In this document: one piece after another, positions 1-64,000 of the stretch
Layout of the letters: each line of letters starts with the position of its first letter
Numbering within the stretch: the first letter of the stretch is position 1
Source of the DNA: Escherichia coli
Lineage (GTDB): Bacteria > Pseudomonadota > Gammaproteobacteria > Enterobacterales > Enterobacteriaceae
NCBI RefSeq assembly: GCF_041886205.1
Contig: NZ_CP169029.1
DNA length: 64,000 nucleotides
Strand: one strand, 5' to 3'
Translations under genes and position numbers: made by a program
Notes under the pieces: model-generated
Seen by the model: the letters and a program-made list of their open reading frames with translations, nothing else
Database searches by the model: none
Told to the model about the DNA's origin: nothing

Positions 1-670
1 ACTCGCCAAGGATTTCTACGTTTAATCCCTGGGAGTTAAACCAGTTAAGCAATTTGCGCCCTAACATTGAACGTCGCCCAGGAATCAAAAGCCGCCGTTC
101 TTCCAGACAAGCCGGGAACGGTTTTTCCGGTGGTGGATTTGTACACCAGAAACTCACGCCACATTCGCCAATTCTCACGGAGAACAGGCCTTCCTGCTGC
201 GTAGAATCTATCGGACAGTCGGAAATGATCATATCCAGTTTATGCTGGCTTAATTGCTCCAGCAGCATTTCGTGGGTGGATTCGAAGCAGCGAAGATGAA
301 TCGGCTCGCCTTCTACTACTGCAGCATTCAGCACGCTACTGACCAGACGTTTGGAAAGTGCATCAGCCACGCCAACGTCAAACAATAAATTGGATTCTTT
401 GCGATAGTTCACGATATCCAGCATTTCCTGGCTTAAGGTGAACATTTTATCGGCATAGCGATAGACCAGCTCTCCCAGCTCGCTGGGTTCGAGACCACGT
501 CCCTTGCGCTTAAATAATTTGCCTTGCAGGCGCTCTTCCAGAGCCCGGATCTGTCCGGTAATGGTTTGTGGTGTCAAATAAAGCGCCTCCGCTGCGCCAA
601 CCACGGAACCTTCTTTATAAACATGCCAGAAGTAATACAAGTGGTTGTAATTGATATGAGACATGCTCAT
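1..670 (-). CDS. nhaR: NhaR, LysR-family activator of nhaA (3' end cut by window edge)
   Basis: Minus-strand ATG at 670 reads [49 protein letters not shown]... and runs off the window start; lies 59 bp downstream of nhaA. Confidence 0.9.
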
Positions 671-729
671 TTCTCTCCCTGATAACAATGAAAAGGGAGC
701 CGTTTATGGCTCCCCGGTAAACCGTCCTG

Positions 730-1896
730 TCACACTGATGGACGCAAACGAACGCGTAACCAGCTGTATCCAATTACCGCCGAAGAGATAGAACCGACCA
801 GGATACCGAGTTTCGCCCAGTTAATCAGTTCTGGATCTACGCTACCAAAGGCCAGGCTGGCAATAAAGATAGACATAGTAAAACCGATACCGCACAGGAT
901 CCCCACCGCCATAATTTGCTGATAAGTCGTTCCCTCAGGCAGATGCGCCAGTTTCAAACGCAGCGCCAACCAGCAGAACAGACTAATCCCCAGCGGTTTG
1001 CCAATCAGCAAACCAGCGATGATCCCCAATGGCAGAATGGAGGTCAAGCCATCCAGCGTGACACCTTGCAGTGAAACGCCAGCATTAGCAAATGCAAACA
1101 GTGGCAAAATCAAATATGCCACCCACGGGTGCAACACATGCTCCAGTCGCTTCGCTGGAGAACGCCCATGCTTCTCTTTCAAAGGAATAAAGAAGCCGAC
1201 AATTACCCCAGCCAGGGTTGCGTGAACCCCCGATTTCAACACTGCAGTCCACAACACCACGCCAACCAGAATATAGACGCCCGTGCGGCGTACACCACAC
1301 AGATTCAATACCGCGAGTACCGCAATTGCTACAGCCGCGACGCCAAGAGAGGCCATCGATAAGTCATTAGTGTAGAACAATGCGATGATAATGATGGCCC
1401 CAAGATCGTCGATAATAGCCAGAGCCATCAAAAAGATCTTCAGCGCTAACGGAACACGACTTCCCAATAGCGCCAGCACACCAAGTGCAAAAGCAATGTC
1501 AGTCGCCGCCGGGATCGCCCACCCTTCGCGGGTAATCGGATCGGCATAGTTAAAAGCCAGATAGAGTAATGCCGGCACAATCATCCCACCAATAGCGGCG
1601 ATAACTGGAAATGCGGCCTGGCGTAAGCTGGCTAGCGATCCTTGCATCAGTTCACGTTTAACTTCCAGACCGACTAACAGGAAAAATACCGCCATCAGCG
1701 CGTCATTTATCCATAACAGCATGTTTTTGTTGATTTCGAGTGAACCAACCCGGAGCTGAACCGGCGTCTCCAGAAAGTCGTGATACCATCCACTGGTTGC
1801 GCCGCTGTTGGCCATCATCATCGCCAGGATAGCGGCAATGATAAGAATAATGCCTCCCGAGGCATCACTGCTAAAGAATCGATGCAGATGTTTCAC
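730..1896 (-). CDS. nhaA: Na+/H+ antiporter NhaA
   Basis: 388-aa [44 protein letters not shown]...; initiator at 1896 is GTG on the minus strand; polytopic membrane protein. Confidence 0.96.
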
Positions 1897-2147
1897 TTTT
1901 TATTTCTCTTTCAGGTGAATAGATCGTTTTTACTATTTTACCCCGCACGAATCATCGTTAAAATCAGATTATAGTGTAGGAATAATTCGTTTTTTACGAA
2001 CCAATGAAGGATTTGTGCCATCAGCGATGAGATGAGTTTTTGACGGCTGTAAGCGCTAACGGGTGACCCTAAGCCCTGATAATCATAGCTTAAGGTCAGG
2101 ATTTCTGAGGGATTAATTAGGAAAAGTAATAATAAAATCGCACTATG

Positions 2148-3392
2148 CTATAGCTGTTTATTCCAGAGATGCTTGAAAATATCTAATGTTGAGACAACAT
2201 TGGCAGGCGACATTCGGTTTAATGAGGGTAGAAAGGGATGAGCCTCCAGGAAGTTGATAAAACGAGTCGCGCTTGCCAACGTCGAATTCCGCATTTCATT
2301 TGCTTTCTTGTTTCCTGTAAGGTTACAAACAGCCATTGAATAATCACGGGCGGAAAATGCACGCCAGACATTATTTCTCACGCCACCACTCAAAAATAAC
2401 CGCGGCGGCGTATCATAATGAGTCGTTTTCTCGCCGCGCTCTTTCACAAAGGAAATATGGCACCGGCCTTGATGAATATGCTGCAAATTAGCCATCAGAC
2501 AACCGCCTAATATAAAGCACTCGTTATCAAGGTAGTGTTGAATATTTATAGAATATCCTTCAGTCAGTACTCTAACCAGTTCAAAATGGCGATACGCCGG
2601 AAGAACCGGTTTCACCAGCATCCCCGGATCGTTTTGATGTAATATCGCCCGACCATAATCAATATCAAATAAGGTATCACGCCGCATAGTAAGTAACTCC
2701 TTGCGTTGTACGTGATGCGCCAGTGTACCTGGAGACAAACGCTCTTCATAACTTGATGCATACTGATAATGCGACTCTACCGCTGATGGAGAATAATTTG
2801 TTGAAATAGCGACAACTCTACCGCTTTGTTCTTCTGTGGTAACAAGACTATAAAGATAGTTATTACTACCGTTAAACTTTACGCGAAAAGCACGGGTAGC
2901 TAGAGAAATATCAGAAGCAGAAGAGTACTGGCGACTTTCTTTATAGTTTACTTCCCGGGCTAGTTTTATCAATTCACGGTTAAGCCCTGTGCTATTAAGA
3001 AGTAATAATTTACGGATATCAGCAAGTGAAGCACCTTGCTCAATCATCAATGCTAACTGTGTTCTTCGCGGCGTTGTATTTACATGATCCAGAGTGATAA
3101 ATGTTCTGGAACAATGATGACAATACATTCTCCTCTGCCCTTGAGCTGAATAACCATACTTTTTCAGAGATGTGCTTCCGCAAGCTGAACATTGTGGAAC
3201 CAACCCTCGCCATGAATGATTAACACGATTACGATAAATATTAAGAGATCGTTCAGATATCACAGGAAAAAAGTAACCGCATTCCCGACATAAAATATTT
3301 TTGCCTTGTGCAATATAATCCTGGCTATTCAACAATCCCAAGTTTTTGCATCCTGGTGTTTTGCAACAATCAACATTTACGTTGGTAAACAT
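2148..3392 (-). CDS. Cys-rich hypothetical protein with N-terminal zinc-ribbon motifs (C-x2-C...C-x2-C, InsA/IS1595-like) and a possible HTH; function unknown
   Basis: ORF track 2148..3428 (426 aa); internal ATG at 3392 (MFTNVNVDCCKTPGC...) has a GGGAG Shine-Dalgarno 5 nt upstream so is the preferred start; motifs CRECG and CSACG-x20-CHHCSRTF; AT-rich codon usage. Confidence 0.6.
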   Translation of the reverse strand: MFTNVNVDCCKTPGCKNLGLLNSQDYIAQGKNILCRECGYFFPVISERSLNIYRNRVNHSWRGLVPQCSACGSTSLKKYGYSAQGQRRMYCHHCSRTFITLDHVNTTPRRTQLALMIEQGASLADIRKLLLLNSTGLNRELIKLAREVNYKESRQYSSASDISLATRAFRVKFNGSNNYLYSLVTTEEQSGRVVAISTNYSPSAVESHYQYASSYEERLSPGTLAHHVQRKELLTMRRDTLFDIDYGRAILHQNDPGMLVKPVLPAYRHFELVRVLTEGYSINIQHYLDNECFILGGCLMANLQHIHQGRCHISFVKERGEKTTHYDTPPRLFLSGGVRNNVWRAFSARDYSMAVCNLTGNKKANEMRNSTLASATRFINFLEAHPFLPSLNRMSPANVVSTLDIFKHLWNKQL

Positions 3393-3429
3393 ATTCACTC
3401 CCTGCGAATATCCGGATATTATCGTCATA

Positions 3430-3473
3430 CGTCAAAGAAAAGAACCTGATTCAATGTGTAACATTGAATCAGG
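3430..3473 (-). terminator. Probable intrinsic terminator downstream of the sulfatase gene
   Basis: Perfect 12-bp inverted repeat cctgattcaatg/cattgaatcagg (3445-3473) with 5-nt loop, followed on the minus strand by TTCTTTTCTTT. Confidence 0.5.
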
Positions 3474-3521
3474 CGGGCATAGCCCTGAAAGGCATACATT
3501 ACATTTATTATGGTTATCAGA

Positions 3522-5015
3522 TTAGCCCCAGGTTACCGCTTCCGGTTTATCACCTCTGGCTTTCATTAATGAATCATTATCAATATCGGCTTTATATTTT
3601 AAGAACTTACCATACATTTGTTTTTCAATGTCTGGATTTTTACCTATCTGATTAATAGTCTCAAAACGATCGGTTTTGAGGTTATATAGGTACTTTGGCT
3701 TATTGTTACGATCGATGATCATTTTCCAGTCACCATCACGTATCGCCCATTCGTCGGTTGGATCATCCTGGAATGGCATGTCAATTCCGAAGATTAATGG
3801 CTTTTCACGTTTTAGCGCTTTGTTCTCAAGGACAGGAACCAACGATTCGCCATCAAAAGTGCGGTCCGTCGGTAATTTGAAGTTCATCATTTTCGCCAGC
3901 GTAGGCATCCAGTCCAGACCATAAACTGGCGTATCTGAAACCATTCCCTTTGGAAGATGTTTACCGTATTTAATAATTGCCGGAACACGGATGCCGCCTT
4001 CCCAAAGATTATCCTTGCGACCACGTAATCCATCAGTTTCACCTGCCAAATTCAGTTCATAAACTTTGCGTGCTTCACGCGTTACTGGGCCGTTGTCACT
4101 GGTAAAAATTATGATGGTGTTATCTTCTTCACCCATCGCTTTAATTTTATCCAGCACTTTTCCAACCTGAGCATCCAGATAACTGATGTTGGCATAATAT
4201 TCTCCTGTACCACGCCAGGGTTTATCCGCCCAGTCGCCATAAAATAAATCAGGATGCTGCTTCTGATATTCGCTCATATATTGTGAGTACATGTCGAGGT
4301 ATTTTTTGGGCGAAGCCAGGGGACTATGTACTTCGGTAAAAGCGACATAAAGGAAGAAAGGCTTACTGTCCTTTTTGTTATCCAACCAGTTAACAACTTC
4401 CGAACTGACATACTCACCACTCATTTTATCGGAACGTGGCGTTGGTTGCCCGTTACGCAACCAACCCGTTGGATAGACCATGCCAAAACGGGGACGCTCC
4501 TTCGCATTATCCAGAGTAGCGTCGGTAACAAAACCCGCCGTATTAACCAGTGAGTAATCAAAGCCCATATCTTTTGCCTGCGGCTGATCGGTGCGATCGC
4601 CGCCTGCATTCAGATGCAGCTTACCCATCATGGCCGTGTCGTACCCTTGCGCTTTGAGTAGATTAGCAATCGTGAGTTCATTACGCCCTAATGCCACATC
4701 TTTTCCCGTTGGGATCCATGAGCGTATGCCAGTACGAAATGGCATCCGCCCTGTTAATAGTCCCGCCCGTGAAGGAGAACTTAAGGGGGCAGGTGCATAG
4801 TAGTCGGTAAATTTGACGCCTTCCCGGGCAAGCCTGTCTATATTGGGCGTTTTAACGATCTGATGTCCATATGTTGCCAAATCACCATACCCTAAATCAT
4901 CCGCCATAATGATGACTAAATTGGGTTGTTTAGTCTCGGCGGCTACGGCTGGATTAAAAGCATTCCCTGTGCAAACTGCAAGGCCGATCAAACTGGCCAT
5001 TAATGTTTTCTGCAT
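3522..5015 (-). CDS. Secreted sulfatase (arylsulfatase family), Ser-type active-site motif
   Basis: ORF track 3522..5051; ATG at 5015 with AGGA 6 nt upstream gives MQKTLMASLIGLAVCTGNAFNPAVAAE signal peptide; N-terminal DDLGYGD metal-binding motif and SSPSRAGLLTGR formylglycine signature with Ser in the modified position. Confidence 0.85.
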   Translation of the reverse strand: MQKTLMASLIGLAVCTGNAFNPAVAAETKQPNLVIIMADDLGYGDLATYGHQIVKTPNIDRLAREGVKFTDYYAPAPLSSPSRAGLLTGRMPFRTGIRSWIPTGKDVALGRNELTIANLLKAQGYDTAMMGKLHLNAGGDRTDQPQAKDMGFDYSLVNTAGFVTDATLDNAKERPRFGMVYPTGWLRNGQPTPRSDKMSGEYVSSEVVNWLDNKKDSKPFFLYVAFTEVHSPLASPKKYLDMYSQYMSEYQKQHPDLFYGDWADKPWRGTGEYYANISYLDAQVGKVLDKIKAMGEEDNTIIIFTSDNGPVTREARKVYELNLAGETDGLRGRKDNLWEGGIRVPAIIKYGKHLPKGMVSDTPVYGLDWMPTLAKMMNFKLPTDRTFDGESLVPVLENKALKREKPLIFGIDMPFQDDPTDEWAIRDGDWKMIIDRNNKPKYLYNLKTDRFETINQIGKNPDIEKQMYGKFLKYKADIDNDSLMKARGDKPEAVTWG

Positions 5016-5034
5016 AATTATTCCTTTATGAAAA

Positions 5035-5796
5035 TTAGAAATCATAACCAAGCATATAAATCATTTGATCGCCAAAACCATCGTAGCCTAACTTATTATC
5101 GAAATAACGCCACGTCACACTGGCTTTCCAGCGAGGACAGAACTTCCAGGCAACTGTTAAACCGCCATTTAGCCCATTCCGACCAAATTGTTGTTCCGCA
5201 TAGGCATCATTTCTGTCCAGTTCTATTTCATTCCAGTTAGATAAAACAAATTTTTCGTCAAATAACGTAAAAGGTAATACTGCTGTCCAACCAACAACAT
5301 AACCATTCCAGCCATTTGTTTGACCATATTTGGCTGAGACATAGTCTCCAGATTGATTATGTAATCCTATATACGGTTTAAAAAATCCCCACGAACCATT
5401 CCAGCCGAGGTAGCCCAAGCCATAAAACATATCAAGATCGTCACCCCATGAGTTATCCCATTGACCATAGATCTTGCCAAAGAAAGTCATATCGGAGTCA
5501 AAAAGTCTGACATGTGTCATAGCAGAAACGGTATGATTACGCCCCGCTACGGCATGGTTAAGCACATTGCTTTCATAAAATGAGTAAAACTCGGCTTCTT
5601 TAAAATTCACACCAAAGTCCGCAGTCACTTTCCATACTTCACCACGGTGAGTGTTAACGAAGCCACTATTCCAGTCAGCATAACCTGCATTTATTGAGCC
5701 AAAGGAACCTTTATATTCTAATGAAGAATATGCAGGAAGATGATAGATAATCGTTGTCAGGGCACACGCAATAAGAAGCCGTCTTTTGGCAGACAT
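5035..5796 (-). CDS. Tsx/OmpK-family outer-membrane channel (nucleoside-channel-like beta-barrel)
   Basis: 253-aa ORF with signal peptide MSAKRRLLIACALTTIIYHLPAYS, aromatic-rich alternating beta-strand pattern, C-terminal ...MLGYDF resembling the Tsx C-terminus; GGAGA RBS upstream of ATG at 5796. Confidence 0.75.
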   Translation of the reverse strand: MSAKRRLLIACALTTIIYHLPAYSSLEYKGSFGSINAGYADWNSGFVNTHRGEVWKVTADFGVNFKEAEFYSFYESNVLNHAVAGRNHTVSAMTHVRLFDSDMTFFGKIYGQWDNSWGDDLDMFYGLGYLGWNGSWGFFKPYIGLHNQSGDYVSAKYGQTNGWNGYVVGWTAVLPFTLFDEKFVLSNWNEIELDRNDAYAEQQFGRNGLNGGLTVAWKFCPRWKASVTWRYFDNKLGYDGFGDQMIYMLGYDF

Positions 5797-6304
5797 ATAA
5801 TATGCTCTCCATTCATTGTTTTTATGTTTCCATAGTATTCAATACATCAGATAATTCATTTTGATTAAGAACGACCCAGAAAGTATATTTAAAGGTGAAT
5901 AGCAAAGCGTGATGAAGATCGCATATTACTTTTACACCAGGGTGTGGAGGTATCGTGTTTCAAAAAGTGTGTCTATTTTAAATATCACTCATTGATTTAT
6001 AGACATTTTTTCCTTATAAAAAACACTAAATTCTGTACAAGAATATTTTGTATCTTCTATTACTTTCTCCAGTAATAACTCACCATCCAGTCATAACTTA
6101 AATCTGCTTGTTCATAATCTTAATTTTTGTAAATGAAAAGGCACATAAGAGTTAAAATAAACAATGAACTAAAGATTAATTATGCAAAAATGCGAGGCGT
6201 CTTCAGGATTAGAATCGATAAAACAGAATGGGTTAAAAAGAGCGATATAATAGCGGCGGGTGCTTGAGGCTATCTGTCTCAGGCATTAGCTGAACGGCAG
6301 ATAG

Positions 6305-6359
6305 AGAAAAGCCCCGAGTGATATTTTACTATCAACCCGAGGCCCCCTATATGCTGAAC
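6305..6359 (-). ncRNA. sokC: sokC antisense RNA of the hokC/mokC type I toxin-antitoxin locus (approximate)
   Basis: Placed by position: antisense to the mokC translation-initiation region as in hok/sok loci; not independently delimited from sequence. Confidence 0.4.
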
Positions 6360-6560
6360 ACATGTAGAGTGCCTCTTACTGACCGTAAGGTCAAGGAGAA
6401 GAGAGCAATGAAGCAGCATAAGGCGATGATTGTCGCCCTGATCGTCATCTGTATCACCGCCGTAGTGGCGGCGCTGGTAACGAGAAAAGACCTCTGTGAG
6501 GTTCACATCCGAACTGGCCAGACGGAGGTTGCTGTTTTCACGGCTTACGAATCCGAGTAA
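6351..6560 (+). CDS. mokC: MokC, overlapping regulatory reading frame of hokC
   Basis: MLNTCRVPLTDRKVKEKRAMKQHKAM... within ORF 6318..6560; shares its stop with hokC. Confidence 0.85.
   Translation: MLNTCRVPLTDRKVKEKRAMKQHKAMIVALIVICITAVVAALVTRKDLCEVHIRTGQTEVAVFTAYESE
6408..6560 (+). CDS. hokC: HokC (Gef) small membrane toxin, type I TA
   Basis: 50-aa MKQHKAMIVALIVICITAVVAALVTRKDLCEVHIRTGQTEVAVFTAYESE. Confidence 0.92.
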   Translation: MKQHKAMIVALIVICITAVVAALVTRKDLCEVHIRTGQTEVAVFTAYESE

Positions 6561-6571
6561 GAGCAACGGCG

Positions 6572-6583
6572 GGGAGTGATCCC
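6572..6583. repeat. Target-site duplication flanking IS186 (left copy)
   Basis: gggagtgatccc immediately outside the left IS end; identical 12-mer at 7921..7932; joined flanks give GGGG-N6-CCCC. Confidence 0.75.
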
Positions 6584-7920
6584 ATAAGCGCTAACTTAAG
6601 GGTTGTGGTATTACGCCTGATATGATTTAACGTGCCGATGAATTACTCTCACGATAACTGGTCAGCAATTCTGGCCCATATTGGTAAGCCCGAAGAACTG
6701 GATACTTCGGCACGTAATGCCGGGGCTCTAACCCGCCGCCGCGAAATTCGTGATGCTGCAACTCTGCTACGTCTGGGGCTGGCTTACGGCCCCGGGGGGA
6801 TGTCATTACGTGAAGTCACTGCATGGGCTCAGCTCCATGACGTTGCAACATTATCTGACGTGGCTCTCCTGAAGCGGCTGCGGAATGCCGCCGACTGGTT
6901 TGGCATACTTGCCGCACAAACACTTGCTGTACGCGCCGCAGTTACGGGTTGTACAAGCGGAAAGAGATTGCGTCTTGTCGATGGAACAGCAATCAGTGCG
7001 CCCGGGGGCGGCAGCGCTGAATGGCGACTACATATGGGATATGATCCTCATACCTGTCAGTTCACTGATTTTGAGCTAACCGACAGCAGAGACGCTGAAC
7101 GGCTGGACCGATTTGCGCAAACGGCAGACGAGATACGCATTGCTGACCGGGGATTCGGTTCGCGTCCCGAATGTATCCGCTCACTTGCTTTTGGAGAAGC
7201 TGATTATATCGTCCGGGTTCACTGGCGAGGATTGCGCTGGTTAACTGCAGAAGGAATGCGCTTTGACATGATGGGTTTTCTGCGCGGGCTGGATTGCGGT
7301 AAGAACGGTGAAACCACTGTAATGATAGGCAATTCAGGTAATAAAAAAGCCGGAGCTCCCTTTCCGGCACGTCTCATTGCCGTATCACTTCCTCCCGAAA
7401 AAGCATTAATCAGTAAAACCCGACTGCTCAGCGAGAATCGTCGAAAAGGACGAGTAGTTCAGGCGGAAACGCTGGAAGCAGCGGGCCATGTGCTATTGCT
7501 AACATCATTACCGGAAGATGAATATTCAGCAGAGCAAGTGGCTGATTGTTACCGTCTGCGATGGCAAATTGAACTGGCTTTTAAGCGGCTCAAAAGTTTG
7601 CTGCACCTGGATGCTTTGCGTGCAAAGGAACCTGAACTCGCGAAAGCGTGGATATTTGCTAATCTACTCGCCGCATTTTTAATTGACGACATAATCCAGC
7701 CATCGCTGGATTTCCCCCCCAGAAGTGCCGGATCCGAAAAGAAGAACTAACTCGTTGTGGAGAATAACAAAAATGGTCATCTGGAGCTTACAGGTGGCCA
7801 TTCGTGGGACAGTATCCCTGACAGCCTACAAAACGCAATTGAAGAACGCGAGGCATCGTCTTAACGAGGCACCGAGGCGTCGCATTCTTCAGATGGTTCA
7901 ACCCTTAAGTTAGCGCTTAT
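6584..7920 (+). mobile_element. IS186 insertion sequence (IS4 family)
   Basis: Terminal inverted repeats ataagcgctaacttaagggttg (left) / caacccttaagttagcgcttat (right); about 1337 bp; encodes InsL; ends uncertain by 1-2 bp. Confidence 0.9.
6638..7750 (+). CDS. insL: IS186 transposase InsL
   Basis: ORF 6632..7750; MNYSHDNWSAILAHIGKPEELDTSARNAGALTRRREIRDAATLLRLG... about 370 aa. Confidence 0.93.
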   Translation: MNYSHDNWSAILAHIGKPEELDTSARNAGALTRRREIRDAATLLRLGLAYGPGGMSLREVTAWAQLHDVATLSDVALLKRLRNAADWFGILAAQTLAVRAAVTGCTSGKRLRLVDGTAISAPGGGSAEWRLHMGYDPHTCQFTDFELTDSRDAERLDRFAQTADEIRIADRGFGSRPECIRSLAFGEADYIVRVHWRGLRWLTAEGMRFDMMGFLRGLDCGKNGETTVMIGNSGNKKAGAPFPARLIAVSLPPEKALISKTRLLSENRRKGRVVQAETLEAAGHVLLLTSLPEDEYSAEQVADCYRLRWQIELAFKRLKSLLHLDALRAKEPELAKAWIFANLLAAFLIDDIIQPSLDFPPRSAGSEKKN

Positions 7921-7932
7921 GGGAGTGATCCC
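7921..7932. repeat. Target-site duplication flanking IS186 (right copy)
   Basis: gggagtgatccc identical to 6572..6583. Confidence 0.75.
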
Positions 7933-7983
7933 CGCCACTTTTCAGGTGCTCGCATATCTTCAACGCACCCTAATTTTACCCAA

Positions 7984-8009
7984 GCCTGCCCACGGGCAGG
8001 CTTTTGGGG
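7984..8009. terminator. GC-rich hairpin between IS186 and dnaJ, probable terminator
   Basis: gcctgcc-cac-gggcaggc stem-loop followed by TTTT on the plus strand; just downstream of the dnaJ stop on the minus strand. Confidence 0.4.
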
Positions 8010-8012
8010 AGG

Positions 8013-9143
8013 TTAGCGGGTCAGGTCGTCAAAAAACTTCTTCACACCATCAAAGAAGCTCTTTGAGCGCGGGCTGTTGTGCTCACCGGTTGGGCCACCG
8101 AAGCTTTCTTGCAGCTCTTGCAGCAACTGTTTCTGCTTCTCGTTCAGGCCTACCGGTGTTTCGACGACAACGCGGCACAGCAAATCACCCTGTGCGCCAC
8201 CGCGGACAGACTTGACGCCTTTACCGCGCATACGGAAAAGCTTACCGGTCTGGGTTTCGCCAGGCACTTTCAGTTTGACGCGACCATCAAGGGTCGGTAC
8301 TTCGATTTCGCCACCCAGCGCCGCCATAGCGAAGTTGATCGGGACTTCGCAATAGAGGTTGTTGCCTTCACGCTCGAAAATCGGGTGCTGTTTAACCTGA
8401 ACCTGAACGTACAGATCGCCTGCCGGTGCGCCATGCTCGCCCGCTTCACCTTCGCCCGCAAGACGGATGCGGTCTCCAGTGTCCACCCCTGCCGGGATTT
8501 TAACGGACAGCGTTTTGCTGCGCTCAACACGACCATGACCATGACATTTGTTGCACGGATCTTTGATCAGCGTACCGCGGCCCTGACAGTGTGGACAGGT
8601 CTGCTGTACAGCGAAGAATCCCTGGCGCATCTGCACCTGACCAGAACCATGACAGGTCGGACAGGTCTGCGGCTGTGTACCTGGTTTTGCACCGCTACCG
8701 TGGCAAACGTCACACTCTTCCAGAGTCGGAATGCGGATCTCTTTGGTCACGCCACGTACAGCTTCTTCGAGGGTGAGCTCCATGTTATAGCGTAAATCAG
8801 CACCGCGCGCCGCACGTTGACGACCACGTCCGCCGCCAAAAATATCGCCGAAAACGTCACCAAAAATATCGCTGAAGTCTGCGCCGCCGCCAAAACCGCC
8901 GCCGCCCATGCCACCTTGCTCAAACGCAGCATGACCATACTGATCGTATGCCGCACGTTTTTGCGAGTCGGTCAGAACTTCATAAGCTTCCTTGATCTCT
9001 TTAAATTTCGCCTCGGCCTCTTTGTCACCCTGGTTACGGTCCGGGTGGTATTTCATGGCCAGGCGTTTGTAGGCCTTTTTGATTTCACGCTCTTCCGCTG
9101 TTTTGGAAACGCCTAAAATCTCGTAATAATCTTGCTTAGCCAT
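8013..9143 (-). CDS. dnaJ: Chaperone DnaJ (Hsp40)
   Basis: [40 protein letters not shown]..., J domain, G/F region, four CxxCxGxG zinc repeats; track ORF extended upstream to 9173. Confidence 0.97.
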
Positions 9144-9231
9144 CTTTTTTAAATTGCCCCTAGATGAATGCACGGGCGGAGAGGAAATTCCCCTTCGCCC
9201 GTGTCAGTATAATTACCCGTTTATAGGGCGA

Positions 9232-11148
9232 TTATTTTTTGTCTTTGACTTCTTCAAATTCAGCGTCGACAACATCGTCATCTTTCGCGTTGTTTGCAGA
9301 AGCATCAGCACCGGCAGTCTGCTGCTGGGCATGTTGCTGCTGGGCGATTTCCATCAGTTTCTGGGAAACCTGTGCCAGTTCCTGCATTTTCGCTTCGATA
9401 GCGGCTTTGTCTTCACCTTTCAGAGCAGTTTCCAGTGCAGTCAGCGCAGACTCGATAGCAGTTTTGTCGTCAGCCGGCAGTTTGTCGCCTGCTTCTTCAA
9501 CCTGCTTACGGGTGCTGTGCAGCAGATGGTCGCCCTGGTTGCGAGTCTGTACCAGCTCTTCAAACTTACGGTCAGCTTCGGCGTTAGCTTCTGCGTCGCG
9601 TACCATTTTCTGGATTTCATCTTCGTTCAGACCAGAAGACGCCTTGATGGTGATCTTCTGCTCTTTACCGCTGTTTTTATCTTTCGCGGAAACGTGCAGG
9701 ATACCGTCAGCATCGATATCGAAGGTAACTTCGATCTGCGGCATGCCGCGCGGTGCCGGGTTGATACCATCCAGGTTGAACTGACCCAGAGATTTGTTAT
9801 CAGCCGCACGTTTACGTTCACCCTGCAGCACATGGATGGTTACCGCAGACTGGTTGTCTTCAGCGGTAGAGAACACCTGGCTGTGCTTGGTCGGGATAGT
9901 GGTGTTTTTCGCGATCAGCGTCGTCATCACACCGCCCATGGTTTCGATACCCAGAGACAGAGGGGTAACGTCCAGCAGCAGTACGTCTTTTACGTCACCA
10001 GTCAGAACACCACCCTGAACAGCAGCACCGATTGCTACAGCTTCGTCCGGGTTAACGTCTTTACGCGGCTCTTTACCAAAGAACTCAGCAACTTTCTTCT
10101 GAACCATTGGCATACGAGTCTGACCACCCACGAGGATAACGTCGTCGATATCAGATACGGACAGGCCAGCGTCCTGCAGTGCAACTTTCAGCGGCTCAAT
10201 GGAACGGTTTACCAGATCTTCAACCAGGCTTTCCAGTTTCGCACGAGTCACTTTGATGTTCATGTGTTTCGGACCGGTCGCGTCTGCAGTGATGTACGGC
10301 AGGTTAACGTCGGTCTGCTGAGCGGAAGACAGCTCGATTTTCGCTTTTTCTGCCGCTTCTTTCAGGCGCTGCATTGCCAGCGGATCGTTGCGCAGGTCAA
10401 TGCCCTGATCTTTCTTGAATTCTTCAACCAGGTAGTTGATCAGACGGCTGTCGAAGTCTTCACCACCCAGGTGGGTATCACCGTTGGTTGCCAGAACTTC
10501 GAAGGTTTTTTCGCCGTCAACTTCGTCGATTTCGATAATAGAAATATCGAAAGTACCACCACCCAGGTCATAAACCGCGATAGTACGGTTGCCAGTACCT
10601 TTGTCCAGACCGTAAGCCAGCGCAGCTGCGGTTGGTTCGTTAATGATACGTTTTACTTCCAGACCAGCGATACGGCCTGCGTCTTTCGTTGCCTGACGCT
10701 GAGCATCGTTAAAGTATGCCGGTACGGTGATAACAGCTTCAGTTACCGGTTCACCCAGGTAATCTTCAGCGGTTTTCTTCATTTTTTTCAGCACTTCAGC
10801 AGAGATCTGCGGCGGTGCCATTTTCTGGCCTTTAACTTCGACCCAAGCGTCGCCGTTATCAGCAGCAATAATTTTGAACGGCATGATGGAAACATCACGC
10901 TGTACTTCTTCGTCCTGGAAGCGGCGGCCAATCAGGCGTTTAATCGCAAACAGGGTGTTTTGCGGGTTCGTCACTGCCTGACGTTTAGCCGGCTGACCAA
11001 CCAGAGTTTCACCATCCTGGGTATAGGCAATGATAGAAGGCGTGGTGCGATCGCCTTCGGCGTTCTCCAGCACGCGAGGAGTGGTGCCATCCATAATCGC
11101 TACACAAGAGTTGGTAGTACCCAGGTCGATACCAATTATTTTACCCAT
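9232..11148 (-). CDS. dnaK: Chaperone DnaK (Hsp70)
   Basis: 638-aa [43 protein letters not shown]... Confidence 0.98.
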
Positions 11149-11267
11149 CTAAACGTCTCCACTATATATTCGGTCATCATGTGGTTGTGAGTCTGTAATA
11201 GGGGCGAAACGTCTGGTTTCAACTGCCCAATTTCATTTTTTTGCAGACTCACTCACTGCGGTTGACT

Positions 11268-11300
11268 ACTAAATGGGGTCGTAACCCACGTCATCAAGGG
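11268..11300 (-). promoter_or_regulatory. Sigma-32 heat-shock promoter of dnaK (P1-like)
   Basis: Minus strand reads CTTGATG-N13-CCCCATTTA about 120-150 nt upstream of the dnaK ATG, matching the sigma-32 -35/-10 consensus. Confidence 0.55.
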
Positions 11301-11524
11301 GGAGATGCAAAAATTTTTTGTGCTTTTGCGCAGAAATTTCGCGATATAGCAGGACAAGACGTGAAACTGACAGCAATTTTATTCATATAAAGAATGAATC
11401 GCAGCCAAGGCATTCATCAAAAAATTGTAATAAAAAGAAATCATTACGCACCTGAATCTTCTCTTTATCAGCAGTAAACTAGTGGGTATCCATCCCCCTA
11501 CCTCTCCCCACTAAGAGAAGCCTT

Positions 11525-11929
11525 ATGAAATCCGTTTTTACGATTTCCGCCAGCCTGGCGATTAGTCTGATGCTGTGCTGCACGGCGCAGGCAAACGACC
11601 ATAAAATCCTCGGCGTCATTGCAATGCCACGTAACGAAACCAACGATCTGGCGCTGAAACTTCCTGTTTGCCGAATTGTTAAACGCATACAACTCTCAGC
11701 CGACCATGGCGATTTGCAGTTAAGCGGTGCATCGGTTTATTTCAAAGCCGCCCGTAGCGCCAGTCAGAGCCTGAATATTCCTTCAGAAATAAAAGAAGGG
11801 CAAACCACTGACTGGATCAACATTAACAGCGATAACGACAATAAACGCTGCGTCTCAAAAATCACCTTTTCCGGTCATACGGTGAACTCATCGGATATGG
11901 CCACGCTGAAAATTATCGGCGACGACTAA
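11525..11929 (+). CDS. yaaI: YaaI, DUF2541 periplasmic protein
   Basis: 134-aa [42 protein letters not shown]... Confidence 0.9.
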
Positions 11930-11954
11930 CGCCAGAATATAGAAGCCACAAAAA

Positions 11955-12668
11955 ATGAATGTTAATTACCTGAATGATTCAGATCTGGATTTTCTCCAGC
12001 ATTGCAGTGAGGAACAGTTGGCAAATTTCGCCCGGCTGCTCACCCATAATGAAAAAGGCAAAACTCGCCTCTCCAGCGTACTGATGCGCAACGAACTGTT
12101 TAAATCGATGGAAGGACATCCCGAGCAACATCGCCGCAATTGGCAGCTGATTGCCGGAGAATTACAACATTTTGGTGGCGATAGTATCGCCAACAAACTG
12201 CGCGGACACGGTAAATTGTATCGGGCCATTTTGCTCGATGTTTCAAAAAGATTAAAGCTGAAAGCCGACAAAGAGATGTCTACGTTTGAAATTGAGCAAC
12301 AGTTACTGGAGCAATTTCTGCGTAATACCTGGAAGAAAATGGACGAGGAACATAAGCAGGAGTTTCTGCACGCGGTCGATGCCAGGGTGAATGAGCTGGA
12401 AGAGCTGCTGCCGCTGCTGATGAAAGACAAATTATTGGCAAAAGGCGTGTCGCATTTGCTTTCCAGCCAACTGACCCGCATTTTACGCACCCACGCAGCA
12501 ATGAGCGTACTTGGGCATGGTTTGCTGCGCGGCGCGGGGCTGGGAGGCCCTGTAGGTGCGGCACTAAATGGGGTTAAAGCGGTCAGCGGCAGCGCCTATC
12601 GCGTGACGATTCCAGCCGTACTGCAAATCGCCTGCCTGCGTCGGATGGTTAGCGCCACTCAGGTCTGA
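11955..12668 (+). CDS. yaaW: YaaW, DUF3944 protein
   Basis: 237-aa MNVNYLNDSDLDFLQHCSEEQLANFARLLTHNEKGKTRLSSVLMRNELF... Confidence 0.9.
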   Translation: MNVNYLNDSDLDFLQHCSEEQLANFARLLTHNEKGKTRLSSVLMRNELFKSMEGHPEQHRRNWQLIAGELQHFGGDSIANKLRGHGKLYRAILLDVSKRLKLKADKEMSTFEIEQQLLEQFLRNTWKKMDEEHKQEFLHAVDARVNELEELLPLLMKDKLLAKGVSHLLSSQLTRILRTHAAMSVLGHGLLRGAGLGGPVGAALNGVKAVSGSAYRVTIPAVLQIACLRRMVSATQV

Positions 12669-12816
12669 TACCGGAAACCGGGGAAAATTTTCATTTTCCC
12701 CTCAAAAGATCGTAGACACTGCCCCACTGGCTGATTATTATGCCGCGCCCTGAAAACACTACAGTTATTCAGGGAAATTATTTCACCATTCATTCGATGA
12801 TGATTTTTGAGGAATT

Positions 12817-13383
12817 ATGGGCAACACTAAGTTGGCTAATCCGGCACCGCTGGGCCTGATGGGCTTCGGCATGACCACCATTCTGCTTAACCTGCACAAC
12901 GTGGGTTATTTCGCTCTGGACGGTATTATTCTTGCCATGGGCATTTTCTACGGCGGCATCGCGCAAATTTTTGCTGGTCTGCTGGAGTACAAAAAAGGCA
13001 ACACTTTCGGTTTAACCGCATTCACCTCTTACGGTTCTTTCTGGCTGACGCTGGTTGCGATTCTGCTGATGCCGAAACTGGGTCTGACCGATGCGCCAAA
13101 TGCACAGTTCCTTGGTGTCTACCTGGGTCTGTGGGGCGTATTTACGCTGTTTATGTTCTTCGGCACGCTGAAAGGCGCACGCGTTCTGCAATTCGTTTTC
13201 TTTAGCCTGACCGTGCTGTTTGCCCTGCTGGCGATCGGTAACATTGCCGGTAACGCCGCAATCATCCACTTTGCCGGCTGGATTGGTCTGATCTGCGGTG
13301 CCAGCGCAATCTATCTGGCGATGGGTGAAGTTCTGAACGAGCAGTTTGGTCGCACCGTTCTGCCGATTGGTGAATCCCACTAA
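12817..13383 (+). CDS. satP: Succinate-acetate/proton symporter SatP (YaaH)
   Basis: 188-aa MGNTKLANPAPLGLMGFGMTTILLNLHNVGYFALDGIILAMGIFYGG... Confidence 0.95.
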   Translation: MGNTKLANPAPLGLMGFGMTTILLNLHNVGYFALDGIILAMGIFYGGIAQIFAGLLEYKKGNTFGLTAFTSYGSFWLTLVAILLMPKLGLTDAPNAQFLGVYLGLWGVFTLFMFFGTLKGARVLQFVFFSLTVLFALLAIGNIAGNAAIIHFAGWIGLICGASAIYLAMGEVLNEQFGRTVLPIGESH

Positions 13384-13393
13384 TTGTTTTGAG

Positions 13394-13420
13394 ATCCCCC
13401 CGCTCGGGGGGATTTTTTTA
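13394..13420 (+). terminator. Intrinsic terminator after satP
   Basis: cccccc-gctc-gggggg hairpin followed by attttttta; overlaps the mog stop codon on the opposite strand. Confidence 0.7.
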
Positions 13421-14005
13421 TTCGCTAACGTCGCGTCTTGCACTCTTTGGTCTGAATGCAGCAACCACTTCTGGTGCCGTTTCAACGTATGGCCCTTCCA
13501 GCAACTGAATGCAGTACGGTACGCTGGCAAAAATACCGTGTACCACAACGTTACCCTCAGCGTCCTTCACACCTTCCAGCGTCTCTTTAATAGACTTCGG
13601 CTGACCGGGTAAGTTAAGGATCAGCGCCTGTTTGCGAATCACGCCCACCTGACGCGAAAGGATCGCAGTTGGTACAAAATGCAGGCTGATCTGGCGCATC
13701 TGTTCACCAAAGCCAGGCATCTCGCGGTCCGCTACTGCCAGCGTAGCATCGGGCGTTACGTCACGACGCGCCGGGCCAGTTCCGCCCGTGGTGAGCACCA
13801 GATGGCAACTCATTTCATCCACCAGCTCACACAACGTTTGCTCGATGATCGCCTGCTCATCGGGGATTAAGCGGGTTTCCAGTTCAAACGGCGTGGTTAG
13901 CGCCGATGTCAGCCATTCTTCCAGTGCAGGGATACCTTTATCCTGATAAACGCCGCTGGATGCGCGATCAGAGATGGAAACTAAGCCAATACGTAAAGTA
14001 TTCAT
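13418..14005 (-). CDS. mog: Molybdopterin adenylyltransferase Mog
   Basis: MNTLRIGLVSISDRASSGVYQDKGIPALEEWLTSALTTPFELETRLIPDEQ...; start at second Met of track ORF. Confidence 0.95.
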   Translation of the reverse strand: MNTLRIGLVSISDRASSGVYQDKGIPALEEWLTSALTTPFELETRLIPDEQAIIEQTLCELVDEMSCHLVLTTGGTGPARRDVTPDATLAVADREMPGFGEQMRQISLHFVPTAILSRQVGVIRKQALILNLPGQPKSIKETLEGVKDAEGNVVVHGIFASVPYCIQLLEGPYVETAPEVVAAFRPKSARRDVSE

Positions 14006-14119
14006 CAAGATTTTTCCGTTTAAACAGTCTCGTTAAACAGAATGATACACTGCGAAGGGAGTGACAGACAGGCTTCAGAAGAGGTAGCGTGACCGACTTC
14101 CCGGTCACGCTAAGAATGA

Positions 14120-15073
14120 TTACAGCAGATCGCCGATCATTTTTTCCAGTTTTTCCTGGTCAATAGCAAACTTACGGATACCTTCCGCCAGTTTATCTAC
14201 TGCCATTGGATCCTGGTTGTGCTGCCACAGGAACTCGGACTCAGTGATACGCGCCGGACGCGCTTTCACTTCGCCGGTGTAAGACAGTTTACGTTCGATA
14301 GCCCCTTCGCTCTCCGCCAGCTCTTTCAGCAGTGCCGGTGCGATGGTCAGACGGTCGCAGCCTGCCAGTTCCAGAATTTCGCCGATGTTACGGAAGCTTG
14401 CGCCCATAACCACGGTTTCATAACCGTGCTCTTTGTAGTACTGGTAGATTTCAGATACAGAAACCACGCCCGGATCTTCTGCCGGCGCGTACTCTTTCTT
14501 ATCGGTATTCGCTTTATACCAGTCAAGAATACGGCCAACAAACGGCGAGATCAGGAACACGCCCGCTTCCGCACAAGCACGAGCCTGAGCGAAGGAGAAC
14601 AGCAGGGTCAGGTTACAGTTGATGCCTTCTTTTTCCAGCTGTTCTGCAGCACGGATACCCTGCCAGGTAGAAGCCAGTTTGATCAGAATACGATCGTTGC
14701 TAATACCAGCATCGTTGTAGAGTTTGATCAGGCGTTTTGCTTTCGCAATTGACGCTTCGGTGTCATAGGAAAGACGCGCATCAACTTCAGTTGAGATACG
14801 GCCCGGAACCAGTTTCAGGATTTCCAGACCAATATTTACTGCCAGTTTGTCGGTCGCGTCCACGATCTGCTGCGCGCGATCGTTGCTCTGCTGTTTCGCC
14901 CAGGCGACAGCATCATCAATCAACTTACGGTATTCCGGAATCTGCGCTGCGTTAAGAATGAGAGAAGGGTTGGTTGTGGCATCCTGCGGTTGATACAGCT
15001 TCATTGCCGCGATGTCCCCAGTGTCGGCCACTACGGTGGTGTACTGACGAAGGGAGGTCAATTTGTCCGTCAT
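14120..15073 (-). CDS. talB: Transaldolase B
   Basis: [51 protein letters not shown]...; track ORF 14120..15136 has a 21-codon upstream extension. Confidence 0.96.
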
Positions 15074-15351
15074 GATAGTATTTCTCTTTAAACAGCTTGT
15101 TAGGGGGATGTAACCGGTCTGCCCTGATGATATCACGACGCAACGTCAGCGCAACCGCCGACAAGACGGTTATCGCCAGGCGAGACTGTTTCGGATTTCT
15201 GACACTGCGTTGATATCGCCCGCCATTTTTATACAAAACCTCATGTATGCTACGCAGAAGTTATCAAGTACCTCGTAGCGTATATACTTCTTAAACAATT
15301 GGTAACGTTTACACAGGAAAGTCATCGCGACCGGCAATAAGAGGGATATGC

Positions 15352-16782
15352 ATGCCAGATTTTTTCTCCTTTATTAACAGCGTCCTTTGGGGATCGGTAA
15401 TGATTTACCTGCTCTTCGGCGCAGGTTGTTGGTTCACTTTTCGCACCGGATTTGTGCAGTTTCGCTACATCCGCCAGTTTGGCAAAAGTCTTAAAAATAG
15501 CATTCATCCACAGCCAGGCGGTTTAACCTCATTTCAGTCATTGTGTACCAGTCTTGCGGCGCGCGTGGGTAGCGGCAACCTGGCCGGCGTTGCGCTGGCA
15601 ATTACCGCCGGTGGACCTGGAGCCGTCTTCTGGATGTGGGTTGCCGCGTTTATCGGCATGGCGACCTCGTTTGCCGAATGTTCCCTCGCACAGCTTTATA
15701 AAGAACGTGATGCCAATGGGCAGTTTCGTGGCGGACCGGCATGGTATATGGCGCGCGGGCTGGGGATGCGCTGGATGGGCGTTCTGTTCGCCGTCTTTTT
15801 GCTCATCGCCTACGGCATAATTTTCAGCGGAATTCAGGCGAACGCCGTTGCGCGAGCCCTGAGTTTTTCTTTTGATTTTCCCCCGCTGGTGACAGGTATT
15901 ATTCTCGCTGTCTTTGCTCTGCTGGCGATCACTCGCGGTCTTCATGGCGTCGCCCGGCTCATGCAGGGGTTTGTCCCGTTGATGGCGATAATCTGGGTAC
16001 TGACCAGCCTGGTGATTTGCGTAATGAATATCGGGCAACTTCCCCACGTCATTTGGTCTATTTTTGAGAGTGCTTTTGGCTGGCAGGAAGCGGCAGGCGG
16101 CGCGGCGGGATATACCTTAAGCCAGGCGATTACTAACGGTTTTCAGCGCAGTATGTTTTCCAATGAGGCGGGAATGGGGTCGACGCCAAACGCGGCAGCG
16201 GCAGCGGCGTCCTGGCCTCCGCATCCGGCAGCGCAAGGGATTGTCCAGATGATTGGCATTTTTATCGACACCCTGGTCATCTGTACGGCAAGCGCCATGC
16301 TGATATTACTGGCGGGTAACGGCACAACCTACATGCCGCTGGAAGGTATTCAGCTTATCCAGAAGGCGATGCGGGTGCTAATGGGTTCCTGGGGTGCTGA
16401 GTTTGTTACCCTCGTGGTTATTCTGTTTGCCTTCAGCTCCATCGTTGCCAACTACATTTACGCCGAAAACAATCTCTTCTTTTTACGCCTGAACAACCCT
16501 AAAGCGATCTGGTGTTTGCGGATCTGCACCTTCGCAACGGTCATCGGCGGCACCTTGCTAAGTCTTCCGCTGATGTGGCAACTGGCAGATATCATAATGG
16601 CCTGCATGGCTATTACCAATTTGACCGCCATTTTACTGCTCTCGCCTGTGGTTCATACCATTGCCAGTGATTATCTACGCCAGCGTAAACTCGGCGTGCG
16701 CCCGGTGTTTGATCCGTTGCGTTATCCGGATATCGGCCGCCAGCTTTCTCCGGACGCGTGGGATGATGTTTCGCAGGAGTAA
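15352..16782 (+). CDS. yaaJ: Alanine/sodium symporter family transporter YaaJ
   Basis: 476-aa polytopic membrane protein MPDFFSFINSVLWGSVMIYLLFGAGCWFTFRTGFVQFRYIRQFGKSL... Confidence 0.93.
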   Translation: MPDFFSFINSVLWGSVMIYLLFGAGCWFTFRTGFVQFRYIRQFGKSLKNSIHPQPGGLTSFQSLCTSLAARVGSGNLAGVALAITAGGPGAVFWMWVAAFIGMATSFAECSLAQLYKERDANGQFRGGPAWYMARGLGMRWMGVLFAVFLLIAYGIIFSGIQANAVARALSFSFDFPPLVTGIILAVFALLAITRGLHGVARLMQGFVPLMAIIWVLTSLVICVMNIGQLPHVIWSIFESAFGWQEAAGGAAGYTLSQAITNGFQRSMFSNEAGMGSTPNAAAAAASWPPHPAAQGIVQMIGIFIDTLVICTASAMLILLAGNGTTYMPLEGIQLIQKAMRVLMGSWGAEFVTLVVILFAFSSIVANYIYAENNLFFLRLNNPKAIWCLRICTFATVIGGTLLSLPLMWQLADIIMACMAITNLTAILLLSPVVHTIASDYLRQRKLGVRPVFDPLRYPDIGRQLSPDAWDDVSQE

Positions 16783-16851
16783 TCACAACTATCGATCAAC
16801 TCATTCTCTTTTTTTGCTAAAGTCGGCATAAATTTCCTGCAAGGACTGGAT

Positions 16852-17628
16852 ATGCTGATTCTTATTTCACCTGCGAAAACGCTTGATTACCAAAGCCTGT
16901 TGACCACCACGCGCTATACGCTGCCGGAGCTGTTAGACAATTCCCAGCAGTTGATCCATGAAGCGCGGAAACTGACGCCTCCGCAGATTAGCACGCTGAT
17001 GCGCATCAGCGACAAACTGGCGGGTATCAACGCCGCTCGCTTTCATGACTGGCAGCCAGATTTCACGCCGGAGAATGCTCGCCAGGCGATTCTGGCGTTT
17101 AAAGGTGATGTCTACACCGGCTTGCAGGCCGAAACCTTCAGCGAAGACGATTTCGATTTTGCCCAACAGCATTTGCGAATGCTTTCCGGCTTGTATGGCG
17201 TACTGCGCCCGCTCGATTTAATGCAGCCTTATCGTCTGGAAATGGGGATCCGTCTTGAGAATGCCCGAGGGAAAGATCTGTATCAATTCTGGGGAGATAT
17301 CATCACCAACAAGCTGAACGAGGCGCTCGCAGCACAAGGCGATAATGTGGTGATTAATCTGGCGTCAGATGAGTATTTTAAATCGGTGAAGCCGAAGAAA
17401 TTGAATGCCGAGATTATCAAGCCGGTGTTCCTCGATGAGAAGAACGGCAAATTTAAGATAATCAGCTTCTACGCTAAGAAAGCACGCGGTCTGATGAGTC
17501 GTTTTATTATTGAAAATCGGCTGACCAAACCAGAGCAACTGACTGGTTTTAATAGCGAAGGTTACTTCTTTGATGAAGCTTCCTCCAGCAATGGCGAACT
17601 GGTGTTTAAACGCTACGAGCAGCGTTAA
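16852..17628 (+). CDS. yaaA: Peroxide stress protein YaaA (DUF328)
   Basis: 258-aa [45 protein letters not shown]... Confidence 0.94.
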
Positions 17629-17640
17629 GTTTGCAGTCAA

Positions 17641-17765
17641 TGCCGGATGCGGCGTGAACGCCTTATCCGGCCTACAAAAGCATGCAGATTCAATATATTG
17701 CAGAATTCACGTAGGCCTGATAAGACGCGCCAGCGTCGCATCAGGCGCTGAATGCCGGATTGTTA
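17641..17765. repeat. REP (repetitive extragenic palindromic) cluster
   Basis: gccggatgcggcgtgaacgccttatccggcctac ... gtaggcctgataagacgcgccagcgtcgcatcaggcg in inverted arrangement. Confidence 0.8.
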
Positions 17766-17780
17766 CCCGGCATTTGTCAT

Positions 17781-18077
17781 TTAGCGGTGATGTTTGCCTG
17801 GACCATGACCGCCGTGATGATCATGATGAGCTTTCTTATGGTGACGCGGCGGTGGCGGCGGTCCGTGTGGGTGCCAGCGATTGCCTCGCCATTCATAATG
17901 TTGTTTCCACCAGCCGTGGTCGCGCCAGTGACCGCCATCCCAGTAATAACCGCGATTATCACGATCGCCTATCTGTAATTTTACTGACGGGACTAACGTA
18001 ATTTCCGCAGCCTGCGCTGCCATGGGAGCGACCAGAACCAGGGAAAGTGCGAGTACGATAGATTGCATCTTTTTCAC
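17781..18077 (-). CDS. yaaX: YaaX (DUF2502), secreted His/Pro-rich small protein
   Basis: 98-aa [57 protein letters not shown]...[28 protein letters not shown]. Confidence 0.88.
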
Positions 18078-18232
18078 AGGTTACTCCTTTTATCATTGCC
18101 CGTTATGGGTCGATATCCGGAGATTACGCGATGAGAACGGCGGTTGTTATTCTCCGCAATCCTAATCTCTAACTTACCGCATTTATTGAGAATTTCTCCT
18201 TTTTCCCTGTCGTTTCTCTCCATATTTTCTTC

Positions 18233-18268
18233 ACAAAAAAGCCGGGCTGCATAAAAGCAAACCCGGCC
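18233..18268 (-). terminator. thr operon intrinsic terminator after thrC
   Basis: Minus strand GCCGGGTTTGCTTTTATGCAGCCCGGC hairpin followed by TTTTTTGTG, 23 nt past the thrC stop. Confidence 0.75.
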
Positions 18269-18290
18269 TGATTGAGATAATGAATAGATG

Positions 18291-19577
18291 TTACTGATGA
18301 TTCATCATCAATTTACGCAACGCAGCAAAATCGGCGGGCAGATTATGTGAAAGCAAGGGTAAATCAGCACGTTCTGCCAGCTCTTTTGGCAGATCCAACG
18401 TTTCACCGAGAATCGCTTCCACGCTCTCTTTAAATTTCGCCGGATGCGCGGTGCCGAGGAACAAGCCATATTCGCCTGGATTCAACTGGTCACGCAGCGC
18501 ACGATACGCTACGGCAGCGTGCGGCTCCGAGGTGTAGCCCAGTTCTTTTAACTCACGCATTGTCTGTTGCGTGGTTTCATCATCCACGGCTGCATAACCC
18601 AGCTCTTTCAGTTGCCAGATTTTGCGGCGGAACAACTCTTCCACACGCGGCCAGTTGTTCGGCTGACTCACGTCCATCGCGTTGGATAACGTCGCCTGAG
18701 TCGCTTTGGGGGACCACTGACCGTCGTGCAGGAAACGTGGCACGGTATCGTTCACGTTGGTCGCAGCAATAAAACGTTTCACCGGCAGACCGAGTGACTT
18801 CGCCAGCAGACCCGCCGTCAAATCGCCGAAGTTTCCGCTTGGTACCGAAACAACCAGCTGGTTGCGCGCCTCCTGCGGCAGCTGCGCAACAGCTTCAAAG
18901 TAGTAGCAAATCTGCGCCAGCAAACGGCTGATGTTAATCGAGTTAGCTGAGTTTAACCCCAGCGCCACTTTCAGTTCTTCATCATCAAACGCCTGCTTCA
19001 CCAGCGCCTGACAGGCATCGAAATCGCCGTCGATGGCAACAGTTTCGATATTGCCGCCCAATGTACAGAACAGTTTTTCTTGCAGTGGACTGATTTTGCC
19101 TCGTGGATAGAGGATAACCACTTTCACATTCGGCAAACCGTAGAAAGCATGAGCCACTGCCGCTCCGGTATCACCGGAGGTCGCGGTCAGAATGGTCACT
19201 GGCTTATCACCCGCAATATGGGTCAGCATTTGTGCCATAAAGCGACCGCCGAAATCTTTAAATGCCAGCGTTGGCCCGTGGAACAATTCCAGACAACCGA
19301 CATCGCTTTCAACATTGGCGACCGGAGCCGGGAAGGCAAACGCCGCGCGCACGCGCTCTTCCAGGATTTCCTGCGGGATTTCATCACCAATAAACGCCGA
19401 GAGGATCTTCGCACTGCGGGTGACAAAATCCAGCTTCAGCATCTCATCAATTTCAGTCAGGCTGAATTCCGGCAGGTCATGCGGAAAAAACAGCCCCTGA
19501 TTTTTGCCCAACCCCTGGGTTACGGCTTGCGCAAAGCTGACCTGCTCGTTGTGATCTTTCAGATTGTAGAGTTTCAT
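18291..19577 (-). CDS. thrC: Threonine synthase
   Basis: 428-aa MKLYNLKDHNEQVSFAQAVTQGLGKNQGLFFPHDLPEFSLTEIDEML... Confidence 0.98.
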   Translation of the reverse strand: MKLYNLKDHNEQVSFAQAVTQGLGKNQGLFFPHDLPEFSLTEIDEMLKLDFVTRSAKILSAFIGDEIPQEILEERVRAAFAFPAPVANVESDVGCLELFHGPTLAFKDFGGRFMAQMLTHIAGDKPVTILTATSGDTGAAVAHAFYGLPNVKVVILYPRGKISPLQEKLFCTLGGNIETVAIDGDFDACQALVKQAFDDEELKVALGLNSANSINISRLLAQICYYFEAVAQLPQEARNQLVVSVPSGNFGDLTAGLLAKSLGLPVKRFIAATNVNDTVPRFLHDGQWSPKATQATLSNAMDVSQPNNWPRVEELFRRKIWQLKELGYAAVDDETTQQTMRELKELGYTSEPHAAVAYRALRDQLNPGEYGLFLGTAHPAKFKESVEAILGETLDLPKELAERADLPLLSHNLPADFAALRKLMMNHQ

Positions 19578-20510
19578 TTAGTTTTCCAGTACTCGTGCGC
19601 CCGCCGTATCCAGCCGGCAAATATGAACAAAACCTTCCTGATTTTGCAGGTAGTTCTTACCCAACCAGTCGGCAACGCGCTGGGCGGTATCCGGCTTGTC
19701 ACACAGAGCGAACAAGGTCGGGCCGGAGCCGGAGATACCGCTCGCTACCGCGCCGATTTCCGCGACCGCCTGCCGCGCCTGCCGGAAGCCTGGCAGTAAT
19801 CGTTCACGGTAGGGTTCAGCGATAACATCTTTCATCAGCTTCGCGGCAAGCTCAGGCTGACGGGAATAGCAGGCGTGAATGAAGCCTGCCAGATGTCGCC
19901 CGTGCGCAATGCAATCCTGGCGGCGATACTGCGCCGGTAAAATAGCCCGGGCTTCTGCCGTCGAGACTTTAATCCCCGGATACGCCAGCACCCACAGCCA
20001 CTCATCAAACCCAGGCACTTGCTGGCTGATGATGTCGTTTTCTTCGATCATCAACTGCATACCACCTAGAAAACACGGTGCCACGTTGTCGTAATGAATG
20101 CTGCCGGAGATACGTCCTTCCAGCTCGCCCATCAAAGCCAGCAAACGAGTGTCATTAAGCGGCTTGCCGCAGTGTTCATTCATCGCCATCAGCGCCGCGA
20201 CCACCGAACAGGCGCTGGAGCCTAAGCCCGAACCGATCGGCATATTCTTTTCCAGAGTCATCGCCACTGGAATTTGCTTGCCAAGCTCCTGGCAAAAACG
20301 CTCCCAGCACTGATAAACGATATTTTCCCGTGGTTCTGACGGCAGCTTATCGGCAAAGCGCCCGAGGTTGTTGAGACTGAATATCTCTGCCGCCTCAACC
20401 GTAACTACATCTCCGAGCAATGCACCATCAACGGGTGTCACCGCCGCCCCGAGCACATCAAACCCGACGCTCATATTGGCACTGGAAGCCGGAGCATAAA
20501 CTTTAACCAT
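19578..20510 (-). CDS. thrB: Homoserine kinase
   Basis: 310-aa [42 protein letters not shown]...; abuts thrC. Confidence 0.98.
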
Positions 20511-20511
20511 G

Positions 20512-22974
20512 TCAGACTCCTAACTTCCATGAGAGGGTACGTAGCAGATCGGCAAAGACACCGGCAGCGGTAACGTCATTGCCCGCACCATATCCGCGCA
20601 GCACCAACGGCAGCGGCTGATAATAGTGGCTATAGAAGGCCAGGGCGTTTTCGCCATTTTTCACTTTGAACAGCGGATCATTACCATCCACTTCGGCAAT
20701 CTTCACGCGGCAGACGCCATCTTCATCAATATTGCCAACATAGCGCAAAACTTTTCCTTCATCACGGGCCTTCGCCACGCGCGCGGCAAAGAGATCGTCG
20801 AGCTGTGACAGATTCGCCATAAAAGCGGCAACATCACCCTCGGCGTTAAACTCTGCGGGCAGCACTGGTTCAATTTCAATATCCGCCAACTCCAGTTCAC
20901 GTCCCGTTTCACGAGCGAGAATCAATAGCTTACGCGCCACATCCATACCAGAAAGATCATCTCGCGGATCCGGTTCGGTATAACCCATTTCCCGCGCCAG
21001 CGTAGTCGCCTCGGAGAAACTCATGCCTTCGTCTAACTTGCCGAAGATATAAGAAAGCGAACCTGAAAGAATGCCGGAGAACTTCATCAATTCATCACCA
21101 GCATTGAGCAGATTTTGCAGGTTCTCAATAACCGGTAATCCAGCCCCAACGTTAGTGTCATAGAGGAATTTACGCCGCGATTTTTCCGCCGCATGACGCA
21201 ACAGATGGTAGTAATCCATCGACGAGGTGTTGGCCTTTTTGTTCGGCGTGACAACGTGGAAACCTTCGCGCAGGAAGTCGGCATATTGATCCGCCACTGC
21301 CTGGCTGGAGGTGCAGTCAACAATGACCGGGTTCAGCAGATGATATTCTTTCACGAGGCGAATTAAGCGCCCGAGATTAAACGGCTCTTTGGCTTGCGCC
21401 AGTTCTTCCTGCCAGTTTTCCAGATTTAGGCCATGCACATTGGTGAGCAGTGCCTTCGAGTTGGCAACACCGCAGACACGTAAGTCGATATGTTTATTCT
21501 TCAGCCAGCTTTGTTGACGCTTCAGTTGCTCCAGCAGCGCACCGCCAACGCCACCGACGCCAATCACAAATACTTCGATAACCTGATCGGTATTGAACAG
21601 CATCTGATGAGTAACGCGCACGCCAGTGGTCGCATCATCGTTATTTACCACGACAGAGATTGAGCGTTCAGAAGATCCCTGAGCAATGGCGACAATGTTG
21701 ATATTGGCGCGGGCCAGCGCGGCAAAGAATTTCGCCGAGATCCCACGCAAGGTGCGCATACCATCACCTACCACCGAGATAATGGCCAGCCGTTCCGTCA
21801 CCGCCAGCGGCTCCAGTAAGCCTTCTTTCAGTTCCAGGTAGAACTCTTCCTGCATTGCCCGTTCAGCTCGCACACAGTCGCTTTGTGGAACGCAGAAACT
21901 GATACTGTATTCGGAAGATGATTGCGTGATCAGCACCACAGAAATACGGGCGCGTGACATCGCTGCAAAGACGCGCGCCGCCATGCCGACCATTCCTTTC
22001 ATCCCCGGGCCGGAAACGCTGAACATTGCCATGTTATTCAGATTGGAAATGCCCTTGACCGGTAATTCGTCTTCATCACGGCTGGCACCAATGAGCGTAC
22101 CTGGTGCTTGAGGATTTCCGGTATTTTTAATCAGGCAAGGGATCTGGAACTGGGCGATGGGGGTAATTGTGCGGGGGTGAAGAACTTTAGCGCCGAAGTA
22201 GGAAAGCTCCATCGCTTCCTGGTAGGACATCGACTTCAACAACCTCGCATCGGGCACCTGACGCGGGTCGCAGGTATAGACCCCGTCAACGTCCGTCCAA
22301 ATCTCGCAACAATCGGCGCGTAAACAGGCAGCCAGCACCGCCGCGGAGTAGTCGGAACCGTTACGTCCAAGCACCACCAGTTCGCCTTTTTCATTACCGG
22401 CGGTGAAACCTGCCATCAACACCATGTGATCAGCCGGAATGCGGCTTGCCGCAATACGGCGGGTGGACTCAGCAATATCGACGGTAGATTCGAGGTAATG
22501 CCCCACTGCCAGCAGTTTTTCGACCGGATCGATAACGGTAACGTTGTGACCGCGCGCTTCTAATACGCCGGCCATAATGGCGATCGACATTTTCTCGCCA
22601 CGGCAAATCAGCGCAGCGTTGATGCTATCCGGGCACTGCCCCAACAAACTAATGCCATGCAGGACATGTTTTATTTGGGCAAATTCCTGATCGACGAAAG
22701 TTTTCAATTGCGCCAGCGGGAACCCCGGCTGGGCGGCGGCGAGTCCCGTCAAAAGTTCGGCAAAAATACGTTCGGCATCGCTGATATTGGGTAAAGCATC
22801 CTGGCCGCTAATGGTTTTTTCAATCATCGCCACCAGGTGGTTGGTGATTTTGGCGGGGGCAGAGAGGACGGTGGCCACCTGCCCCTGCCTGGCATTGCTT
22901 TCCAGAATATCGGCAACACGCAGAAAACGTTCTGCATTTGCCACTGATGTACCGCCGAACTTCAACACTCGCAT
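20512..22974 (-). CDS. thrA: Bifunctional aspartokinase I / homoserine dehydrogenase I
   Basis: [47 protein letters not shown]...; track ORF 20512..23016 extends through the attenuator, true start at 22974. Confidence 0.98.
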
Positions 22975-23000
22975 GGTTGTTACCTCGTTACCTTTGGTCG

Positions 23001-23036
23001 AAAAAAAAGCCCGCACTGTCAGGTGCGGGCTTTTTT
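23001..23036 (-). terminator. thr attenuator
   Basis: Minus strand GCCCGCACCTGACAGTGCGGGC hairpin followed by a run of 8 T, between thrL and thrA. Confidence 0.9.
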
Positions 23037-23054
23037 CTGTGTTTCCTGTACGCG

Positions 23055-23123
<69 letters not shown>

Positions 23124-23333
23124 TGTTGTGTACTCTGTAATTTTTATCTGTCTGTGCGCTATGCCTATATTGGTTAAAGTATTTAGTGACCTAAGTCAAT
23201 AAAATTTTAATTTACTCACGGCAGGTAACCAGTTCAGAAGCTGCTATCAGACACTCTTTTTTTAATCCACACAGAGACATATTGCCCGTTGCAGTCAGAA
23301 TGAAAAGCTGAAAAATACTTACTAAGGCGTTTT

Positions 23334-24020
23334 TTATTTGGTGATATTTTTTTCAATATCATGCAGCAAACGGTGCAACATTGCCGTGTCTCGTTGCTCT
23401 AAAAGCCCCAGGCGTTGTTGTAACCAGTCGACCAGTTTTATGTCATCTGCCACTGCCAGAGTCGTCAGCAATGCCATGACTCGTTCGCGTAAAGCTTGCA
23501 GTTGATGTTGGTCTGCCGTTGTGTCACTTTTCGTCGGTTGTTGTATTAATGTTGCTAATTGATAGCAATAGACCATCACTGCCTGCCCCAGATTGAGCGA
23601 AGGATAATCCGCCACCATCGGCACACCAGTAAGAACGTCAGCCAACGCTAACTCTTCGTTAGTCAACCCGGAATCTTCGCGACCAAACACCAGCGCGGCA
23701 TGGCTCATCCATGAAGATTTTTCCTCTAACAGCGGCACCAGTTCAACTGGCGTGGCGTAGTAATGATATTTCGCCCGACTGCGCGCAGTGGTGGCGACAG
23801 TGAAATCGACATCGTGTAACGATTCAACCAGTGTCGGGAAAACTTTAATATTATCAATAATATCACCAGATCCATGTGCGACCCAGCGAGTGGCTGGCTC
23901 CAGATGTGCCTGACTATCGACAATCCGCAGTTCGCTAAACCCCATCGTTTTCATTGCCCGCGCCGCTGCCCCAATATTTTCTGCTCTGGCGGGTGCGACC
24001 AGAATAATCGTTATACGCAT
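23334..24020 (-). CDS. lasT: SpoU-family tRNA/rRNA 2'-O-methyltransferase LasT (YjtD)
   Basis: MRITIILVAPARAENIGAAARAMKTMGFSELRIVDSQAHLEPATRWVAHGSGD...; track ORF 23334..24041 has a 7-codon extension. Confidence 0.9.
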   Translation of the reverse strand: MRITIILVAPARAENIGAAARAMKTMGFSELRIVDSQAHLEPATRWVAHGSGDIIDNIKVFPTLVESLHDVDFTVATTARSRAKYHYYATPVELVPLLEEKSSWMSHAALVFGREDSGLTNEELALADVLTGVPMVADYPSLNLGQAVMVYCYQLATLIQQPTKSDTTADQHQLQALRERVMALLTTLAVADDIKLVDWLQQRLGLLEQRDTAMLHRLLHDIEKNITK

Positions 24021-24419
24021 ATTGCCACTCTTCTTGACCAAATGACCGCGAACAGGGTGATCACTGTCAACTTATTACGCGGTGCGAATTTACAAATCCT
24101 TAACGCAAGTCGCAGAAAAAGCCCTTTACTTAGCTTAAAAAAGGCTAAACTATTTCCTGACTGTACTAACGGTTGAATTGTTAAAAAATGCTACATATCC
24201 TTCTGTTTACTTAGGATAATTTTATAAAAAATAAATCTCGACAATTGGATTCACCACGTTTATTAGTTGTATGATGCAACTAGTTGGATTATTAAAATAA
24301 TGTGACGAAAGCTAGCATTTAGATACGATGATTTCATCAAACTGTTAACGTGCTACAATTGAACTTGATATATGTCAACGAAGCGTAGTTTTATTGGGTG
24401 TCCGGCCCCTCTTAGCCTG

Positions 24420-24560
24420 TTATGTTGCTGTTAAAATGGTTAGGATGACAGCCGTTTTTGACACTGTCGGGTCCTGAGGGAAAGTACCCACGACCAAGCT
24501 AATGATGTTGTTGACGTTGATGGAAAGTGCATCAAGAACGCAATTACGTACTTTAGTCAT
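24420..24560 (-). CDS. yjjY: Small protein YjjY
   Basis: 46-aa minus-strand ORF MTKVRNCVLDALSINVNNIISLVVGTFPQDPTVSKTAVILTILTAT translated by hand; below the track's length cutoff. Confidence 0.7.
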   Translation of the reverse strand: MTKVRNCVLDALSINVNNIISLVVGTFPQDPTVSKTAVILTILTAT

Positions 24561-24655
24561 GTTACGCCGATCATGTTAATTTGCAGCATGCATCAGGCAG
24601 GTCAGGGACTTTTGTACTTCCTGTTTCGATTTAGTTGGCAATTTAGGTAGCAAAC

Positions 24656-25372
24656 ATGCAGACCCCGCACATTCTTATCGTTGAAGACGAGTTGGTAACA
24701 CGCAACACGTTGAAAAGTATTTTCGAAGCGGAAGGCTATGATGTTTTCGAAGCGACAGATGGCGCGGAAATGCATCAGATCCTCTCTGAATATGACATCA
24801 ACCTGGTGATCATGGATATCAATCTGCCGGGTAAGAACGGTCTTCTGTTAGCGCGTGAACTGCGCGAGCAGGCGAATGTTGCGTTGATGTTCCTGACTGG
24901 CCGTGACAACGAAGTCGATAAAATTCTCGGCCTCGAAATCGGTGCAGATGACTACATCACCAAACCGTTCAACCCGCGTGAACTGACGATTCGTGCACGC
25001 AACCTGCTGTCCCGTACCATGAATCTGGGTACTGTCAGCGAAGAACGTCGTAGCGTTGAAAGCTACAAGTTCAATGGTTGGGAACTGGACATCAACAGCC
25101 GTTCGTTGATCGGCCCTGATGGCGAGCAGTACAAGCTGCCGCGCAGCGAGTTCCGCGCCATGCTTCACTTCTGTGAAAACCCAGGCAAAATTCAGTCCCG
25201 TGCTGAACTGCTGAAGAAAATGACCGGCCGTGAGCTGAAACCACACGACCGTACTGTAGACGTGACGATCCGCCGTATTCGTAAACATTTCGAATCTACG
25301 CCGGATACGCCGGAAATCATCGCCACCATCCACGGTGAAGGTTATCGCTTCTGCGGTGATCTGGAAGATTAA
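24656..25372 (+). CDS. arcA: Aerobic respiration control response regulator ArcA
   Basis: 238-aa [69 protein letters not shown]... Confidence 0.98.
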
Positions 25373-25390
25373 TCGGCGTTACCACCGTCA

Positions 25391-25426
25391 AAAAAAATGG
25401 CGCTTTTTAGCGCCGTTTTTATTTTT
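25391..25426. terminator. Bidirectional intrinsic terminator between convergent arcA and creD
   Basis: aaaaaaaat-GGCGC-ttttta-GCGCC-gtttttatttttc: hairpin flanked by an A-run and a T-run. Confidence 0.7.
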
Positions 25427-25431
25427 CAACC

Positions 25432-26784
25432 TTATTTCCAGATACGTAATTGATCGTCCATTGTAACTTCTTTACTGGCTTTCATTTTCGGCAGTGAAAA
25501 CGCATACCAGTCGATATTACGAGTCACAAACATCATGCCGGCCAGCGCCACCACCAGCACACTGGTTCCCAACAACAGCGCGCTATCGGCAGAGTTGAGC
25601 AGTCCCCACATCACACCATCCAGCAACAACAGCGCGAGGGTAAACAACATGCTGTTGCGCCAGCCTTTCAATACCGCCTGCAAATAAATACCGTTCATTA
25701 ACGCCCCAATCAGACTGGCGATTATCCATGCCACGGTAAAACCGATATGTTCAGAAAGCGCCAGCAAGAGCAAATAAAACATCACCAATGAAAGCCCCAC
25801 CAGCAAATATTGCATTGGGTGTAAACGTTGCGCGGTGAGCGTTTCAAAAACAAAGAACGCCATAAAAGTCAGTGCAATCAGCAGAATGGCGTACTTAGTC
25901 GCCCGGTCCGTTAATTGGTATTGATCGGCTGGCGTCGTCACTGCGACGCTAAACGCGGGGAAGTTTTCCCAGCCGGTATCATTGCCTGAAGCAAAACGCT
26001 CACCGAGATTATTAGCAAACCAGCTGCTTTGCCATTGCGCCTGAAAACCTGACTCGCTAACTTCCCGTTTGGCTGGCAAAAAATCACCTAAAAAACTGGG
26101 ATGCGGCCAGTTGCTGGTTAAGGTCATTTCGCTATTACGCCCGGCAGGCACCACAGAAAGATCGCCGGTACCGCTTAAATTCAGGGCCATATTCAGCTTC
26201 AGGTTCTGCTTCCGCCAGTCCCCTTCGGGTAAAGGGATATGCACGCCCTGCCCGCCTTGCTCTAACCCGGTGCCGGGTTCAATGGTCAGCGCCGTTCCGT
26301 TAACTTCAGGCGCTTTCACCACACCAATACCACGCGCATCCCCGACGCTAATCACAATAAAGGGCTTGCCTAAGATGATATTTGGCGCGTTGAGCTCGCT
26401 AAGACGCGAAACATCGAAATCGGCTTTTAGCGTTAAATCACTGTGCCAGACCTGACCGGTATAAATCCCTATCTTGCGTTCTTCCACGTTCTGATTGCCA
26501 TCAACCATCAATGACTCAGGTAACCAAAAATGGATAAAACTTCGTTTCCGCTCCACGGTTTTATCCTCTTCCTGCACCGTATAAAGCTCGGTCACAGGAA
26601 TAGCGATAAGCGGCCCAACGAGTTTTTGCGGCCCGCTGGTACTTTGGCGAATCGCATCTTCCACATCGCTACGGTAATCGGCACGTTCGACAATCACTTG
26701 CCGAATCAGCATTATCGGAATCAACAACAGCAATACTGCACCAAACAAGGTGGTCATTTTCCAGAACAGGGGGGATTTCAACAT
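25432..26784 (-). CDS. creD: Inner membrane protein CreD
   Basis: 450-aa MLKSPLFWKMTTLFGAVLLLLIPIMLIRQVIVERADYRSDVEDAIRQS... Confidence 0.95.
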   Translation of the reverse strand: MLKSPLFWKMTTLFGAVLLLLIPIMLIRQVIVERADYRSDVEDAIRQSTSGPQKLVGPLIAIPVTELYTVQEEDKTVERKRSFIHFWLPESLMVDGNQNVEERKIGIYTGQVWHSDLTLKADFDVSRLSELNAPNIILGKPFIVISVGDARGIGVVKAPEVNGTALTIEPGTGLEQGGQGVHIPLPEGDWRKQNLKLNMALNLSGTGDLSVVPAGRNSEMTLTSNWPHPSFLGDFLPAKREVSESGFQAQWQSSWFANNLGERFASGNDTGWENFPAFSVAVTTPADQYQLTDRATKYAILLIALTFMAFFVFETLTAQRLHPMQYLLVGLSLVMFYLLLLALSEHIGFTVAWIIASLIGALMNGIYLQAVLKGWRNSMLFTLALLLLDGVMWGLLNSADSALLLGTSVLVVALAGMMFVTRNIDWYAFSLPKMKASKEVTMDDQLRIWK

Positions 26785-26841
26785 AGTCTTCTCCTTTGCA
26801 ATGGCAGCAGGATACGAAGGCTATGTGGGAAGAATTTGAAG

Positions 26842-28266
26842 CTATGTGAAGTGACGGTGAAGTCGAAGCGAGGCCAGCACGCCACCTTCCTGCACGTTGC
26901 GCAGCGTGACTTCGCCGTTAAACAAACGGGCAACCTCACTGACGAACGCCAACCCCAGACCGCTGCTTTTTTGCCCATTTGCACGCGGCAAAGAGTAAAA
27001 GCGTTCAAAAATACGTGACAGCGCGTAGTCAGGAATACCACTACCGGTATCCAGCACCTTAAGGGCGACGTGTTCCTGATCCACTTCGGCGCTTAGCGTT
27101 ATGCGACCGCTCTCGGGGGTAAAATCGATGGCGTTATCCAGTAAATTCCCCAGCGCCTGCTCCAGTAACGCCGGTTCAGCAGCAACATTAACCTCAGTGG
27201 GCATAACATGTAGAGTGATGTTTTTTTCTGCCAACTGCACGGTGCGCGCTTCGCTGACGCGGCGAAATAATGCCGCCACATCAACAACAGTCAGAACGAC
27301 TTCCTGACGATTCTCCAGTCTTGCCTGGCGTAGTAACGTTTCTACCAATGCCTGCATACGCGCATTTTGCGTCAGAATGTTGTCGGTAAAACGAGCCACC
27401 ACTTCCGGTGGCGGACCTTCGCGTAAAATTTCCGCCGCGCCACGAATCGCCGCCAGTGGGCTTTTTAGCTCATGGGTTAACGCATAAACATACTGCTCAA
27501 TATAGTTTTTCCCTTCCAGCTTCACGCGCATACTTTCCAGCGCCTGCGCAAGCTTACGCAACTCGCTACTGCCGAGTTCAGGAAGAGGAACGGGCTTATT
27601 GTCAGTGACGGAATCGGCATAGCGAGTGAGCCGGGCAATGGAGCGGTTGATCCACCAAACCATGCCTGCGCCAATCACCAGTGCAATCCCCAGCAAAATG
27701 GCGCTGGCCCATAAAATTCGCCGCTCGCTACGCTTAATGACCGGAGCCATCGCCGCGTTCGGTTTGCCTACGCTCAAAACGCCAATAAGCCGCGAGCCGT
27801 CCATAATCGGCGCGGCAACATACATCACCGAACTTTCGGGATCGGCAGGATTTTGCAACGTGCTGCGCGCACCATACTGACCACGCAACGTTAGCCAGAC
27901 GTCATTCCAGCGCGAATAATCCTGCCCAACGGCTTTATTTGCCGAATCGAACAATACTTTACCCTGCGAATCGGTCATATAGACATGATATTCATTGCGC
28001 ACTTTGTTAATGCCACCGATATTGGCGCGAAACGGGCGATGTTGTAGCTGATTAAACGCCTGCGCCAGTTGCCCATGCGTTGGGTCCCCAGAGAGCAAAT
28101 CGGGACGCGCCAGCTCCGCCAGCAACGTTGCGGTATCGATTAACGTCCCCTCCGTTGCTCTTCGCACGCCCGGTTTAACTTCTTTGACAAAAATAGCCAG
28201 TACGAACCAGGCCGCCACCGCCACCAGTAAAAAATAGCCCAGCAGCAACCGCATGCCGATACGCAT
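26842..28266 (-). CDS. creC: Sensor histidine kinase CreC
   Basis: 474-aa MRIGMRLLLGYFLLVAVAAWFVLAIFVKEVKPGVRRATEG...; HisKA/HATPase motifs. Confidence 0.96.
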   Translation of the reverse strand: MRIGMRLLLGYFLLVAVAAWFVLAIFVKEVKPGVRRATEGTLIDTATLLAELARPDLLSGDPTHGQLAQAFNQLQHRPFRANIGGINKVRNEYHVYMTDSQGKVLFDSANKAVGQDYSRWNDVWLTLRGQYGARSTLQNPADPESSVMYVAAPIMDGSRLIGVLSVGKPNAAMAPVIKRSERRILWASAILLGIALVIGAGMVWWINRSIARLTRYADSVTDNKPVPLPELGSSELRKLAQALESMRVKLEGKNYIEQYVYALTHELKSPLAAIRGAAEILREGPPPEVVARFTDNILTQNARMQALVETLLRQARLENRQEVVLTVVDVAALFRRVSEARTVQLAEKNITLHVMPTEVNVAAEPALLEQALGNLLDNAIDFTPESGRITLSAEVDQEHVALKVLDTGSGIPDYALSRIFERFYSLPRANGQKSSGLGLAFVSEVARLFNGEVTLRNVQEGGVLASLRLHRHFT

Positions 28267-28955
28267 TACAGGCCCCTCAGGCTATATCCCATGCCGCGAT
28301 GAGTATTAATCGGTGAAAGATCGGGGTTGATGGCGCGCAGCTTGGCACGCAACGTTTTAATGTGGGTATCAATGGTGCGATCGTAGGTGTCCTGCGCATC
28401 TTCCCACACGCTATCCATTAGTTGCTGGCGGGACCAGACGCGGCCTGGCGACTTGAGTAACGTCTTCAGCAATAAAAACTCATACCGCGTCAGCGTTAAT
28501 GGCGTGTCAAACCAGCTGATCTGCGCCGCGGGTTCATTCAATTCAAAATGACCAATACGGATGACGGGAGACGGCGACGAGAACTTCTTCACCCGACGCA
28601 GTAAGGTGCGCACCCTGGCGCACACTTCGCGGGGTGAAAACGGTTTAGCCACATAGTCGTCAGCGCCAATTTCCAGCCCAAGCAGGCGATCGACCTCTTC
28701 ACTTCGGGCCGTCAGGAACAGTACAGGTAACGCCGGATGGAGCGCCAGTAACTGGCGGCATAATTCAAAGCCGCTGATATCAGGCAAACCAACATCGAGA
28801 ATCATGACGTCGGGAGCCTGCTGGCGAGCTTTATCCAGCACCGGCAAGCCTCGCTCAAAGACCTCGACGGCAAAACCTTCCTGCTGCAACATGTAGACCA
28901 GCGTGTCGGCTATCCCTTGCTCATCTTCCACTAACCAGACCGTTTCCCGTTGCAT
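28266..28955 (-). CDS. creB: Response regulator CreB
   Basis: 229-aa MQRETVWLVEDEQGIADTLVYMLQQEGFAVEVFERGLPVLDKARQQAPDVMILDVGLPD...; stop overlaps creC start by 1 nt. Confidence 0.96.
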   Translation of the reverse strand: MQRETVWLVEDEQGIADTLVYMLQQEGFAVEVFERGLPVLDKARQQAPDVMILDVGLPDISGFELCRQLLALHPALPVLFLTARSEEVDRLLGLEIGADDYVAKPFSPREVCARVRTLLRRVKKFSSPSPVIRIGHFELNEPAAQISWFDTPLTLTRYEFLLLKTLLKSPGRVWSRQQLMDSVWEDAQDTYDRTIDTHIKTLRAKLRAINPDLSPINTHRGMGYSLRGL

Positions 28956-28967
28956 AAATCGCCTCTG

Positions 28968-29441
28968 TTATTGCCGCCACGGCATGACAGGAACCGCGCT
29001 AATCGCGTTTTTCGGCGAACCTTCTACAACTTTGTCGGAGTAAGCCAGATAAGCGAGCGCGTTGCGTTTGGCGTCATAAAAGCGCACGACCTGTAACGAC
29101 TTAAAGACCAGGGACGTGCGTTTTTTGAATACTACCTCGCCCTGAGCTTTGCCGTTTTTAATACGATCCGACAGTTCAATCGGCCCGACTTGCTGACAAG
29201 AAATAGCCGCATCGGAGGTATCTTCCGCCAGACCCAATCCCCCTTTAATACCCCCGGTTTTCGCCCGGCTCACATAACAGGTGACATTTTTCACATCGGG
29301 ATCGTCAAAGGCTTCCACAACAATTTTGTGATCCGGGCCGATCATTTTAAATACGGTGTCGACCGAACCAATCTCTTCTGCATGAGCCAATGGCCCCAGC
29401 ATTATCAGGCTTAAAGACAGGATCAAATGCTTGTATTTCAT
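28968..29441 (-). CDS. creA: CreA periplasmic protein
   Basis: 157-aa [57 protein letters not shown]... Confidence 0.93.
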
Positions 29442-29651
29442 ATTGTTACCATTTTTATCTATTACACGAGCAATTAGTTCGTCACGGTAAATAACATATT
29501 GATTAAGAACAAAATCTCAATACTTTTATTTCCGTCAAGACCTAAAACATACTCTACTAAGAAAAAAACACTGAATGCTAAAACAGCAAAAAATGCTATT
29601 ATCCAATTACCTGATGTCAGGTGCTCGTTGTTGAAAGGATGAGGATATTTT

Positions 29652-30521
29652 ATGGATCAGGCCGGCATTATTCGCGACCTTTTAATCTGGCTGGAAGGTC
29701 ATCTGGATCAGCCCCTGTCGCTCGACAATGTAGCGGCGAAAGCAGGTTATTCCAAGTGGCACTTACAGAGAATGTTTAAAGATGTCACTGGCCATGCTAT
29801 TGGCGCGTATATTCGTGCTCGTCGTTTGTCGAAATCGGCGGTCGCACTACGCCTGACTGCGCGTCCGATTCTGGACATCGCGCTGCAATACCGCTTCGAC
29901 TCTCAACAGACATTTACCCGCGCATTCAAGAAGCAGTTTGCCCAGACTCCTGCACTTTACCGCCGTTCTCCTGAATGGAGCGCCTTTGGTATTCGCCCGC
30001 CGCTGCGTCTGGGTGAATTCACTATGCCAGAGCATAAATTTGTCACCCTGGAAGATACGCCGCTGATTGGTGTTACCCAGAGCTACTCCTGTTCGCTGGA
30101 GCAAATCTCTGATTTCCGCCATGAAATGCGTTATCAGTTCTGGCACGATTTTCTCGGCAACGCGCCGACCATTCCGCCGGTGCTCTACGGCCTGAATGAA
30201 ACGCGTCCGAGTCAGGATAAAGACGACGAACAAGAAGTATTCTATACCACCGCGTTAGCCCAGGATCAGGCAGATGGCTATGTACTGACGGGGCATCCGG
30301 TGATGCTGCAGGGCGGCGAATATGTGATGTTTACCTATGAAGGTCTGGGAACCGGCGTGCAGGAGTTTATCCTGACGGTATATGGAACATGCATGCCAAT
30401 GCTTAACCTGACGCGCCGTAAAGGTCAGGATATTGAGCGATACTACCCGGCAGAAGATGCCAAAGCAGGAGATCGCCCAATTAATCTGCGCTGTGAACTG
30501 CTGATTCCGATCCGTCGTTAA
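29652..30521 (+). CDS. rob: Right-origin-binding protein Rob (AraC/XylS family)
   Basis: 289-aa MDQAGIIRDLLIWLEGHLDQPLSLDNVAAKAGYSKWHLQRMFKDVTGHAIGAYIRARRL... Confidence 0.97.
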   Translation: MDQAGIIRDLLIWLEGHLDQPLSLDNVAAKAGYSKWHLQRMFKDVTGHAIGAYIRARRLSKSAVALRLTARPILDIALQYRFDSQQTFTRAFKKQFAQTPALYRRSPEWSAFGIRPPLRLGEFTMPEHKFVTLEDTPLIGVTQSYSCSLEQISDFRHEMRYQFWHDFLGNAPTIPPVLYGLNETRPSQDKDDEQEVFYTTALAQDQADGYVLTGHPVMLQGGEYVMFTYEGLGTGVQEFILTVYGTCMPMLNLTRRKGQDIERYYPAEDAKAGDRPINLRCELLIPIRR

Positions 30522-31165
30522 CGCTGCAACTCATCTAATGCAGGGGCGTCCAGATGCGAGATGTCCCCTGCGGTTTCAACAACCCAGCCAGACGCCAGCC
30601 ACAGGCTTTCCTGATAATCCACGCGCGAAATAGAACAGTTACGCAGACGTAAGCGGCGCTCTGCCCATGCTGGTAATCCGAGAATCGTACTCACCAGGCA
30701 TCCCAGTGCAATACCATGACTCACCAGCAGCGGTCGGCTTCCCTGCGGTAAGTCCCGGCAAGATTCCAGTGCCGCATTGACGCGATCGCTGAGCTCCTGC
30801 ATTGACTCGCCTTCAGGAATACGCCCGTCAACGGTGCCATTGACCAGCTGCCGACGCCAGTTCTCTTCTTCTTCGGTCAGAGAATCGATATGTCTTTTTT
30901 CCAGCACACCCATGTTTAATTCACGCAGGCGAGAATCAAAGATGATGTCACAGCCGCAGGCCTGGGCGATGATTTCCGCCGTACGCCGGGTGCGTCCTAA
31001 ATCGCTACTGATGATATGCGTAATGCCAAGCTCTTTGGCACGGGTTGCCACCTGCATCGCCTGTTGCTCACCTTTGGCGGTCAGCGGGCTGTCAGACTGG
31101 CCCTGAATACGTCGCTCGGCGTTCCACTGCGTTTCACCGTGGCGGACTAGGTATACCTGTAACAT
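30518..31165 (-). CDS. gpmB: Phosphoglycerate mutase family protein GpmB (YtjC)
   Basis: 215-aa MLQVYLVRHGETQWNAERRIQGQSDSPLTAKGEQQAMQVATRAKELGITHIISSDLGRTRRTAEII...; convergent 4-nt overlap with rob. Confidence 0.96.
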   Translation of the reverse strand: MLQVYLVRHGETQWNAERRIQGQSDSPLTAKGEQQAMQVATRAKELGITHIISSDLGRTRRTAEIIAQACGCDIIFDSRLRELNMGVLEKRHIDSLTEEEENWRRQLVNGTVDGRIPEGESMQELSDRVNAALESCRDLPQGSRPLLVSHGIALGCLVSTILGLPAWAERRLRLRNCSISRVDYQESLWLASGWVVETAGDISHLDAPALDELQR

Positions 31166-31204
31166 GCTTTTTTTCCGTATACTGCTGTAACGTTAATTTT
31201 CTGA

Positions 31205-31738
<534 letters not shown>

Positions 31739-31740
31739 GA

Positions 31741-31818
31741 CGGATAAGGCGTTCACGCCGCATCCGGCATTCGGTGCACGATGCCTGATGCGACGCTGCC
31801 GCGTCTTATCAGGCCTAC
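31741..31818. repeat. REP element pair
   Basis: ggcgttcacgccgcatccggca ... gcctgatgcgacgctgccgcgtcttatcaggcctac. Confidence 0.8.
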
Positions 31819-31822
31819 AAAA

Positions 31823-32164
<342 letters not shown>

Positions 32165-32238
32165 TTAGCGGGGGAAGCAAAATGCCTCCCCCGGTTGTAC
32201 TCGCTAAAGAGTACGATAGCATATCATAAACGTGCGGA

Positions 32239-34176
32239 TCAGTAACGACGTCCCCATTCCGTGGCGCTCATCAACGTCGGTTTATCCCCCATGAAATAGC
32301 GGTAGTAAGCGTCATAAGCCAGCACGTTCTTCACATAACCGCGCGTCTCGGAGAACGGAATACTCTCGACAAATGCCACAGCGTCGATACGCCCGGCGCT
32401 GTTGCCAAGCCAGGTTCGCACCCGTCCAGGTCCGGCGTTATAAGCTGCTGAGGAGAAAATACGGTTATTGCCAAACTGCTGATAAACATATTGCAGGTAA
32501 CTGGTGCCAATGTTGATATTCGTTTCCGGATCCAGCAATTGCCCAGGGCTGCTATAACCAGGAATAGAGAACATCTTCACCGTATGGGTCGCTGTACCAG
32601 GCATAATCTGCATCAGGCCGCTGGCCCCTACCGGTGATTTCACTTTCGGATTCCAGGCGCTCTCCTGACGGGCAATCGCCATCACATAGCTTTGCGGGAT
32701 CTCTTTCCCACTGGTGTAACGTTTGAAAAGATCGTTGTAAGCCAGCGGGAATCGCTCTTCCAGATGATCCCAAAGCTTCCCGGCGATCGTTGCCTGAACG
32801 CTAAGATCCCACCATTGGTTATTGAAAGCATACCGAGCCAGTTGAGCCTGCTCTGTTTTTGACTTGCTCTTCACCAGATTGGCCCACTCGCTACGCGCGG
32901 TGTTATCAAGATTCCAGTACATCAACTCGCGCACGCGCGCCATCTCCGGCCCCTGAGTCAGGGCGCTGTCAACATTCTGCGGCGCTTTATCAATCTTCAG
33001 CTCATACTCTTCTCCGATGCGTTGTGCTGCAACCATCGGGTAGAAACCACGCTGTTGCATGAGTTGATGCAAAATCTCTTTCGCTTCAGCTTCACGTCCG
33101 CGTTCCAGCAATAAATCCGCCTGCCAGTAACGCCATTCATCTTTCTCTTTTGCTTCCATCGGCAGACGCGCCAGCCAGGTATTCAGGCCGCGACGATCGC
33201 CGGTGCCAAGTGCCATTCGCACACGGCGTTCAATCAACGACGTGGATTGCGAGCGCATAATGGCGTCATCGCGCCATTTCGCCTGCTCGTCGGTGACATC
33301 GTTGCCCATCAAACGCCAGGCGACGATATCGCGCAGCTCCTGAATATGATCTTCATTAAGCTGCTGCGCCTGGGCAAGCGACGGGATCATCAGCCGTGCA
33401 TTTTCAGCATCCTGCCGCGCCACACTGGCAAACGCCACCGCCGCCATTTGACGGGTAAAATCGGTCGCTCCGGTTGTACGCGCGAAGGTCAGTACCGTAT
33501 TAGGGTTGTTCGCCAGTGAAATGATTGCCGAGGCGATAGTCTGGTAATCGGCAGGCATCTGCCCTGCCAGCACTGTTACCAGGCCAGTGTTACCCGCTTT
33601 CATCGCCAGACGGATACGCTCTAAATAAGCCAGCGGATCTTGTTTACCTGACGCACGCCAGACGCTAAATAACTTGTCACAGGCGTTAGGCTGGCTCTTG
33701 CCGGTTAGCCACAGCTCTTTCGCCCCTTGCCAGGCTTCTTCACTCTGCCCGGTGTTCCATTTCGCATAGTAGTAATTACATTGCGCTTCGGTAGTTCCGG
33801 GCTTTTCCGGGCTAAAGGCTAACAAGCCACGCCAGTCTTCACGCCGCGCCAGTTCATTGACGAAACGAGATTGCAGCGTGCGAGCGGGAGGAAGCGTGGG
33901 GTTAGCGCGAACAAAGTTAGTGACCGTCACCGCCGGTTGATTCATCAGATCATCGGTGATCTGGCGGTATTCCAGGTAGGGATAAAGCGGATAATCCTTC
34001 AGTCCAGGCATCATTTGTTCGACCACATCCATTTGTCGATTATCCCAGGCCTGCTTGATTTGCGCGTAACGGCTACGCTGCTCATCCAGTGAGTCGGCTC
34101 GCGCCACGCTGCTGACCGTCAGCAGACAGACACCGGCAGCCAACAGCCGCCAGGTAACTTGTTTGGCTTTTTCCAC
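32239..34176 (-). CDS. slt: Soluble lytic murein transglycosylase Slt70
   Basis: ...EKAKQVTWRLLAAGVCLLTVSSVARADSLDEQRSRYAQIKQAWDNRQ...; start set at GTG 34176 by comparison with the known N-terminus (track ORF begins 34206). Confidence 0.93.
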   Translation of the reverse strand: MEKAKQVTWRLLAAGVCLLTVSSVARADSLDEQRSRYAQIKQAWDNRQMDVVEQMMPGLKDYPLYPYLEYRQITDDLMNQPAVTVTNFVRANPTLPPARTLQSRFVNELARREDWRGLLAFSPEKPGTTEAQCNYYYAKWNTGQSEEAWQGAKELWLTGKSQPNACDKLFSVWRASGKQDPLAYLERIRLAMKAGNTGLVTVLAGQMPADYQTIASAIISLANNPNTVLTFARTTGATDFTRQMAAVAFASVARQDAENARLMIPSLAQAQQLNEDHIQELRDIVAWRLMGNDVTDEQAKWRDDAIMRSQSTSLIERRVRMALGTGDRRGLNTWLARLPMEAKEKDEWRYWQADLLLERGREAEAKEILHQLMQQRGFYPMVAAQRIGEEYELKIDKAPQNVDSALTQGPEMARVRELMYWNLDNTARSEWANLVKSKSKTEQAQLARYAFNNQWWDLSVQATIAGKLWDHLEERFPLAYNDLFKRYTSGKEIPQSYVMAIARQESAWNPKVKSPVGASGLMQIMPGTATHTVKMFSIPGYSSPGQLLDPETNINIGTSYLQYVYQQFGNNRIFSSAAYNAGPGRVRTWLGNSAGRIDAVAFVESIPFSETRGYVKNVLAYDAYYRYFMGDKPTLMSATEWGRRY

Positions 34177-34511
34177 AAGCGCATCCTCTAAGTGTAAATA
34201 CATCAATGCAGCGTCATGCCGCGTAATAGATTTATGCTAACCAGTCATTGCCGTTTACGCCACGTTACGGACACTTTTTTACTTTTATACTCTAAATAAT
34301 TCGAGTTGCAGGAAGGCGATAAGTGAGTGAGTCCCCAGGAGCTTACAGAAGTAAGTGACTGGGGTGAGCGAGCGTAAGCGCAGCACATGCAACTTGAAGT
34401 ATGACGAGTATACTGCGAGGGTGATCGACCGGCTGGGATTAGATAAGGAAACAGGCTACACTTCGCCTTTGAAAACTCATCATCACGATAAACATAGAGG
34501 CGAAGTCCAAC

Positions 34512-36179
34512 GTGGCTCAATTCGTTTATACCATGCATCGTGTCGGCAAAGTTGTTCCGCCGAAACGTCATATTTTGAAAAACATCTCTCTGAGTTTCTT
34601 CCCTGGGGCAAAAATTGGTGTCCTGGGTCTGAACGGCGCGGGTAAGTCTACCCTGCTGCGCATTATGGCGGGCATTGATAAAGACATCGAAGGTGAAGCA
34701 CGTCCGCAGCCAGACATCAAGATTGGTTATCTGCCGCAGGAACCGCAGCTGAACCCGGAACACACCGTGCGTGAGTCCATTGAAGAAGCGGTTTCTGAAG
34801 TGGTTAACGCCCTGAAACGCCTGGATGAAGTGTATGCGCTGTACGCCGATCCGGATGCCGATTTTGACAAGCTGGCCGCTGAACAAGGCCGTCTGGAAGA
34901 GATCATTCAGGCTCACGACGGTCATAACCTGAACGTACAGCTGGAGCGTGCGGCGGATGCGCTGCGTCTGCCAGATTGGGACGCGAAAATCGCTAACCTC
35001 TCCGGTGGTGAGCGTCGTCGCGTGGCGTTGTGCCGCCTGCTGCTGGAAAAACCAGACATGCTGCTGCTCGACGAACCGACCAACCACCTGGATGCCGAAT
35101 CCGTGGCGTGGCTGGAACGCTTCCTGCACGACTTCGAAGGCACCGTGGTGGCGATTACTCACGACCGTTACTTCCTCGATAACGTTGCAGGCTGGATCCT
35201 CGAACTGGACCGCGGTGAAGGTATTCCGTGGGAAGGTAACTACTCCTCCTGGCTGGAGCAGAAAGATCAGCGTCTGGCGCAGGAAGCTTCACAAGAAGCG
35301 GCGCGTCGTAAGTCGATCGAGAAAGAGCTGGAGTGGGTACGTCAGGGAACTAAAGGCCGCCAGTCGAAAGGTAAAGCACGTCTGGCACGCTTTGAAGAGC
35401 TGAACAGCACCGAATATCAGAAACGTAACGAAACCAACGAACTGTTTATTCCACCTGGACCGCGTCTGGGCGATAAAGTGCTGGAAGTCAGCAACCTGCG
35501 TAAATCCTACGGTGATCGCCTGCTGATTGATGACCTGAGCTTCTCGATCCCGAAAGGGGCAATCGTCGGGATCATCGGTCCGAACGGCGCGGGTAAATCG
35601 ACCCTGTTCCGTATGATCTCTGGTCAGGAACAGCCGGACAGCGGCACCATCACTTTAGGTGAAACGGTGAAACTGGCATCGGTTGATCAGTTCCGTGACT
35701 CAATGGATAACAGCAAAACCGTTTGGGAAGAAGTTTCCGGCGGGCTGGATATTATGAAGATCGGCAACACCGAGATGCCAAGCCGCGCCTACGTTGGCCG
35801 CTTTAACTTTAAAGGGGTTGATCAGGGTAAACGCGTTGGTGAACTTTCCGGTGGTGAGCGCGGTCGTCTGCATCTGGCGAAGCTGCTGCAGGTTGGCGGC
35901 AACATGCTGCTGCTCGACGAACCAACCAACGACCTGGATATCGAAACCCTGCGCGCGCTGGAAAACGCCCTGCTGGAGTTCCCGGGCTGCGCGATGGTTA
36001 TCTCGCACGACCGTTGGTTCCTCGACCGTATCGCCACGCACATTCTGGACTACCAGGATGAAGGTAAAGTTGAGTTCTTCGAAGGTAACTTTACCGAGTA
36101 CGAAGAGTACAAAAAACGCACGCTGGGCGCAGACGCGCTGGAGCCGAAGCGTATCAAGTACAAGCGTATTGCGAAGTAA
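34512..36179 (+). CDS. ettA: Energy-dependent translational throttle EttA (YjjK), ABC-F ATPase
   Basis: 555-aa MAQFVYTMHRVGKVVPPKRHILKNISLSFFPGAKIGVLGLNGAGKSTLLRIMAG..., two Walker A/ABC signature sets. Confidence 0.98.
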   Translation: MAQFVYTMHRVGKVVPPKRHILKNISLSFFPGAKIGVLGLNGAGKSTLLRIMAGIDKDIEGEARPQPDIKIGYLPQEPQLNPEHTVRESIEEAVSEVVNALKRLDEVYALYADPDADFDKLAAEQGRLEEIIQAHDGHNLNVQLERAADALRLPDWDAKIANLSGGERRRVALCRLLLEKPDMLLLDEPTNHLDAESVAWLERFLHDFEGTVVAITHDRYFLDNVAGWILELDRGEGIPWEGNYSSWLEQKDQRLAQEASQEAARRKSIEKELEWVRQGTKGRQSKGKARLARFEELNSTEYQKRNETNELFIPPGPRLGDKVLEVSNLRKSYGDRLLIDDLSFSIPKGAIVGIIGPNGAGKSTLFRMISGQEQPDSGTITLGETVKLASVDQFRDSMDNSKTVWEEVSGGLDIMKIGNTEMPSRAYVGRFNFKGVDQGKRVGELSGGERGRLHLAKLLQVGGNMLLLDEPTNDLDIETLRALENALLEFPGCAMVISHDRWFLDRIATHILDYQDEGKVEFFEGNFTEYEEYKKRTLGADALEPKRIKYKRIAK

Positions 36180-36186
36180 TGCGTAA

Positions 36187-36350
36187 AATGCCGGATGCGG
36201 CGCGAACGCCTTATCCGGCCTACAAAACCAGCAATTTCAATACGTTGTAAAACTGTAGGCCTGATAAGACGCGGTAAGCGTCGCATCAGGCATTGAGCAC
36301 CGAATGCCGGATACGGCGTGAACGCCTTTTCCGGCCTACAACAGCCTTAG
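36187..36350. repeat. REP cluster (BIME-like) downstream of ettA
   Basis: Three REP units: gccggatgcggcgcgaacgccttatccggcctac, gtaggcctgataagacgcggtaagcgtcgcatcaggc, gccggatacggcgtgaacgccttttccggcctac. Confidence 0.85.
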
Positions 36351-36486
36351 TATCCGCAATTTCGTAGCGGGTCACCCGTGCTGATTCTTTTAAACCTTGT
36401 TTAATCTCGACAGCCTCTTCCAGAGAGGTTTTCAACTCATCAAAAAAACTCATTTTATACCTCGCCTTTGAGCAGTTTCGTCACGG

Positions 36487-37719
36487 TTACCTCTGCTCCC
36501 CCATCATCTCCCGCACCAGCTCCACGCAGCGCAGGAAACGGCTGTCATAATCGTCCTCTTCAACCCGCACGAATTCGATATTGTTCTCTTCCAGCATCTC
36601 CACCAGCAAGTTCTGGAACTCTTTGCGATCCACCGAACTGCCGAGACTGCGTAAACCATCCGCCACCCACGGCGTGTTGTTCTCCAGCAGGATCACCAGA
36701 TCGAAACGGTATTCATCAATCAGCGCCTGCACGAACGGATGCTCACGCCCTTCGTACTTTTTGCAGAACGCCTGGGTAGTGACAAAATCAGTGTCAATAA
36801 ACGCCACTTTATTGGCGTATTTCACTGCAAAATCAATGTATTGTGCGTGGCCCAGCGCGATTTTATCGTAATCGGAATACTGCAATGCGATCTCATCACC
36901 GCCGAGGTGTGAAAAGACATAATCGCGACCATATTCCCACGCACTGGTGGTATTGAAGATATTGGCAAGTTTGTTTACCAGGGTGGATTTACCGCTCGAC
37001 TCGCCGCCAAGGATCGCCACGGTACGCACAAAGAAAGGCTTCACTTCCGTAGGAATATATTCCCAGTAGCGGAACGGGTTTTCGCGGATCTGCGCACCGC
37101 TGATACTCATAAAGGTACGCTTCGGATCGACCAGCACCGTCTCGATCCCCAGATGTTCCATATACTGTGACGCATCGGCTTCTTCCGAGGTGTAGATCAG
37201 ATCCGGCAGGATCCCCTTTTCAGCCATAAACTTTTTGATGCCGTTGCTCCACACATCCCAGCCGTGTGGATACGGCTCCATGCCCTCTTCGTTGAAGGCA
37301 TGAATGCGAATATTTTTCTGATATTTAAAGGTTTGTAATAACCAGCGCAAACGATCCGGCACCGTGGGCTGCTGCGACATGGCACTGTCTTCGAACAACG
37401 CGCGGTCACGGGTATCGTCAAAACCCATAATGATATGCAGCTCGTCAACCTGACTACAGGCGCGCTGGATAAGGTAGATATGTCCGGTATGCAGCGGGTA
37501 AAACTTACCGAATACGATGCCGATCGTTTTCTTCTGCCGGGGAAATTCAAGCCCCAAAAAACGGTGCAATGCCTCCAGCTTTTGTGCGCTGGGGCTTTTA
37601 ATTTTGGCGTTCAGTAACTGGCTTAAATACCCTTTGGTCATACCGCTGGCATCAGCTACCTGCTGTAGCGTGCAGCCCTGTTGCTTGATGGCAGTTTTCA
37701 GGTAATCAAATGACGACAT
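36487..37719 (-). CDS. nadR: NadR: NMN adenylyltransferase / ribosylnicotinamide kinase / transcriptional regulator
   Basis: MSSFDYLKTAIKQQGCTLQQVADASGMTKGYLSQLLNAKIKSPSAQKLEALHRFLGLEFPRQKKTIGIVFGKFYPLHTGH...; track ORF 36487..37740 has a 7-codon extension. Confidence 0.95.
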   Translation of the reverse strand: MSSFDYLKTAIKQQGCTLQQVADASGMTKGYLSQLLNAKIKSPSAQKLEALHRFLGLEFPRQKKTIGIVFGKFYPLHTGHIYLIQRACSQVDELHIIMGFDDTRDRALFEDSAMSQQPTVPDRLRWLLQTFKYQKNIRIHAFNEEGMEPYPHGWDVWSNGIKKFMAEKGILPDLIYTSEEADASQYMEHLGIETVLVDPKRTFMSISGAQIRENPFRYWEYIPTEVKPFFVRTVAILGGESSGKSTLVNKLANIFNTTSAWEYGRDYVFSHLGGDEIALQYSDYDKIALGHAQYIDFAVKYANKVAFIDTDFVTTQAFCKKYEGREHPFVQALIDEYRFDLVILLENNTPWVADGLRSLGSSVDRKEFQNLLVEMLEENNIEFVRVEEDDYDSRFLRCVELVREMMGEQR

Positions 37720-37739
37720 ATCTCCCTCCGTATCTCTCA

Positions 37740-39122
37740 TTATAAGTCGTCGAACACGCTAAGCGCGTCGGAGAGTTTTTTAACGCCAAAAATCTGCATC
37801 CCTTCCGGCGCTTTTTTCGGCACATTAGCCGCCGGAACAATCGCCCGGCGAAAACCGTGTTTCGCCGCTTCAGAGATTCGTTCCTGACCGCTGGGCACCG
37901 GGCGGATCTCCCCTGCCAGCCCGACTTCACCAAACACCACCAGATCCTGCGGCAGCGGTCTGTCGCGCAGGCTGGAAACCATCGCCAGCAGTAACGCTAA
38001 GTCGGCACTGGTTTCGGTTACCTTCACGCCGCCGACCACGTTCACAAACACATCCTGATCGGCCATTTGCAGACCACCGTGACGGTGCAACACAGCCAGC
38101 AGGATTGCCAGACGGTTTTGTTCCAGCCCCACTGCCACGCGGCGTGGGTTCGCCATCATCGAGTGATCGACCAGCGCCTGAATCTCCACCAGCAGTGGAC
38201 GCGTTCCTTCCCATACCACCATCACTGAGCTACCGGAGGTCACTTCATCGCCGCGACTTAAGAAAATTGCCGAAGGGTTGCTGACTTCACGCAGCCCCTG
38301 TTCGGTCATCGCGAATACGCCCAGCTCATTCACCGCGCCGAAGCGGTTTTTATGGCTGCGTAAAGTGCGAAAACGGGAGTCGGCATCACCATCCAAAAGC
38401 ACCGAACAGTCGATACAGTGTTCCAGCACTTTAGGGCCAGCCAGTGAGCCATCTTTGGTTACGTGCCCAACCATGACAATCGCCACACCGCGCGTTTTGG
38501 CGAAGCGCGTCAGATAAGCCGCTGTTTCACGCACCTGCGCCACGCTGCCTGGCGATGATTGTACATCCGCCATATGCATCACCTGGATCGAGTCAATTAC
38601 CATCAGCTTCGGTTGCTCTTCTTCGGCAATCAGGCAGATCTGTTCGATGCTGGTTTCCGACAACATATTGAGATTGTCAGTCGGCAGGCCAAGGCGATGA
38701 GCGCGCATTGCCACCTGTTGCAGCGACTCTTCGCCAGTGACATACAGCGTTTTCATCTGCTGGGCCAGTTTGCACAGCGTTTGCAGCAACAGCGTGGATT
38801 TCCCGGCACCTGGGTTACCGCCAATCAGAATGGCGCTTCCCGGCACCACACCGCCGCCTAGTACGCGGTCGAACTCTTTAAATCCGGTGGAAAAACGCGG
38901 CAGCTCTTCAAGGCTGATATCGGAAAGTTTCTGGACTTTTGCCACCCCTGCGCTACCGGCATAGCCACTGAGACGCTCGTTACGCGCCACCGTTGGCGAC
39001 GCTGCAAGACGCACCTCGGTGATGGTGTTCCAGGCATGACAGGCGCTGCACTGCCCCTGCCAGCGCGGATAATCGGCCCCGCATTCATTACAAACAAAGG
39101 CGCGTTTTGGAGCTTTTGCCAC
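37740..39122 (-). CDS. radA: DNA repair protein RadA (Sms)
   Basis: ...AKAPKRAFVCNECGADYPRWQGQCSACHAWNTITEVRL..., Walker A GNPGAGKST; start placed at GTG 39122 by comparison with the known N-terminus (track ORF begins 39170). Confidence 0.93.
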   Translation of the reverse strand: MAKAPKRAFVCNECGADYPRWQGQCSACHAWNTITEVRLAASPTVARNERLSGYAGSAGVAKVQKLSDISLEELPRFSTGFKEFDRVLGGGVVPGSAILIGGNPGAGKSTLLLQTLCKLAQQMKTLYVTGEESLQQVAMRAHRLGLPTDNLNMLSETSIEQICLIAEEEQPKLMVIDSIQVMHMADVQSSPGSVAQVRETAAYLTRFAKTRGVAIVMVGHVTKDGSLAGPKVLEHCIDCSVLLDGDADSRFRTLRSHKNRFGAVNELGVFAMTEQGLREVSNPSAIFLSRGDEVTSGSSVMVVWEGTRPLLVEIQALVDHSMMANPRRVAVGLEQNRLAILLAVLHRHGGLQMADQDVFVNVVGGVKVTETSADLALLLAMVSSLRDRPLPQDLVVFGEVGLAGEIRPVPSGQERISEAAKHGFRRAIVPAANVPKKAPEGMQIFGVKKLSDALSVFDDL

Positions 39123-39170
39123 GGTGTACCTCGTTAATGCTATGCCGCCCGCAGGATGACGGGCGAGCAA

Positions 39171-40139
39171 TTACTTCTGATTCAGGCTGCCAGAGAGGAT
39201 GCAGAATACCCCCATCAGGTCAGCGTGACGGATGGTGACTTCCGTCTTTTCATTCACTTTTGGCTTGGCATGGTAGGCAATCCCCAGCCCTGCCGCTTTG
39301 ATCATCGGCAGGTCATTGGCTCCATCGCCAATCGCCACGGTCTGCGCCAGCGGGATTTCATACTCCTGCGCGAGGCGCGTCAGGGTTTTCGCTTTATATT
39401 GCGCGTCTACGATGTCGCCGATCACATTGCCGGTAAATTTACCGTCCATGATCTCCAGTTCATTGGCTACCACGGCGGTCAGGCGCAGCTTGTCGCGCAG
39501 GTATTCAGCAAAGAAAGTAAAGCCGCCGGAGGCAATCGCCACTTTCCAGCCCAGCGTTTCCAGCTTGAGCACCAGTTGCGTTAAGCCTGGCATCAGCGGC
39601 AGATTTTCACGCACCTGTTGCAGAATATTGGCGTCAGCGCCTTTCAGCGTCGCCACGCGGCTGCGCAGGCTGGCGGTAAAATCGAGTTCGCCGCGCATCG
39701 CCCGTTCGGTTACTTCCGCCACCATCTCGCCCGTTCCGGCCAGTTTGGCAATTTCATCAATACATTCAATCTGGATGGCGGTGGAGTCCATATCCATCAC
39801 CAGCAAACCCGGCGTGCGCAGATGCGGGATTTTCCCCAGCGGCGCGACATCCAGTTGCGCTTCATGGGCCAGGCGCGTAGCCCGCGCGGTGAGTGAACCT
39901 GCCAGACGAATCACCTGATAATCTTCCACGCACCAGGCGGCAACAATCACCATCGCCGCGCCCAGTTTGCTCTGGTATTGGGTCAGACGTTGTTTATCCA
40001 GCCCACGACCATACAGCAGCCAGCCGCTACGACCTGCGTGGTAATCCAGTGGCATCACTTCATCACCACTTAATGAAAGAGGCAGACCCGGCCATAAAGA
40101 GACATCTTCAGGCAGGTCGCACCAGGTAATGTTAGGCAT
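39171..40139 (-). CDS. serB: Phosphoserine phosphatase SerB
   Basis: MPNITWCDLPEDVSLWPGLPLSLSGDEVMPLDYHAGRSGWLLYGRGLDKQ..., DMDST HAD motif; track ORF 39171..40277 has a 46-codon extension. Confidence 0.95.
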   Translation of the reverse strand: MPNITWCDLPEDVSLWPGLPLSLSGDEVMPLDYHAGRSGWLLYGRGLDKQRLTQYQSKLGAAMVIVAAWCVEDYQVIRLAGSLTARATRLAHEAQLDVAPLGKIPHLRTPGLLVMDMDSTAIQIECIDEIAKLAGTGEMVAEVTERAMRGELDFTASLRSRVATLKGADANILQQVRENLPLMPGLTQLVLKLETLGWKVAIASGGFTFFAEYLRDKLRLTAVVANELEIMDGKFTGNVIGDIVDAQYKAKTLTRLAQEYEIPLAQTVAIGDGANDLPMIKAAGLGIAYHAKPKVNEKTEVTIRHADLMGVFCILSGSLNQK

Positions 40140-40244
40140 TAAGGCTCCTGTAAAATCGTTCGAAGCAGGGAAAATAACGCATGAGGCTACCTTGTATCCA
40201 TTGCTTCTGGCAACATTAAGTCTCAAATTTTCAAAGGGTGGAAG

Positions 40245-40889
40245 ATGGCTCGCACAAAACTGAAATTCCGGCTGCATCGGGCAGTGATTGTCCTGTTCTG
40301 TCTTGCCTTGTTAGTGGCGCTGATGCAGGGGGCGTCATGGTTTAGTCAAAACCACCAGCGACAGCGTAATCCACAGCTGGAAGAACTGGCCCGCACCCTG
40401 GCGCGTCAGGTGACGCTGAACGTTGCACCGCTGATGCGTACCGACTCACCGGATGAAAAACGCATTCAGGCGATCCTCGATCAGTTAACGGATGAAAGCC
40501 GTATCCTCGACGCGGGCGTGTATGACGAACAAGGCGATCTTATCGCCCGTTCTGGCGAAAGCGTCGAAGTGCGCGACCGGCTGGCGCTCGACGGTAAAAA
40601 AGCGGGCGGTTATTTTAACCAGCAGATTGTCGAGCCAATTGCGGGGAAAAACGGACCGCTCGGCTATCTACGCCTGACGCTCGACACTCACACGCTCGCC
40701 ACCGAAGCCCAACAGGTGGATAACACCACTAACATTTTACGCCTGATGTTGCTGCTCTCGCTTGCAATCGGCGTAGTGCTGACCCGCACGCTGCTACAGG
40801 GTAAACGTACCCGCTGGCAGCAATCGCCCTTCCTGTTAACCGCCAGCAAACCGGTGCCGGAAGAGGAAGAAAGCGAGAAAAAAGAGTGA
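40245..40889 (+). CDS. ytjB: Smp (YtjB) membrane protein
   Basis: 214-aa MARTKLKFRLHRAVIVLFCLALLVALMQGASWFSQNHQRQRNPQLEELARTLARQVTLNV... Confidence 0.9.
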   Translation: MARTKLKFRLHRAVIVLFCLALLVALMQGASWFSQNHQRQRNPQLEELARTLARQVTLNVAPLMRTDSPDEKRIQAILDQLTDESRILDAGVYDEQGDLIARSGESVEVRDRLALDGKKAGGYFNQQIVEPIAGKNGPLGYLRLTLDTHTLATEAQQVDNTTNILRLMLLLSLAIGVVLTRTLLQGKRTRWQQSPFLLTASKPVPEEEESEKKE

Positions 40890-40916
40890 CCCATTACTAC
40901 AAGAAAGGAAATCGTT

Positions 40917-41933
40917 ATGTCCACATTACGCCTGCTCATCTCTGACTCTTACGACCCGTGGTTTAACCTGGCGGTGGAGGAGTGTATTTTTCGCCAGATG
41001 CCCGCCACGCAGCGCGTTCTGTTTCTCTGGCGCAATGCCGACACGGTAGTGATTGGTCGCGCGCAGAACCCGTGGAAAGAGTGTAATACCCGGCGGATGG
41101 AAGAAGATAACGTCCGCATGGCGCGGCGCAGTAGCGGTGGCGGCGCGGTGTTCCACGATCTCGGCAATACCTGCTTTACCTTTATGGCTGGCAAGCCGGA
41201 GTACGATAAAACCATCTCCACGTCGATTGTGCTCAATGCGCTGAACGCGCTTGGCGTCAGCGCCGAAGCGTCCGGACGTAACGATCTGGTGGTGAAAACC
41301 GTCGAAGGCGACCGCAAAGTCTCAGGCTCGGCCTATCGCGAAACCAAAGATCGTGGCTTCCACCACGGCACTTTGCTGCTCAATGCCGACCTTAGCCGCC
41401 TGGCAAACTATCTCAATCCGGATAAAAAGAAACTGGCGGCGAAAGGCATTACGTCGGTACGTTCCCGCGTGACCAACCTCACCGAGCTGTTGCCGGGGAT
41501 CACCCATGAGCAGGTTTGCGAGGCCATAACCGAGGCCTTTTTCGCTCATTATGGCGAGCGTGTAGAAGCGGAAATCATCTCCCCGGACAAAACGCCAGAC
41601 TTGCCGAACTTCGCCGAAACCTTTGCCCGCCAGAGTAGCTGGGAATGGAACTTCGGTCAGGCTCCGGCATTCTCGCATCTGCTGGATGAACGCTTTACCT
41701 GGGGCGGCGTGGAACTGCATTTCGACGTTGAAAAAGGCCATATCACCCGCGCCCAGGTGTTTACCGATAGCCTCAACCCCGCGCCGCTGGAAGCCCTCGC
41801 CGGACGACTGCAAGGCTGCCTGTACCGCGCAGATATGCTGCAACAAGAGTGCGAAGCGCTGTTGGTTGACTTCCCGGAACAGGAAAAAGAGCTACGGGAG
41901 TTGTCGACGTGGATAGCGGGGGCGGTGCGGTAA
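40917..41933 (+). CDS. lplA: Lipoate-protein ligase A
   Basis: 338-aa [64 protein letters not shown]... Confidence 0.97.
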
Positions 41934-41964
41934 CTCGCTGATTAAAATATCCAAGGAAGGAAAT

Positions 41965-42228
41965 ATGATCGATCTGGAGAACCAGGAACGGGAGATTATC
42001 AATTTAATGTTCAGCCAGGGTATATCCTGGCTAGCCGCCGTGCGTATCAGGCATAAATTATCGCTTGCTGAAGTAAGTAAAATGTTAGGTATCTCGATTA
42101 ATTCTCTAAAACAGATCGAAAAGACGGAACGGCTTAGCTCAAACATCAAAAGCAAAATGGCAGAAATTTATGGTTGTCCATCAGAGTTGCTGATATGCCC
42201 TTCCTGGATGACGGCTGAACATAAATGA
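41965..42228 (+). CDS. Small XRE-like helix-turn-helix protein occupying the position of yjjJ (possibly a remnant or replacement gene)
   Basis: 87-aa MIDLENQEREIINLMFSQGISWLAAVRIRHKLSLAEVSKMLGISINSLKQIEKTERL...; AGGAAGG RBS upstream; HTH-like LSLAEVSKMLGISINSLKQIE. Confidence 0.5.
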   Translation: MIDLENQEREIINLMFSQGISWLAAVRIRHKLSLAEVSKMLGISINSLKQIEKTERLSSNIKSKMAEIYGCPSELLICPSWMTAEHK

Positions 42229-42326
42229 ATAGATTCGTGAATAGATACTTGAATGGATTTTATTTTCTATCCATATGAAAAATAATAGTAAATCTATAAA
42301 TCAGTTGCTATTGATGAATAGATACT
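42226..42326. repeat. Three direct copies of TGAATAGAT(ACT) in the AT-rich spacer before deoD
   Basis: tgaatagat at 42226-42234, tgaatagatact at 42238-42249 and 42315-42326. Confidence 0.6.
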
Positions 42327-42356
42327 AAAAAGCCGGAGCAGTCTCCCACTCCGGCT
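42322..42356 (-). terminator. Intrinsic terminator after deoD
   Basis: gccggag-cagtctcccact-ctccggc hairpin followed by TTTTT on the minus strand, about 30 nt past the deoD stop. Confidence 0.8.
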
Positions 42357-42388
42357 TCACACGACAATCGCCTTTCAGCGAAACACAA

Positions 42389-43108
42389 TTACTCTTTATC
42401 GCCCAGCAGAACGGATTCCAGTGCGATTTTGATCATGTCGTTGAAGGTGGTCTGACGCTCAGCGGCAGTGGTCTGCTCGTGAGTGCGGATGTGGTCAGAC
42501 ACGGTACAGATGGTCAGGGCTTTCGCGCCAAATTCTGCAGCGACGCCGTAGATACCAGCCGCTTCCATTTCCACGCCGAGGATGCCGTATTTTTCCATCA
42601 CGTCGAACATTTCGCCGTCCGGAGAGTAGAACAGGTCAGCGGAGAACAGGTTACCCACGCGAGCATCAACGCCCAGTGCTTTAGCCGCGTCTACCGCGTT
42701 ACGCACCATGTCAAAGTCAGCGATAGCGGCAAAGTCATGGTCTTTAAAACGGATGCGGTTAACTTTGGAATCGGTGCAGGCACCCATACCGATAACGACG
42801 TCGCGTAGTTTTACGTGCGGCAGAACTGCGCCACAGGAACCCACGCGGATAATTTTCTTCACGCCGAAATCGGTGATCAGTTCTTTGGTGTAGATGGAGC
42901 AGGACGGGATACCCATACCGTGACCCATTACGGAAATTTTGCGGCCTTTGTAAGTACCGGTGAAGCCCAGCATACCGCGAACGTTGTTCACTTCACGGGC
43001 ATCTTCAAGGAAAGTTTCAGCAATATACTTCGCACGCAGCGGGTCGCCTGGCATCAAAACTACGTCAGCGAAATCGCCCATTTCTGCATTAATGTGTGGG
43101 GTAGCCAT
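42389..43108 (-). CDS. deoD: Purine nucleoside phosphorylase DeoD
   Basis: [57 protein letters not shown]...; track ORF 42389..43165 has a 19-codon extension. Confidence 0.97.
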
Positions 43109-43164
43109 TGTTTTATCCTTTTTGTGACATAACAAAGGCGGAGTCAACGCTCCGCCCAAATCCA

Positions 43165-44409
<1,245 letters not shown>

Positions 44410-44439
44410 TCAAATTTAAATGATCAGATCAGTATACCG

Positions 44440-45762
44440 TTATTCGCTGATACGGCGATAGACAGTTGGTGTGCTTTCCGGTGCTTTATCGGCAAGTTTA
44501 ATTGCCGCTTTCACCGCTTTCGCCGCTTCCTGCCAGCTGTTTTCGTCTTTCGCGTGGATAACCGCCAGCGGACGCTGACCGTCTACCTGGTCGCCCAAAC
44601 GCGCCATATCAGTAAAGCCGACGCTGTAATCGATGGTGTCAGATGCCTGACGACGACCGCCGCCCATTGCAACCACTGCCATCCCCAGCGCGCGGGTATC
44701 CATTTCACTGACAAAACCTTCGGTATCAGCATAGACTGCTTTCGTCAGCATCGCTGTCGGCAGATACTTCGCGTAGTTCTCAACGAAGTCGGTCGGGCCT
44801 TTTTGTGCCGCTACCATACGACCAAAGACTTCTGCCGCTTTACCGTTGTCCAGCACCGCCTGCAATTTCGCGCGCGCTTCGGCGTCATCTTTCGCCAGTT
44901 TGCCGGAGATCAGCATCTCCACACACAGCGCCATTGTGACATCAAACAGACGCGGGTTACGATATTCACCCGTCAGGAACTGCACCGCTTCACGAACTTC
45001 AACCGCGTTACCGGCACTGGAGGCCAGCACCTGATTCATATCGGTGAGCAGCGCGGTGGTGCGCACGCCAGCGCCGTTAGCCACGCCAACAATCGCTTCA
45101 GCAAGGGCTTCAGAGAGTTCGTAGGTCGGCATAAATGCACCGCTACCCACTTTCACGTCCATCACCAGCGCATCCAGACCTTCCGCCAGTTTCTTCGCCA
45201 GGATCGAGGCAGTGATCAGCGGGATGGAGTCCACGGTTGCGGTAATATCACGGGTCGCGTAGAAACGTTTATCCGCCGGAGCCAGTGAGCTGGTCTGACC
45301 GATAATCGCCACGCCGACGTCTTTAATAATTTCGCGGAAACGGTTGTCATCCGGGAAAATGTCGAAGCCAGGGATGGATTCCAGTTTGTCGAGCGTACCG
45401 CCAGTATGACCGAGGCCGCGACCGGAGATCATCGGAATATAGCCGCCGCAGGCAGCGACCATCGGCCCCAACATCAGCGAAGTGACGTCGCCGACGCCAC
45501 CAGTGGAATGTTTATCAACAATCGGGCCATTCAGATGCAGGCTTTTCCAGTCGAGAACGGTTCCTGAATCTCGCATCGCCATGGTCAGCGAGACACGCTC
45601 AGGCATTGTCATATCGTGGAAGAAAATGGTCATCGCGAGGGCGGCAATCTGCCCTTCGGAGATAGTGTTGTCGCGAATACCGTTGATAAAGAAACGAATT
45701 TCTTCATCGCTCAGCGCATGACCATCACGTTTTTTACGAATAATTTCTTGTGCGAGAAACAA
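44440..45762 (-). CDS. deoA: Thymidine phosphorylase DeoA
   Basis: 440-aa [57 protein letters not shown]... Confidence 0.98.
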
Positions 45763-45796
45763 GGTAACCTCCCGTGGAAAAGAGTATGAGGCGGCT

Positions 45797-45876
45797 TTTG
45801 CCGGATGCGTCTACGCCTTATCCGGCCTACGGGTAGATACGTCTCGTAGGCCTGATAAGCGCAGCGCATCAGGCGT
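45797..45876. repeat. REP element pair between deoC and deoA
   Basis: gccggatgcgtctacgccttatccggcctac ... gtaggcctgataagcgcagcgcatcaggcg. Confidence 0.8.
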
Positions 45877-45888
45877 AAAGCATCTTAC

Positions 45889-46668
45889 TTAGTAGCTGCT
45901 GGCGCTCTTACCGTCGCCGTGGCCCAGCGCTTTCAACAGGCTTGCCAGCAGGCTGGAAGCGCCAAAGCGGTAGTGACGCGCATCTGCCCAGTCAGCACCG
46001 AACAGTTCATCTGCAATCGCGAGATATTTCTGCGCATCTTCCGCAGTACGCACGCCGCCCGCTGGTTTGAAACCAACGGTTTTTTCTACGCCCATATCAC
46101 GGATCACTTCCATCATGATGCGCGCGCTTTCCGGCGTCGCGTTCACAGCCACTTTACCGGTAGAGGTTTTGATGAAGTCCGCACCCGCTTTGATGGAGAT
46201 TTCAGACGCTTTACGGATCAGCGCTTCGTCTTTTAGTTCGCCGGTTTCGATGATCACTTTCAGCAGTACATTCGCTGCCGCGCAAGCCTCTTTACAGGCT
46301 TTCACCAGGTCAAAACCAACCTGCTCGTTACCCGCCATCAGCGCGCGGTACGGGAACACCACGTCAACTTCATCGGCACCGTAGGCGATTGCCGCACGGG
46401 TTTCTGCCAGCGCGATTTCGATGTCGTCGTTACCGTGTGGGAAGTTGGTTACCGTAGCAATACGGATTTCCGGGGTGCCCTGCTCTTTCAGTGTTTTGCG
46501 AGCAATCGGGATAAAGCGAGGATAGATACAGATAGCGGCGGTATTGCCGACCGGAGTTTTGGCCTGATGACACAGAGCAATTACTTTCTCGTCGGTGTCG
46601 TCGTCATTCAGGGTGGTCAGGTCCATCAATTTCAGTGCACGCAGGCTGCTTGCTTTCAGATCAGTCAT
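45889..46668 (-). CDS. deoC: Deoxyribose-phosphate aldolase DeoC
   Basis: [58 protein letters not shown]...; track ORF 45889..46692 has an 8-codon extension. Confidence 0.97.
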
Positions 46669-46925
46669 TTCATTCTCCTGGCTTGTCGCCAATAAAATTC
46701 ACCTTGCGAGTTTGTTAGTATTCTAACATCTACTCCGCAACACACTTCGATATACATCACAATTAAGGAAATCTACTTACAAGTTTGCATCACTGTAATG
46801 CGATCTGGTTCAAATAATTCACTTTCAAATGAATGCGTCAGTGGTGGCAAACGCATCAGGATCAAAGTGAACATCACGAAACTTCTTACAATGGCGCATC
46901 ACCTTCGGCATAAAAGGAAAAGAAG

Positions 46926-48476
46926 ATGCCCACTTCTCATGAAAATGCACTGCAACAACGTTGCCAGCAAATTGTCACCAGCCCAGTGCTTAGCCCGGAG
47001 CAGAAGCGCCATTTTCTGGCTCTGGAAGCAGAAAACAATCTGCCTTATCCGCAGCTTCCTGCCGAAGCCCGCCGCGCGCTGGATGAGGGTGTAATCTGCG
47101 ATATGTTTGAAGGTCATGCGCCGTACAAACCGCGCTATGTCTTACCCGATTACGCCCGTTTTCTGGCGAACGGTTCCGAATGGCTGGAGCTGGAAGGCGC
47201 GAAAGATCTTGATGACGCACTCTCTCTGCTGACCATTCTTTACCACCACGTACCGTCGGTCACATCGATGCCGGTCTACCTGGGGCAACTGGATGCGTTG
47301 TTGCAACCGTATGTTAGAATTATAACACAAGACGAGATCGATGTTCGAATAAAACGTTTCTGGCGTTACCTCGACAGAACCCTGCCAGACGCCTTTATGC
47401 ACGCCAATATCGGCCCGTCTGATTCGCCCATTACCCGCGCGATCTTACGTGCAGACGCAGAGTTGAAGCAGGTTTCACCGAACCTGACCTTTATCTACGA
47501 TCCTGAAATCACCCCTGATGACCTGCTGCTGGAAGTGGCGAAGAACATCTGTGAATGTAGCAAACCGCACATCGCCAACGGTCCGGTGCATGATAAAATT
47601 TTCACAAAAGGGGGCTACGGGATTGTGAGCTGTTACAACTCACTGCCGCTGGCGGGTGGTGGCAGCACGCTGGTACGCCTTAACCTGAAAGCCATTGCCG
47701 AGCGCAGCGAATCGCTGGATGACTTCTTTACGCGCACTCTACCGCACTACTGCCAGCAGCAGATCGCCATCATCGATGCGCGGTGTGAATTCCTCTATCA
47801 ACAATCACACTTCTTTGAGAATAGCTTCCTGGTGAAAGAAGGGCTGATTAACCCTGAACGTTTTGTGCCAATGTTTGGCATGTATGGGCTGGCGGAAGCG
47901 GTTAACTTGCTGTGTAAGAAAGAAGGGATTGCCGCGCGCTACGGTAAAGAAGCCGCCGCAAATGAAGTGGGTTATCGCATCAGCGCGCAACTGGCGGAGT
48001 TTGTCGCCAATACCCCCGTGAAATATGGCTGGCAAAAACGCGCCATGTTACACGCACAGTCGGGGATCAGTTCCGATATCGGCACCACGCCGGGCGCGCG
48101 TTTACCCTATGGCGATGAGCCAGATCCGATCACCCATCTGCAAACTGTCGCCCCGCATCATGCTTATTATTATTCCGGCATCAGCGACATTCTGACGCTC
48201 GACGAAACCATCAAACGTAACCCGCAGGCGCTGGTACAGCTTTGCCTCGGTGCCTTTAAAGCCGGAATGCGTGAATTTACTGCCAATGTCAGCGGTAACG
48301 ATCTGGTTCGCGTTACCGGTTATATGGTGCGTTTGTCGGATTTAGAAAAATATCGCGCCGAAGGTTCACGCACCAACACCACCTGGCTGGGCGAAGAAGC
48401 CGCACGCAACACTCGTATTCTGGAACGCCAGCCGCGCGTGATAAGCCATGAACAGCAGATGCGCTTTAGTCAGTAA
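46926..48476 (+). CDS. yjjI: YjjI, putative glycyl-radical enzyme (DUF3029), function unknown
   Basis: 516-aa [79 protein letters not shown]... Confidence 0.92.
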
Positions 48477-49311
48477 GATTATCCCCTTCTCCTGCGTTGA
48501 CGGGCCAGGCAGTCGTCTGGCTCTGTTTTTGCAGGGCTGCAATCTGCGCTGCAAAAACTGTCACAATCCGTGGACGATGGGACGTTGCAATGACTGTGGG
48601 GAGTGCGTGCCACAGTGTCCGCATCAGGCATTGCAGATTGTTGACGGCAAAGTGGTGTGGAACGCTGTGGTTTGCGAGCAGTGTGATACCTGCCTGAAGA
48701 GGTGTCCGCAACATGCCACGCCAATGGCGCAATCCATGAGCGTGGACGAAGTGCTTAGCCATGTCCGCAAAGCGGTGCTGTTTATTGAAGGGATAACGGT
48801 AAGCGGCGGCGAAGCCACGACCCAACTGCCGTTTGTAGTGGCGCTGTTTACTGCTATCAAAAACGATCCGCAACTGCGCCACCTCACCTGCCTGGTGGAT
48901 AGTAACGGCATGTTGAGCGAAACCGGCTGGGAAAAATTACTCCCGGTGTGTGACGGCGCAATGCTCGATCTCAAAGCGTGGGGGAGCGAATGTCATCAGC
49001 AATTAACCGGACGCGATAATCAGCAGATTAAGCGCAGCATCTGTTTGCTGGCAGAGCGCGGTAAGCTGGCGGAACTGCGTTTGCTGGTGATCCCTGGCCA
49101 GGTGGATTATTTGCAACACATCGAAGAACTGGCGGCGTTTATCAAGGGACTCGGCGATGTTCCGGCACGCCTGAACGCGTTTCATGCCCACGGCGTGTAT
49201 GGCGAGGCGCAAAGCTGGGCGAGCGCCACGCCGGAAGACGTTGAGCCGTTGGCTGATGCGTTAAAGGTGCGCGGGGTGAGCCGGTTGATATTTCCGGCGC
49301 TCTATTTGTGA
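48448..49311 (+). CDS. yjjW: YjjW, radical-SAM glycyl-radical-enzyme activase
   Basis: 287-aa [42 protein letters not shown]... (CxxxCxxC) plus ferredoxin-like Cys clusters; overlaps yjjI by 29 nt. Confidence 0.92.
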
Positions 49312-49312
49312 C

Positions 49313-49528
49313 ATGCCGGATACGGCCTACGGTTCGGCACAGACTTGTAGGCATGATAAGACGCGACAAGCGTCGCATCAGGCATTGTGCGCCAACTGCC
49401 GGATGCGGCGTGAACGCCTTATCCGGCCTACGGTTCGGCACAAACCTGTAGGCATGATAAGACGCGACAAGCGTCGCATCAGGCATTATGCGCCGACTGC
49501 CGGATGCTGCCTACGAAGGGTAAACTAC
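49313..49528. repeat. Tandemly duplicated REP/BIME unit (about 101-bp period, 2 copies)
   Basis: ctacggttcggcac...gtaggcatgataagacgcgacaagcgtcgcatcaggcatt...gccggatgc at 49327 repeats at 49428 with a few substitutions; fills the spacer between convergent yjjW and yjjV. Confidence 0.85.
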
Positions 49529-50307
49529 CCACTAACGCTAAACACCGCATACGTATTATTAAGCAACACTTCGGCAATCTCATCTTCTGGTTCCGGGCGC
49601 AACTCGCAAAGCACGTCAAACACCCGCGCAGCCTGTTCCGGGCGGTTAGGCTGCCCCTGAAAGCCGTTGAGCGGCATATCCGGCGCGTCGGTTTCCAGCA
49701 ACAACGATGCCAGCGGTAATTTTGCGATGACATCGCGGGTTTTACTGGCGCGTGGATAGGTGATAGTACCGCCTACGCCGATTTTGTAGCCCAGCTGTAA
49801 AAACCGCTCGGCCTGTTGCAGGCTGCCGGAAAAACCGTGAACCACGCCAGTGCGCGATAAATCGTGGCGTTTAAGATGCATCGCCAGTTTGTCGTGTGTG
49901 CGCCGTGAATGCAGGATCACCGGCAGATCGTAGCGTTTCGCCAGTTTCAGTTGTTCGTCGAGTAACCACTGCTGCCTCTCAAATTGCGGATCGTCGCCGA
50001 AGAGATCCAGACCGATCTCCCCCACCGCCACCACCTTCGCCGGACGCCTTTCCAGCGCCTGCTGTAGCTGATCAAGAGACACATCGCTATGTTTTTCCAA
50101 CATACCAGGATGCAAGCCCAATGCGGCATACAGCGGTTGATATTTTTCCGCTAACGCCTGCACGCGGGCAAAATTTTCCGCCTCGGTTGCCGGAACAATG
50201 ATCTTGCCTACGCCCGCTTGTGCCGCGCGTTGCAGGCTGGCCTCTTCATCGCCACTAAACGGCGGAAAATCAAAATGGCAGTGGGTGTCGATAAAACGGC
50301 AAATCAA
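49525..50307 (-). CDS. yjjV: TatD-family metal-dependent hydrolase YjjV
   Basis: 260-aa MICRFIDTHCHFDFPPFSGDEEASLQRAAQAGVGKIIVPATEAENFARVQALAEKYQPLYAALGLHP... Confidence 0.93.
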   Translation of the reverse strand: MICRFIDTHCHFDFPPFSGDEEASLQRAAQAGVGKIIVPATEAENFARVQALAEKYQPLYAALGLHPGMLEKHSDVSLDQLQQALERRPAKVVAVGEIGLDLFGDDPQFERQQWLLDEQLKLAKRYDLPVILHSRRTHDKLAMHLKRHDLSRTGVVHGFSGSLQQAERFLQLGYKIGVGGTITYPRASKTRDVIAKLPLASLLLETDAPDMPLNGFQGQPNRPEQAARVFDVLCELRPEPEDEIAEVLLNNTYAVFSVSG

Positions 50308-51413
50308 GCCAGATCCTCATTGTTAAATGTCGGGTCGTTCGCCTGCGGAGCATCGCTCACTTCGGCAACCAGCGTATCGTTGGCGACTGGCGCAGGCGGA
50401 ATAACGATCGATTCCGGCGTCACCACTGGCACCAGATGGCGGGTAAGCGGCGCTTTTTCAGTTAATAGCTTGCCAACCGTGGCGAGGAAATATCGCCCGC
50501 ATAAACGCCCAAGTTTATAGTCTTCACGCAGCGCCGGAATCCGACTGCCAAGCGCGATACTATGTAATGGCTTCGGTGGATAAATTTCGAATATCCGCAG
50601 CTTGCCCGGTGGTTTCTCAATAAATTGCTGGATGTCACGATAGCTGGTTTCATGATGCTGCACCAGATTGACCAGCGGCTGCAGGCTACTGTCACCCAGC
50701 CAGCGTTCCATGCGTTTGAACCACTGCGGCGTGTAGTACATTTGTGACGGCACAGTGCGAATGACGACCAACGTTTTAGCGCCCTGCCTTGCCGCCTCTT
50801 TAACCGGAATCGCATCACTGATCCCGCCATCCAGGTAGTTAATGCCTTCCAGCGACACTCCGCTACGATAAAAGCCAGGTATCGCACTGGAGGCGCGAAT
50901 CACATCCAGCCAGTTTTGTTTGGTTGGTAAAAAGTAATTCGGCGCATAGTCATCCTGACGACAGGCGCACATATAAAACGATTTGCCGCTGTCAAACAAC
51001 CGCGCGGCGGTATCCATTTGCAACGGCATCTGACTTGCGGTGGCCTCCACCAGCCAGTCGAGATCGATAAGATTTCCTCCACGCACAAAGCGCAATGGAT
51101 CGAAAAATTCGCGTTTTGTGGTATAGCGCATGATGACTTTGCGCGCGTAACCGGGCTGATTGCAGATATACGCCGAGAGGTTCTGCGCCCCGGCAGATGT
51201 GCCGAGATAAAGATCGAAAGGATTAAACTGCGCGCGCATAAACTCATCCAGCACGCCAGCCGTGAAAATTCCACGCTGTCCGCCGCCTTCGCACACCAGA
51301 GCTATTCGTCCAGGCTGGAACGGCCTTAGCGACAACGGCGCAATATTACCAAGCGTTACAGGTATTCGCTGCCCCACCTCTGCCTTCCTGTTTTTGTTGT
51401 GAAAGAATGACAA
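50304..51413 (-). CDS. yjjU: Patatin-like phospholipase YjjU
   Basis: ORF with CEGGGQRGIFTAG oxyanion motif and GTSAGA (GxSxG) nucleophile motif; start codon uncertain (track start 51413); stop overlaps yjjV start by 4 nt. Confidence 0.85.
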   Translation of the reverse strand: MSFFHNKNRKAEVGQRIPVTLGNIAPLSLRPFQPGRIALVCEGGGQRGIFTAGVLDEFMRAQFNPFDLYLGTSAGAQNLSAYICNQPGYARKVIMRYTTKREFFDPLRFVRGGNLIDLDWLVEATASQMPLQMDTAARLFDSGKSFYMCACRQDDYAPNYFLPTKQNWLDVIRASSAIPGFYRSGVSLEGINYLDGGISDAIPVKEAARQGAKTLVVIRTVPSQMYYTPQWFKRMERWLGDSSLQPLVNLVQHHETSYRDIQQFIEKPPGKLRIFEIYPPKPLHSIALGSRIPALREDYKLGRLCGRYFLATVGKLLTEKAPLTRHLVPVVTPESIVIPPAPVANDTLVAEVSDAPQANDPTFNNEDLA

Positions 51414-51498
51414 AGTAACGCAATTTATTATTCGCTAAAACCGCAAAAGCCAGTCCGCTGGACTGGCTTTGGATAAAATTTTCTTAATGGTCTGAAAT

Positions 51499-51660
51499 CT
51501 AGGGTCGTTTTCGGCCCATGAACAAACTCACCAGGAACAGAATAATCCCGACGACAAAGACAATTTTAGCTGCGCCTGCAGCGGTACCGGCCAGACCACC
51601 AAACCCAAGTGCGGCGGCGATTAACGCGATAACCAGAAATATGATGCCCCAACGAAACAT
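51499..51660 (-). CDS. ytjA: Small membrane protein YtjA (DUF1328)
   Basis: [53 protein letters not shown]; track ORF 51499..51690 has a 10-codon extension. Confidence 0.85.
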
Positions 51661-51786
51661 AAGCGTCTCCTTTACCATAGTTAATGTCACCGCTTGATAT
51701 GAGCGTGAAAATCACTCAATGCGATATTTTTAGTGTGGTGCACATCGCGCCTCCCGACAAAGTTCGGGAGGACGAATTACGACGAA

Positions 51787-52392
51787 TTACTTAGTTTTCA
51801 GATCATTTTTAACGCTTTTCACACCATCTACCGCTTTGGCGATACTTTCAGCACGGTCGCTCTGTGCCTGGGAATCGACGGTACCGGAGAGCTGAACCAC
51901 GCCGTCGGTGGTTTCAACTTTCACATGACGGGAAGGGACGATATCGTCCGCCAGCAGTTTGGCTTTGATTTCACTGGTGGTGGCGGTGTCACCCGCGTAG
52001 CCCTTCACCGAGCCTTCTTTAGCGTCGCGAACGTGCAGTTTGTCGCTGACAGAGGTCACCCCTTCAACGCCTTTCGCCACTTTCACTGCCTCTTCGGCCT
52101 GGGCCTGGCTTTCAACGAAACCGCTCAGGGTCACGACTTTTTGATCGGTTTTTACAGAGATATCGGTGCTCTTGATGTTGTCATGATCCACCAGGGCCGC
52201 CTTCACTTTCGCGGTGATGGCGCTGTCATCCATGAAATTACCGACTTTATTCATAGAGCTATCGACTTTTTGCCCTGCGCTTTCATTGGTAGTCTGTGCG
52301 TTGTTTTCCGCGTAGGCAGAGCCGGTCGCGACGGCAGAGGTCAACATTACAGCCAGCAGAGTTTTCGAAATCTTCAGTCTTGTCATAGTCAT
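51787..52392 (-). CDS. osmY: Osmotically inducible periplasmic protein OsmY (two BON domains)
   Basis: [98 protein letters not shown]...; track ORF 51787..52470 has a 26-codon extension. Confidence 0.95.
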
Positions 52393-52784
52393 CGATTTAT
52401 TCCTGTATGTTTGCTCGTAATTTGAGCCTGGCAACACGAGGTTGCATTGCTGAATAGGGAGAGACTTCACCCTCTACAGAAGTCAATGGTCGCCATCACA
52501 AAAGCGATGGGTGATGAATAACGACCATTACAGCCTCTGAATCAGTTATTAATATCGGTAGAATGACAATCGACGGCTTTAGATACTGATATCTACGCAT
52601 TGAACGGTATTTAACGCCGTCAGAAATGTCATTACTTTGTTAAATATAGATCACAATTTTGAAACCGCTCGGGATATCAGCGAAAACATAAGCAAAAGTG
52701 AATGTTTTAAGAACATTCCGTAAGCGGCTAATAAGGAAGGGAAATTGACAGGGCGCAGCGGCTACCGCGCCCTGGAGGCAAGAA

Positions 52785-54374
52785 TTAATGCTCGCGGGTC
52801 TGGTGGAACTGAACGTCCGGATAACGTTCCTGCGCCAGGCGCAGGTTGACCATGCTGGTAGCGATGTAAGCGAGGTTATCGCCGCCATCAAGCGCCAGTT
52901 GGCTTTCGTTCTTACGCTTGAACTCTTCGAATTTCTTCGCGTCCGCACATTCTACCCAGCGGGCAGTGGCAACGTTGACTGATTCATATACTGCTTCAAC
53001 GTTGTATTCGCTCTTCAGGCGCGATACCACCACATCAAACTGCAGCACACCAACAGCACCAACGATCAAATCGTTGTTGGAGATCGGACGGAACACCTGC
53101 ACCGCGCCCTCTTCGGAAAGCTGTACCAGCCCTTTGAGCAGCTGTTTTTGCTTCAGCGGATCTTTCAGGCGGATACGACGGAACAGTTCTGGTGCGAAGT
53201 TCGGAATACCGGTGAACTTCATCATCTCACCCTGGGTAAAGGTGTCGCCGATCTGAATAGTGCCGTGGTTGTGCAGGCCGAGGATATCGCCCGGATACGC
53301 TTCTTCAACGTGCGAACGGTCGCCCGCCATAAAGGTCAGCGCGTCGGAGATAACCACATCTTTCGCAGTACGCACCTGGCGCAGCTTCATGCCTTTTTCA
53401 TATTTACCGGATACTACGCGCATAAACGCCACGCGGTCGCGGTGTTTCGGGTCCATGTTGGCCTGAATTTTAAATACGAAGCCGGTAAATTTGTCTTCGC
53501 TCGCCTCTACGGTACGGGTATCAGTCTGACGCGGCATCGGCGCAGGGGCCCACTCCACCAGGCCATCCAGCATATGATCAACGCCGAAGTTACCCAGCGC
53601 AGTACCGAAGAATACCGGAGTGATTTCGCCCGCAAGGAACAATTCTTTGTCGAACTCGTTAGACGCGCCTTTCACCAGTTCCAGTTCGTCACGTAGCTGC
53701 TGTGCCAGATCTTCACCAACCGCAGCGTCGAGATCCGGGTTATTCAGCCCTTTAACAATACGGACTTCCTGAATCGTGTGGCCTTTACCGCTCTGATAGA
53801 GATAGGTTTCGTCTTTATAAAGGTGGTAAACGCCTTTAAACAGCTTGCCGCAGCCAATCGGCCAGGTGATCGGTGCGCAGCCGATTTTCAGCTCGTTCTC
53901 AACTTCATCGAGCAGTTCCATCGGGTCGCGGATATCACGGTCAAGTTTGTTCATAAAGGTGAGGATCGGCGTGTCGCGCAGACGGGTAACTTCCATCAGC
54001 TTACGGGTACGATCTTCAACACCTTTTGCGGCGTCGATAACCATCAGGCAGCAGTCCACCGCCGTCAGGGTACGATAGGTATCTTCCGAGAAGTCTTCGT
54101 GCCCCGGGGTGTCTAGCAGGTTAACCAGGCAATCGTGATACGGAAACTGCATCACAGACGTAGTAATGGAGATCCCACGCTGCTTTTCCATCTCCATCCA
54201 GTCCGACTTAGCGTGCTGGTTGGAACCACGGCCTTTTACTGTACCGGCGGTCTGAATGGCCTGTCCGAACAGCAGCACCTTCTCGGTGATGGTAGTCTTA
54301 CCGGCGTCCGGGTGAGAAATAATGGCAAAAGTGCGGCGCTTCGCCACCTCTTGCAAATAAGGAGACAACGTCAT
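52785..54374 (-). CDS. prfC: Peptide chain release factor 3 (RF3)
   Basis: [72 protein letters not shown]...; GTPase motifs; track ORF 52785..54401 has a 9-codon extension. Confidence 0.97.
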
Positions 54375-54464
54375 AATTCTTTCTTCTTGAGTAAGCGGCA
54401 TCGCGCCGCGCTTGTTGAAAACGAAAAATTGCGGCTATTTTACCCATCAACGGGGGGGAGGCAA

Positions 54465-55142
54465 TCAGTGTTTACACAGGAGCTGCTCCAGTTCGTGCAA
54501 CGAAGAAACGGTCCAGGTGGGCGCGATGCCTTCTGGTTGCTCGCGATGGTGCGCATTCAGCCAGCAGGTCGCAAGCCCGGCGTTGATGCCACCGAGAATA
54601 TCGGACTCGGCAGTGTCGCCAACCATCAGCACGCGTGAACGGTCAGGATTGCCCGCCTGTTCCAGCGCATAATCGAAAATTTTCTTATTCGGTTTGGCAA
54701 CGCCAACTTCTTCGGAAATCACCAGCAAATCGAAGTAATCACGCAGGCCCGTGCGTTCCAGACGCACTTGCTGCAAGGCGCTAAAGCCGTTGGTGATGAT
54801 GCCGATTTTAGCGTTGCCACGAATGGCGTTAAGCAGGGAAACCGCCCCCGGAAGCGGCGTGCAGATTTCCGCCATCGCATTAATAAAGGCATCGTTAAGC
54901 AAGCCTGCTTCAACTTTCAGCCGTTCGGCCCAGCTCTCAAAACGCCCGTGCTGAAGCTGTAATGAAGTGATCGCGCCGTTTTGATAATCCACCCACAGTG
55001 GCTTGTTAACGGCCTGATAGTCCTGAAAATCTTCAGCGGTAAAGGTGACGCTGTAATCAAGAAACATCCGCTGCAGGCCGGTGAATGAGTCAAATGTAAA
55101 CAGCGTTTCATCGGCATCAAAGAAAATCCAGTCCCACTTCAT
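54465..55142 (-). CDS. yjjG: HAD-family pyrimidine 5'-nucleotidase YjjG
   Basis: 225-aa [68 protein letters not shown]... Confidence 0.95.
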
Positions 55143-55156
55143 TATTCCACCTTGTC

Positions 55157-55603
55157 TTACATACTGATTGGCAACGCCATGATGATGGCGTCTTCGCGAC
55201 CGTCCGTGGTGGGGTAGTAATTGCGGCGAATCGTCGCCTCGTTAAAGCCTAAACTTTCGTACAGGGCAATGGCGGCAGCGTTTGAAGCACGGACTTCCAG
55301 CCATAGTGTCGCCACGCCGCGTTTTTCCAGTTCGTCGATCAGATGTTCCAGCAGCGCCCTTCCCAATCCCTGACGCTGATAGTCAGGATCGACCGCAATA
55401 TTGAACAATGTAGCTTCATCCAGCACCACTTGCGTAATCGCAAACGCCGCCATTTTGCCGTTTTGCGTTAACTGAAAGTTGAGATAACGCTCGCCCTGGT
55501 TGCTGGCAAAGGTTTTTTCACTCCACGGAAAGGCGTGGGCGCGTTGTTCAATGTGGTAAGCCGCTGGTAAATCAGTCGTTTCGAGGGAAGAAATCGTGTT
55601 CAT
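55157..55603 (-). CDS. rimI: Ribosomal protein S18 alanine N-acetyltransferase RimI
   Basis: 148-aa [96 protein letters not shown]... Confidence 0.96.
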
Positions 55604-55985
55604 ATGTGCAAATTTGTTGCCATAACGCGGCGCGTGCCGTTGGGTTTGCCCGTAATTCGGTGAGCGCCGGTGATGCCACCTGAGCGCCTTCCAGTGATAG
55701 CGGTTCGTCAGTACCCAACCGCCAGCTGTTGCAGCGACTGCCTTGCGGCAGCATCGCGATTTTTTCTGGCGTCAGTTGCAGCACTTGATCGGGGCTGACG
55801 GTTAATGCGCGCAGAACATCGCTCACTAAAGGATCAGTCAGGGCGGGAAGATCGTTTGCCACCATCACCAGACGGACGTGTGCCGGGATCGCAATGGCAA
55901 TCTCCCCCTGCAACGCGCCAGGGCGACGCAGCGACCACTGGGTAATGCCCAGTTGCTGTAACTGCCAGTCTCGTCGGGATGTCAT
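55572..55985 (-). CDS. holD: DNA polymerase III psi subunit HolD
   Basis: 137-aa MTSRRDWQLQQLGITQWSLRRPGALQGEIAIAIPAHVRLVMVANDLPALTDPLVSDVLRALTVSPDQVLQLTPEK...; 32-nt overlap with rimI. Confidence 0.95.
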   Translation of the reverse strand: MTSRRDWQLQQLGITQWSLRRPGALQGEIAIAIPAHVRLVMVANDLPALTDPLVSDVLRALTVSPDQVLQLTPEKIAMLPQGSRCNSWRLGTDEPLSLEGAQVASPALTELRANPTARAALWQQICTYEHDFFPRND

Positions 55986-56087
55986 AGCGAATCGCTCCTG
56001 TTGTCAGGGGCGCAAATATAGCAAATTCGTCGATACCGCGCCAACATATGGCTATAATCGCCGCCAGTATCAATTGAGGAGCATTCC

Positions 56088-57119
56088 ATGTCTGCATTTA
56101 CCCCGGCAAGTGAAGTCTTGCTGCGTCACAGTGATGATTTCGAACAAAGCCGTATTCTGTTTGCCGGAGACTTACAGGATGACCTGCCCGCGCGTTTAGA
56201 TACCGCGGCCAGCCGTGCTCATACCCAGCAATTCCACCACTGGCAGGTATTAAGCCGCCAGATGGGGGATAACGCCCGTTTCAGTCTGGTCGCCACGGCG
56301 GATGACGTCGCAGATTGCGATACGCTGATTTACTACTGGCCGAAGAACAAACCGGAAGCCCAGTTCCAGTTGATGAATTTACTTTCTCTGCTGCCGGTGG
56401 GGACGGATATTTTTGTCGTTGGCGAGAACCGCAGCGGCGTGCGCAGCGCCGAGCAGATGCTGGCAGATTATGCGCCGTTGAATAAAGTCGACAGCGCTCG
56501 TCGCTGTGGCCTCTATTTTGGTCGTCTGGAAAAACAGCCGGTATTTGATGCCGATAAATTCTGGGGCGAATACAGCGTCGATGGCCTGACAGTCAAAACG
56601 CTGCCTGGCGTGTTTAGCCGCGACGGTCTGGATGTCGGTAGCCAGTTGCTACTCTCGACGTTAACCCCGCACACGAAAGGTAAAGTGCTGGATGTCGGCT
56701 GTGGCGCGGGTGTGCTTTCAGTTGCCTTTGCGCGCCATTCACCGAAAATTCATCTCACCTTGTGCGATGTCTCTGCCCCGGCGGTAGAAGCCAGCCGTGC
56801 GACGCTTGCGGCCAACGGTGTTGAAGGTGAAGTCTTTGCCAGCAACGTCTTTTCCGAGGTGAAAGGTCGTTTTGATATGATCATCTCCAACCCGCCGTTC
56901 CACGATGGGATGCAAACCAGCCTGGATGCGGCGCAAACGCTGATTCGCGGCGCGGTGCGTCATCTTAATAGCGGCGGCGAGCTGCGAATTGTAGCGAACG
57001 CCTTCCTGCCTTATCCGGACGTGCTGGATGAGACATTTGGCTTCCACGAAGTGATCGCGCAAACAGGGCGCTTCAAGGTGTATCGCGCCATTATGACCCG
57101 CCAGGCGAAGAAAGGTTAA
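56088..57119 (+). CDS. rsmC: 16S rRNA (guanine1207-N2)-methyltransferase RsmC
   Basis: 343-aa [62 protein letters not shown]...; [15 protein letters not shown] motif. Confidence 0.96.
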
Positions 57120-57137
57120 TTATCTCGCCGAATACCG

Positions 57138-57172
<35 letters not shown>

Positions 57173-57308
57173 AAAACCTGCACGTTAGTTTCCTGATGGA
57201 CATTTTTCCAGCAATTACACCTCCGGCGATAATTAACTATTGACGAAAAGCTGAAAACCACTAGAATGCGCCTCCGTGGTAGCAATTCTTTTTAAGAATT
57301 GATGGTAT

Positions 57309-57395
57309 GCGAAGGTGGCGGAATTGGTAGACGCGCTAGCTTCAGGTGTTAGTGTCCTTACGGACGTGGGGGTTCAAGTCCCCCCCCTCGCACCA
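57309..57395 (+). tRNA. leuQ: tRNA-Leu (anticodon CAG), copy 1
   Basis: GCGAAGGTGGCGGAATTGGTAGACGCGCTAGCTTCAGGTGTTAGTGTCCTTACGGACGTGGGGGTTCAAGTCCCCCCCCTCGCACCA, 87 nt, long variable arm, encoded CCA. Confidence 0.95.
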
Positions 57396-57423
57396 AAAAC
57401 CACGTTGATATTGCTCGCACTGG

Positions 57424-57510
57424 GCGAAGGTGGCGGAATTGGTAGACGCGCTAGCTTCAGGTGTTAGTGTTCTTACGGACGTGGGGGTTCAAGTCCCCCC
57501 CCTCGCACCA
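57424..57510 (+). tRNA. leuP: tRNA-Leu (anticodon CAG), copy 2; one substitution (C to T) in the variable arm versus copies 1 and 3
   Basis: Same 87-nt sequence except GTTAGTGTTCTTACGGAC in place of GTTAGTGTCCTTACGGAC. Confidence 0.95.
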
Positions 57511-57544
57511 AACGAGGCGATATCAAAAAAAGTAAGATGACTGT

Positions 57545-57631
57545 GCGAAGGTGGCGGAATTGGTAGACGCGCTAGCTTCAGGTGTTAGTGTCCTTACGGA
57601 CGTGGGGGTTCAAGTCCCCCCCCTCGCACCA
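57545..57631 (+). tRNA. leuV: tRNA-Leu (anticodon CAG), copy 3
   Basis: Identical to copy 1; ends ...CCCCCCCCTCGCACCA. Confidence 0.95.
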
Positions 57632-57669
57632 ATTATCTTTACTTCCTTTCTTGTTTCTTCCTTGATTTT

Positions 57670-57906
57670 TCATCCCTGATTCAAATTCATTATCATCAGC
57701 ATGATGCCAGCAATAAGCGCCAGGCACGATGGTAGCAAAACGTAATGCCGTAACTGTTTGTGATACAGCATCACCGGCGTCAATACTAATCCCATCAGAA
57801 TGACAATCCGCCATTGATCAGGCGATAAATCCGCATACATCAGCCCTGCAATCAGCAATCCTGGCAGCAACACTCCCCAGCCACTGCCCAGCGTACGTTG
57901 CAACAT
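57670..57906 (-). CDS. yjjZ: Small inner-membrane protein YjjZ (DUF1435)
   Basis: MLQRTLGSGWGVLLPGLLIAGLMYADLSPDQWRIVILMGLVLTPVMLYHKQLRHYVLLPSCLALIAGIMLMIMNLNQG; track ORF 57670..58017 has a 37-codon extension. Confidence 0.8.
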   Translation of the reverse strand: MLQRTLGSGWGVLLPGLLIAGLMYADLSPDQWRIVILMGLVLTPVMLYHKQLRHYVLLPSCLALIAGIMLMIMNLNQG

Positions 57907-58046
57907 GGTTTCATCTCTTTCATTGATAATGATAACCAATATCATATGATAATTTTTATCATTTGCAAGCCAGAGAAATCCCTTGCTATCGGATAAACCT
58001 ATCGCTAGGATTAGCAATCATTATCATTTAGATTACTATCCCGATT

Positions 58047-58835
58047 ATGGCCTATCGTTCCGCACCGCTCTATGAAGATGTTATCTGGCGAACGCATCTC
58101 CAGCCACAGGATGCTGGGCTTGCACAAGCCGTACGTGCGACGATCGCCAAACATCGTGAACATTTGCTCGAGTTTATCCGCCTGGATGAACCCGCTCCGC
58201 TTAACGCCATGACGCTGGCGCAATGGTCATCACCGAATGCGCTAAGTTCTCTACTCGCGGTCTATTCCGATCATATCTATCGCAACCAACCAACGATGAT
58301 CCGCGAGAACAAACCGCTGATCTCACTATGGGCACAATGGTATATCGGCCTGATGGTGCCACCATTAATGCTGGCGCTACTGACGCAGGAAAAGGCATTA
58401 GATGTGTCGCCGGAACATTTCCACGTTGAGTTTCACGAAACCGGCCGTGCCGCCTGTTTCTGGGTCGATGTGTGTGAAGATAAAAACGCAACACCACATT
58501 CGCCGCAGCAGCGAATGGAAACGTTAATCAGCCAGGCGCTGGTTCCGGTTGTGCAGGCACTAGAAGCGACCGGAGAGATCAACGGCAAACTTATCTGGAG
58601 TAATACCGGTTATTTGATCAACTGGTATCTCACTGAGATGAAGCAACTGCTCGGCGAGGCGACGGTTGAATCGCTGCGCCATGCCCTCTTTTTTGAGAAA
58701 ACGCTCACGAACGGTGAAGATAATCCACTCTGGCGTACCGTGGTACTGCGCGACGGCCTGCTGGTGCGCCGCACTTGCTGCCAGCGTTATCGCTTACCGG
58801 ATGTGCAGCAATGTGGCGATTGTACGCTGAAATGA
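58047..58835 (+). CDS. fhuF: Ferric-siderophore reductase FhuF (2Fe-2S)
   Basis: 262-aa MAYRSAPLYEDVIWRTHLQPQDAGLAQAVRATIAKHREHLLEFIRLDEPAPLN...; C-terminal CCQRYRLPDVQQCGDC cluster motif. Confidence 0.96.
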   Translation: MAYRSAPLYEDVIWRTHLQPQDAGLAQAVRATIAKHREHLLEFIRLDEPAPLNAMTLAQWSSPNALSSLLAVYSDHIYRNQPTMIRENKPLISLWAQWYIGLMVPPLMLALLTQEKALDVSPEHFHVEFHETGRAACFWVDVCEDKNATPHSPQQRMETLISQALVPVVQALEATGEINGKLIWSNTGYLINWYLTEMKQLLGEATVESLRHALFFEKTLTNGEDNPLWRTVVLRDGLLVRRTCCQRYRLPDVQQCGDCTLK

Positions 58836-58842
58836 AAGCACT

Positions 58843-58862
58843 GCCGGGGAAGTAAACCCGGC
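58843..58862. terminator. Hairpin between convergent fhuF and bglJ
   Basis: gccgggg-aagtaaa-cccggc stem-loop; no strong T-run, so terminator assignment is tentative. Confidence 0.35.
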
Positions 58863-58872
58863 ATAATGCGGA

Positions 58873-59550
58873 TTAATAGGGATGCAACACATTACTTGCT
58901 TCGCAATGCCGCATACATAACAGAATATCTGCGGCCTCCAACAACCCTGCATCAGAACTGACGCCCAGTTTCGACATCACATTAAATTTATGTGCACGGA
59001 TCGTTTTGATATTGCGTTTAAGCTGCTCGGCAATTTGTGTCATTGAGTAGCCACGCGACATAAAGCGCAATATTTCTCTCTCCGTCGGGCTTAACGTCCG
59101 GCTTTGGTTAATGTACCACTGATTGTTCAGTCGGTCGGTCGCCTGACGTACACCATTTAATGACAAAAAGAGTTCCTGATGAAAAATCTCCAGCGTTGAC
59201 GCTTTACTTAATACACCGTCCAGCGGTGATGGCGACAATGAACCAATCAGCCGAGCTTCAATATCATCATCCGCAATAACTAAACGCCGGGTACGCGGAA
59301 ACTTAATCGCCAGTTCAGTCAGGCAAGATAATCCCTCTCTGCGCTCACTTCTCATGGCAGAAAAAGAAAAAATGACCGCCGCAAATGAGATCCGCGACAT
59401 GGCATCCTGAAATGACTCCTGACTGGTATAGGTATGGAGCTTATAAGGGTTACCCGCAAACTTTCTGAATAAACTCTCAATACCGATACTGCTCATGACG
59501 CATTTTTCTATGAGTGCGACATTTCTCTTCTTAATTCGGCTGTGTTCCAT
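58873..59550 (-). CDS. bglJ: LuxR-family transcriptional activator BglJ
   Basis: 225-aa [63 protein letters not shown]...; C-terminal LuxR HTH. Confidence 0.93.
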
Positions 59551-60233
59551 TCTGCGGCATCTCCATAAACAGAAGGCAAGTTAAGTTCTCTTGCACCCTG
59601 CGCGCTATTTATCCATGCATACATTTCAGCGTTGCTGTGAATTGCCAGTCGACGCATCGCACTGTTTTTTTGGGCGCTGATAGTTTTATTACTTTTCTTA
59701 AGCAACGAAGCTATCTGGTTGATGCCCCATCCTTTACCTAATAGCCGCAGTACCTTGCGCTCTGAAAGAGTGAGAATGACGGAGCGATAGCTAAAATCAT
59801 GAGTTTCAGTCATTGCCGGAGAGGTCAGCATGGCGCTGATACGCTCTGCGTGCGTATTGCCGGAACGTACGGTCTTGACCAGATTCTCAATGGGTTCAAC
59901 ATCAGACAATAACGTCGCCGTAGGGCACATGAGCAATTCTACTGCCTGGGAATACCAGGAGCGTGACACCATGAAAACCCAGTGAATTTCCCGATATTGT
60001 GAAATTAAAGAATAATAATGCTCACAAACAGAACGTGGATCTTCACTTTCACCGGCTAAATCAGCAATGACTAATCCGGAACGACGTAATTGTAATAAGG
60101 TAAGGTCCTCCGCAGAGGCGCTGGATATTATTTCATATTCAGGGAAGTGAGTCCTCATGACCTCTTTTAACCCTGCTTGCATAACAGGTATTTTACTGAT
60201 AACAATTCCATTTTTGCAGCATCCTGGCAACAT
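59508..60233 (-). CDS. yjjQ: LuxR-family transcriptional regulator YjjQ
   Basis: 241-aa [69 protein letters not shown]...; overlaps bglJ start. Confidence 0.93.
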
Positions 60234-60851
60234 ATTTCCTCCACATCCACTGTCTAAAAATCATGATGGTTTATTCAGGATATTCATTCCTTAAATGTTT
60301 CCAGCAAATTAATAGATTAAGCGAATAAATTATCCTTAGCATTCACTTTCATATCAGCATACTCCTGCTGCACAACAACTCCACTGCATGTGTCAGAAGG
60401 TTAGCATCAAATGATAACCTGGTGAAATAGCCTGGAGACATTTAAAATATCTACATTAAGTTGTTAGGAATACTTAATGAAAAACAGAAATCACATTCAT
60501 TTAATTTATAATTAAATGATATCCCTTCCCGCAGAATGAAAAATCACACAACCAATATTTATTCAATGAAATCTGATGGTTTTAACTTGTTAACATTAAA
60601 AAACGTGCCCGGTTATCTATAATCCTGATTCGTAAAGGCCAAACAATAAATTCATTATAGTGATAATATTCATGTGATAGTTTGTTTGCGGCGAGAGATA
60701 ATTCGCTTTTTATCACCGAGCTTGTCCCGATAACCAGGATTAATCAGCGCAATTTTGATCTTAACCTACCGCAAAACAACCGTGCTTCATGATACAAATG
60801 GATTCTCATTATCTGAACAATACGCAGCACGTCTATGACAAAGGGCGAGTT
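60234..60851. promoter_or_regulatory. About 600-bp AT-rich divergent control region between yjjQ-bglJ and yjjP
   Basis: Markedly AT-rich, non-coding in all frames, with curved-DNA-like A/T tracts; typical of nucleoid-protein-silenced promoter regions. Confidence 0.5.
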
Positions 60852-62086
<1,235 letters not shown>

Positions 62087-62192
62087 AATTGCCTCGCTTA
62101 AGCACACGGATGAGAGACAGCCTCCTCTCCTCCGTGTGTTACTATAAAAGTTATCTCCCTTCTCGTTCATCGTTCCATATTTGAGAAACAGT

Positions 62193-62732
62193 ATGTCTTC
62201 CAGAGTTTTGACCCCGGACGTCGTTGGTATTGACGCCCTGGTACACGATCACCAAACCGTTCTGGCAAAAGCTGAAGGCGGTGTGGTTGCCGTATTTGCT
62301 AACAATGCCCCGGCGTTTTATGCCGTCACGCCTGCACGCCTGGCTGAACTGCTGGCGCTGGAAGAAAAGCTGGCGCGTCCGGGAAGCGATGTCGCTCTGG
62401 ACGATCAACTCTATCAGGAACCGCAAGCCGCTCCCGTTGCTGTACCCATGGGGAAATTCGCCATGTATCCGGACTGGCAACCCGATGCCGACTTTATCCG
62501 CCTGGCGGCGCTATGGGGCGTGGCACTAAGAGAGCCGGTGACCACCGAAGAACTGGCCTCATTCATTGCCTACTGGCAGGCGGAAGGTAAAGTCTTTCAC
62601 CATGTACAGTGGCAACAAAAACTGGCGCGCAGCCTGCAAATCGGTCGTGCCAGCAACGGCGGACTGCCGAAACGAGATGTGAATACGGTCAGCGAACCTG
62701 ACAGCCAAATTCCACCAGGATTCAGAGGGTAA
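62193..62732 (+). CDS. dnaT: Primosomal protein DnaT
   Basis: [81 protein letters not shown]...; track ORF begins 62181. Confidence 0.95.
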
Positions 62733-62734
62733 CG

Positions 62735-63472
62735 ATGAAAAACGTTGGCGACCTGATGCAACGCCTGCAAAAAATGATGCCTGCCCATATCAAACCTGCT
62801 TTCAAAACGGGTGAAGAACTACTGGCCTGGCAGAAAGAACAAGGGGCGATCCGCTCCGCCGCTCTCGAACGTGAAAATCGGGCGATGAAAATGCAGCGCA
62901 CCTTTAACCGCTCCGGTATTCGTCCACTGCATCAGAACTGCTCCTTTGAGAACTATCGCGTTGAGTGTGAAGGGCAAATGAATGCGTTAAGCAAAGCGCG
63001 CCAGTATGTCGAAGAGTTTGACGGCAACATCGCCAGCTTCATCTTTTCTGGTAAGCCAGGAACCGGCAAAAACCATCTGGCGGCAGCAATCTGCAACGAG
63101 CTGCTGCTACGCGGTAAATCCGTATTGATCATCACCGTGGCCGATATTATGTCGGCGATGAAAGATACCTTCAGGAATAGCGGTACCAGCGAAGAACAAC
63201 TGCTTAACGATCTGAGCAACGTTGATCTGCTGGTGATCGATGAGATCGGCGTGCAGACCGAATCGAAATACGAAAAAGTGATCATCAACCAGATCGTCGA
63301 TCGCCGCTCTTCTTCCAAACGCCCAACCGGGATGCTGACCAACAGTAATATGGAAGAGATGACCAAGTTGCTGGGCGAACGCGTGATGGACCGTATGCGC
63401 CTGGGTAACAGTTTGTGGGTGATCTTCAACTGGGATAGCTACCGTAGCCGGGTAACGGGTAAAGAGTATTAA
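62735..63472 (+). CDS. dnaC: Helicase loader DnaC
   Basis: 245-aa MKNVGDLMQRLQKMMPAHIKPAFKTGEELLAWQKEQGAIRSAALERENRAMKMQRTFNRSG...; Walker A GKPGTGKNHLAAA; 2-nt spacer after dnaT. Confidence 0.97.
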   Translation: MKNVGDLMQRLQKMMPAHIKPAFKTGEELLAWQKEQGAIRSAALERENRAMKMQRTFNRSGIRPLHQNCSFENYRVECEGQMNALSKARQYVEEFDGNIASFIFSGKPGTGKNHLAAAICNELLLRGKSVLIITVADIMSAMKDTFRNSGTSEEQLLNDLSNVDLLVIDEIGVQTESKYEKVIINQIVDRRSSSKRPTGMLTNSNMEEMTKLLGERVMDRMRLGNSLWVIFNWDSYRSRVTGKEY

Positions 63473-63520
63473 TCCCCGTTTCTGGCGGTATACTGCGACA
63501 CAATTCCACCTTGAGTAATG

Positions 63521-64000
63521 ATGATGAAAACTGTTAAACATCTTCTGTGCTGTGCCATTGCCGCCAGCGCATTAATTTCCACCGGGGTGCATGCTGCGTC
63601 CCGGAAAGATGCGCTCTCCAGCGCCGCCAGCGAACTTGGCAACCAAAACAGCACGACACAGGAAGGCGGTTGGTCGCTCGCGTCATTAACTAACTTGCTT
63701 AGCAGCGGGAACCAGGCCTTAAGCGCAGATAACATGAACAACGCCGCAGGCATTCTGCAATACTGCGCGAAGCAAAAGCTGGCTTCGGTAACCGATGCCG
63801 AAAACATCAAGAATCAGGTACTGGAAAAACTGGGCCTGAACAGTGAAGAGCAAAAAGAAGACACCAACTATCTGGATGGCATTCAGGGTTTGCTGAAAAC
63901 TAAAGATGGTCAGCAACTCAATCTGGATAATATCGGAACGACTCCGCTGGCAGAAAAGGTGAAAACCAAAGCCTGCGATCTGGTGTTAAAGCAGGGGCTG
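63521..64000 (+). CDS. yjjA: YjjA (DUF2501) secreted protein, 3' end cut by window edge
   Basis: Hand translation MMKTVKHLLCCAIAASALISTGVHAASRKDALSSAASELGNQNSTTQEGGWSLASLTNLLSSGNQALSADNMNNAAGILQYCAKQKLASV... runs to window end; start may be one codon earlier (63518). Confidence 0.8.
   Translation, partial: MMKTVKHLLCCAIAASALISTGVHAASRKDALSSAASELGNQNSTTQEGGWSLASLTNLLSSGNQALSADNMNNAAGILQYCAKQKLASVTDAENIKNQVLEKLGLNSEEQKEDTNYLDGIQGLLKTKDGQQLNLDNIGTTPLAEKVKTKACDLVLKQGL

Follow-up and report, generated by a model that had tools for sequence, protein, structure and literature searches.

The divergent region between yaaI and dnaK

The window of this study, the whole stretch of 64,000 nucleotides that was analysed, belongs to an E. 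coli chromosome and corresponds, in reverse complement, to the beginning of the K-12 map. The gene yaaI (DUF2541; 11525-11929, plus strand, ATG at 11525) is transcribed divergently from dnaK (9232-11148, minus strand, ATG at 11148), and the latter is followed by dnaJ (8013-9143, minus strand); the order of yaaI, gap, dnaK and dnaJ is also that of annotated records. The divergent gap (11149-11524) comprises 376 bp of non-coding DNA, in line with the roughly 370 bp given in an earlier note on this DNA, where the region ended at 11520.

Across the gap, the alignment with K-12 MG1655 shows 97% identity and contains no indels, and K-12 coordinates are obtained as 23311 minus the window coordinate. 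The hexamers of the promoters P1 and P2 described below are identical in both strains. Inside P1 the strains differ only by a T-to-G substitution in the spacer (GGTTTAC in K-12, GGGTTAC in the window), and the form of the window is that of the other genera aligned here, while ten more substitutions are all located in the yaaI-side part of the gap. Matches to the gap were found in 5,424 of 5,426 complete E. coli genomes, and among the matches listed seven are at 100%. Strain 6EVA is 100% identical to the window segments 11149-11524, 1-6500 and 55900-56700 and is 1,349 bp shorter between window positions 6500 and 11149. This strain probably lacks the IS421/IS186-family element that is found at about 6638-7750 of the window, between mokC/hokC and dnaJ, as in K-12 and LHM10-1.

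The G+C content of the gap is 0.41, compared with 0.51 for the whole window and 0.34 for the distal part at 11301-11470. Statistics on intergenic regions were limited to the stretch of about 6.1-25.5 kb, over which the window and the LHM10-1 annotation are collinear. This stretch has 17 intergenic regions, of which the gap is the second-longest; its G+C content is within the range of the others (0.36-0.53). Its length and AT content are therefore no more than is common for a divergent promoter region.

Tandem promoters upstream of dnaK

On the minus strand, which is the dnaK strand, the motif CTTGATG-N13-CCCCATTTA occurs exactly once (11298-11270). The earlier note had read it as a match to the sigma-32 consensus on the transcribed strand and had named a scan with a sigma-32 position weight matrix and the mapped promoters as checks. 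The motif has one mismatch to CTTGAA-N14-CCCCATNTA. In the scan of the 64-kb window it was the sole match with up to one mismatch (0.03 expected; three of 100 shuffled sequences gave any) and still the sole one with up to two (0.40 expected). If spacers of 12-16 nt were allowed, P1 alone scored at least 12 of 13 positions (0.38 expected). The sigma-32 regulon consensus, which is said to come from Nonaka 2006 and BioCyc, reads TNtCNCcCTTGAA ... CCCCATtTa, and P1 fits this pattern of the other regulon promoters at all but one specified position. The extended -35 region of P1, TCTCCCCCTTGAT (11293-11305, minus strand, with the CTTGATG part at 11298-11292), agrees with TNtCNCcCTTGAA, the extended consensus as quoted in PMC12077118, at all specified positions except the last: the seven bases 5′ of CTTGA fit, and the core matches in five of six positions. 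The -10 region CCCCATTTA (11270-11278, minus strand) is a full match to CCCCATNT(a) and follows 13 nt after CTTGATG, or 14 nt after the hexamer, a spacing that is the same in all 20 taxa examined. Sigma-32 promoters typically have about 13-15 nt between the two elements and start 6-8 nt after the -10 region.

Published data from K-12 MG1655 allowed us to assign transcription starts to the window. The Cappable-seq list contains only four primary 5′ ends on the dnaK strand within the gap, at the K-12 positions 12048, 12123, 12140 and 12155, with scores of 60.6, 112.2, 5.6 and 2.2; these correspond to the window positions 11263, 11188, 11171 and 11156. The first is the start of P1 and yields a leader of 115 nt. 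It also agrees with the numbering in a cryo-EM study of the sigma-32 open complex, whose scaffold 'dnaKp1' spans -39 to +15 and, counted along the scaffold, has its +1 at the first A of TCAACC, i.e. at window position 11263. In the same study, dnaKp1 supported the sigma-32 open complex and in vitro transcription. In genomic SELEX, a peak of the RpoH holoenzyme was reported at K-12 position 12044, between yaaI and dnaK, which is window position 11267 and falls on the P1 motif. By ChIP-exo, several RpoH promoters were confirmed at dnaK, the sole unit confirmed of three so reported, and a study in Salmonella found both RpoH sites conserved with those of E. coli. Heat induction and dependence on rpoH are established for dnaK in K-12, where induction was, for instance, 5.6-fold at 45°C (PMC11925731).

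Further evidence was obtained by phylogenetic footprinting. The alignment comprised 29 yaaI-dnaK gaps, taken from Escherichia, Citrobacter, Salmonella, Klebsiella, Kluyvera, Pseudocitrobacter, Superficieibacter and others, whose loci were picked via the YaaI protein, blind to the promoter. DnaK proteins served to locate a further 12 loci in more distant Enterobacterales (Pantoea, Erwinia, Tatumella, Dickeya, Brenneria, Serratia, Gibbsiella, Xenorhabdus, Photorhabdus, Pragia, Leminorella and one metagenomic contig). The -35 region of P1, CCCCTTGATG, is invariant in all 29 regions (10 of 10 columns) and in the 12 distant taxa, and the -10 region GACCCCAT is near-invariant (7 of 10 columns), while the spacer of 11 nt between them is without any invariant column. 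For P2, the -35 region GTTGAAAC is likewise invariant in 29 of 29 regions (8 of 8 columns), the -10 region is so in 10 of 11 columns, and TTGAAA precedes the ATG by 72-76 nt in the 20 taxa checked. The 14 nt from the Shine-Dalgarno sequence GGAG (11157-11160, minus strand) up to the ATG (11149-11162) are invariant in all 14 columns; in the middle of the gap (11374-11320) this holds for none of 55 columns. All 12 distant taxa keep the A/T tract described below, CCCCTTGATG-N13-CCCCAT, and TTGAAA at the said distance from the ATG. Over the 41 Enterobacterales loci, the hexamers of the tandem promoters are invariant and the P1 spacer is free to vary; the A/T tracts near -50 are conserved.

It could be argued that the consensus match of P1 arose by chance in an AT-rich spacer and that dnaK is transcribed from elsewhere, as consensus scans yield false positives and the window contains three other sites matching in 11 of 13 positions (7.8 expected). 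However, a match of the quality of P1 is hardly expected in the window, a published start is found 7 nt downstream of its -10 region, an RpoH binding peak falls on the motif, and the hexamers are invariant across genera where the spacer varies. Mapped starts and the conservation pattern refute the chance reading, to which we assign practically no probability. The motif is P1 of dnaK, a textbook sigma-32 heat-shock promoter that is already known and in itself nothing new; it had been located correctly from a reading of the raw sequence, and the mapped start at 11263, the SELEX peak and the invariant -35 region all uphold that reading. Hexamers, spacing, leader and distance to the ATG are identical to those of the known K-12 promoters dnaKp1 and dnaKp2 at the same locus. 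Within the sigma-32 regulon, tandem promoters as at dnaK are unusual.

Each of the two promoters is preceded by an A/T tract near -50. Upstream of P1 this is A6T5 at 11309-11319 (minus strand, -56 to -46), upstream of P2 it is A7 at 11236-11242 (minus strand, -54 to -48). The A(n)T(n) run of P1 is kept in 29 of 29 Enterobacteriaceae and in 12 of 12 distant Enterobacterales regions; the A-run of P2 is invariant in the 29 Enterobacteriaceae regions and visible in most of the distant taxa. UP elements are A/T-rich stretches at about -59 to -38 with A-tract and T-tract subsites, to which the C-terminal domain of the alpha subunit binds, and a consensus for them was reportedly derived by Estrem et al. 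in 1998. Judged by sequence and position, both tracts probably act as UP elements for the alpha subunits of the polymerase.

The expectation of further heat-shock promoters nearby was borne out by P2 (GTTGAAA-N12-CCCCTATTA, 11223-11196, minus strand), 75 bp downstream of P1. Its -35 region GTTGAAA (11217-11223) agrees in GTTGAA with five of the six bases of CTTGAA, its -10 region CCCCTATTA (11196-11204) with five of seven positions of CCCCATNT, and the spacing is 13 nt after the hexamer. The start at 11188 (K-12 12123), an enriched primary 5′ end 8 nt from the -10 region, gives a leader of 40 nt; this distance, as that of 7 nt at P1, is taken from published K-12 ends on identical sequence. With three mismatches, of which 5.2 such sites are expected per window, the consensus match alone is not significant, and the status of P2 therefore rests on the mapped start, the position and the conservation.

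For P2, a contribution of sigma-70 has to be considered. TATTAC (11200-11195) is found 16 bp after TTGAAA, and this arrangement also fits a sigma-70 promoter, with 9 of 12 consensus positions and the same start. At 37°C the signal of P2 (112) exceeds that of P1 (61). Moreover, the -10 region of P2 in Enterobacteriaceae, CCC[C/T]TATTA, departs from CCCCATNT, and its TATTAC form is fixed within this family, whereas the more distant families have the more canonical CC[C/G]CATAT. Part of the P2 transcription could, on these sequence grounds, be driven by sigma-70. That P2, and possibly the 5′ end at 11171 too, would be substantially a sigma-70 promoter for basal dnaK expression, and the site a mixed sigma-32/sigma-70 promoter in place of a pure heat-shock promoter, appears rather unlikely to us, as dnaK is a unit with several RpoH promoters confirmed by ChIP-exo. 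In the sigma-70 scan the site was not called, since TATTAC is without the final T.

The two remaining 5′ ends on the minus strand, 11171 (K-12 12140) and 11156 (K-12 12155), are minor. We assume that the former could be the weak sigma-70 promoter P3 of the older literature, reportedly described at dnaK by Cowing et al. in 1985. A small upstream ORF (ATGATGACC..., 11180-11136, minus strand) begins within the leader of P2 and runs across the start of dnaK in another frame. At least one of its two ATGs is kept in every genus, no Shine-Dalgarno sequence precedes it, and it is probably a product of chance.

In the explanation we favour, the sigma-32 (RpoH) polymerase recognises P1 at CTTGAT (11298-11293) and CCCCATTTA (11278-11270) and starts at 11263, and recognises P2 at TTGAAA (11222-11217) and CCCCTATTA (11204-11196) and starts at 11188. 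A rise of sigma-32 on heat shock or protein misfolding would make both promoters fire. The products would be mRNAs with leaders of 115 nt and 40 nt that share an unusually unstructured ribosome-binding region; as predicted by folding, the P2 leader with the gene start is less stable than 199 of 200 shuffled sequences (z = +2.1).

The yaaI side of the gap and other sites in the window

The length of the gap and the conserved blocks at 11381-11457 might suggest that all 376 bp serve the control of dnaK, with further promoters or activator sites upstream. However, the K-12 Cappable-seq list contains no dnaK-strand start upstream of P1 in the gap, nor any from K-12 position 11787 to 12047. The distal conserved blocks adjoin a TAnnnT element in yaaI orientation, for which TAAACT (11475-11480, plus strand) is the candidate yaaI -10 region, with a yaaI start predicted near 11487; of the bases thereabouts, only its T, A and final T are invariant. 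Enterobacterales without yaaI keep P1, P2 and the A/T tract, whereas their sequence further upstream is unrelated, and the Salmonella study found no PhoP site in the region. Control of dnaK by the entire gap is therefore very improbable in our view. The portion that belongs to dnaK is the nearest 171 bp only (11149-11319), comprising promoters and leader. Of the description as a long AT-rich dnaK upstream region, the base composition stands, with the G+C values given above, but the attribution of its length to dnaK does not, as the gap is shared with yaaI.

The more AT-rich distal part of the gap would, by its sequence, carry the divergent yaaI promoter and not control DNA of dnaK. We regard it as nearly certain that the region as a whole is the regulatory region of the dnaK-dnaJ operon with the two tandem sigma-32 promoters P1 and P2, and with a putative yaaI promoter distally. 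The place of yaaI upstream of dnaK is taken by satP or a transporter gene in the 12 distant taxa: a divergent satP usually precedes dnaK in Erwiniaceae, Pectobacteriaceae, Yersiniaceae, Morganellaceae and Budviciaceae (loci L037-L048), and the pair yaaW-yaaI between satP and dnaK is present only in Enterobacteriaceae (loci L003-L032).

The conserved block at 11381-11457 on the yaaI side may contain sites for some binding factor. On its dnaK strand we found GTAAT-N11-ATTAC at 11447-11427 and four alternating ATTCA/TGAAT motifs (11457-11453, 11416-11412, 11399-11395 and 11385-11381). ARG boxes and sites of MetR, CRP and TyrR were rejected by eye, as their spacing does not suit the TGAAT/ATTCA motifs. 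A partial resemblance to the DnaA box (TATGAATAA) was seen in the same block. Inside yaaI, there is a weak primary 5′ end in antisense, i.e. in dnaK direction (window 11768, minus strand; K-12 11543; Cappable-seq 5.5).

At this point we want to note two other sites of the window. The 11-mer of the P1 -10 region, CCCCATTTAGT, has a second exact copy within yaaW (12573-12563, minus strand), and the mbiA/htgA start (12481) follows 83-92 nt downstream; two copies in the window compare with 0.02 expected, and none of 100 shuffled sequences gave two. This copy is possibly what Missiakas 1993 reportedly described as the htpY/htgA 'sigma-32 promoter'. It is without a -35 region, no start is found there in the K-12 Cappable-seq list, and it is not common even to the other Escherichia species, in which synonymous sites differ. 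PMC2268670 states that Nonaka 2006 did not find the mbiA/htgA gene induced by sigma-32. The second site, ACTGAAA-N11-CCCCCATCT (56285-56260, minus strand), matches the sigma-32 consensus in 11 of 13 positions. It was rejected as a holD promoter, since it falls within rsmC in antisense, with holD about 275 nt downstream, and is within chance expectation; the text of the RpoH SELEX paper does not contain it.

A predicted long-range helix in the P1 leader

Folding of the P1 leader yielded a stem of 9 bp, in which GUGAGUCUG (11252-11244) pairs with CAGACUCAC (11195-11187). In the DNA, its arms GTGAGTCTG (11244-11252, minus strand, +12 to +20 of P1) and CAGACTCAC (11187-11195, minus strand, -7 to +2 of P2) constitute the best inverted repeat in the gap. 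The helix is possible only in P1 transcripts, since the start of P2 falls within the 3′ arm. For E. coli, the model assigns the helix a probability of 0.91 (37°C) or 0.86 (45°C); over the taxa, single-sequence folding gave values from 0.00 to 0.94.

The comparison of sequences delivered evidence for the pairing. With 22 Enterobacteriaceae sequences, RNAalifold predicts the same stem. One pair of the helix occurs here as G-C, G-U and A-U, and the next one is U-A in 16 sequences and C-G in six. In distant taxa, the sequences of the arms are quite different and complementarity is retained, as seen (5′ arm/3′ arm) in Serratia (GUUGCUAACC/GGUUAGCAAC), Photorhabdus (GUUGCUAAUC/GAUUAGCAAC), Dickeya (GGUUUGGCC/GGUUAAACC), Xenorhabdus (AGUUACUA/UAGUAACU), Leminorella (CUCAUCUAU/AUAGGUGAG), Tatumella (AUGAGCCU/AGGUUCAU) and Erwinia (UUAUGUA/UGCAUAA). 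Altogether, the helix is maintained through compensatory changes in 20 of 20 Enterobacterales examined. The 5′ arm is anchored near P1 and the 3′ arm at -7 to +2 of P2, with a distance between them that varies from about 45 to about 115 nt.

Two controls were applied. The first was alignment-free and paired the early P1 leader with the post-P2 segment either of its own or of another lineage: the summed duplex energy was -197.4 kcal/mol with the own partners and -127.0 +/- 9.6 kcal/mol with derangements, and none of 100,000 cross-species derangements reached the observed value. For the second, we counted pairs in a plain MAFFT alignment, made without fitting to the structure. Here, 77.3% of the cells were paired, compared with 63.6 +/- 1.8% in shuffles (reached in none of 500) and 31-49% with the partner column slid, and the covariation score was 0.424 against 0.224 in shuffles (again none of 500). 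Changes on both sides occurred in nine of 12 pairs. That the pairing of the arms is under selection is well supported.

The selected pairing need not act in the sense transcript. The inverted repeat could function as DNA, as an operator or a cruciform around P2, or else in an antisense transcript, and in favour of this the arms bracket P2 exactly (-64 to +2), and the wobble-pair test (G-U versus A-C) gave the better result for the sense strand in 12 taxa and for the antisense strand in eight (p = 0.36). Operators, however, keep their sequence, whereas here the arms differ completely between lineages and only their complementarity is kept; the variable distance between the arms is unsuited to a fixed protein-DNA geometry. 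Furthermore, the region is known to be transcribed in sense from P1. We consider a role in the DNA or in an antisense RNA improbable and prefer the helix in the P1 mRNA.

Several known classes of elements were compared with the helix. In RNA thermometers, a helix sequesters the Shine-Dalgarno sequence or the AUG and melts in the physiological range. A thermometer of the ROSE or fourU type was rejected for dnaK: the helix excludes the Shine-Dalgarno sequence, its modelled probability in E. coli is still 0.86 at 45°C, shuffles are more structured than the ribosome-binding region, and no Rfam match was found. The search of Rfam 15 with E-values up to 1, which covered the window positions 7500-12500 and six distant loci, gave no match over the dnaK leader. 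In both sets tpke11 was the only significant match; the rest were weak, located elsewhere and below the gathering scores. The tpke11 match is in the dnaK-dnaJ spacer (9144-9221, minus strand, 69.6 bits) and was present in all six distant loci searched. An intrinsic terminator or attenuator was rejected as well, as the 3′ arm is followed by AACCACAUGAUG without a U run and the gap contains no terminator-like site according to a scan.

CIRCE and HrcA control the dnaK and groE operons of Gram-positive bacteria and of many others. The dnaK helix resembles CIRCE as a 9-bp inverted repeat within a dnaK operon leader. However, CIRCE has the fixed sequence TTAGCACTC-N9-GAGTGCTAA with a fixed spacing of 9 bp and binds a repressor, whereas the arms of the helix are about 48 nt apart and their sequences differ between lineages; with up to three mismatches, no CIRCE sequence was found in the window. 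Another comparison is with the 5′ stem-loop of ompA and synthetic hairpin insulators, which are structures in the 5′ UTR with a stabilising or insulating effect on the mRNA. As there, a conserved helix is located close to the 5′ end of a strongly expressed mRNA and excludes the ribosome-binding site, but the dnaK helix begins 11 nt from the 5′ end and encloses an entire internal promoter. A full-text search found no structured dnaK leader described in enterobacteria, much of the older literature being unsearchable.

We tentatively propose, with somewhat less than even confidence, that the helix is an undescribed cis-acting RNA element of the dnaK operon that occurs throughout the Enterobacterales and closes the P2 promoter sequence into its own domain of the P1 mRNA. 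Possible functions would be to hold the shared ribosome-binding region open to the same degree in both transcripts or to determine how stable the P1 transcript is. Our preferred idea is that the helix may pack away the additional 75 nt of the P1 leader and that both mRNAs would then present the same open ribosome-binding region. In models for E. coli, the accessibility of this region was 0.53 in the P2 mRNA, 0.55 in the P1 mRNA and 0.38 in a P1 mRNA with a shuffled 5′ arm; over 13 taxa, the effect of the native compared with the shuffled 5′ arm was not consistent (p = 0.54).

DnaK controls sigma-32 in a feedback loop, which is usually modelled as transcription and protein only. A helix that proves real and functional would make the two mRNAs of dnaK non-equivalent and would add a post-transcriptional layer to the loop of DnaK and sigma-32.

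Follow-up and report, generated by a model that had tools for sequence, protein, structure and literature searches.

The yaaX gene of Escherichia coli is a real, conserved and stress-regulated gene, and it encodes a small protein with an export signal. As modelled, this protein has two parts, a small folded core and a disordered tail. The core, and not the tail, is the selected part that defines the family. Since the core is the most conserved region, and not the histidine-rich tail, the essential activity of YaaX is probably located in the core. For the protein as a whole we offer a tentative reading: YaaX may act in the periplasm under stress, with the His/Asp tail as a reversible binder of divalent metals or protons.

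The gene, its membership in the DUF2502 family and its regulation by Rcs are already on record. We add the division into domain and tail with quantified selection and the lack of a solved structural relative. We show that the family is small and describe the paralogy that leads from YpeC to YaaX. We also add the hypervariable tail with its in-frame slippage, the localised divergence between E. coli haplotypes, and a conserved block upstream of yaaX that has no canonical RcsB box. The question is thus narrowed. The conserved core is the functional unit to target, and the His-rich tail is better seen as a composition-driven appendage. Because the paralog ypeC exists, a double mutant is a more sensible test strain than a single one. 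If the role of YaaX and YpeC were known, it would be better understood how the damaged envelope of enterobacteria is repaired or buffered. This bears on how cells respond to beta-lactams, polymyxin, lysozyme and inhibitors of lipoprotein trafficking.

Identity and genomic context of yaaX

The window is the whole stretch of E. coli DNA analysed here, with a length of 64,000 nucleotides. It contains yaaX as an open reading frame of 297 nt (b0005 in E. coli), which is gene number 5 on the E. coli K-12 map. The product shows 100% identity to the annotated yaaX of E. coli genomes, where it also appears as a DUF2502 protein. Likewise, it matches Pfam PF10697 (DUF2502) with 52.3 bits (gathering cut-off 27, E = 6.7e-14), and residues 25-96 of YaaX cover positions 1-89 of the 90 in the profile. 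Both results agree with the sequence-only reading, which had named the gene from its letters. The same reading had placed yaaX directly after the thr operon. This is correct: thrC adjoins yaaX and the coordinates were right. The strand, which had been left unstated, is minus. The features of the region are listed in Table 1.

Table 1. Features of the yaaX region, in coordinates of the window.
Feature	Position	Strand	Description and basis
yaaA	16852-17628	plus	convergent to yaaX
REP/BIME cluster	17607-17772		between the convergent yaaX and yaaA; starts 9 nt past the yaaX stop
yaaX CDS	17781-18077	minus	98 codons plus stop, GTG start; ORF list and translation
Low-complexity tail	17784-17873	minus	residues 69-98, predicted disordered
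PPPPP run	17847-17861	minus	residues 73-77, CCG CCG CCA CCG CCG
DUF2502 core	17874-18008	minus	residues 24-68; invariant columns, dN/dS, pLDDT
Signal peptide	18009-18077	minus	residues 1-23, predicted cleavage after AQA; n/h/c regions and AXA rule
Shine-Dalgarno AAGGAG	18084-18089	minus	6 nt 5' of the yaaX GTG
5'-leader elements	18098-18128	minus	CGTAATCTCC (CUCC able to pair with the SD GGAG) and CCC-N5-GGG hairpin
Conserved non-coding block	18146-18199 (54 nt)	minus	GGAGAAATTCTCAATAAATGCGG, 8 variable nt, TTAGAGATTAGGATTGCGGAGAATAAC; 9-genus spacer alignment
Candidate -10 GAGAAT	18149-18154	minus	-35 poor and unconserved
thr terminator-like hairpin	18235-18270	minus	GGCCGGG...CCCGGC, then six T; read from sequence
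thrC	18291-19577	minus	window gene order; yaaX is thrC-proximal

The order thrABC-yaaX-yaaA-yaaJ-talB is also present in eight further genera or species (Enterobacter, Citrobacter, Salmonella, E. marmotae, Kosakonia, Buttiauxella, Yokenella and Phytobacter). In the window, yaaX lies in the thrC-yaaA interval, the placement that assigns a gene to the yaaX orthologous group and not to that of ypeC. The (A)AGGAG Shine-Dalgarno sequence (SD) is kept in 8 of 9 genera, and Yokenella has GGGCG. The GTG codon aligns with the ATG start of the orthologs. Other open frames that overlap yaaX were produced mechanically by the ORF list; they were ruled out by the dN/dS values, which confirm the annotated frame.

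Could this frame be open by chance, or be a decaying remnant behind the thr operon? The tail tolerates many substitutions and indels, and several database entries are frameshifted within the proline-coding repeat, as such an origin would allow. Nevertheless, of 5426 complete E. coli genomes, 5424 have yaaX as a single copy. Nine genera share its synteny and frame, with dN/dS of 0.02-0.12 in the core when compared with eight other genera or species, wherever dS was measurable. The SD is conserved across genera, and a regulated mRNA and a ribosome pause have been reported. We consider this origin refuted, with a negligible probability. The sequence-only reading had made its case depend on a frame conserved in close relatives, and the core dN/dS values supply it.

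A conserved core and a variable tail

The N-terminus of YaaX reads as an MKK n-region, a hydrophobic stretch of 15 residues and an AQA site followed by alanine. No lipobox or twin-arginine motif is found in it. The pattern [VA][QH]A is common to the aligned orthologs at the cleavage position. The claim of a signal peptide is thus sound under the rules for Sec and signal peptidase I, and YaaX would be exported by Sec and cut by signal peptidase I after residue 23.

We computed the mature composition with a provisional cut after residue 24 (74 amino acids). It includes His (18.9%), Gly (14.9%), Pro (10.8%), Arg (9.5%) and Trp (8.1%). The GRAVY is -1.83 and the pI about 10. With a background of 2.3%, at least 14 His among 75 residues have a chance of 1.7e-9. 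YaaX has the highest His content among the window ORFs of at least 80 amino acids. The odd composition, rich in W, H, G and R with a PPPPP run, had been described correctly, and the C-terminal letters quoted for it were exact. However, the description of a His/Pro/Trp-rich tail stands only for His and Pro. All six Trp are within the core (residues 24-68), and the tail proper is rich in His, Pro, Gly, Lys and Arg. Low complexity was said to dominate the whole protein. It holds for the tail, but the part rich in W, R and G is a conserved and confidently modelled domain.

The core has a Trp/Arg/Asp/Gly character. An alignment of 24 sequences from many genera has 22 invariant columns in it, which include L34, Q35, I36, G37, D40, G43, W46, D47, G48, W51, R52, W57, Y61, W63, R64 and W68. 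The family motif (I/L)GDRDxxGxYWDGxxWRDxxWW is present after the N-terminal signal. We examined an AlphaFold model built on an alignment of 38 sequences. Its block-mean pLDDT is greater than 90 for mature residues 11-40 and 83 for mature residues 41-50. It predicts short strands, a helix at mature residues 30-36 and a hairpin at 37-46. A profile search of the PDB gave no solved structural relative, and fold searches were also without a match. DUF2502 was the sole match in Pfam; PADLOC gave none, and NCBIfam gave only sub-threshold matches to the signal peptide.

The selected core could have a function of its own. Being rich in Trp, Arg and Tyr, it might bind an envelope polymer (peptidoglycan glycan strands, LPS or phospholipid head groups, osmoregulated periplasmic glucans or colanic acid) by aromatic stacking and Arg contacts. 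YaaX would then reinforce or mark the damaged envelope, and the tail would be a solubilising or spacing appendage. Consistent with this, aromatic and charged residues take turns in the family stretch RDxRGYYWDGxxWRDxxWW, and some members have two copies of it in tandem, an arrangement frequent in binding repeats. Rcs senses defects in peptidoglycan, LPS and lipoprotein trafficking (PMC3599342, PMC5105897), and mature E. coli YaaX is strongly basic. However, the orthologs have a median charge of -1 in the core and also of -1 in the tail, which means that the net positive charge is not conserved. No similarity was detected to a known carbohydrate- or cell-wall-binding family or fold. We therefore regard polymer binding as unlikely, although worth keeping in view. 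A polycationic action, like that of antimicrobial peptides, was rejected as a property of the family; only the E. coli allele has the positive net charge.

A further reading takes the core as an unrecognised Trp/Arg mini-fold whose target is either a specific envelope component or the periplasmic domain of a sensor. In that case, YaaX and YpeC would be a dedicated output or feedback arm of Rcs, largely restricted to Enterobacterales, with hypervariable His/Asp tails tuned by lineage to the local metal or pH. This is very doubtful.

The tail differs from the core in its evolution. Its dN/dS is 0.14-0.62 in the same comparisons. The model gives a pLDDT below 50 for mature residues 57-74, and sequence and length are variable, as expected if the tail is disordered; on this point the earlier reading appears well founded. 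The E. coli tail has 11 His in 30 residues, which form 8 H-x(0-3)-H pairs. Pooled ortholog tails from 93 homologs include H (25.7%), D (16.5%), R (14.2%), P (10.3%) and G (9.2%). The median tail length among YaaX homologs is 30, with a median of 9 His and 6 Asp plus Glu. Cys or Met is present in only 2 of 111 tails, and His is among the last three residues in 109 of the 111. Conservation of the His-rich tail across Enterobacteriaceae had been proposed as a check. The composition is kept, but sequence and length are not, and they vary even within E. coli.

Two tail haplotypes are present in E. coli. The type of the window and of K-12 has an internal [H/P] position. The B2-type ends in [Y/H]GPPPSPRHNKHNDHRGDHRPGPDKHHR. 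Both types have the same core protein. The B2-type tail resembles those of other genera (...DHRPGPDxKHH), so the tail of the window and K-12 looks derived. The nucleotide divergence between both types is confined to positions 17781-17877 and the downstream spacer. Identity in the divergent segment is 44/60 and 40/60, compared with 57-60/60 in the flanks. Synonymous divergence is 0.65-0.80 in the tail against 0.09-0.13 in the core (Fisher p = 0.014), with few sites and an alignment made uncertain by indels. The REP/BIME cluster downstream is missing in EcN, MS7163 and HS-02, which are B2-type strains. In the window, this cluster has an Rfam match to ES036 above the cut-off (38.8 bits) and two to the REP-derived naRNA4 below the gathering score (47.2 and 44.7 bits). 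By megablast it matches hundreds of thousands of places across E. coli genomes.

The proline run, flanked by G and R, varies in the same way. Escherichia alleles have P4, P5, P6, P8 or PPPSP at this place. PPPSP is found in B2-type E. coli, and the run is absent in Enterobacter, Salmonella and Kosakonia. The run noted in the sequence-only reading is indeed there. However, it is not a feature of the family, being limited to Escherichia/Shigella and a few other lineages. As PPPPP is specific to an allele or lineage, it cannot be central to the function of the DUF2502 family, and we rejected it as the key functional feature, most genera being without it. In Escherichia/Shigella there are also in-frame length variants of 94, 98 and 102 amino acids, by gain or loss of DHR-type repeats. 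These variants and those of the proline run indicate that the tail evolves by slippage while its composition is kept.

The family is small. With clusters defined at 90% identity, a word-indexed search gave 158 of them, and the use of a profile gave 554. When 1.84 billion representatives were searched exhaustively with an HMM, only 117 clusters at the 50% level were obtained. The named members in Enterobacterales belong to Escherichia, Shigella, Citrobacter, Salmonella, Enterobacter, Leclercia, Lelliottia, Kosakonia, Kluyvera, Buttiauxella, Yokenella, Phytobacter, Pantoea, Serratia and Rouxiella. One member is present in the betaproteobacterium Jeongeupia. Distant members have one or two copies of the aromatic and charged stretch and then varied hydrophilic tails, often His-rich and sometimes rich in Q/G/P or R/E. 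In one database source, a Pantoea member is named "zinc ABC transporter substrate-binding protein". This name is probably a mis-annotation driven by composition.

E. coli has a paralog, YpeC (b2390). Its signal peptide and core are 60% identical to those of YaaX (41/68, E = 1e-30). Like YaaX, it has a hydrophilic low-complexity tail, which ends in GHGHRH. Nevertheless, the YpeC tail is rich in R/G/E/Y/W and that of YaaX in His/Pro. The loci also differ, the order being yfeO-ypeC-mntH for the paralog. In E. coli, as in Pantoea and Rouxiella, ypeC has mntH, a gene for a Mn transporter, as its neighbour. The homologs of the latter two genera occupy the ypeC locus, and all the YaaX-type genes examined are between thrC and yaaA. 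For this reason, YpeC looks like the older and wider form, and YaaX like an Enterobacteriaceae-level paralog that came from a YpeC-type gene.

Upstream region and stress response

The spacer between thrC and yaaX has 213 nt and starts with a GC hairpin and a T-run, also found at the equivalent place in several genera. We read this hairpin as the thr operon terminator; a simple terminator scan did not call it. The terminator-like hairpin and the conserved block of 54 nt stand between the thr operon and yaaX, so their adjacency is without functional meaning. A functional tie to threonine biosynthesis was rejected on the same grounds, together with the paralog located elsewhere.

The conserved block may contain one or more activator sites. 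A scan for sigma-70 consensus promoters found none on the yaaX strand, which would fit with an activator-dependent yaaX. The exact RcsB box TN(G/A)GAN4TC(T/C)NA (PMC7913699) is absent from positions 18078-18290. The only exact match of the window is inside yaaA, at chance level. Upstream of yaaX, GGAGAAATTCTCA contains both RcsB half-sites with a spacer of 3 nt rather than 4 nt, and there are isolated half-sites TTAGA and TAGGA. We list GGAGAAATTCTCA and TTAGAGATTAGGATT as candidate regulatory motifs. Published RcsB sites are degenerate, so the missing exact box lowers the case for direct control by RcsB but does not remove it. We tentatively infer direct control.

A weak marbox-like site was found at positions 18179-18193 with a PWM built from 32 published MarA sites. 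It scores 8.7 bits and ranks only 63rd in the window, against 16.9 bits for the ypeC marbox. Its orientation is that of the ypeC marbox, at a similar distance from the start codon, and 8 of 9 genera retain the site. On the other hand, yaaX is absent from the 33 MarA ChIP peaks, whereas ypeC is a validated direct target of MarA/SoxS. A promoter architecture common to both genes was considered and discarded: the local alignment scores 25 compared with 21.3 +/- 4.1 for shuffled sequences, and 97 of 500 shuffles are as good. In the leader, RNAalifold gives a consensus of 7 pairs. These pairs are invariant and so show neither compensatory changes nor covariation, and the z for the single sequence is -1.13. 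A leader structure that sequesters the SD is a weak candidate.

Previous works describe the expression of yaaX. It is in an RcsB regulon table with a 1.9-fold change (PMC2731931). Under colicin M it is induced together with other Rcs genes (log2 4.12; PMC3599342). With a LolCDE inhibitor it rises 8-12-fold and is annotated as "RpoS stress induced" (PMC5105897). These three records answer the doubt about expression that the sequence-only reading had raised against its own claim. The paralog shows larger changes: ypeC is 23.7-fold down in an O157 strain with disrupted rcsB and 42-60-fold up under the LolCDE inhibitor. In Serratia, the promoter of a DUF2502 homolog was picked as an Rcs reporter (PMC8470065).

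Among small periplasmic proteins, both paralogs belong to those with the strongest Rcs dependence. By analogy with CpxP-CpxA and ZraP-ZraS, YaaX and YpeC might adjust the response by binding a periplasmic part of the sensing machinery (RcsF, IgaA or another sensor kinase). The distribution of DUF2502, largely limited to Enterobacterales, the order with the Rcs system (PMC7913699), fits with this idea. The member in Jeongeupia does not. A specific interface would also not be expected to be hypervariable like the tail, although it could be provided by the core. We give a feedback role of this type a low probability and hold it improbable.

Other stress data could fit with a protective role. The genes osmB, osmE, otsB and spy are induced together with yaaX under the LolCDE inhibitor (PMC5105897), and a DUF2502 gene (yaaX or ypeC) is among the top induced after 4 weeks in soil at 4 C (PMC10667640). 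YaaX could be a hydrophilin- or chaperone-like protectant of envelope proteins or water under osmotic, cold or desiccation stress, with the role of Spy or LEA proteins and not their ancestry. The GRAVY and Gly content given above agree with the hydrophilin criteria, which are reportedly a Gly content above 6% and a high hydrophilicity (Garay-Arroyo et al. 2000). On the other hand, the core is confidently modelled as folded, so YaaX would not be purely disordered, and there is no homology to Spy, CpxP or ZraP. A protectant role is, in our estimation, quite unlikely.

Proposed role of YaaX and comparison with known systems

Our literature search found no functional study of YaaX, in agreement with the sequence-only reading, which had named no function for it. 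We propose the following mechanism. The gene would have its own activator-dependent promoter, 3' of the thr terminator, turned on by the Rcs phosphorelay and by stationary phase or other stress. The precursor of 98 amino acids would be exported by Sec and cut after AQA23. In the periplasm, the protein would consist of the folded Trp/Arg/Asp/Gly DUF2502 domain, a Pro-rich hinge and a disordered His/Asp/Arg/Gly tail. The tail would act by its composition, as a low-affinity reversible ligand for Zn2+, Ni2+, Cu2+ and Co2+ and as a pH-titratable charge patch. The core may anchor or target the tail to an envelope partner. In this way, YaaX could buffer the periplasm during envelope damage. In the E. 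coli allele, the PPPPP hinge pauses translation and presumably requires EF-P.

The metal or proton reading comes from three observations: the conservation of His and Asp without Cys or Met, the near-universal His at the C-terminal end, and the links to zraP and mntH. His and Asp without Cys or Met are the ligand set typical of borderline divalent cations. By composition, the tail also has the His cluster with Asp/Glu that characterises His-rich metal-binding proteins. As for the links, yaaX and zraP change together in cusS gain-of-function mutants in LB (PMC10920338), and ypeC adjoins mntH; both are weak and circumstantial. The main weakness of this reading is that selection acts on the core and not on the His-rich tail. 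Also against it, Pfam, NCBIfam and PDB profile searches gave no homology to a characterised metal-binding family or solved structure. The turnover of the tail and its in-frame length changes also fit with a weak constraint. Moreover, His-richness is not universal, given the R/G/E/Y-rich tail of YpeC and the Q/G/P-rich tails of some distant members. Metal binding by YaaX, already suggested in the sequence-only reading, is plausible from its residues, but the binding of metals or protons and any partner are speculative.

Among known systems, the C-termini of SlyD and HypB, Hpn and the His-rich loop of ZnuA are His-rich metal-binding segments. The likeness to YaaX consists of His clusters with Asp or Gly in a disordered segment, and it is one of composition only. 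There is no homology between them, and the YaaX tail is attached to an unrelated conserved domain.

The proline run recalls the EF-P-dependent polyproline proteins. YaaX has five consecutive prolines, in agreement with the stalling-type motif (at least three consecutive prolines, with an observed pause), and a proline-related ribosome pause in yaaX was reported by two methods (PMC13410324). By this analogy, translation of the E. coli allele presumably needs EF-P. The difference is that the run of YaaX is specific to some alleles or lineages.

OsmB, YmgD/YmgG, YaiY, Bdm and Ivy are further small envelope proteins induced by Rcs, and they are co-induced with yaaX in the same experiments. Like YaaX, they are either exported or located in the membrane, and they occur largely in enterobacteria. 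Their sequences are unrelated to YaaX, with no shared family. Only Ivy among them is known to have a defined activity, the inhibition of lysozyme.

Finally, ZraP, CpxP and Spy are all-helical proteins of the LTXXQ type. The YaaX model is unlike them, with short strands, one helix and a disordered tail. Homology to CpxP, Spy and ZraP was searched: a signal-peptide match to the Spy model was the only one obtained (12.8 bits against a cut-off of 174, E = 0.11), and there was no fold match. They belong to the Zra, Cpx and Bae regulons, and YaaX to that of Rcs. Nevertheless, like the predicted YaaX, they are small, Sec-exported, induced by envelope stress and abundant only under stress. ZraP binds zinc and couples metal binding with stress signalling, and it is this protein that co-varies with yaaX in one data set.

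Haplotype divergence at the yaaX 3' end

The window haplotype and the B2-type E. coli haplotype (EcN, MS7163, HS-02) differ sharply in two adjoining segments only. These are the yaaX tail (the final ~95 nt of the gene) and the spacer downstream. Identity in this divergent tail and spacer segment is 44/60 and 40/60, compared with 57-60/60 in the flanks. Likewise, dS between the two haplotypes is 0.09-0.13 in the yaaX core and 0.65-0.80 in the tail. Recombination, repeat slippage or an old polymorphism may be the source of this localised divergence. The gap between yaaX and the convergent yaaA is 152 nt in the window/K-12 haplotype and contains a REP/BIME cluster. This cluster is missing from the gap of EcN (59 nt), MS7163 (39 nt) and HS-02 (37 nt). 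Both naRNA4 matches in the cluster score below the gathering score, and the ES036 match scores above it.

Many database entries (P0009, P0016, P0017, P0021 and others) are shifted in frame at the CCG-repeat proline run. Their C-terminal end is a hydrophobic tail (15 residues quoted). The shifts probably arose from mistakes in sequencing or assembly of the CCG repeat; genuine slippage mutants may be found among these entries. A second open frame also runs across the His-rich tail region of yaaX.

Features of the yaaX region and of the ypeC loci compared (coordinates refer to the window unless a locus is named)
Feature	Position	Strand	Remark
RcsB box match TTAGACAATTCCCA	16933-16946	+	inside yaaA; consensus TN(G/A)GAN4TC(T/C)NA
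REP/BIME cluster	17607-17772		between yaaX and yaaA; 2 REP-derived naRNA4 matches and an ES036 match
Divergent spacer	17629-17780		
Second open frame	17777-17962	-	
Divergent yaaX tail	17781-17877		
Leader element CGTAATCTCC	18098-18128	-	conserved; candidate structure
Weak marbox-like 15-mer GCATTTATTGAGAAT	18179-18193	+	8.7 bits; inside conserved yaaX upstream block
MarA site GCACAGACAGATAAA	23143-23157	-	
Validated ypeC marbox GCATTTTTTGCTAAA	L001 5876-5890		
ypeC-mntH, E. coli	L001 6002-6328 with 6469-7001		
ypeC-mntH, Pantoea	L017 4001-6410		
ypeC-mntH, Rouxiella	L019 4001-5843		

The yaaX leader and the RcsB box

In the yaaX leader, CUCC within CGTAATCTCC is able to pair with the Shine-Dalgarno GGAG, spanning a small CCC/GGG hairpin. 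Covariation is absent from this pairing because every pair is invariant. The folding energy of the leader is ordinary (z=-1.13). The RcsB box match is the sole exact one across the window, a count no higher than chance would give (2.4 per window).

The ypeC neighbourhood and distant DUF2502 members

In E. coli, Pantoea and Rouxiella, the paralog ypeC neighbours mntH, which encodes an Nramp Mn transporter and lies on the opposite strand. The two are separated by a methyltransferase gene in Pantoea. This adjacency could be conserved synteny alone or a pointer to a metal link.

Some distant DUF2502 proteins share a CPPGQAKK(G/D)NC motif at the C-terminal end. Others carry two RGYYWDGxxWRD units in tandem, with HQGRxLGER-like linkers between them. 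The proteins with one or the other feature are P0188, P0207, P0258; P0173, P0178, P0180, P0192, P0218, P0222 and P0223.

One source labels the Pantoea stewartii family member P0269 'Zinc ABC transporter substrate-binding protein'. This name does not count as functional evidence. It was probably carried over through similarity of His-rich low-complexity composition.

MarA-type sites

GCACAGACAGATAAA agrees at every base with the thrL site for MarA binding that PMC5684230 reports (Table 1). Therefore, the published thr-leader MarA site falls within the window. The yaaX gene is not among the reported MarA ChIP targets. Compared with the validated ypeC marbox GCATTTTTTGCTAAA, the yaaX 15-mer GCATTTATTGAGAAT has an identical orientation and a similar distance to the start codon (101 nt in yaaX, 112 nt in ypeC).

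Follow-up and report, generated by a model that had tools for sequence, protein, structure and literature searches.

An 87-residue XRE-type helix-turn-helix gene takes the place of hipH between lplA and deoD in Escherichia coli and shares with it a candidate operator array

The slot between lplA and deoD in the 64-kb window (the whole 64,000-nucleotide stretch of E. coli DNA that was analyzed) holds a gene for an 87-residue XRE/Cro-type helix-turn-helix (HTH) protein, hereafter HTH87, which, judging from sequence comparisons, is a distinct cassette swapping exactly for the coding sequence of hipH (yjjJ) and not a shrunken hipH. The gene is common, already annotated (RefSeq "helix-turn-helix domain-containing protein", WP_000566141.1), uncharacterized and allelic to hipH, and the HTH87/hipH state varies between strains as an ordinary polymorphism, made mildly interesting by its regulatory side. 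The points of modest interest are the dimorphism, which extends across genera, and a shared, previously undescribed candidate HipH operator. We consider it rather probable that HTH87 and HipH are mutually exclusive cassettes at one operator-like module, and that HTH87, in function presumably a small repressor, has as its likeliest target the array of 12-bp TGAATAGAT units together with the adjoining AT-rich core.

In the window, lplA (lipoate-protein ligase A, 338 aa; 40917-41933, plus strand), delineated from the list of open reading frames (ORFs) and the annotation of the identical locus of E. coli C, converges on deoD (purine nucleoside phosphorylase, 239 aa; 42389-43108, minus strand), which was delineated from the ORF list, annotation and tblastn. 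The 455 bp between them (41934-42388), a spacing already given in the original prediction, open with a 31-bp gap that contains no terminator, after which HTH87 (41965-42228, plus strand) starts on the lplA strand, with a Shine-Dalgarno-like AAGGAAGGA (41953-41961, plus strand; direct sequence reading) lying 3 nt 5′ of its ATG. The spacer 3′ of HTH87 has a GC content of 35% and comprises three tandem 12-bp units, TGAATAGATtcg, TGAATAGATact and TGAATgGATttt (42226-42261, plus strand; unit alignment and logo), an AT-rich core, presumed to be the former hipH promoter region (42262-42314, minus strand; 14 loci aligned in register and conservation among HTH87 loci), and a distal unit TGAATAGATACT (42315-42326, plus strand; unit alignment). 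Directly after the distal unit lies the intrinsic terminator of deoD (42327-42358, minus strand), a strong hairpin of -24.1 kcal/mol by RNAfold followed by U5 on the minus strand, and both the AT-rich spacer and the terminator are as had been foreseen. The consensus terminator scan missed this real terminator. The consensus promoter scan returned a single plus-strand site, at chance level and overlapping the HTH87 start, and found no sigma-70 site in the AT-rich core, while a search of the spacer against Rfam at E ≤ 1 found no known RNA. An antisense 87-aa ORF (41892-42155) was rejected since its frame is not conserved in other genera (46-51 aa at most).

In MG1655 the slot between deoD and lplA holds hipH, the gene for the 443-aa HipA-like kinase that the original prediction had placed there and found absent here, and MG1655 does not have the 455-bp arrangement. 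A blastn comparison of the window with MG1655 yields two collinear blocks of homology, one reaching up to 41932 (the lplA stop) and the other resuming at 42220, where "CAT" is the complement of the hipH ATG. A cassette-specific segment of 287 bp (41933-42219) hence stands for the ~1,330 bp of the hipH coding sequence, and the locus is indeed shorter, as had been supposed, but by ~1,043 bp and so by a little less than the suggested 1.25 kb. The segment has a GC content of 41.5% as against 57.7% for lplA, and the HTH87 gene is AT-rich in every host (41-44% GC), with lplA at 57% and hipH host-like at 54%. The K-12 hipH locus, which encodes a monocistronic HipA-family kinase toxin with an N-terminal HTH, uses the same lplA-deoD slot and the same non-coding module of TGAATAGAT units, AT-rich core and deoD terminator as the HTH87 locus, and each of the two cargos encodes an HTH. 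The two loci differ in the gene, its size (443 versus 87 aa), its HTH class and its strand, hipH lying on the deoD strand and HTH87 on the opposite, lplA strand; a kinase domain is missing from HTH87, and homology to HipH could not be detected. The last four lplA codons read GCG GTG CGG TAA in the window and GCT GTA AGG TAG in MG1655 (41921-41933), differing at four synonymous or stop positions, and the haplotype boundary is therefore placed slightly inside the lplA 3′ end.

The survey of the locus across strains that had been proposed was carried out on 5,426 complete RefSeq E. coli genomes, a set biased to laboratory K-12, ST131 and O157, in which counts are not population frequencies. The 287-bp HTH segment is present in 4,073 of these genomes (~75%) and hipH in 1,348 (~25%), making the K-12 state the minority; any match to the 455-bp locus occurs in 5,421, which is exactly the sum of the two, and the cassettes are therefore mutually exclusive. 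The window locus is 100% identical to those of E. coli C, WG5, ST540 and others. K-12 carries hipH and CFT073 carries hipH together with an IS200C in the spacer, while HTH87 is intact in E. coli C and IAI39, is represented by the intact codon-50 33-mer in the O157:H7 strain PV15-279, and has an internal stop in IAI1. We take K-12 and E. coli C to belong to phylogroup A, CFT073 to B2, IAI39 to F and IAI1 to B1; the presence of both alleles inside phylogroup A points to exchange by homologous recombination, a process that also fits the patchy divergence seen in the ytjB-lplA and deoD flanks when the window is compared with MG1655. Work on HipH/YjjJ as a toxin linked to persistence and biofilms has been confined almost entirely to K-12 and a single UPEC strain, and the lack of hipH from about three quarters of the surveyed complete genomes limits the generalization of HipH phenotypes. 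The hipH-less genomes carry instead an uncharacterized small HTH gene, or its pseudogene, beside an apparent hipH operator.

The stop in IAI1 is Q50* (CAG to TAG at nucleotide 148 of the ORF; extracted-locus 5490-5753), which falls inside the predicted recognition helix. The corresponding polymorphic base, identified from the IAI1 pseudogene and allele-specific 33-mers, lies at 42112 on the plus strand in the window, where the codon is CAG and the gene intact. The codon-50 33-mers count 2,035 genomes with CAG and 1,691 with TAG, so that an inactivated, Q50* copy is found in ~31% of complete E. coli genomes (1,691 of 5,426, among the 4,073 with the HTH allele); carriers include IAI1 and O111:H8, and RefSeq flags the copy as an 'internal stop' pseudogene. 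HTH87 is dispensable, given that the Q50* allele has become fixed across much of the species. Three Q50*-type copies of the HTH segment are on plasmid-classed records and may be captured chromosomal segments or misassigned replicons.

Scanning of the lplA loci of 80 enterobacterial species by tblastn revealed an empty lplA-deoD junction of 43-105 bp in most genera, including Salmonella, most Citrobacter, Klebsiella and Enterobacter. hipH is found at the same junction and in the same orientation in E. albertii (95% amino acid identity), a Pseudocitrobacter MAG (69%), Kosakonia pseudosacchari (62%), Leclercia sp. (62%), Silvania hatchlandensis (61%) and Citrobacter sp. Cu233 (60%), and hipH remnants in Phytobacter diazotrophicus and Kosakonia sp. 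S29. HTH87, again at the same junction and in the same orientation, is found in a divergent E. coli-like lineage (85%), Superficieibacter sp. (~52%) and the Enterobacteriaceae MAG UBA3516 (~48%), with further copies from E. marmotae, Shigella flexneri and Escherichia sp. E1130 in protein databases. Both cassettes occur in several genera and are therefore older than E. coli, the slot having been repeatedly lost or exchanged. The lplA-deoD junction is a general hotspot for variation. The empty junction of E. whittamii keeps "TTGATGAAT|TAAAAAGCCGGAG" (extracted-locus 10165-10240), with TTGATGAAT fused to an E. coli-type deoD terminator, and from its sequence looks like a secondary deletion of the whole module with the distal unit clipped. 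Tandem REP-like/palindromic repeats in 3-4 copies are present in the lplA-deoD spacers of Raoultella planticola and Enterobacter sp. kpr-6, and several other species have inserts of 0.75-6 kb at the junction.

The original prediction of an 87-aa ORF with an XRE-like HTH and a good ribosome-binding site is borne out, and of the two identities that it offered for the ORF, a free-standing XRE-type HTH gene is the one supported. HTH87 matches the Pfam family HTH_3 (PF01381) over residues 23-75 (i-Evalue 6.4e-6), with further matches to HTH_19, HTH_25 and HTH_31, and the PADLOC model HTH_VI (2.4e-6); membership of a defense system or phage was rejected, as generic HTH models alone matched. The AlphaFold2 model (pLDDT 89.6, pTM 0.80) is all-helical with seven short helices, among them those at residues 22-29, 34-41, 45-54 and 59-69. 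Foldseek searches with the model against the PDB returned XRE/Cro-type repressors only (CylR2, C.BclI, the N-domain of CapH, SinR, P22 c2 and DdrO), with TM scores of 0.6-0.77 (target-normalized) and RMSDs of 1.4-2.1 Å over 53-60 residues. The five-helix HTH fold of CylR2, the controller C-proteins of restriction-modification systems, the SinR N-domain, P22 c2 and CapH is also that of the HTH87 model, and together with the profile match it places HTH87, as modeled, among the XRE/Cro-C1-type HTH domains. These small repressors lack the additional helix at the N-terminus of HTH87 (residues 4-18) and its short helical tail at the C-terminus, and are only 16-30% identical to it in sequence; a profile search of the PDB by sequence matched CylR2 alone, and weakly, and did not match HipB.

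Orthologs of HTH87 are intact at 86-87 aa with 48-85% identity and share the blocks SWLAAVRI, KML.I, IEK and MAEIY.C...LL..P.WM, and 31 columns are invariant across 10 HTH87 sequences. The dN/dS ratio lies at 0.15-0.31 in comparisons across genera and reaches 0.54 in the closest pair, as compared to ~0.04 for lplA. On this sequence evidence HTH87 is a real gene under purifying selection. A profile search of 1.84 billion representatives retrieved two full-length HTH87 clusters at 50% identity only, and the family is therefore tiny and enterobacterial. There is a small chance that the gene is instead a passenger ORF that has no function or is decaying, and that the array is no more than the slowly eroding remains of an earlier hipH promoter, as could be read from the 1,691 Q50* copies among 4,073 HTH-allele genomes, the many truncated or frameshifted variants in protein databases, the AT-rich gene, the mere two clusters and the degenerate module remnants in Kosakonia and Phytobacter. 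Such a passenger would not be expected to keep an intact frame of the same length at 48-54% identity and a dN/dS of ~0.2 across genera, to retain the invariant columns, or to yield a confident, well-packed model, nor would an eroding relic be expected to have its units conserved above background in hipH-less loci, as described below.

The non-coding module runs in the order three tandem 12-bp TGAATAGAT units, AT-rich core, distal unit and deoD terminator, and in the window, which thereby belongs to what we define in the present study as the hipH module (slot plus TGAATAGAT array), the units start at 42226, 42238, 42250 and 42315. All 13 loci with hipH, HTH87 or a hipH remnant, from at least 10 species, have the array, and none of ~60 other junctions does. 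In a logo of 42 units from 11 loci, conservation is at least 86% at each of positions 1-9, and positions 10-12 are variable. In hipH alleles, including that of MG1655, the hipH ATG is found on the other strand at a distance of 3 nt from unit 1, whereas in HTH87 alleles the stop codon TGA forms the first three bases of unit 1; the junction of stop codon and unit 1 does not differ between E. coli, Superficieibacter and UBA3516, suggesting that it arose once. Among hipH-less HTH87 loci, 33 of 36 unit positions are conserved as compared to 39 of 66 in the rest of the spacer (p = 5e-4), and a second such comparison gave 26/27 versus 42/63 (p = 0.003). The third, between the window and locus L018, did not show an excess of unit conservation (p = 0.51) because a unit had been deleted. 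Within the core, a semi-conserved TGAAAAATAATAGTAAAT (42276-42293) offers a -10-like TATTAT on the hipH strand; across loci the core has a semi-conserved element TGAAA(A/T)GTA(A/T)AG, -10-like on that strand. From these sequence features the core would hold the hipH promoter, an assignment kept conditional by the empty consensus promoter scan.

A scan of viral contigs for two tandem units retrieved 89 stretches. Four of these encode a full-length homolog that is only 35% identical to HipH; three units are located 21 nt upstream of its ATG, and its recognition helix reads SQPTISR, as compared to SQATFSR in E. coli (signature SQ(A/P)T(F/I)SR). The array accompanies even so distant a homolog and is therefore probably a HipH operator; going by sequence, it would be an operator of the HipH family, probably bound by HipH's own N-terminal HTH. 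No ORF resembling HipH-N or HTH87 accompanies the other 85 stretches, which are unrelated tandem 12-mers or chance matches, and the idea that TGAATAGAT arrays are a general phage or mobile-element feature for HTH87-like or HipH-N-like proteins was rejected. The four contigs with the HipH homolog (L097, L106, L135 and L178 of IMG/VR) are prophage-like, come from isolate genomes and have a GC content of 0.45-0.48. Unrelated IMG/VR contigs (L110-L112, L148, L172, L182 and others) carry tandem TGAATAGATAAA in 6-8 copies or TGAATAGATAAG in three, directly before a ribosome-binding site and ATG, and have no HipH-like or HTH87-like ORF nearby. The TGAATAGAT direct repeats, conserved down to 35% HipH identity, represent a candidate HipH operator motif new to the literature searched: they match no known regulator motif and the motif is not described there, nor are the yjjJ dimorphism and the 87-aa gene (sought by guessed O157 locus tags and WP accessions). 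Published work on hipH, which places c-di-GMP-dependent control of the gene at its promoter region, describes neither the repeats nor the alternative allele (PMC11452175).

We propose that HTH87 would be co-transcribed with lplA, as suggested by the 31-bp gap, the lack of a terminator and the absence of room for a promoter of its own. The array would be the HipH-family operator, bound by the N-terminal winged HTH of HipH, and HTH87 would be a small repressor whose most plausible target is the retained array with its core. The array (42226-42326) is the best candidate, and the predicted site, for sequence-specific DNA binding by HTH87 because it is the only conserved non-coding element nearby, because the stop-codon/unit-1 junction is identical in three lineages and because the units outconserve the rest of the spacer in hipH-less loci. 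More speculatively, HTH87 may silence the orphan hipH promoter, which would otherwise drive antisense transcription into HTH87 and lplA. Against a repressor acting here stand the frequent loss of HTH87 (Q50* in 1,691 genomes, and frameshifts) from loci that keep the array, the core without a consensus sigma-70 site, and the one null result among three comparisons of unit conservation. The candidate sites are also direct repeats and not palindromes, unlike the usual sites of XRE dimers, which usually bind palindromes; SinR, which is among the Foldseek matches, does bind tandem repeats. Two alleles on one regulatory module offer a simple natural system for studying the swap of a toxin gene for a regulator.

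That HTH87 is a trans-acting regulator of genes elsewhere, the TGAATAGAT array being bound by a host factor or otherwise independent of HTH87, is unlikely in our view. The array is equally conserved with either cargo and the c-di-GMP control at the hipH promoter region implies some host input (PMC11452175), as this reading would have it. Yet the array matches no known regulator motif and is absent from the literature searched, and clustered TGAATAGAT sites are found nowhere else in the 64-kb window: its 13 near-matches compare with 11.5 expected, without overall enrichment, and four of the 13 are clustered here on one strand, forming the only such cluster.

A stronger version of the proposal, in which HTH87 and HipH are functionally linked, idiomorph-like alleles on one TGAATAGAT operator with HTH87 as an antitoxin-like guard, is distinctly unlikely. 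In that case the slot would be occupied by a kinase toxin that regulates itself or else by a free-standing repressor of the toxin promoter, HTH87 would silence hipH promoters, whether resident relics or incoming, and balancing selection, not drift, would keep up the dimorphism across Enterobacteriaceae.

The nearest relatives outside the family are HTH proteins of 95-133 aa (E = 3e-10 to 6e-6), whose C-terminal ~70 residues align to HTH87 residues 9-76 (VSLLAAWRIYRGLSQ..LGISQSA.SQIEK..LA.IY.C.PEQL). Three of the six relatives examined are encoded directly downstream of a ParE_toxin (PF05016) gene in toxin-first order and the other three are solitary. Sequence comparison thus relates HTH87 to a ParE/RelE-linked antitoxin family, and specifically to its DNA-binding half. 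The XRE-HTH members of that family (toxin-first, HigBA-like order; also phrog_7241) show clear profile homology to residues 9-76 and share with HTH87 the block (V/I)S(L/W)LAA(W/V)RI...LGIS...QIEK...(L/M)A.IY.C.P(E)(Q/L)L. HTH87 differs from these antitoxins in lacking their N-terminal extension (45-60 aa) and an adjacent toxin gene, its neighbors being lplA on the same strand and the convergent deoD, and in its housekeeping context and probable co-transcription with lplA. It is part of no operon with a cognate toxin, has no toxin-neutralizing region besides the HTH and fits no curated antitoxin family model, with NCBIfam cut-offs left unreached for PezA (14.2 bits versus 290) and NadS (16.5 versus 60), and a HigA score of 18.1 versus 47.7 for P0082. 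HipB, the antitoxin of HipA, resembles HTH87 in size (88 aa) and in its XRE-type HTH but has no specific sequence relationship with it, and HTH87 does not lie in a kinase operon; homology to HipB was rejected, as neither the NCBIfam HipB model nor the PDB sequence search gave a match.

The original prediction had offered an orphaned antitoxin-like module as one possibility, and 'antitoxin-like' is fair for ancestry, because the closest outside relatives are HTH domains of antitoxins, while 'orphaned antitoxin' describes ancestry at most, given that no cognate toxin gene is adjacent. It is very unlikely that HTH87 functions as an orphan antitoxin against a toxin elsewhere, be it of ParE/RelE type or a horizontally arriving HipA/HipH-type kinase. 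Kinship with HTH proteins half of which sit beside a ParE_toxin gene would agree with such a role, as would the reported ability of HipB to rescue YjjJ toxicity (PMC9948734). The role is opposed by the neighboring genes, the missing extension, the NCBIfam scores and the failure of the PDB profile search to match HipB, and also by the fact that hipH and HTH87 never occur together in one genome.

Derivation of HTH87 from hipH as a truncated or rearranged remnant, for example an N-terminal HTH left or inverted after deletion of the kinase, is effectively refuted by these sequence comparisons: an HTH in both proteins, the exact position of the cassette in place of the hipH coding sequence and the retention in E. 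coli of CAT, the complement of the hipH ATG, as HTH87 codon 86 are outweighed by the opposite strand, the lack of specific similarity to HipH in BLASTP (E = 0.2 over 6 residues), a generic 23-column HTH overlap as the only HHalign result with the HipH N-terminal domain (probability 10%), the absence of blastn similarity between the 287-bp segment and hipH, and HTH classes that appear to differ, the HipH N-terminus looking from its sequence like a winged helix and HTH87 like an XRE five-helix bundle. With no similarity to HipH/YjjJ on the hipH strand, HTH87 is neither HipH nor its relic. The description of the locus as 'reduced' in the original prediction accordingly does not stand, the more so as the exactly swapped cassette is the majority state in the surveyed genomes and is found in other genera. 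A genuine truncation has a different appearance, as seen in strain WB61, which retains a ~137-bp hipH 5′ remnant (extracted-locus 2498-2689). The WB61 remnant overlaps the lplA end and is annotated as a partial 'transcriptional regulator' pseudogene. In the hipH allele of CFT073 (UPEC), the IS200C has the deoD terminator on one side and the distal TGAATAGAT unit on the other (extracted-locus 4273-5150); from this position, upstream of the presumed promoter of hipH, it might change hipH expression.

Follow-up and report, generated by a model that had tools for sequence, protein, structure and literature searches.

A probable autoregulatory operator of HipH at the hipH (yjjJ) promoter, orphaned in a hipH-less allele of Escherichia coli

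Introduction

In the hipBA system of Escherichia coli, four operators (O1-O4) lie across the promoter of a gene for a HipA-family kinase toxin. These HipB sites are palindromes of the form TATCC-N8-GGATA and are read by an XRE-type dimer, which is a separate antitoxin. HipH (YjjJ) is a HipA-family toxin kinase without an antitoxin gene, and its control is an open question (PMC8262856). In the literature that we searched, we found no description of an operator for hipH, and searches with the motif strings returned only unrelated primers.

Here we analyze a 64,000-nucleotide stretch of E. coli DNA (hereafter the window) in which a cluster of short direct repeats lies upstream of the place where other strains carry hipH. 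Based on comparative analysis, we propose that this array is probably the autoregulatory operator of HipH at the hipH (yjjJ) promoter, left in the window as an orphan. As in hipBA, there are four sites over the promoter of a HipA-family toxin gene and an HTH reader, and negative autoregulation is expected (PMC8262856). Unlike in hipBA, the sites are 9 bp long and repeat directly, in a single orientation, every 12 bp; there is no separate antitoxin gene, and the winged helix presumed to read them is fused to the kinase. OmpR and PhoB boxes and plasmid iterons are also comparable, as they are head-to-tail repeats about one helical turn apart that are read by winged-helix proteins and overlap or flank a promoter. 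However, their period is 10-11 bp or 22 bp instead of 12 bp, and the hipH array involves neither a response-regulator receiver domain nor a replication function. The predicted fold of HipH is nearest to ArsR/SmtB, a group whose members normally bind palindromes as dimers. Lastly, the window resembles other cases of orphan cis-elements after gene loss, in which regulatory DNA is kept and the regulated coding sequence is replaced. It differs from the usual relic element in that most complete E. coli genomes (~75%) are in the hipH-less relic state and in that a newly acquired, antitoxin-like gene now lies antisense to the array.

One part of this DNA has been seen before, as the Reg-Seq study of K-12 reported a yjjJ site at +30..+45 whose DNA is that of copy 2 and the beginning of copy 3 in the array (Ireland et al. 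2020, PMC7567609). That report does not describe the repeat nature of the site, the other copies, their conservation, or a link to HipH, and the regulated gene is absent in the window. The kind of element, an operator array of an autoregulated toxin gene, is known, and this array appears to be previously undescribed. Its conservation and the covariation of its motif with the HipH recognition helix likewise appear undescribed in the literature searched, where one of its sites is known as an anonymous Reg-Seq footprint. For the control of HipH, our analysis supplies a conserved operator array, a predicted N-terminal winged-helix reader, and two predicted specificity-determining residues (Q26 and S30), which together make HipH autoregulation and release directly testable. 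The verdict on the window itself is modest: it is a hipH-less regulatory relic. Given that most complete E. coli genomes lack hipH, this state matters for generalizing persistence results from K-12 and UPEC to the species.

Results and Discussion

Four direct repeats between lplA and deoD

The window is in reverse orientation relative to K-12, with the local order ytjB (+), lplA (+, 40917-41933), an 87-aa HTH ORF (+, 41965-42228), and deoD (-, stop at 42389). A sequence-only reading of this DNA had reported three direct repeats of TGAATAGAT before deoD. An exact search of the window recovers all three on the plus strand (42226-42234, 42238-42246, and 42315-42323), along with a fourth copy that had been missed, TGAATGGAT at 42250-42258, which has one mismatch. 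The 12-mer TGAATAGATACT is present at 42238 and 42315. The context described in that reading is accurate as well: the first repeat opens with the TGA of the 87-aa ORF, and the terminator hairpin of deoD lies at about 42329-42358.

Read on the minus strand, the sense strand of hipH, the motif is ATCTATTCA. Proximal copy 3 (ATCTATTCA, 42226..42234) aligns with the K-12 copy beside the hipH ATG. It shares bases with the stop of the 87-aa ORF, and its end is 3 nt short of the relic hipH start codon. Proximal copy 2 (ATCTATTCA, 42238..42246) is the most conserved copy of the family, and proximal copy 1 (ATCCATTCA, one mismatch, 42250..42258) overlaps the -10 element and the expected transcription start. 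The three keep a strict 12-bp period (42226/42238/42250). The distal copy (ATCTATTCA, 42315..42323) is 65 bp upstream of copy 1, start to start, and is 3 nt past the T-tract of the intrinsic terminator of deoD. This terminator, a minus-strand hairpin followed by a U-tract, was recognized by RNA folding (-30.5 kcal/mol over a 75-nt stretch, z = -5) and not by a simple promoter/terminator scanner, which missed it because the loop exceeds 8 nt.

The cluster is far from random. The exact 9-mer occurs 5 times in the window against 0.44 expected, a count reached in 0 of 100 shuffles, and from the expected rate we estimate that the chance of at least three copies within one 101-bp stretch anywhere in the window is ~4e-6. 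Chance, which the earlier reading had left as a possibility, is thus excluded by the shuffle test. When one mismatch is allowed, the 13 matches in the window are close to the 11.5 expected, with no enrichment outside the cluster; therefore the cluster is the only non-random feature of the 9-mer in the window. The region is also not a dispersed MITE, REP, or IS fragment, the last two of which the same reading had named as refuting its idea, as its 116 bp match a median of 1 place per E. coli genome and at most 2. The other two exact 9-mers in the window, at 1916-1924 (intergenic, near nhaA) and 18281-18289 (just past the thrC stop), are solitary. They had been noted before at coordinates one base off. 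Neither has a partner at 12 bp, and their number is compatible with chance.

The window carries the majority, hipH-less allele

The segment 41900-42420 has a full-length megablast match in 4057 of 5426 complete E. coli genomes. Most of the remaining genomes match only from 42220 on, and the annotation there is yjjJ (hipH). hipH itself is found in 1348 of the 5426 genomes, always at the deoD-lplA locus and in no more than one place per genome; the HTH allele is likewise limited to one place per genome. These distributions indicate that the locus has two mutually exclusive alleles and that the window carries the majority one; about 75% of complete E. coli genomes, among them O157:H7 and IAI1, are hipH-less and have the HTH ORF with an orphan array. 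In K-12, the hipH coding sequence spans from the lplA stop to the equivalent of window position 42222, with the ATG corresponding to the CAT at 42220-42222. Window positions 42220-42420 align with K-12 from this ATG to deoD, which places the array at the orthologous position of the operator region. To the left of the ATG, an allele-specific segment of 286 bp (41934..42219, defined by alignment) replaces the 1332-bp hipH coding sequence (K-12 locus 1172-2503) exactly, from the lplA stop to the hipH ATG. The relic start codon (42222-42220) opens a 13-codon ORF on the minus strand (42181..42222). Homology to K-12 starts at the ATG, and the 13 codons that follow it have no detectable similarity to hipH and mark the right-hand junction of the replacement. 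No hipH coding sequence is present downstream of the array in the window, which therefore holds an operator region without its gene. Genomes of this type lack hipH at any other site as well.

The sequence-only reading had also offered a recombination or excision scar. In a wider form of this account, the repeats would be a target duplication, an att remnant, or a slippage product of an event at the yjjJ locus, or would simply be coincidental. It is true that the repeats stand at the junction of the allele replacement and that some strains have lost one 12-bp unit. However, K-12, E. albertii, Salmonella, Citrobacter, Erwinia, and members of other genera that still have hipH intact carry the same repeats at the same positions, every copy lies on the deoD side of the replaced segment with none flanking it, and the shuffles exclude coincidence. 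We consider the probability of a scar or of chance to be negligible.

Two further observations concern the structure of the locus. In K-12, the stop codons of the convergent lplA and hipH genes abut (1171/1172), with zero intergenic bases, and no terminator is visible there. E. coli WB61 (L107 2449-2640) shows a third state, in which hipH is reduced to its first ~140 nt, coding for the winged helix, and these are joined to the 3' end of lplA; this truncation may be an assembly artefact, as the junction contains 'NN'.

The adjacent 87-aa HTH ORF

The 87-aa ORF (41965..42228, plus strand) encodes an XRE-family protein (Pfam HTH_3) and begins 31 nt after lplA behind a strong ribosome-binding site (AAGGAAGGA). 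Its homologues are confined to Escherichia and Shigella. Remote relatives, with 35-37% identity, are the C-terminal HTH domains of ~120-aa HigA-like regulators located behind RelE/ParE-type toxin genes in a Leclercia plasmid (L022 1878-2234), a Pasteurella phage (L023 1866-2234), and an enterobacterial phage (L024 1857-2231). Judging from these relatives, the ORF appears to be a HigA-like antitoxin fragment that stands alone, with no toxin. Few substitutions underlie its pN/pS of 0.22-0.52. Two apparent homologues with 72% identity (L017 and L018) were discarded because they are bisulfite-converted reads in which essentially every C is T; entries of this kind inflate the apparent diversity of protein clusters.

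The repeats could in principle be operators of this XRE/HigA-like protein, a link implied by the earlier reading. The two are close together, the ORF ends inside the first copy, and it is under some purifying selection. However, the array is older than the ORF and is found unchanged in hipH-bearing species that do not have the ORF. The repeats are located where the ORF ends and not at its promoter, ATCTATTCA is absent from the three related HigA-like loci, and XRE dimers normally read palindromes whereas the array is made of direct repeats. We therefore regard operators of the 87-aa protein as very improbable; instead, the array belongs to the missing hipH gene on the opposite strand.

Conservation and promoter layout in hipH-bearing bacteria

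In K-12, all four copies are found at window-equivalent positions directly upstream of the hipH ATG. Aligning the spacer against strains with full-length yjjJ, as the earlier reading had suggested, shows that the four copies are kept in K-12 and that the ~55 bp between the distal and proximal copies is unalignable. E. albertii, which was the only match in a genome-contig scan with the K-12 HipH protein, has the same four copies and a third version of the spacer. By sequence comparison, this spacer (42259..42314, minus strand), which holds the promoter core, is fast-evolving: it cannot be aligned with confidence among the window, K-12, and E. albertii, and the repeats on either side of it are identical. 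The ATCTATTCA triplet with its 12-bp period and the distal copy are also present in Salmonella, Citrobacter, Kosakonia, Pluralibacter, Cedecea, Erwinia, Pantoea, a Klebsiella-like isolate, and another enterobacterium. The array ends 0-3 nt before the ATG in enterobacterial sequences and up to 5 nt before it in more distant canonical ones. Pantoea is an exception, with an array that ends 14 nt before the ATG and a distal copy further upstream.

Among 37 distinct sequences with the canonical layout, 25 have the distal copy 65 bp from copy 1, 4 have it at 64 bp, and 2 at 66 bp. The window shares this layout, with a 12-bp triplet abutting the ATG and a distal copy at 65 bp. In the same comparison, copies 2 and 3 carry 1.5-2 bits per position; copy 2 ranges from 1.5 to 2.0 bits and reaches 2.0 at 6 of its 9 positions, and copy 3 is almost invariant. 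Copy 1 is the least conserved copy across genera, and its ATCCATTCA variant is shared by Salmonella. The copies have the same orientation in every locus, their conserved core is not palindromic, and we did not find in them the dyad symmetry of a HipB-type operator (TATCC-N8-GGATA).

The exact 9-mer occurs in 21 of the 24 fetched loci and is always confined to the upstream region of hipH. A metagenome scan added 80 further HipH loci with 36-95% identity. Across 67 distinct upstream regions of HipH homologues, 12 is the best three-unit self-similarity period (among periods of 8-16) in 52, and the period-12 signal is significant against shuffles (p<=0.01) in 44, for homologues spanning 36-95% identity. 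Therefore, the triplet is a property of the hipH gene family. The flanking genes vary by taxon (a HAD hydrolase takes the place of deoD in Pantoea), which leaves hipH as the only DNA-binding gene that always accompanies the array.

A simple scan found no minus-strand sigma-70 promoter in the window, K-12, Salmonella, or Cedecea, and we located the promoter elements by an anchored multi-genus comparison instead. The 37 sequences share a -35-like cTtTAc at -29..-24 relative to copy 1 and a -10-like TATAAA or TATTAA at -5..0, with 17 bp between the two. Based on this layout, transcription would be expected to start inside copy 1. This copy thus overlaps the -10 element as well as the expected start, an overlap of site and promoter that is expected of a toxin-antitoxin operator. 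A conserved ttTCA lies within the -35/-10 spacer at -22..-18 relative to copy 1 and is kept in the window at ~42276-42279. It is similar to the 3' half of the operator core and may represent a partial fifth site, but its 26-bp offset from copy 1 is off the 12-bp phase.

Copies 2 and 3 fill a leader of ~30 nt that has no Shine-Dalgarno sequence. As these copies would be transcribed, the proximal repeats might act in the mRNA leader on translation or stability, bound by HipH or by another RNA-binding protein. We find this quite improbable. The distal copy is equally conserved and sits upstream of the -35 at a fixed 65 bp, outside the hipH transcript, and the covariation described below implies an ArsR/SmtB-type winged helix, a reader of double-stranded DNA. 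In addition, no Rfam family matches 41900-42450 at E<=1, and no RNA structure is evident there.

In a separate observation, the spacer of one enterobacterium (L007 355-1400), whose HipH is 69% identical to that of K-12, has been enlarged by ~350 bp of GC-rich palindromic units, which are repeated, together with a 163-aa ORF. We take this ORF, which has no Pfam match on record, to resemble a REP-associated tyrosine transposase. The insertion is upstream of the distal copy, and the hipH array is intact.

The motif covaries with the recognition helix of HipH

We next compared the repeats with the predicted recognition helix of the HipH protein encoded beside them. Among non-redundant loci whose helix begins with S/T-Q, 51 of 55 have at least two YATTCA and none of the 55 has at least two CGTWWM. 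In loci with an S/T-R helix, a YATTCA pair is found in 0 of 12 and at least two CGTWWM in 6 of 12, with repeats of ATCGTTTCA or ATCGTTACA instead. Fisher's test gives 3e-10 for this association, a value that is uncorrected for phylogeny and counts clades that are not independent. The covariation is one between clades, and the S/T-R group may represent a single evolutionary event. At the level of individual helices, the Q-type sequences SQATFSR, SQATLSR, SQPTLSR, and SQPTVSR pair with ATCTATTCA or TCATTCA-type cores, the R-type sequences SRPTLAR, SRATLAR, and TRPTLAR pair with ATCGTTTCA or ATCGTTACA cores, and CDRSTVTR pairs with TATCGATGCA repeats.

The structural prediction is in line with a DNA-binding role for this part of the protein. 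AlphaFold2, run on a 78-sequence alignment, gives residues 1-110 of HipH a pLDDT of 92.6, with residues 1-53 above 90. The predicted N-terminal domain has three helices (helix 3 at 26-35) and a beta wing at 39-53, that is, a winged helix, and the recognition helix begins with the covarying residues. Searching PDB sequences with HipH by phmmer returned no match. By fold, the best PDB matches are ArsR/SmtB-type repressors such as HlyU, SqrR, and BigR (rmsd 1.6-2.0 Å over ~50 residues, probability 1.0, though with an E-value of only 0.16). S25, Q26, S30, and R31, together with residues of the wing, are invariant in 11 enterobacterial HipH orthologues.

Given that the motif covaries with the recognition helix of HipH and that hipH always accompanies the array, HipH is most likely the protein that binds it. 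We propose the following mechanism for hipH-bearing bacteria. A sigma-70 promoter lies between the single distal copy and the three tandem, 12-bp-spaced copies, which begin at the -10 element and occupy the short leader as far as the start codon. The N-terminal winged helix of HipH would bind one 9-mer copy per domain, head to tail, and the bound protein would repress its own transcription, a form of type II toxin-antitoxin autoregulation in which the DNA-binding part is fused to the toxin. In the window, the 286-bp segment has taken the place of hipH, with the array and a probably weakened promoter staying behind as an orphan. This proposal is built on the homology, conservation, and architecture of the array, the motif-helix covariation, the absence of hipH, and published footprints in K-12.

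Cra was also considered as a reader. Cra sites are palindromes of the TGAATCGATTCA type; in the array, conservation is limited to TGAATAGAT and does not extend to the second half-site, and the copies are all direct repeats. We rejected Cra on these grounds.

Published evidence from K-12

Independent data on the K-12 promoter come from Reg-Seq, which mutagenized the yjjJ promoter from -115 to +45 around coordinate 4621716 and called a -35 at -18..-6 and a -10 at +9..+22 (PMC7567609). On the MG1655 sequence these calls correspond to TATACT and TAATAA, the same hexamers that our multi-genus comparison predicts, which puts RNA polymerase between the distal and proximal copies. A repressor region at -24..+18 was assigned to MarA, and a second repressor site, with its binder unassigned, was flagged at +30..+45 in a single condition, heat shock (PMC7567609). 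The second site is TCTATTCACGAATCTA, which is copy 2 plus the start of copy 3, ended by the limit of the mutagenized region. The distal copy (-48..-40) received no call (PMC7567609). Together with the deep conservation of this promoter-associated array, the published repressor footprint on the K-12 copies supports the suggestion in the sequence-only reading that the repeats are regulator binding sites.

Two reports bear on whether HipH is that regulator. [quoted passage not shown] In contrast, ChIP-exo with myc-tagged YjjJ in MG1655 gave zero binding peaks, which its authors blamed on the lack of an HTH (PMC8464067). Low expression or the tag could also explain this outcome, yet it is a direct negative result, and it is the main counter-evidence to a HipH operator. 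The restriction of the Reg-Seq site to one condition and the neighboring MarA call also count against it.

These same data bring in a regulator encoded elsewhere in the genome, for instance a c-di-GMP-responsive factor, MarA/Rob/SoxS, or a nucleoid protein. Such a trans-acting protein would control hipH from outside through the array, which could then stay useful without hipH. Besides the negative ChIP-exo (PMC8464067), the assignment of part of the promoter to MarA (PMC7567609), and the mapping of c-di-GMP control to the hipH promoter (PMC11452175), the unchanged cores of one hipH-less lineage described below would fit with an outside regulator. However, the motif changes in step with the recognition helix of HipH, the tandem array occurs once per genome, the 9-mer is neither enriched elsewhere in the window nor present elsewhere in the fetched loci, and no regulator gene is conserved beside the array. 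The MarA call at -24..+18 overlaps the RNA polymerase site and not copies 2-3. On balance, we consider control from outside unlikely and retain HipH as the favored reader, with the expectation that its binding would repress hipH transcription and that c-di-GMP would relieve this repression.

State of the orphan array

In the window, the four copies and their spacing are intact without a gene to regulate, and the array is a regulatory relic with no active system. The promoter may have fared less well. The -10-like hexamer of the relic promoter, read from the sequence as TAAAAT (42257..42262, minus strand), lies one base downstream of the family TATAAA/TATTAA position and matches the Reg-Seq -10 position in K-12. 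The family -35 position (42281..42286, minus strand, placed by the anchored comparison) reads ATTATT, a poor match to the consensus cTtTAc.

Other lineages differ in the state of the array. In three hipH-less loci (L019 at ~1470-1480, L021 at ~930-940, and L106 at 400-415) exactly one 12-bp unit has been lost, leaving two tandem copies. The number of tandem copies is therefore variable, and slippage is the presumed cause. The 87-aa ORF of L021 and L106 is annotated as frameshifted. In L019, a divergent lineage with the HTH allele, the remaining cores show 0 changes at 27 positions and the spacer is ~24% different; for comparison, the pS of lplA is ~0.25. Intact cores beside such a diverged spacer are not predicted by pure relic status. 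HTH alleles of E. marmotae carry point mutations in the cores, and two hipH-bearing E. coli variants (L026 and L027) have point changes in the distal copy. We also tried array decay as a feature of hipH-less alleles and did not keep it, as hipH-bearing variants change too and L019 keeps its remaining cores.

A broader reading would join these points with the published regulation. HipH would be an autorepressor released by a ligand, sitting on the 12-bp-phased array and on a fourth site 65 bp upstream and freed by c-di-GMP, which would explain the reported induction of hipH by c-di-GMP. In hipH-less strains, the unrepressed promoter and operator would not be inert: they could fire antisense into the HigA-like gene and lplA, or another binder could use them, and this would account for the intact cores of divergent hipH-less lineages. 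We put this combined reading forward as a doubtful possibility.

Lastly, the E. marmotae loci (L015/L016) differ from the window to very different extents along their length: the spacer has 0 differences in 55 positions, the ORF has a pS of 0.11, and lplA has a pS of 0.25. This pattern suggests that the HTH allele may have moved between E. marmotae and E. coli by recombination.

Follow-up and report, generated by a model that had tools for sequence, protein, structure and literature searches.

The 64,000-nucleotide stretch of Escherichia coli DNA analysed here, hereafter the window, carries yjjI and yjjW in tandem on its plus strand. yjjI (46926..48476) encodes a 516-residue member of the YjjI family of glycyl-radical enzymes (GREs), and yjjW (48448..49311) encodes a 287-residue radical-SAM GRE activase. 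Both open reading frames have exactly the boundaries given in the original prediction, in which the start of yjjW was said to overlap the end of a 516-residue YjjI by 29 nt. The yjjW ATG lies at 48448, and the overlap (48448..48476, plus strand) probably reflects translational coupling; the identical overlap is present in most of 80 enterobacterial loci, and distant homologues overlap by 4-26 nt. A Shine-Dalgarno sequence, AGGA (46915..46918, plus strand), can be read off 7 nt 5' of the yjjI ATG. Two REP-type repeats of 95 nt each, 92% alike, occupy 49315..49510 between yjjW and yjjV and are the probable 3' boundary of the yjjI-yjjW operon. They match Rfam naRNA4 (RF02564, 76.7 bits), and this REP-derived element is the sole match in the Rfam scan of the window region. 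On the other side, the deo operon is adjacent on the opposite strand as had been noted, with deoC (46668..45889), then deoA and deoB, running divergently on the minus strand.

The K-12 counterparts are b4380 (yjjI) and b4379 (yjjW), and the locus is found in 5422 of 5426 complete E. coli genomes at 98-99.9% identity. YjjI matches Pfam PF11230 with E = 3e-220 and 732 bits (cutoff 23) and NCBIfam TIGR04040 with 786.5 bits (cutoff 498.3), the matches to the family models spanning residues 11-504, so that it belongs to the family over its full length. YjjW scores 395 bits against TIGR04041 (cutoff 250) and also matches PF04055. These scores, together with the near-universal conservation in E. coli, rule out a chance pair of open reading frames. 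The family is small: a set of 1.84 billion proteins contains 542 cluster representatives of it. It nevertheless belongs to the core genome of E. coli and of Salmonella, and also occurs in Haemophilus (HI0521) and in gut Lachnospiraceae.

The pair is an already catalogued orphan. It is named by PF11230 and by TIGR04040/TIGR04041, and the GRE/activase naming in Pfam, NCBIfam and RefSeq predates this analysis. That its substrate and role are unassigned, as previously stated, is borne out by the NCBIfam status of both models ("hypoth_equivalog"), by the RefSeq K-12 label of YjjI (DUF3029 protein), and by literature searches on the yjjI/yjjW family, which returned expression data only and no substrate assignment or protein experiment. 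Searches combining GRE with nucleoside, or yjjI with deoR or cytR, found no functional study, and a paper on a uric-acid pathway that mentions GREs was set aside as irrelevant to YjjI. YjjI is among the last GREs of E. coli to which, to our knowledge, no reaction has been assigned. Members of this enzyme class have time and again proved to catalyse difficult anaerobic steps that matter in medicine and ecology, for example the conversion of choline to trimethylamine, the dehydration of hydroxyproline and the cleavage of sulfonates and anhydro-sugars. The finding is the correct re-discovery of a catalogued orphan, and the value of the analysis lies in a narrowed and testable hypothesis. New here are the placement of YjjI as a minimal deep branch, the nucleoside neighbourhoods and the position of the predicted yjjI promoter within the DeoR loop, which make a nucleoside or pentose hypothesis testable.

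YjjI carries every sequence and fold hallmark of a GRE, and formation of the radical itself is predicted from the sequence and the model. A single-sequence search of PDB sequences with YjjI returned noise only, and a family profile was required to reach pyruvate formate-lyase (PFL) and the class III ribonucleotide reductase (RNR) NrdD; the catalytic loops agree in the profile alignments to both. The glycyl-radical loop R462-V-T-G465-Y, encoded at 48309..48323 (plus strand) near the C-terminus, aligns with PFL RVSG734Y and is placed between strands 460-462 and 467-469 of the AF2 model. The Cys finger loop S235-C236-Y237-N238 (47628..47639, plus strand), the presumed thiyl radical site, aligns with PFL C418-C419, with C236 opposite C419 on the hairpin 231-241, whose strands 231-234 and 238-241 flank the loop in the model. 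Among 24 YjjI sequences, down to 29% identity, R462, G465 and C236 are invariant; C236 is the sole invariant cysteine, and S235, Y237 and N238 are at least 90% conserved. The AF2 model (pLDDT 92.3, pTM 0.91) assumes the 10-stranded α/β barrel of GREs and RNRs, in which Cys and Gly are situated on two opposing β-hairpin fingers. Combining the model with the 24-sequence conservation shows that the barrel strands carry numerous conserved Arg, Lys, His and Asp side chains, and the profile alignment pairs R251 with PFL R435. Conserved positions of YjjI include R70, Y71, D123, D150, H159, N186, K213, N218, R251, E305, H376, Q378 and R392. The original prediction of a GRE with a dedicated activase was to fall if YjjI lacked a conserved radical-bearing glycine, and structural comparison with known GREs had been proposed as a check: G465 is present in all 24 sequences, the predicted structure is the GRE/RNR barrel, and the family scores together with R462 and C236 point the same way. 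YjjI constitutes a minimal and deep GRE branch, equidistant from NrdD and PflB.

YjjW has the cysteine pattern attributed to it, a CxxxCxxC motif with additional ferredoxin-like clusters. The radical-SAM [4Fe-4S] motif C31-x3-C35-x2-C38 (48538..48561, plus strand) aligns with CLMRCLYC of the PFL activase (PFL-AE), and the ferredoxin-like insert (48586..48705, plus strand) holds two CX2CX2CX3C motifs at residues 47-57 and 76-86, with matches to Fer4_9, Fer4_7 and Fer4. The VDGPGSR segment (DGPGxR loop) and SGGEA (GGE SAM-binding motif) likewise align with PFL-AE (8fo0/3c8f, E = 7e-19). Of 80 enterobacterial loci, 79 have yjjW after yjjI, and the other one stops inside yjjI. Among non-enterobacterial yjjI genes, 95 have a downstream open reading frame called, and at 73 of these one of the activase type follows on the same strand.

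Consensus scans for promoters and terminators gave nothing useful at yjjI, with counts at chance level, and the FNR pattern with up to 2 mismatches showed no enrichment within the window; since such scans were uninformative, phylogenetic footprinting was required to locate the yjjI promoter. The predicted FNR site, CGCATCAGGATCAA (46852..46865, plus strand), has 3 mismatches to TTGAT-N4-ATCAA, and only its promoter-proximal half GGATCAA (46859-46865) is conserved, being invariant across 15 genera amid otherwise variable DNA; that FNR binds precisely here is inferred. At constant spacing from GGATCAA in the same 15 genera lies a predicted -10 hexamer, TACAAT (46887..46892, plus strand), whose T, A, A and T are invariant. 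Counted from the transcription start deduced in this way, the FNR site is predicted to be centred at about -40.5/-41.5, the spacing of a class II promoter. Published data place an FNR ChIP peak at yjjI together with FNR-dependent expression (PMC3688515), yjjI in an FNR-activated cluster (PMC2634741), and a 4.3-fold anaerobic induction in Yersinia (PMC3792023).

The promoter so predicted lies inside the loop between the DeoR operators O2 and O1. O2 (deoP2; 46713..46728), in the deoC-yjjI intergenic region, is conserved and has 1 mismatch to the 16-bp palindrome, a match with a chance expectation of 0.23 per window. O1 (deoP1; 47312..47327) lies 599 bp from O2 inside the yjjI coding sequence, at codons V130-T134; in 19 genomes where yjjI adjoins deo, a perfect or near-perfect palindrome occupies +380/+386 of the gene, and Proteus lacks it. 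A candidate third operator, O_E (47591..47606), also inside yjjI, is weak by sequence alone (4 mismatches), and its distance of 279 bp from O1 is exactly the published spacing. The two CRP sites of deoP2 (46746-46761 and 46799-46814) are CRP-like matches in conserved blocks; the distal one would lie near -93.5 of the predicted yjjI start and may act on yjjI. A CRP ChIP-seq site, TGTGATGTATATCGAA, has been reported in yjjI/deoC (PMC4287617). Rfam scans of 18 representative yjjI loci revealed no ligand-revealing riboswitch 5' of yjjI operons, and a purine riboswitch at one locus (L140) was discarded as a ligand clue, as it belongs to a phosphoribosyltransferase gene ~6 kb away.

Some of the neighbourhoods of yjjI in other bacteria match the adjacency to deoCABD in E. 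coli. Adjacency to deoCAB is retained in Enterobacteriaceae, Hafnia and Edwardsiella, and a NupC-type gene is inserted beside yjjW in Kluyvera and Edwardsiella. Elsewhere, yjjIW occurs in same-strand clusters with PnrA/Bmp ABC transporters, IU-nucleoside hydrolase (IU-NH), ADP-ribosylglycohydrolase, PfkB kinase, purine nucleoside phosphorylase (PNP) and a LacI regulator resembling RbsR, PurR or CytR, and Pasteurellaceae-like loci have the order yjjI-yjjW-nupC-PNP. In an unbiased clustering of 102 loci, the ABC ATPase, Bmp, permease and IU-NH rank right after YjjW. A nucleoside marker, namely a PnrA-type ABC or NupC transporter, a nucleoside hydrolase or phosphorylase, or a ribokinase-like kinase, lies within 5 genes of yjjI in 10 of 29 lineages (about a third of the non-enterobacterial ones), on the same strand in 9 of the 10, although these lineages are not fully independent because they form one supercluster in single linkage at 50% identity. 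The enrichment corresponds to P = 7e-9 against a background rate of 0.03 that is our own rough estimate. The earlier hint of an anaerobic reaction on a nucleoside or sugar, drawn from the deo operon, thus gains independent support from Lachnospiraceae, other Firmicutes and Pasteurellaceae-like neighbourhoods. A link to queuosine, suggested by ruvA-ruvB-spoIID-queA-tgt after yjjW in three lineages, was rejected, this being a housekeeping block.

Taken as a whole, the evidence is best explained by a self-contained minimal GRE with its own radical-SAM activase, driven anaerobically by FNR and acting on a nucleoside-derived substrate, an explanation to which we give an even chance. Expression of the pair would be confined to anoxic conditions and driven by an FNR-dependent promoter enclosed by the DeoR O2-O1 repression loop of the divergent deo operon, a point that is partly shown and partly inferred. 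Judged from sequence, fold and family knowledge, YjjW would hold one [4Fe-4S] cluster at CX3CX2C and two auxiliary ferredoxin-like clusters, and would cleave S-adenosylmethionine to a 5'-deoxyadenosyl radical that takes hydrogen from Gly465 of YjjI. In turnover, Cys236, situated within the 10-stranded barrel on the finger loop that faces Gly465, would receive the radical. The resulting thiyl radical would take a hydrogen from the substrate, and the product radical would later reclaim that hydrogen. The neighbourhoods in other bacteria suggest that the substrate derives from imported nucleosides, most likely as the ribosyl or pentose-phosphate part freed by a nucleoside phosphorylase, or by a hydrolase and a kinase; conserved basic residues may hold an anionic group on it, among them R251, which corresponds to PFL R435. 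More speculatively, the chemistry could be a redox-neutral hydrogen abstraction followed by β-elimination of a C-O or C-N bond, resembling the opening half of ribonucleotide reduction, and an aldolase such as DeoC might then cleave the product, in parallel to the pathway of PflD/YbiW and an FSA-type aldolase. The full proposal, that YjjI founds a new class of minimal GREs combining reductase-like hydrogen abstraction with β-elimination on a nucleoside ribosyl or pentose phosphate under DeoR-loop co-control with deo, is tentative and, in our estimate, rather unlikely in this complete form.

If the substrate is indeed a nucleoside or pentose, yjjI-yjjW would constitute a new anaerobic branch of textbook nucleoside catabolism, and this would explain why yjjI is locked to the deo control region. 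It would amount to a radical route from salvaged nucleosides to aldolase-cleavable products, the pentose counterpart of the "radical glycolysis" of PflD/YbiW.

The alternative of most weight, which we regard as possible though on balance unlikely, is that YjjI is a genuine GRE for some other small polar anaerobic metabolite and that its deo, nup and rih neighbours reflect coincidence or regional synteny. Nucleoside genes are missing nearby in about two thirds of the lineages, archaeal, actinobacterial and ruvAB-queA-tgt contexts included; considering all lineages, in most of them the neighbours are unrelated and no third gene is conserved, and one locus has an MFS transporter and a glycerophosphodiester phosphodiesterase downstream. 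The deo adjacency in E. coli may itself be inherited synteny, because deo is divergent and not co-transcribed and because Proteus keeps yjjIW away from deo. Against this, genes for nucleoside transporters, hydrolases and phosphorylases recur in 10 or more lineages, mostly on the strand of yjjI. Their order varies, and the transporter is NupC in some cases and Bmp-ABC in others, a pattern that inherited synteny alone hardly explains.

A role in nitrate/nitrite respiration or nitrogen assimilation, as proposed from a biclustering study, is very improbable. In E. coli and Salmonella, yjjI was grouped with narG and further nitrate genes (PMC3228777), and it is listed among respiratory genes (PMC6643234), but this co-expression is attributable to shared FNR control; no nitrogen-metabolism gene is a recurrent neighbour among 182 loci, and the family is also found in fermentative Lachnospiraceae.

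The reading of YjjI as a cryptic or alternative anaerobic ribonucleotide (or nucleoside) reductase is contradicted at several points, and we consider it highly improbable. YjjI is ~200 residues shorter than NrdD, with 13-17% identity, and has neither the N-terminal ATP cone nor the C-terminal Cys4 zinc site of class III reductases: C440 is the only cysteine in its last 100 residues, and the E. coli protein has no ATP-cone or NRDD Pfam match. The YjjI sequences share no second conserved cysteine. The NrdD segment FNC175ML falls opposite a gap in YjjI, in an alignment that is of low confidence (68% probability) and that, owing to a local shift around the Cys loop, did not serve for fine mapping of residues. 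PflB is matched equally well (E = 4.7e-5), the activase of NrdD is of the NrdG type whereas YjjW is of the ferredoxin-insert type, and a true NrdD coexists with YjjI in E. coli and within a single cluster (L167).

A PFL-like 2-keto-acid formate-lyase fares equally poorly. It would account for the profile matches to PFL chains (E = 0.0014-0.0018), for the alignment of R251 with the pyruvate-binding R435 and for the former annotation of H. influenzae HI0521 as a pflB homologue. However, PFL requires the adjacent pair Cys418-Cys419 (PflB, PDB 1h16 and 1cm5), in place of which YjjI has S235-C236, with the serine at least 90% conserved. YjjI also lacks ~250 N-terminal residues of PflB, the alignment starting only at PflB residue 247; PF02901 and PF01228 have no match in the E. 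coli protein at E <= 0.1, and nearby CoA-linked or formate genes are not conserved. That the two genes are decaying in E. coli, or persist there as a non-catalytic relic, as the want of a reported phenotype and some shorter entries (402-476 aa) might suggest, is scarcely credible given full-length genes in nearly all complete genomes, catalytic residues invariant across phyla and regulated expression.

Returning to the preferred nucleoside-directed GRE, comparison with the remaining known systems sets the pair further apart. A Cys-x-Glu motif, in which Glu is the catalytic base, defines the eliminating GREs (diol dehydratases, CutC, HypD and IslA), and PflD and YbiW carry the same eliminase motif. 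YjjI instead has C236-Y237-N238 with all three positions at least 90% conserved. This departure from C-x-E counts against the proposed elimination, as does the lack of a second conserved cysteine against a reduction. The sugar-phosphate GREs PflD/YbiW (PDB 8yjo, 8yjn; Ma et al., J Am Chem Soc 2024, cited as ref. 37 in PMC12507026) are PFL-like proteins of 764-810 aa, while YjjI falls in a separate Pfam family; they are paired with an FSA-type aldolase, whereas the aldolase gene next to yjjI, deoC, is divergent and part of the classical deo operon. YjjW shares CX3CX2C, DGPGSR, GGE and the two CX2CX2CX3C motifs with the ferredoxin-insert activases (the PflC/PflE type of TIGR02494 and those of hydroxyproline dehydratase, choline TMA-lyase and HPAD), but scores under the cutoffs of all these families and passes only that of its own TIGR04041. 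It reaches 139 bits against the hydroxyproline dehydratase activase model and 133.5 bits against TIGR02494, and because the latter is under the cutoff of 174, YjjW represents a sister family of TIGR02494 rather than a member. Archaeal and actinobacterial YjjW homologues, in contrast, are 247-250 aa long and lack the ferredoxin insert.

The reading frames of the original prediction are confirmed as yjjI at 46926..48476 (+ strand, 516 aa) and yjjW at 48448..49311 (+ strand, 287 aa), as is their 29-nt overlap, which runs from the ATG of yjjW to the end of the yjjI stop codon. The DNA is from E. coli, and the pair is present in 5422 of 5426 complete E. coli genomes (3-kb query over both genes, at least 80% of query length). 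RefSeq names the products there “YjjI family glycine radical enzyme” and “YjjW family glycine radical enzyme activase”, with deoC and yjjV as flanks; the K-12 equivalents are b4380 and b4379, respectively. The find is accurate, yet the pair already has curated entries in Pfam, NCBIfam and RefSeq and is covered by the FNR regulon literature. The present analysis places YjjI structurally, excludes three known glycyl-radical enzyme (GRE) chemistries on the basis of motifs, and shows a conserved promoter footprint as well as an association with nucleoside genes across phyla; together these make the question of the YjjI reaction directly testable.

A 574-aa NCBI protein (P0004) combines a match to YjjI (99% identity, 91% of the query) with a DeoC/LacD aldolase domain hit in Pfam; since deoC is divergent from yjjI, this entry from a 2.9-kb contig is probably an assembly or gene-call chimera. 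Two tandem REP-type repeats of 95 nt (49315-49510), 92% alike and spaced by 101 nt, occupy the gap between the convergent yjjW and yjjV genes. They match Rfam naRNA4 (RF02564) on the minus strand with 76.7 bits and are the reason why BLAST gave about 36 additional matches per E. coli genome.

The sole Pfam match of YjjI is PF11230, “Glycyl radical enzyme YjjI-like” (E=3e-220), and the protein scores 786 bits against NCBIfam TIGR04040 (cutoff 498). The family is small: HMMER, run exhaustively against 1.84 billion cluster representatives, yields 542 matches, many of them fragmentary. Across 24 aligned full-length members, with identity down to 29%, only 15 columns do not vary. These include R462 and G465 of the glycyl-radical motif R462-V-T-G465-Y and a single cysteine, C236, within V-S-C-Y-N. 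An AlphaFold2 model built with a 69-sequence alignment is confident (pLDDT 92.3, pTM 0.91) and places C236 and G465 at the tips of two β-hairpins, one each. The predicted GRE identity thus finds support in the family match, the invariant G465 and the fold model, and YjjI is a bona fide GRE by every in silico test available.

The accompanying figures for known enzymes are 28.1 for PflD, 26.6 for IslA, 26.5 for CutC, 26.3 for HPAD and 25.8 for pyruvate formate-lyase (PFL), and about 18-22 for class I and II reductases. By sequence, the family profile reaches PFL chains at E of about 1e-3, and the profile alignment pairs YGVVSCYN and RVTGY of YjjI with YAIACCVS and RVSGY of PFL. The hhalign comparisons with E. 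coli NrdD (E=4.6e-5, 406 columns) and PflB (E=4.7e-5, 384 columns) are both weak and of the same significance; YjjI is therefore placed as a deep GRE branch, comprising the catalytic barrel only and about equally distant from reductases and PFL-type enzymes.

Three known GRE chemistries are excluded for YjjI at the level of sequence motifs. Class III reductases possess an ATP cone, a C-terminal Cys4 zinc site and a second catalytic cysteine, whereas YjjI has none of the three; a true NrdD coexists with YjjI in E. coli and in one metagenomic cluster. The Cys-Cys position of PFL is Ser-Cys in YjjI. Eliminating GREs are defined by the C-x-E motif, in place of which YjjI has C-Y-N. One PFL feature is retained, in that R251 of YjjI (at least 90% conserved) aligns with the carboxylate-binding arginine R435 of PFL. 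The remaining conserved residues on or beside the predicted barrel strands are markedly polar (R70, Y71, D123, D150, H159, N186, K213, N218, E305, H376, Q378 and R392) and suggest a polar, anionic substrate.

YjjW bears the predicted cluster motif, C31-x3-C35-x2-C38, and the extra cysteines take the form of two auxiliary CX2CX2CX3C motifs at residues 47-57 and 76-86. It scores 395 bits against TIGR04041 (cutoff 250) and falls below cutoff against all other GRE-activase models. Its alignment with the crystallised PFL activase (E=7e-19) covers the DGPGxR loop, the cluster motif and the GGE motif. We also note that YjjW homologues in high-GC (71%) and archaeal contexts (loci L084-L086 and L100-L102) are 247-250 aa long without the ferredoxin-like insert, so not every member of this activase family has the auxiliary clusters.

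yjjI is directly activated by FNR, with a ChIP peak at 4,615,181 in an older K-12 coordinate version (PMC3688515), and belongs to an FNR-activated cluster (PMC2634741). Conversion between coordinate versions puts this peak about 90 bp upstream of the yjjI ATG. Anaerobic induction in Yersinia is 4.3-fold (PMC3792023), and yjjI co-clusters with nar genes (PMC3228777). Alignment of the deoC-yjjI intergenic region across 15 genera reveals two invariant islands amid variable DNA, GGATCAA (46859-46865) and TACAAT/TACACT (46887-46892), spaced by 21 bp. The islands fit a putative FNR promoter of class II whose site would be centred near -41 relative to a predicted transcription start; conservation of the FNR site is limited to the promoter-proximal half-site.

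The three DeoR operators of the deo operon straddle yjjI. O2 is an intergenic palindrome (46713-46728), O1 (47312-47327) lies within the yjjI coding sequence at codons V130-T134, a variable loop of the protein, and the candidate O_E (47591-47606) is a weaker copy, also within yjjI. O2 and O1 are exactly 599 bp apart and O_E lies 279 bp beyond O1, which we take to be the published deo spacings; the chance expectation for the palindrome is 0.23 matches per window. In 19 genomes with yjjI next to deo, a perfect or near-perfect O1 palindrome occurs at +380/+386 of yjjI; Proteus, in which the two are not adjacent, has none. O1 in this strain reads TGTTAGAATTATAACA, with a C-to-A change at 47322 relative to the perfect palindrome of 12 of the 19 other genomes checked, which breaks the symmetry and turns Leu133 of YjjI into Ile. 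As O1 is inside yjjI, deoP1 fires antisense through the 5′ end of the gene, and the predicted yjjI promoter is located within the O2-O1 repression loop; DeoR looping or this antisense transcription may influence yjjI. CRP ChIP-seq sites occur in the deoC-yjjI intergenic region and within yjjI (PMC4287617). The sequence CGTACCGTCGGTCACA at 47249-47264 inside yjjI is the site reported in ETEC H10407 (PMC4287617), and probably serves deoP1 control rather than yjjI because it lies about 50-60 bp from O1.

Across 80 genomes of enterobacteria, Enterobacteriaceae, Hafnia and Edwardsiella share the order deoB-deoA-deoC / yjjI-yjjW, which Proteus does not have; yjjW follows yjjI in 79 loci, the remaining one ending within yjjI. 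In Kluyvera and Edwardsiella, yjjW and yjjV are separated by an ORF (L049 12381-13658; L071 12447-13847) that runs convergently to yjjW and encodes a transporter of 425-466 aa, judged by eye to be of the NupC family (concentrative nucleoside transporters); the ORF is lacking in E. coli. The order yjjI-yjjW-nupC-PNP is found in Pasteurellaceae-like loci (L106-L108, L111). In a sister branch (L110, L112, L113, L115, L118) yjjI is immediately followed by opposite-strand recQ with no yjjW, the activase being either encoded elsewhere or replaced by a borrowed one.

Same-strand nucleoside genes accompany distant yjjI members in four Lachnospiraceae sub-lineages and one other clade: PnrA/Bmp-type ABC transporters, IU-nucleoside hydrolase (IU-NH; UriH/RihC-like), ADP-ribosylglycohydrolase (ARH)-family proteins, PfkB kinase, PNP/UDP phosphorylase, an alkaline-phosphatase-superfamily enzyme and a LacI regulator closest to RbsR, PurR and CytR. 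Contexts devoid of nucleoside genes are archaeal (eIF-1A, NMD3), high-GC (71% G+C, probably actinobacterial) and several proteobacterial. A metagenome scan from a distant YjjI seed added 80 loci, and ORFs called in 102 non-enterobacterial loci were clustered without prior labels. The neighbours are YjjW (77 loci), ABC ATPase (29), Bmp (19), ABC permease (17), IU-NH (14), PfkB and RNase T2 (8 each), PNP and LacI (6 each) and NupC (5). Grouping at 70% identity gives 29 lineages, 10 of which have Bmp, IU-NH, PNP, NupC or ARH within five genes of yjjI, on the same strand in 9; our own binomial estimate against an assumed 3% background is P of about 7e-9. Nothing comparable is seen in two thirds of the lineages, and all positive ones merge into one supercluster at 50% single linkage. 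The variation in gene order and transporter type argues for selection rather than inherited synteny.

One same-strand cluster (L167 27-13500, also L183) combines yjjI-yjjW with a GAF protein, a full NrdD with ATP cone, an activase-like gene, a Bmp-type ABC transporter, a GT4 glycosyltransferase and an HhH-GPD glycosylase, and an AlkD-like “DNA alkylation repair” gene follows yjjW in another lineage (five loci), so N-glycosylases belonging to several unrelated families are repeatedly found close to yjjI. ARH-family (PF03747) proteins recur beside nucleoside hydrolase in L094-L097 (about 730 aa), L098 (1187-2206) and L089 (7449-7895), the long form extending at its C-terminus by about 400 residues that match nothing in Pfam or NCBIfam. 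This gene set resembles the uncharacterised E. coli yegTUV cluster.

On the basis of the conserved residues and fold, the established GRE scheme can be applied to YjjI, in which YjjW and SAM would generate a radical at Gly465 that passes through Cys236 to the substrate. Gene context points to a nucleoside-derived ribosyl compound or pentose phosphate as the substrate class; in the clusters with nucleoside genes, import by NupC or Bmp-ABC and glycosidic cleavage by PNP, or by IU-NH plus PfkB, all lead to ribose phosphates. Because the fold resembles that of reductases, a reducing cysteine is lacking and PflD/YbiW offer a parallel, we favour, speculatively, a redox-neutral hydrogen abstraction followed by β-elimination to an aldolase-cleavable product. 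The genes of PflD and YbiW neighbour those of FSA aldolases, an arrangement similar to that of yjjI and deoC.

Follow-up and report, generated by a model that had tools for sequence, protein, structure and literature searches.

The leuQ-leuP-leuV locus

The DNA analyzed here (the window) is a stretch of 64,000 nucleotides from E. coli. ARAGORN finds three tRNA genes within it, all tRNA-Leu(CAG) genes on the + strand. They lie in tandem between rsmC on one side and yjjZ and fhuF on the other, with spacers of 28 and 34 nt. The locus is the ordinary E. coli leuQ-leuP-leuV operon, which has already been described. The genes and their neighbors are:

56088-57119, + strand: rsmC (16S rRNA m2G1207 methyltransferase), a 343-amino-acid ORF that is rsmC in K-12 and in E. 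coli strain 537-20; the upstream neighbor that fixes the locus
57309-57395, + strand: leuQ, tRNA-Leu(CAG) with C at gene position 48 (ARAGORN, alignment, Rfam); equal to K-12 b4370
57396-57423, + strand: leuQ-leuP spacer, 28 nt, AAAACCACGTTGATATTGCTCGCACTGG (by script); the same in K-12
57424-57510, + strand: leuP, tRNA-Leu(CAG) with T at gene position 48 (ARAGORN, alignment, Rfam); equal to K-12 b4369, the T included
57511-57544, + strand: leuP-leuV spacer, 34 nt, AACGAGGCGATATCAAAAAAAGTAAGATGACTGT (by script); the same in K-12
57545-57631, + strand: leuV, tRNA-Leu(CAG) with C at gene position 48, equal to leuQ (ARAGORN, alignment, Rfam); equal to K-12 b4368
57670-57906, - strand: yjjZ (DUF1435), an ORF so annotated in K-12 and strain 537-20; the convergent downstream neighbor
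58047-58835, + strand: fhuF, an ORF beyond yjjZ, so annotated in K-12 and strain 537-20

A preliminary description of this DNA had reported three tandem tRNA-Leu(CAG) genes, the first and third identical and the second carrying a C to T change. ARAGORN and Rfam recover the same three genes at the same coordinates. Alignment by script gives a single variable column among the three 87-mers, at position 48, in the exact context GTTAGTGT(C/T)CTTACGGAC, and it agrees on both spacer lengths. With three near-identical 87-mers a chance origin is not in question. Each copy scores 48.5 bits against the Rfam tRNA model RF00005 (gathering score 29), with the full model, positions 1-71, matched. The anticodon cag lies at position 35 in all three genes by ARAGORN, and the Rfam alignment places it in a loop of 7 nt, UUCAGGU. 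The Rfam alignment also reveals an A·C mismatch at pair 5:68 of the acceptor stem in all three genes (gene positions 5 and 79; window positions 57313 and 57387 in leuQ). Enterobacter, Lelliottia and Huaxiibacter have T for C79 in their third array copy, and so regain an A-U pair.

The remaining Rfam matches in the window are all expected for this core region of the E. coli chromosome, which extends from nhaA and dnaK, by way of thr, arcA, deo and rsmC, as far as dnaC. They are:

6258-6410, + strand: sok antitoxin RNA, adjoining mokC
9144-9221, - strand: tpke11
17676-17718, + strand: ES036
23000-23119, - strand: Thr operon leader
31738-31815 (+ strand), 36258-36336 (- strand) and 49350-49428 (- strand): three copies of naRNA4 (REP-derived)

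In K-12 MG1655 the array occupies NC_000913.3 4606079-4606401 on the minus strand, with leuQ (b4370) adjoining rsmC, leuP (b4369) in the middle, and leuV (b4368). The annotated order gives a transcription order of leuQ-leuP-leuV, so the middle copy is leuP. From approximately 57187 to 57723 only two bases, at 57224 and 57226 and both upstream of the promoter, separate the window from K-12; the remainder is 100% identical. The identical stretch covers the promoter, leader, all three genes, both spacers and the trailer, and includes the T of leuP. This T is the K-12 reference base, and is therefore not a strain-specific mutation. The sequence elements flanking the genes are:

57139-57168, strand not assigned: single REP-type hairpin between rsmC and leuQ, an inverted repeat with 14-nt arms
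57240-57267, + strand: sigma-70 promoter, -35 TTGACG, 16-nt spacer, -10 TAGAAT (consensus scan, 10 of 12 matches); 100% identical to K-12
57632-57690 (approximate), + strand: 3' trailer, pyrimidine-rich and unstructured, the presumed region of Rho-dependent termination (sequence, PMC2190699)

A G+C-rich discriminator, GCGCCTCC, directly follows the -10 element at 57268-57275, a match at the level of sequence. By its position it might act as the discriminator of the leuQPV promoter, and transcription would start at around 57274-57277. A scan of the + strand 3' of leuV found no terminator-like hairpin.

The window does differ from K-12 in the flanks. There are scattered SNPs in yjjZ, and a segment of 78 nt that contains REP sequence and lies between rsmC and the promoter in K-12 is missing. 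The rsmC-leuQ intergenic region (57120-57308) is 188 nt here, compared with 267 nt in both K-12 and strain 537-20. A three-way alignment places the junction at approximately 57186, bounded by the direct repeat AAACCTGCACG(T/C)TAG. We considered whether the missing segment marks an unusual or engineered strain and, as the short form is a polymorphism common in E. coli, discarded the idea. The closest complete E. coli genome is that of strain 537-20, but the best identity over 14 kb (window 50000-64000) is only 99.4%. The strain may be poorly represented among complete RefSeq genomes; alternatively, recombination may have made the region a mosaic. Yet the leuQPV block is 100% K-12-like.

The variable base of leuP

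The single base that sets leuP apart lies in the variable arm of the tRNA:

57471, + strand: T in leuP (C in leuQ and leuV), pairing with the G at gene position 55 (57478)

The variable region has 15 nt, and includes a 4-bp stem GUCC/GGAC (positions 46-49 with 54-57) and a UUAC loop. The pairs of the stem are G-C, U-A, C-G and C-G, and position 48 belongs to the third of these. T at this position turns the C-G pair of leuQ and leuV into a U·G wobble, so that pairing is kept. When the cloverleaf was imposed the calculated free energy was -30.0 kcal/mol for the C form and -27.1 kcal/mol for the T form, and for the variable arm alone the values were -5.2 and -2.3 kcal/mol respectively. The U·G wobble thus costs approximately 2.9 kcal/mol in the nearest-neighbor model, by which the variable-arm helix of leuP is kept, though weakened. 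Unconstrained minimum free energy folding gave an imperfect structure for copy 1 that nevertheless included the variable-arm hairpin, and a structure for copy 2 that was not a cloverleaf, with weak z-scores for both. Such folds of unmodified tRNA are often wrong; this test was dropped in favor of explicit evaluation of the cloverleaf. The Rfam score is blind to the difference between C and T, since RF00005 treats the variable arm as an insertion that it does not model.

The preliminary description had attached weight to the substitution on the grounds that identity elements of tRNA-Leu lie in the region of its variable arm. For E. coli LeuRS this is not so (PMC9976931). Its identity set comprises the discriminator A73, the A15:U48 pair and G18G19 (PMC9976931). 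According to the same review, leucine identity in E. coli does not depend crucially on the long variable arm, whose sequence and folding show no correlation with leucylation, and armless variants stay active (PMC9976931). Since the sequence of the arm does not set leucine identity, the earlier reason for concern falls. All three copies carry the leucine identity set alike, i.e. A at gene position 84 directly before CCA, A15, G18 G19, and U at gene position 59, the last base of the variable region (using our inferred mapping of gene positions onto standard tRNA numbering). Given that E. coli LeuRS reads A73 and the tertiary core of the D and T loops and not the arm's sequence, the U form is in all likelihood the same tRNA in a near-neutral and fully functional version.

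The base difference in leuP is already in print (PMC12472396; bioRxiv 10.1101/2020.02.21.958157). The tRNA-seq preprint lists leuP apart from the identical group of leuQ, leuT and leuV (bioRxiv 10.1101/2020.02.21.958157), and a 2026 paper remarks that Leu has several near-identical gene versions (PMC13276491). In the latter work an amber suppressor derived from leuP was abundant and active (PMC13276491). Our literature searches found no function or phenotype specific to leuP.

Distribution of the C and T forms

We examined the frequency of the two forms in complete E. coli genomes by BLAST. A 651-nt query was uninformative on the question of T or C, its alignments being broken into pieces by the three repeats and the 78-nt indel, and it was replaced by short queries. 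With queries below 100 nt a single mismatch suffices to take a hit out of the 99% identity band. Of 5429 complete records, 4536 (~84%) contain the T-variant 87-mer as an exact copy, and ~16% have no exact T copy at all. Of the 4976 records with the leuQ-leuP junction, 4522 matched a leuP query anchored in spacer 1 at 100% identity. When the T of this 95-mer was changed to C, 564 records gave a 100% match. The junction is lacking in ~453 of them (~453 of 5429), where the match is partial and confined to the tRNA, leaving ~111 genomes (~2%) with a genuine C at leuP. The preliminary description had left it open whether the substitution was a natural difference among the leuQPV copies or a strain-specific mutation. 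These frequencies, and the identity of the window with K-12 MG1655 across the three genes, decide for the former. Comparison with the reference leuP, the check that had been proposed, gives 100% identity with the T included, and so the base is a known variant.

The array is not invariant within the species. E. coli strain 300709 (L124 615-936) has intact spacers and a C-C-C array, and its leuP has been converted to C. E. coli O157:H7 strain Z1814 (L002 1201-1286) has a single hybrid gene, preceded by the leuQ leader and followed by the leuV trailer; this array has collapsed through recombination between repeats. The fourth copy of the tRNA, leuT, has T in only 4 of 5425 E. coli genomes, and C in the rest.

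A run of eight C nucleotides spans the T-stem and acceptor strand (57380-57387, 57495-57502 and 57616-57623), with eight C in all three genes of the window. The run has seven or nine C in some public assemblies (Z1814, copy 1 of 300709, Citrobacter koseri L066 and C. amalonaticus L051). The 8-C run of these genes has been described as a strong indel hotspot by Foster and colleagues (PMC8510543), and the altered runs could be real indels at this hotspot or homopolymer sequencing errors.

Outside E. coli we scanned a collection of species-representative genomes with the T-variant 36-mer, retrieved the T-containing loci and ran ARAGORN on them. At least 120 T-variant loci are found outside E. coli, in Enterobacterales. 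Among the matches listed the genera include Escherichia, Salmonella, Citrobacter, Klebsiella, Raoultella, Enterobacter, Kosakonia, Proteus, Morganella, Xenorhabdus, Photorhabdus and others. They include at least 31 three-gene arrays with the order C-T-C among the matches listed, in genera such as Escherichia, Salmonella, Citrobacter, Klebsiella, Raoultella, Kosakonia, Phytobacter and Pseudocitrobacter. Arrays with the order C-C-T or T-T-C are few, and among the matches listed the middle gene is by far the commonest place of the T in three-copy arrays that have one. Two-gene arrays are also found, at least 15 of them T-C (Xenorhabdus) and at least nine C-T (Proteus and Morganella), again among the matches listed.

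In 26 of the at least 31 C-T-C arrays each of the three genes matches the window at 100%, while spacer 1 is 82-100% and spacer 2 65-100% identical. Identity over the 100 nt upstream is 71-99%, which argues for orthology of these arrays, and over the 100 nt downstream it is 62-93%. With the C-T-C order and the genes kept at 100% while the spacers have diverged, the C/U difference of the middle copy predates the split of these genera. The U variant is ancient, and probably harmless.

T is also found at leuT. Among the matches listed at least 39 loci outside E. coli are argX-hisR-leuT-proM-type operons with T at leuT; examples are L006, L021, L032, L050, L056 and L098, and Escherichia whittamii is among the T-at-leuT loci. 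In Enterobacter cloacae and E. hormaechei (complete chromosomes) and in Klebsiella pneumoniae (a 5.3-Mb scaffold) the sole T match among those listed is at leuT, and the T copy of the array is therefore not universal. The slot of the second U copy differs between E. coli and its relatives. The scan was of T-containing loci, so losses of the middle U are under-sampled in these comparisons.

Other lineages have changed other positions of the arm. There are C to T changes at the neighboring stem position 49, changes in the loop of the arm, and one compensatory change of U-A to C-G. The stem changes, with the compensatory pair, indicate that the variable arm is constrained as a helix, and not in sequence.

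Interpretation and comparison with known operons

We consider it highly probable that the window carries the standard leuQ-leuP-leuV operon, in which leuP has its normal reference allele, and that this allele is old, most likely functional and near-neutral. Near-neutrality is what we infer from the above, and the positional conservation of the U copy could instead reflect selection.

That alternative is the one that survives best, although we judge it unlikely. It holds that the U variant is a functionally distinct copy, with the C-G and U·G forms both kept by selection, for example on stability, on modification and turnover, or on sensitivity to tRNA nucleases. Selection would explain why gene conversion has not erased the U copy from its position. 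Conversion and deletion do occur in E. coli, as the C-C-C array of 300709 and the collapsed array of O157:H7 illustrate, and so erasure of the U copy is mechanistically possible. Our literature searches on concerted evolution of tandem E. coli tRNA genes gave nothing relevant. The C-T-C order persists with perfectly kept genes in at least 31 arrays from many genera while the spacers diverge, and the T of T-bearing three-copy arrays lies in the middle far more often than at either end among the matches listed. In addition both forms coexist in the two-copy arrays of Morganellaceae, and U is present at leuT in at least 39 loci outside E. coli. Yet the cross-genus set was gathered as T-containing loci, an ascertainment bias that leaves losses under-sampled, and E. 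cloacae, E. hormaechei and K. pneumoniae have T solely at leuT among the matches listed. The ~16% of E. coli records with no exact T copy come from strains that evidently thrive, and C-C-C and collapsed arrays are tolerated. At leuT only 4 of 5425 E. coli genomes depart from C. These differences in the slot of the T, together with strains that have none, indicate that the placement of the U copy is flexible. Moreover the sequence of the variable arm is without effect on leucylation (PMC9976931), and the literature searches yielded no leuP-specific phenotype. In its strongest form the alternative would have the C-G and U·G forms as an ancient pair that Enterobacterales actively keep, with U in the middle slot (at leuT in most non-E. 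coli genera) since before the genera split; to this too we give only a small chance. If the pair were kept on purpose, selection would act on an undescribed property of the wobble pair, such as stability, modification, turnover or escape from tRNA nucleases.

It is far less probable that leuP is a decaying or impaired copy with a weakened variable arm, tolerated since three other copies exist. The calculated cost of ~2.9 kcal/mol for the U·G pair is in its favor, as is the occurrence of collapsed and C-C-C arrays, by which leuP is dispensable in nature. But the rest of leuP is perfectly kept across genera, unlike a decaying gene, its leucine identity elements are all intact, and U is the sole leuT allele found in many genera among the matches listed. 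The tRNA-seq work treats leuP as an expressed species (bioRxiv 10.1101/2020.02.21.958157), and the leuP-based suppressor reaches a high level and works (PMC13276491). On the perfect cross-genus conservation and the published evidence of function we rejected leuP as a pseudogene. Least probable of all is a new strain-specific mutation, or an error of sequencing or of reading (the preliminary description had allowed for a mistake in its own transcription): nothing speaks for it beyond the change being one base, the T is present in the raw window sequence and is the K-12 reference base, and it recurs both across E. coli (4536 of 5429 records) and in other Enterobacterales (at least 120 loci). We regard a mutation in this strain, a misreading and decay into a pseudogene as effectively excluded.

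On the preferred reading, of an old and near-neutral reference allele, the window holds a textbook leuQPV operon, and the substitution matters little. It has some practical consequence, in that tRNA-seq and variant-calling pipelines should handle leuP apart from leuQ, leuT and leuV. The array itself varies within E. coli, through C-C-C forms, collapse to a single gene and indels in the 8-C run. The conservation of C-T-C across genera is a small evolutionary curiosity, and could be used to gauge rates of gene conversion among tandem bacterial tRNA genes.

Expression of the operon has been studied in K-12 by Mohanty and Kushner, who found that RNase P separates the three tRNAs and that RNase E is not needed (PMC2190699). 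The operon has no Rho-independent terminator and is presumed to be Rho-terminated, and the trailer is cleared by PNPase and RNase II (PMC2190699). By analogy, processing and termination in this strain probably proceed as in K-12. One strong sigma-70 promoter would give a single transcript, comprising a short leader and the three tRNA-Leu(CAG) ('tRNA-Leu1') genes with their encoded CCA. RNase P would cleave each 5' end and so separate the three tRNAs, whose 3' ends exonucleases would trim; transcription would end by the action of Rho, and PNPase and RNase II would clear the trailer. In Table 1 of PMC2190699 the leuQ and leuP trailers are swapped compared with that paper's own text and with the sequence, where leuQ is followed by CCAAAAACC and leuP by CCAAACGAG. 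The legend to Figure 5 of the same paper calls the four Leu1 genes 'identical', overlooking the difference in leuP.

Beyond the K-12 operon itself, the counterparts of this operon include the C-T-C arrays of other Enterobacteriaceae, for example Salmonella enterica subsp. arizonae, Klebsiella oxytoca and Escherichia albertii. As in the window, the U form is in the middle, but spacer 2 is 28-34 nt, compared with 34 nt here. Within E. coli the leuT gene encodes the same 87 nt as leuQ and leuV, in the C form, but it is outside the window in another operon. Unlike leuQPV, it is processed by RNase E and not by RNase P alone (PMC2190699). The valV-valW operon likewise has tandem near-identical tRNA genes that are separated by RNase P without RNase E, and a Rho-dependent terminator (PMC2190699). 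It contains two valine tRNA genes at a different locus, and the parallel with leuQPV is one of mechanism only.
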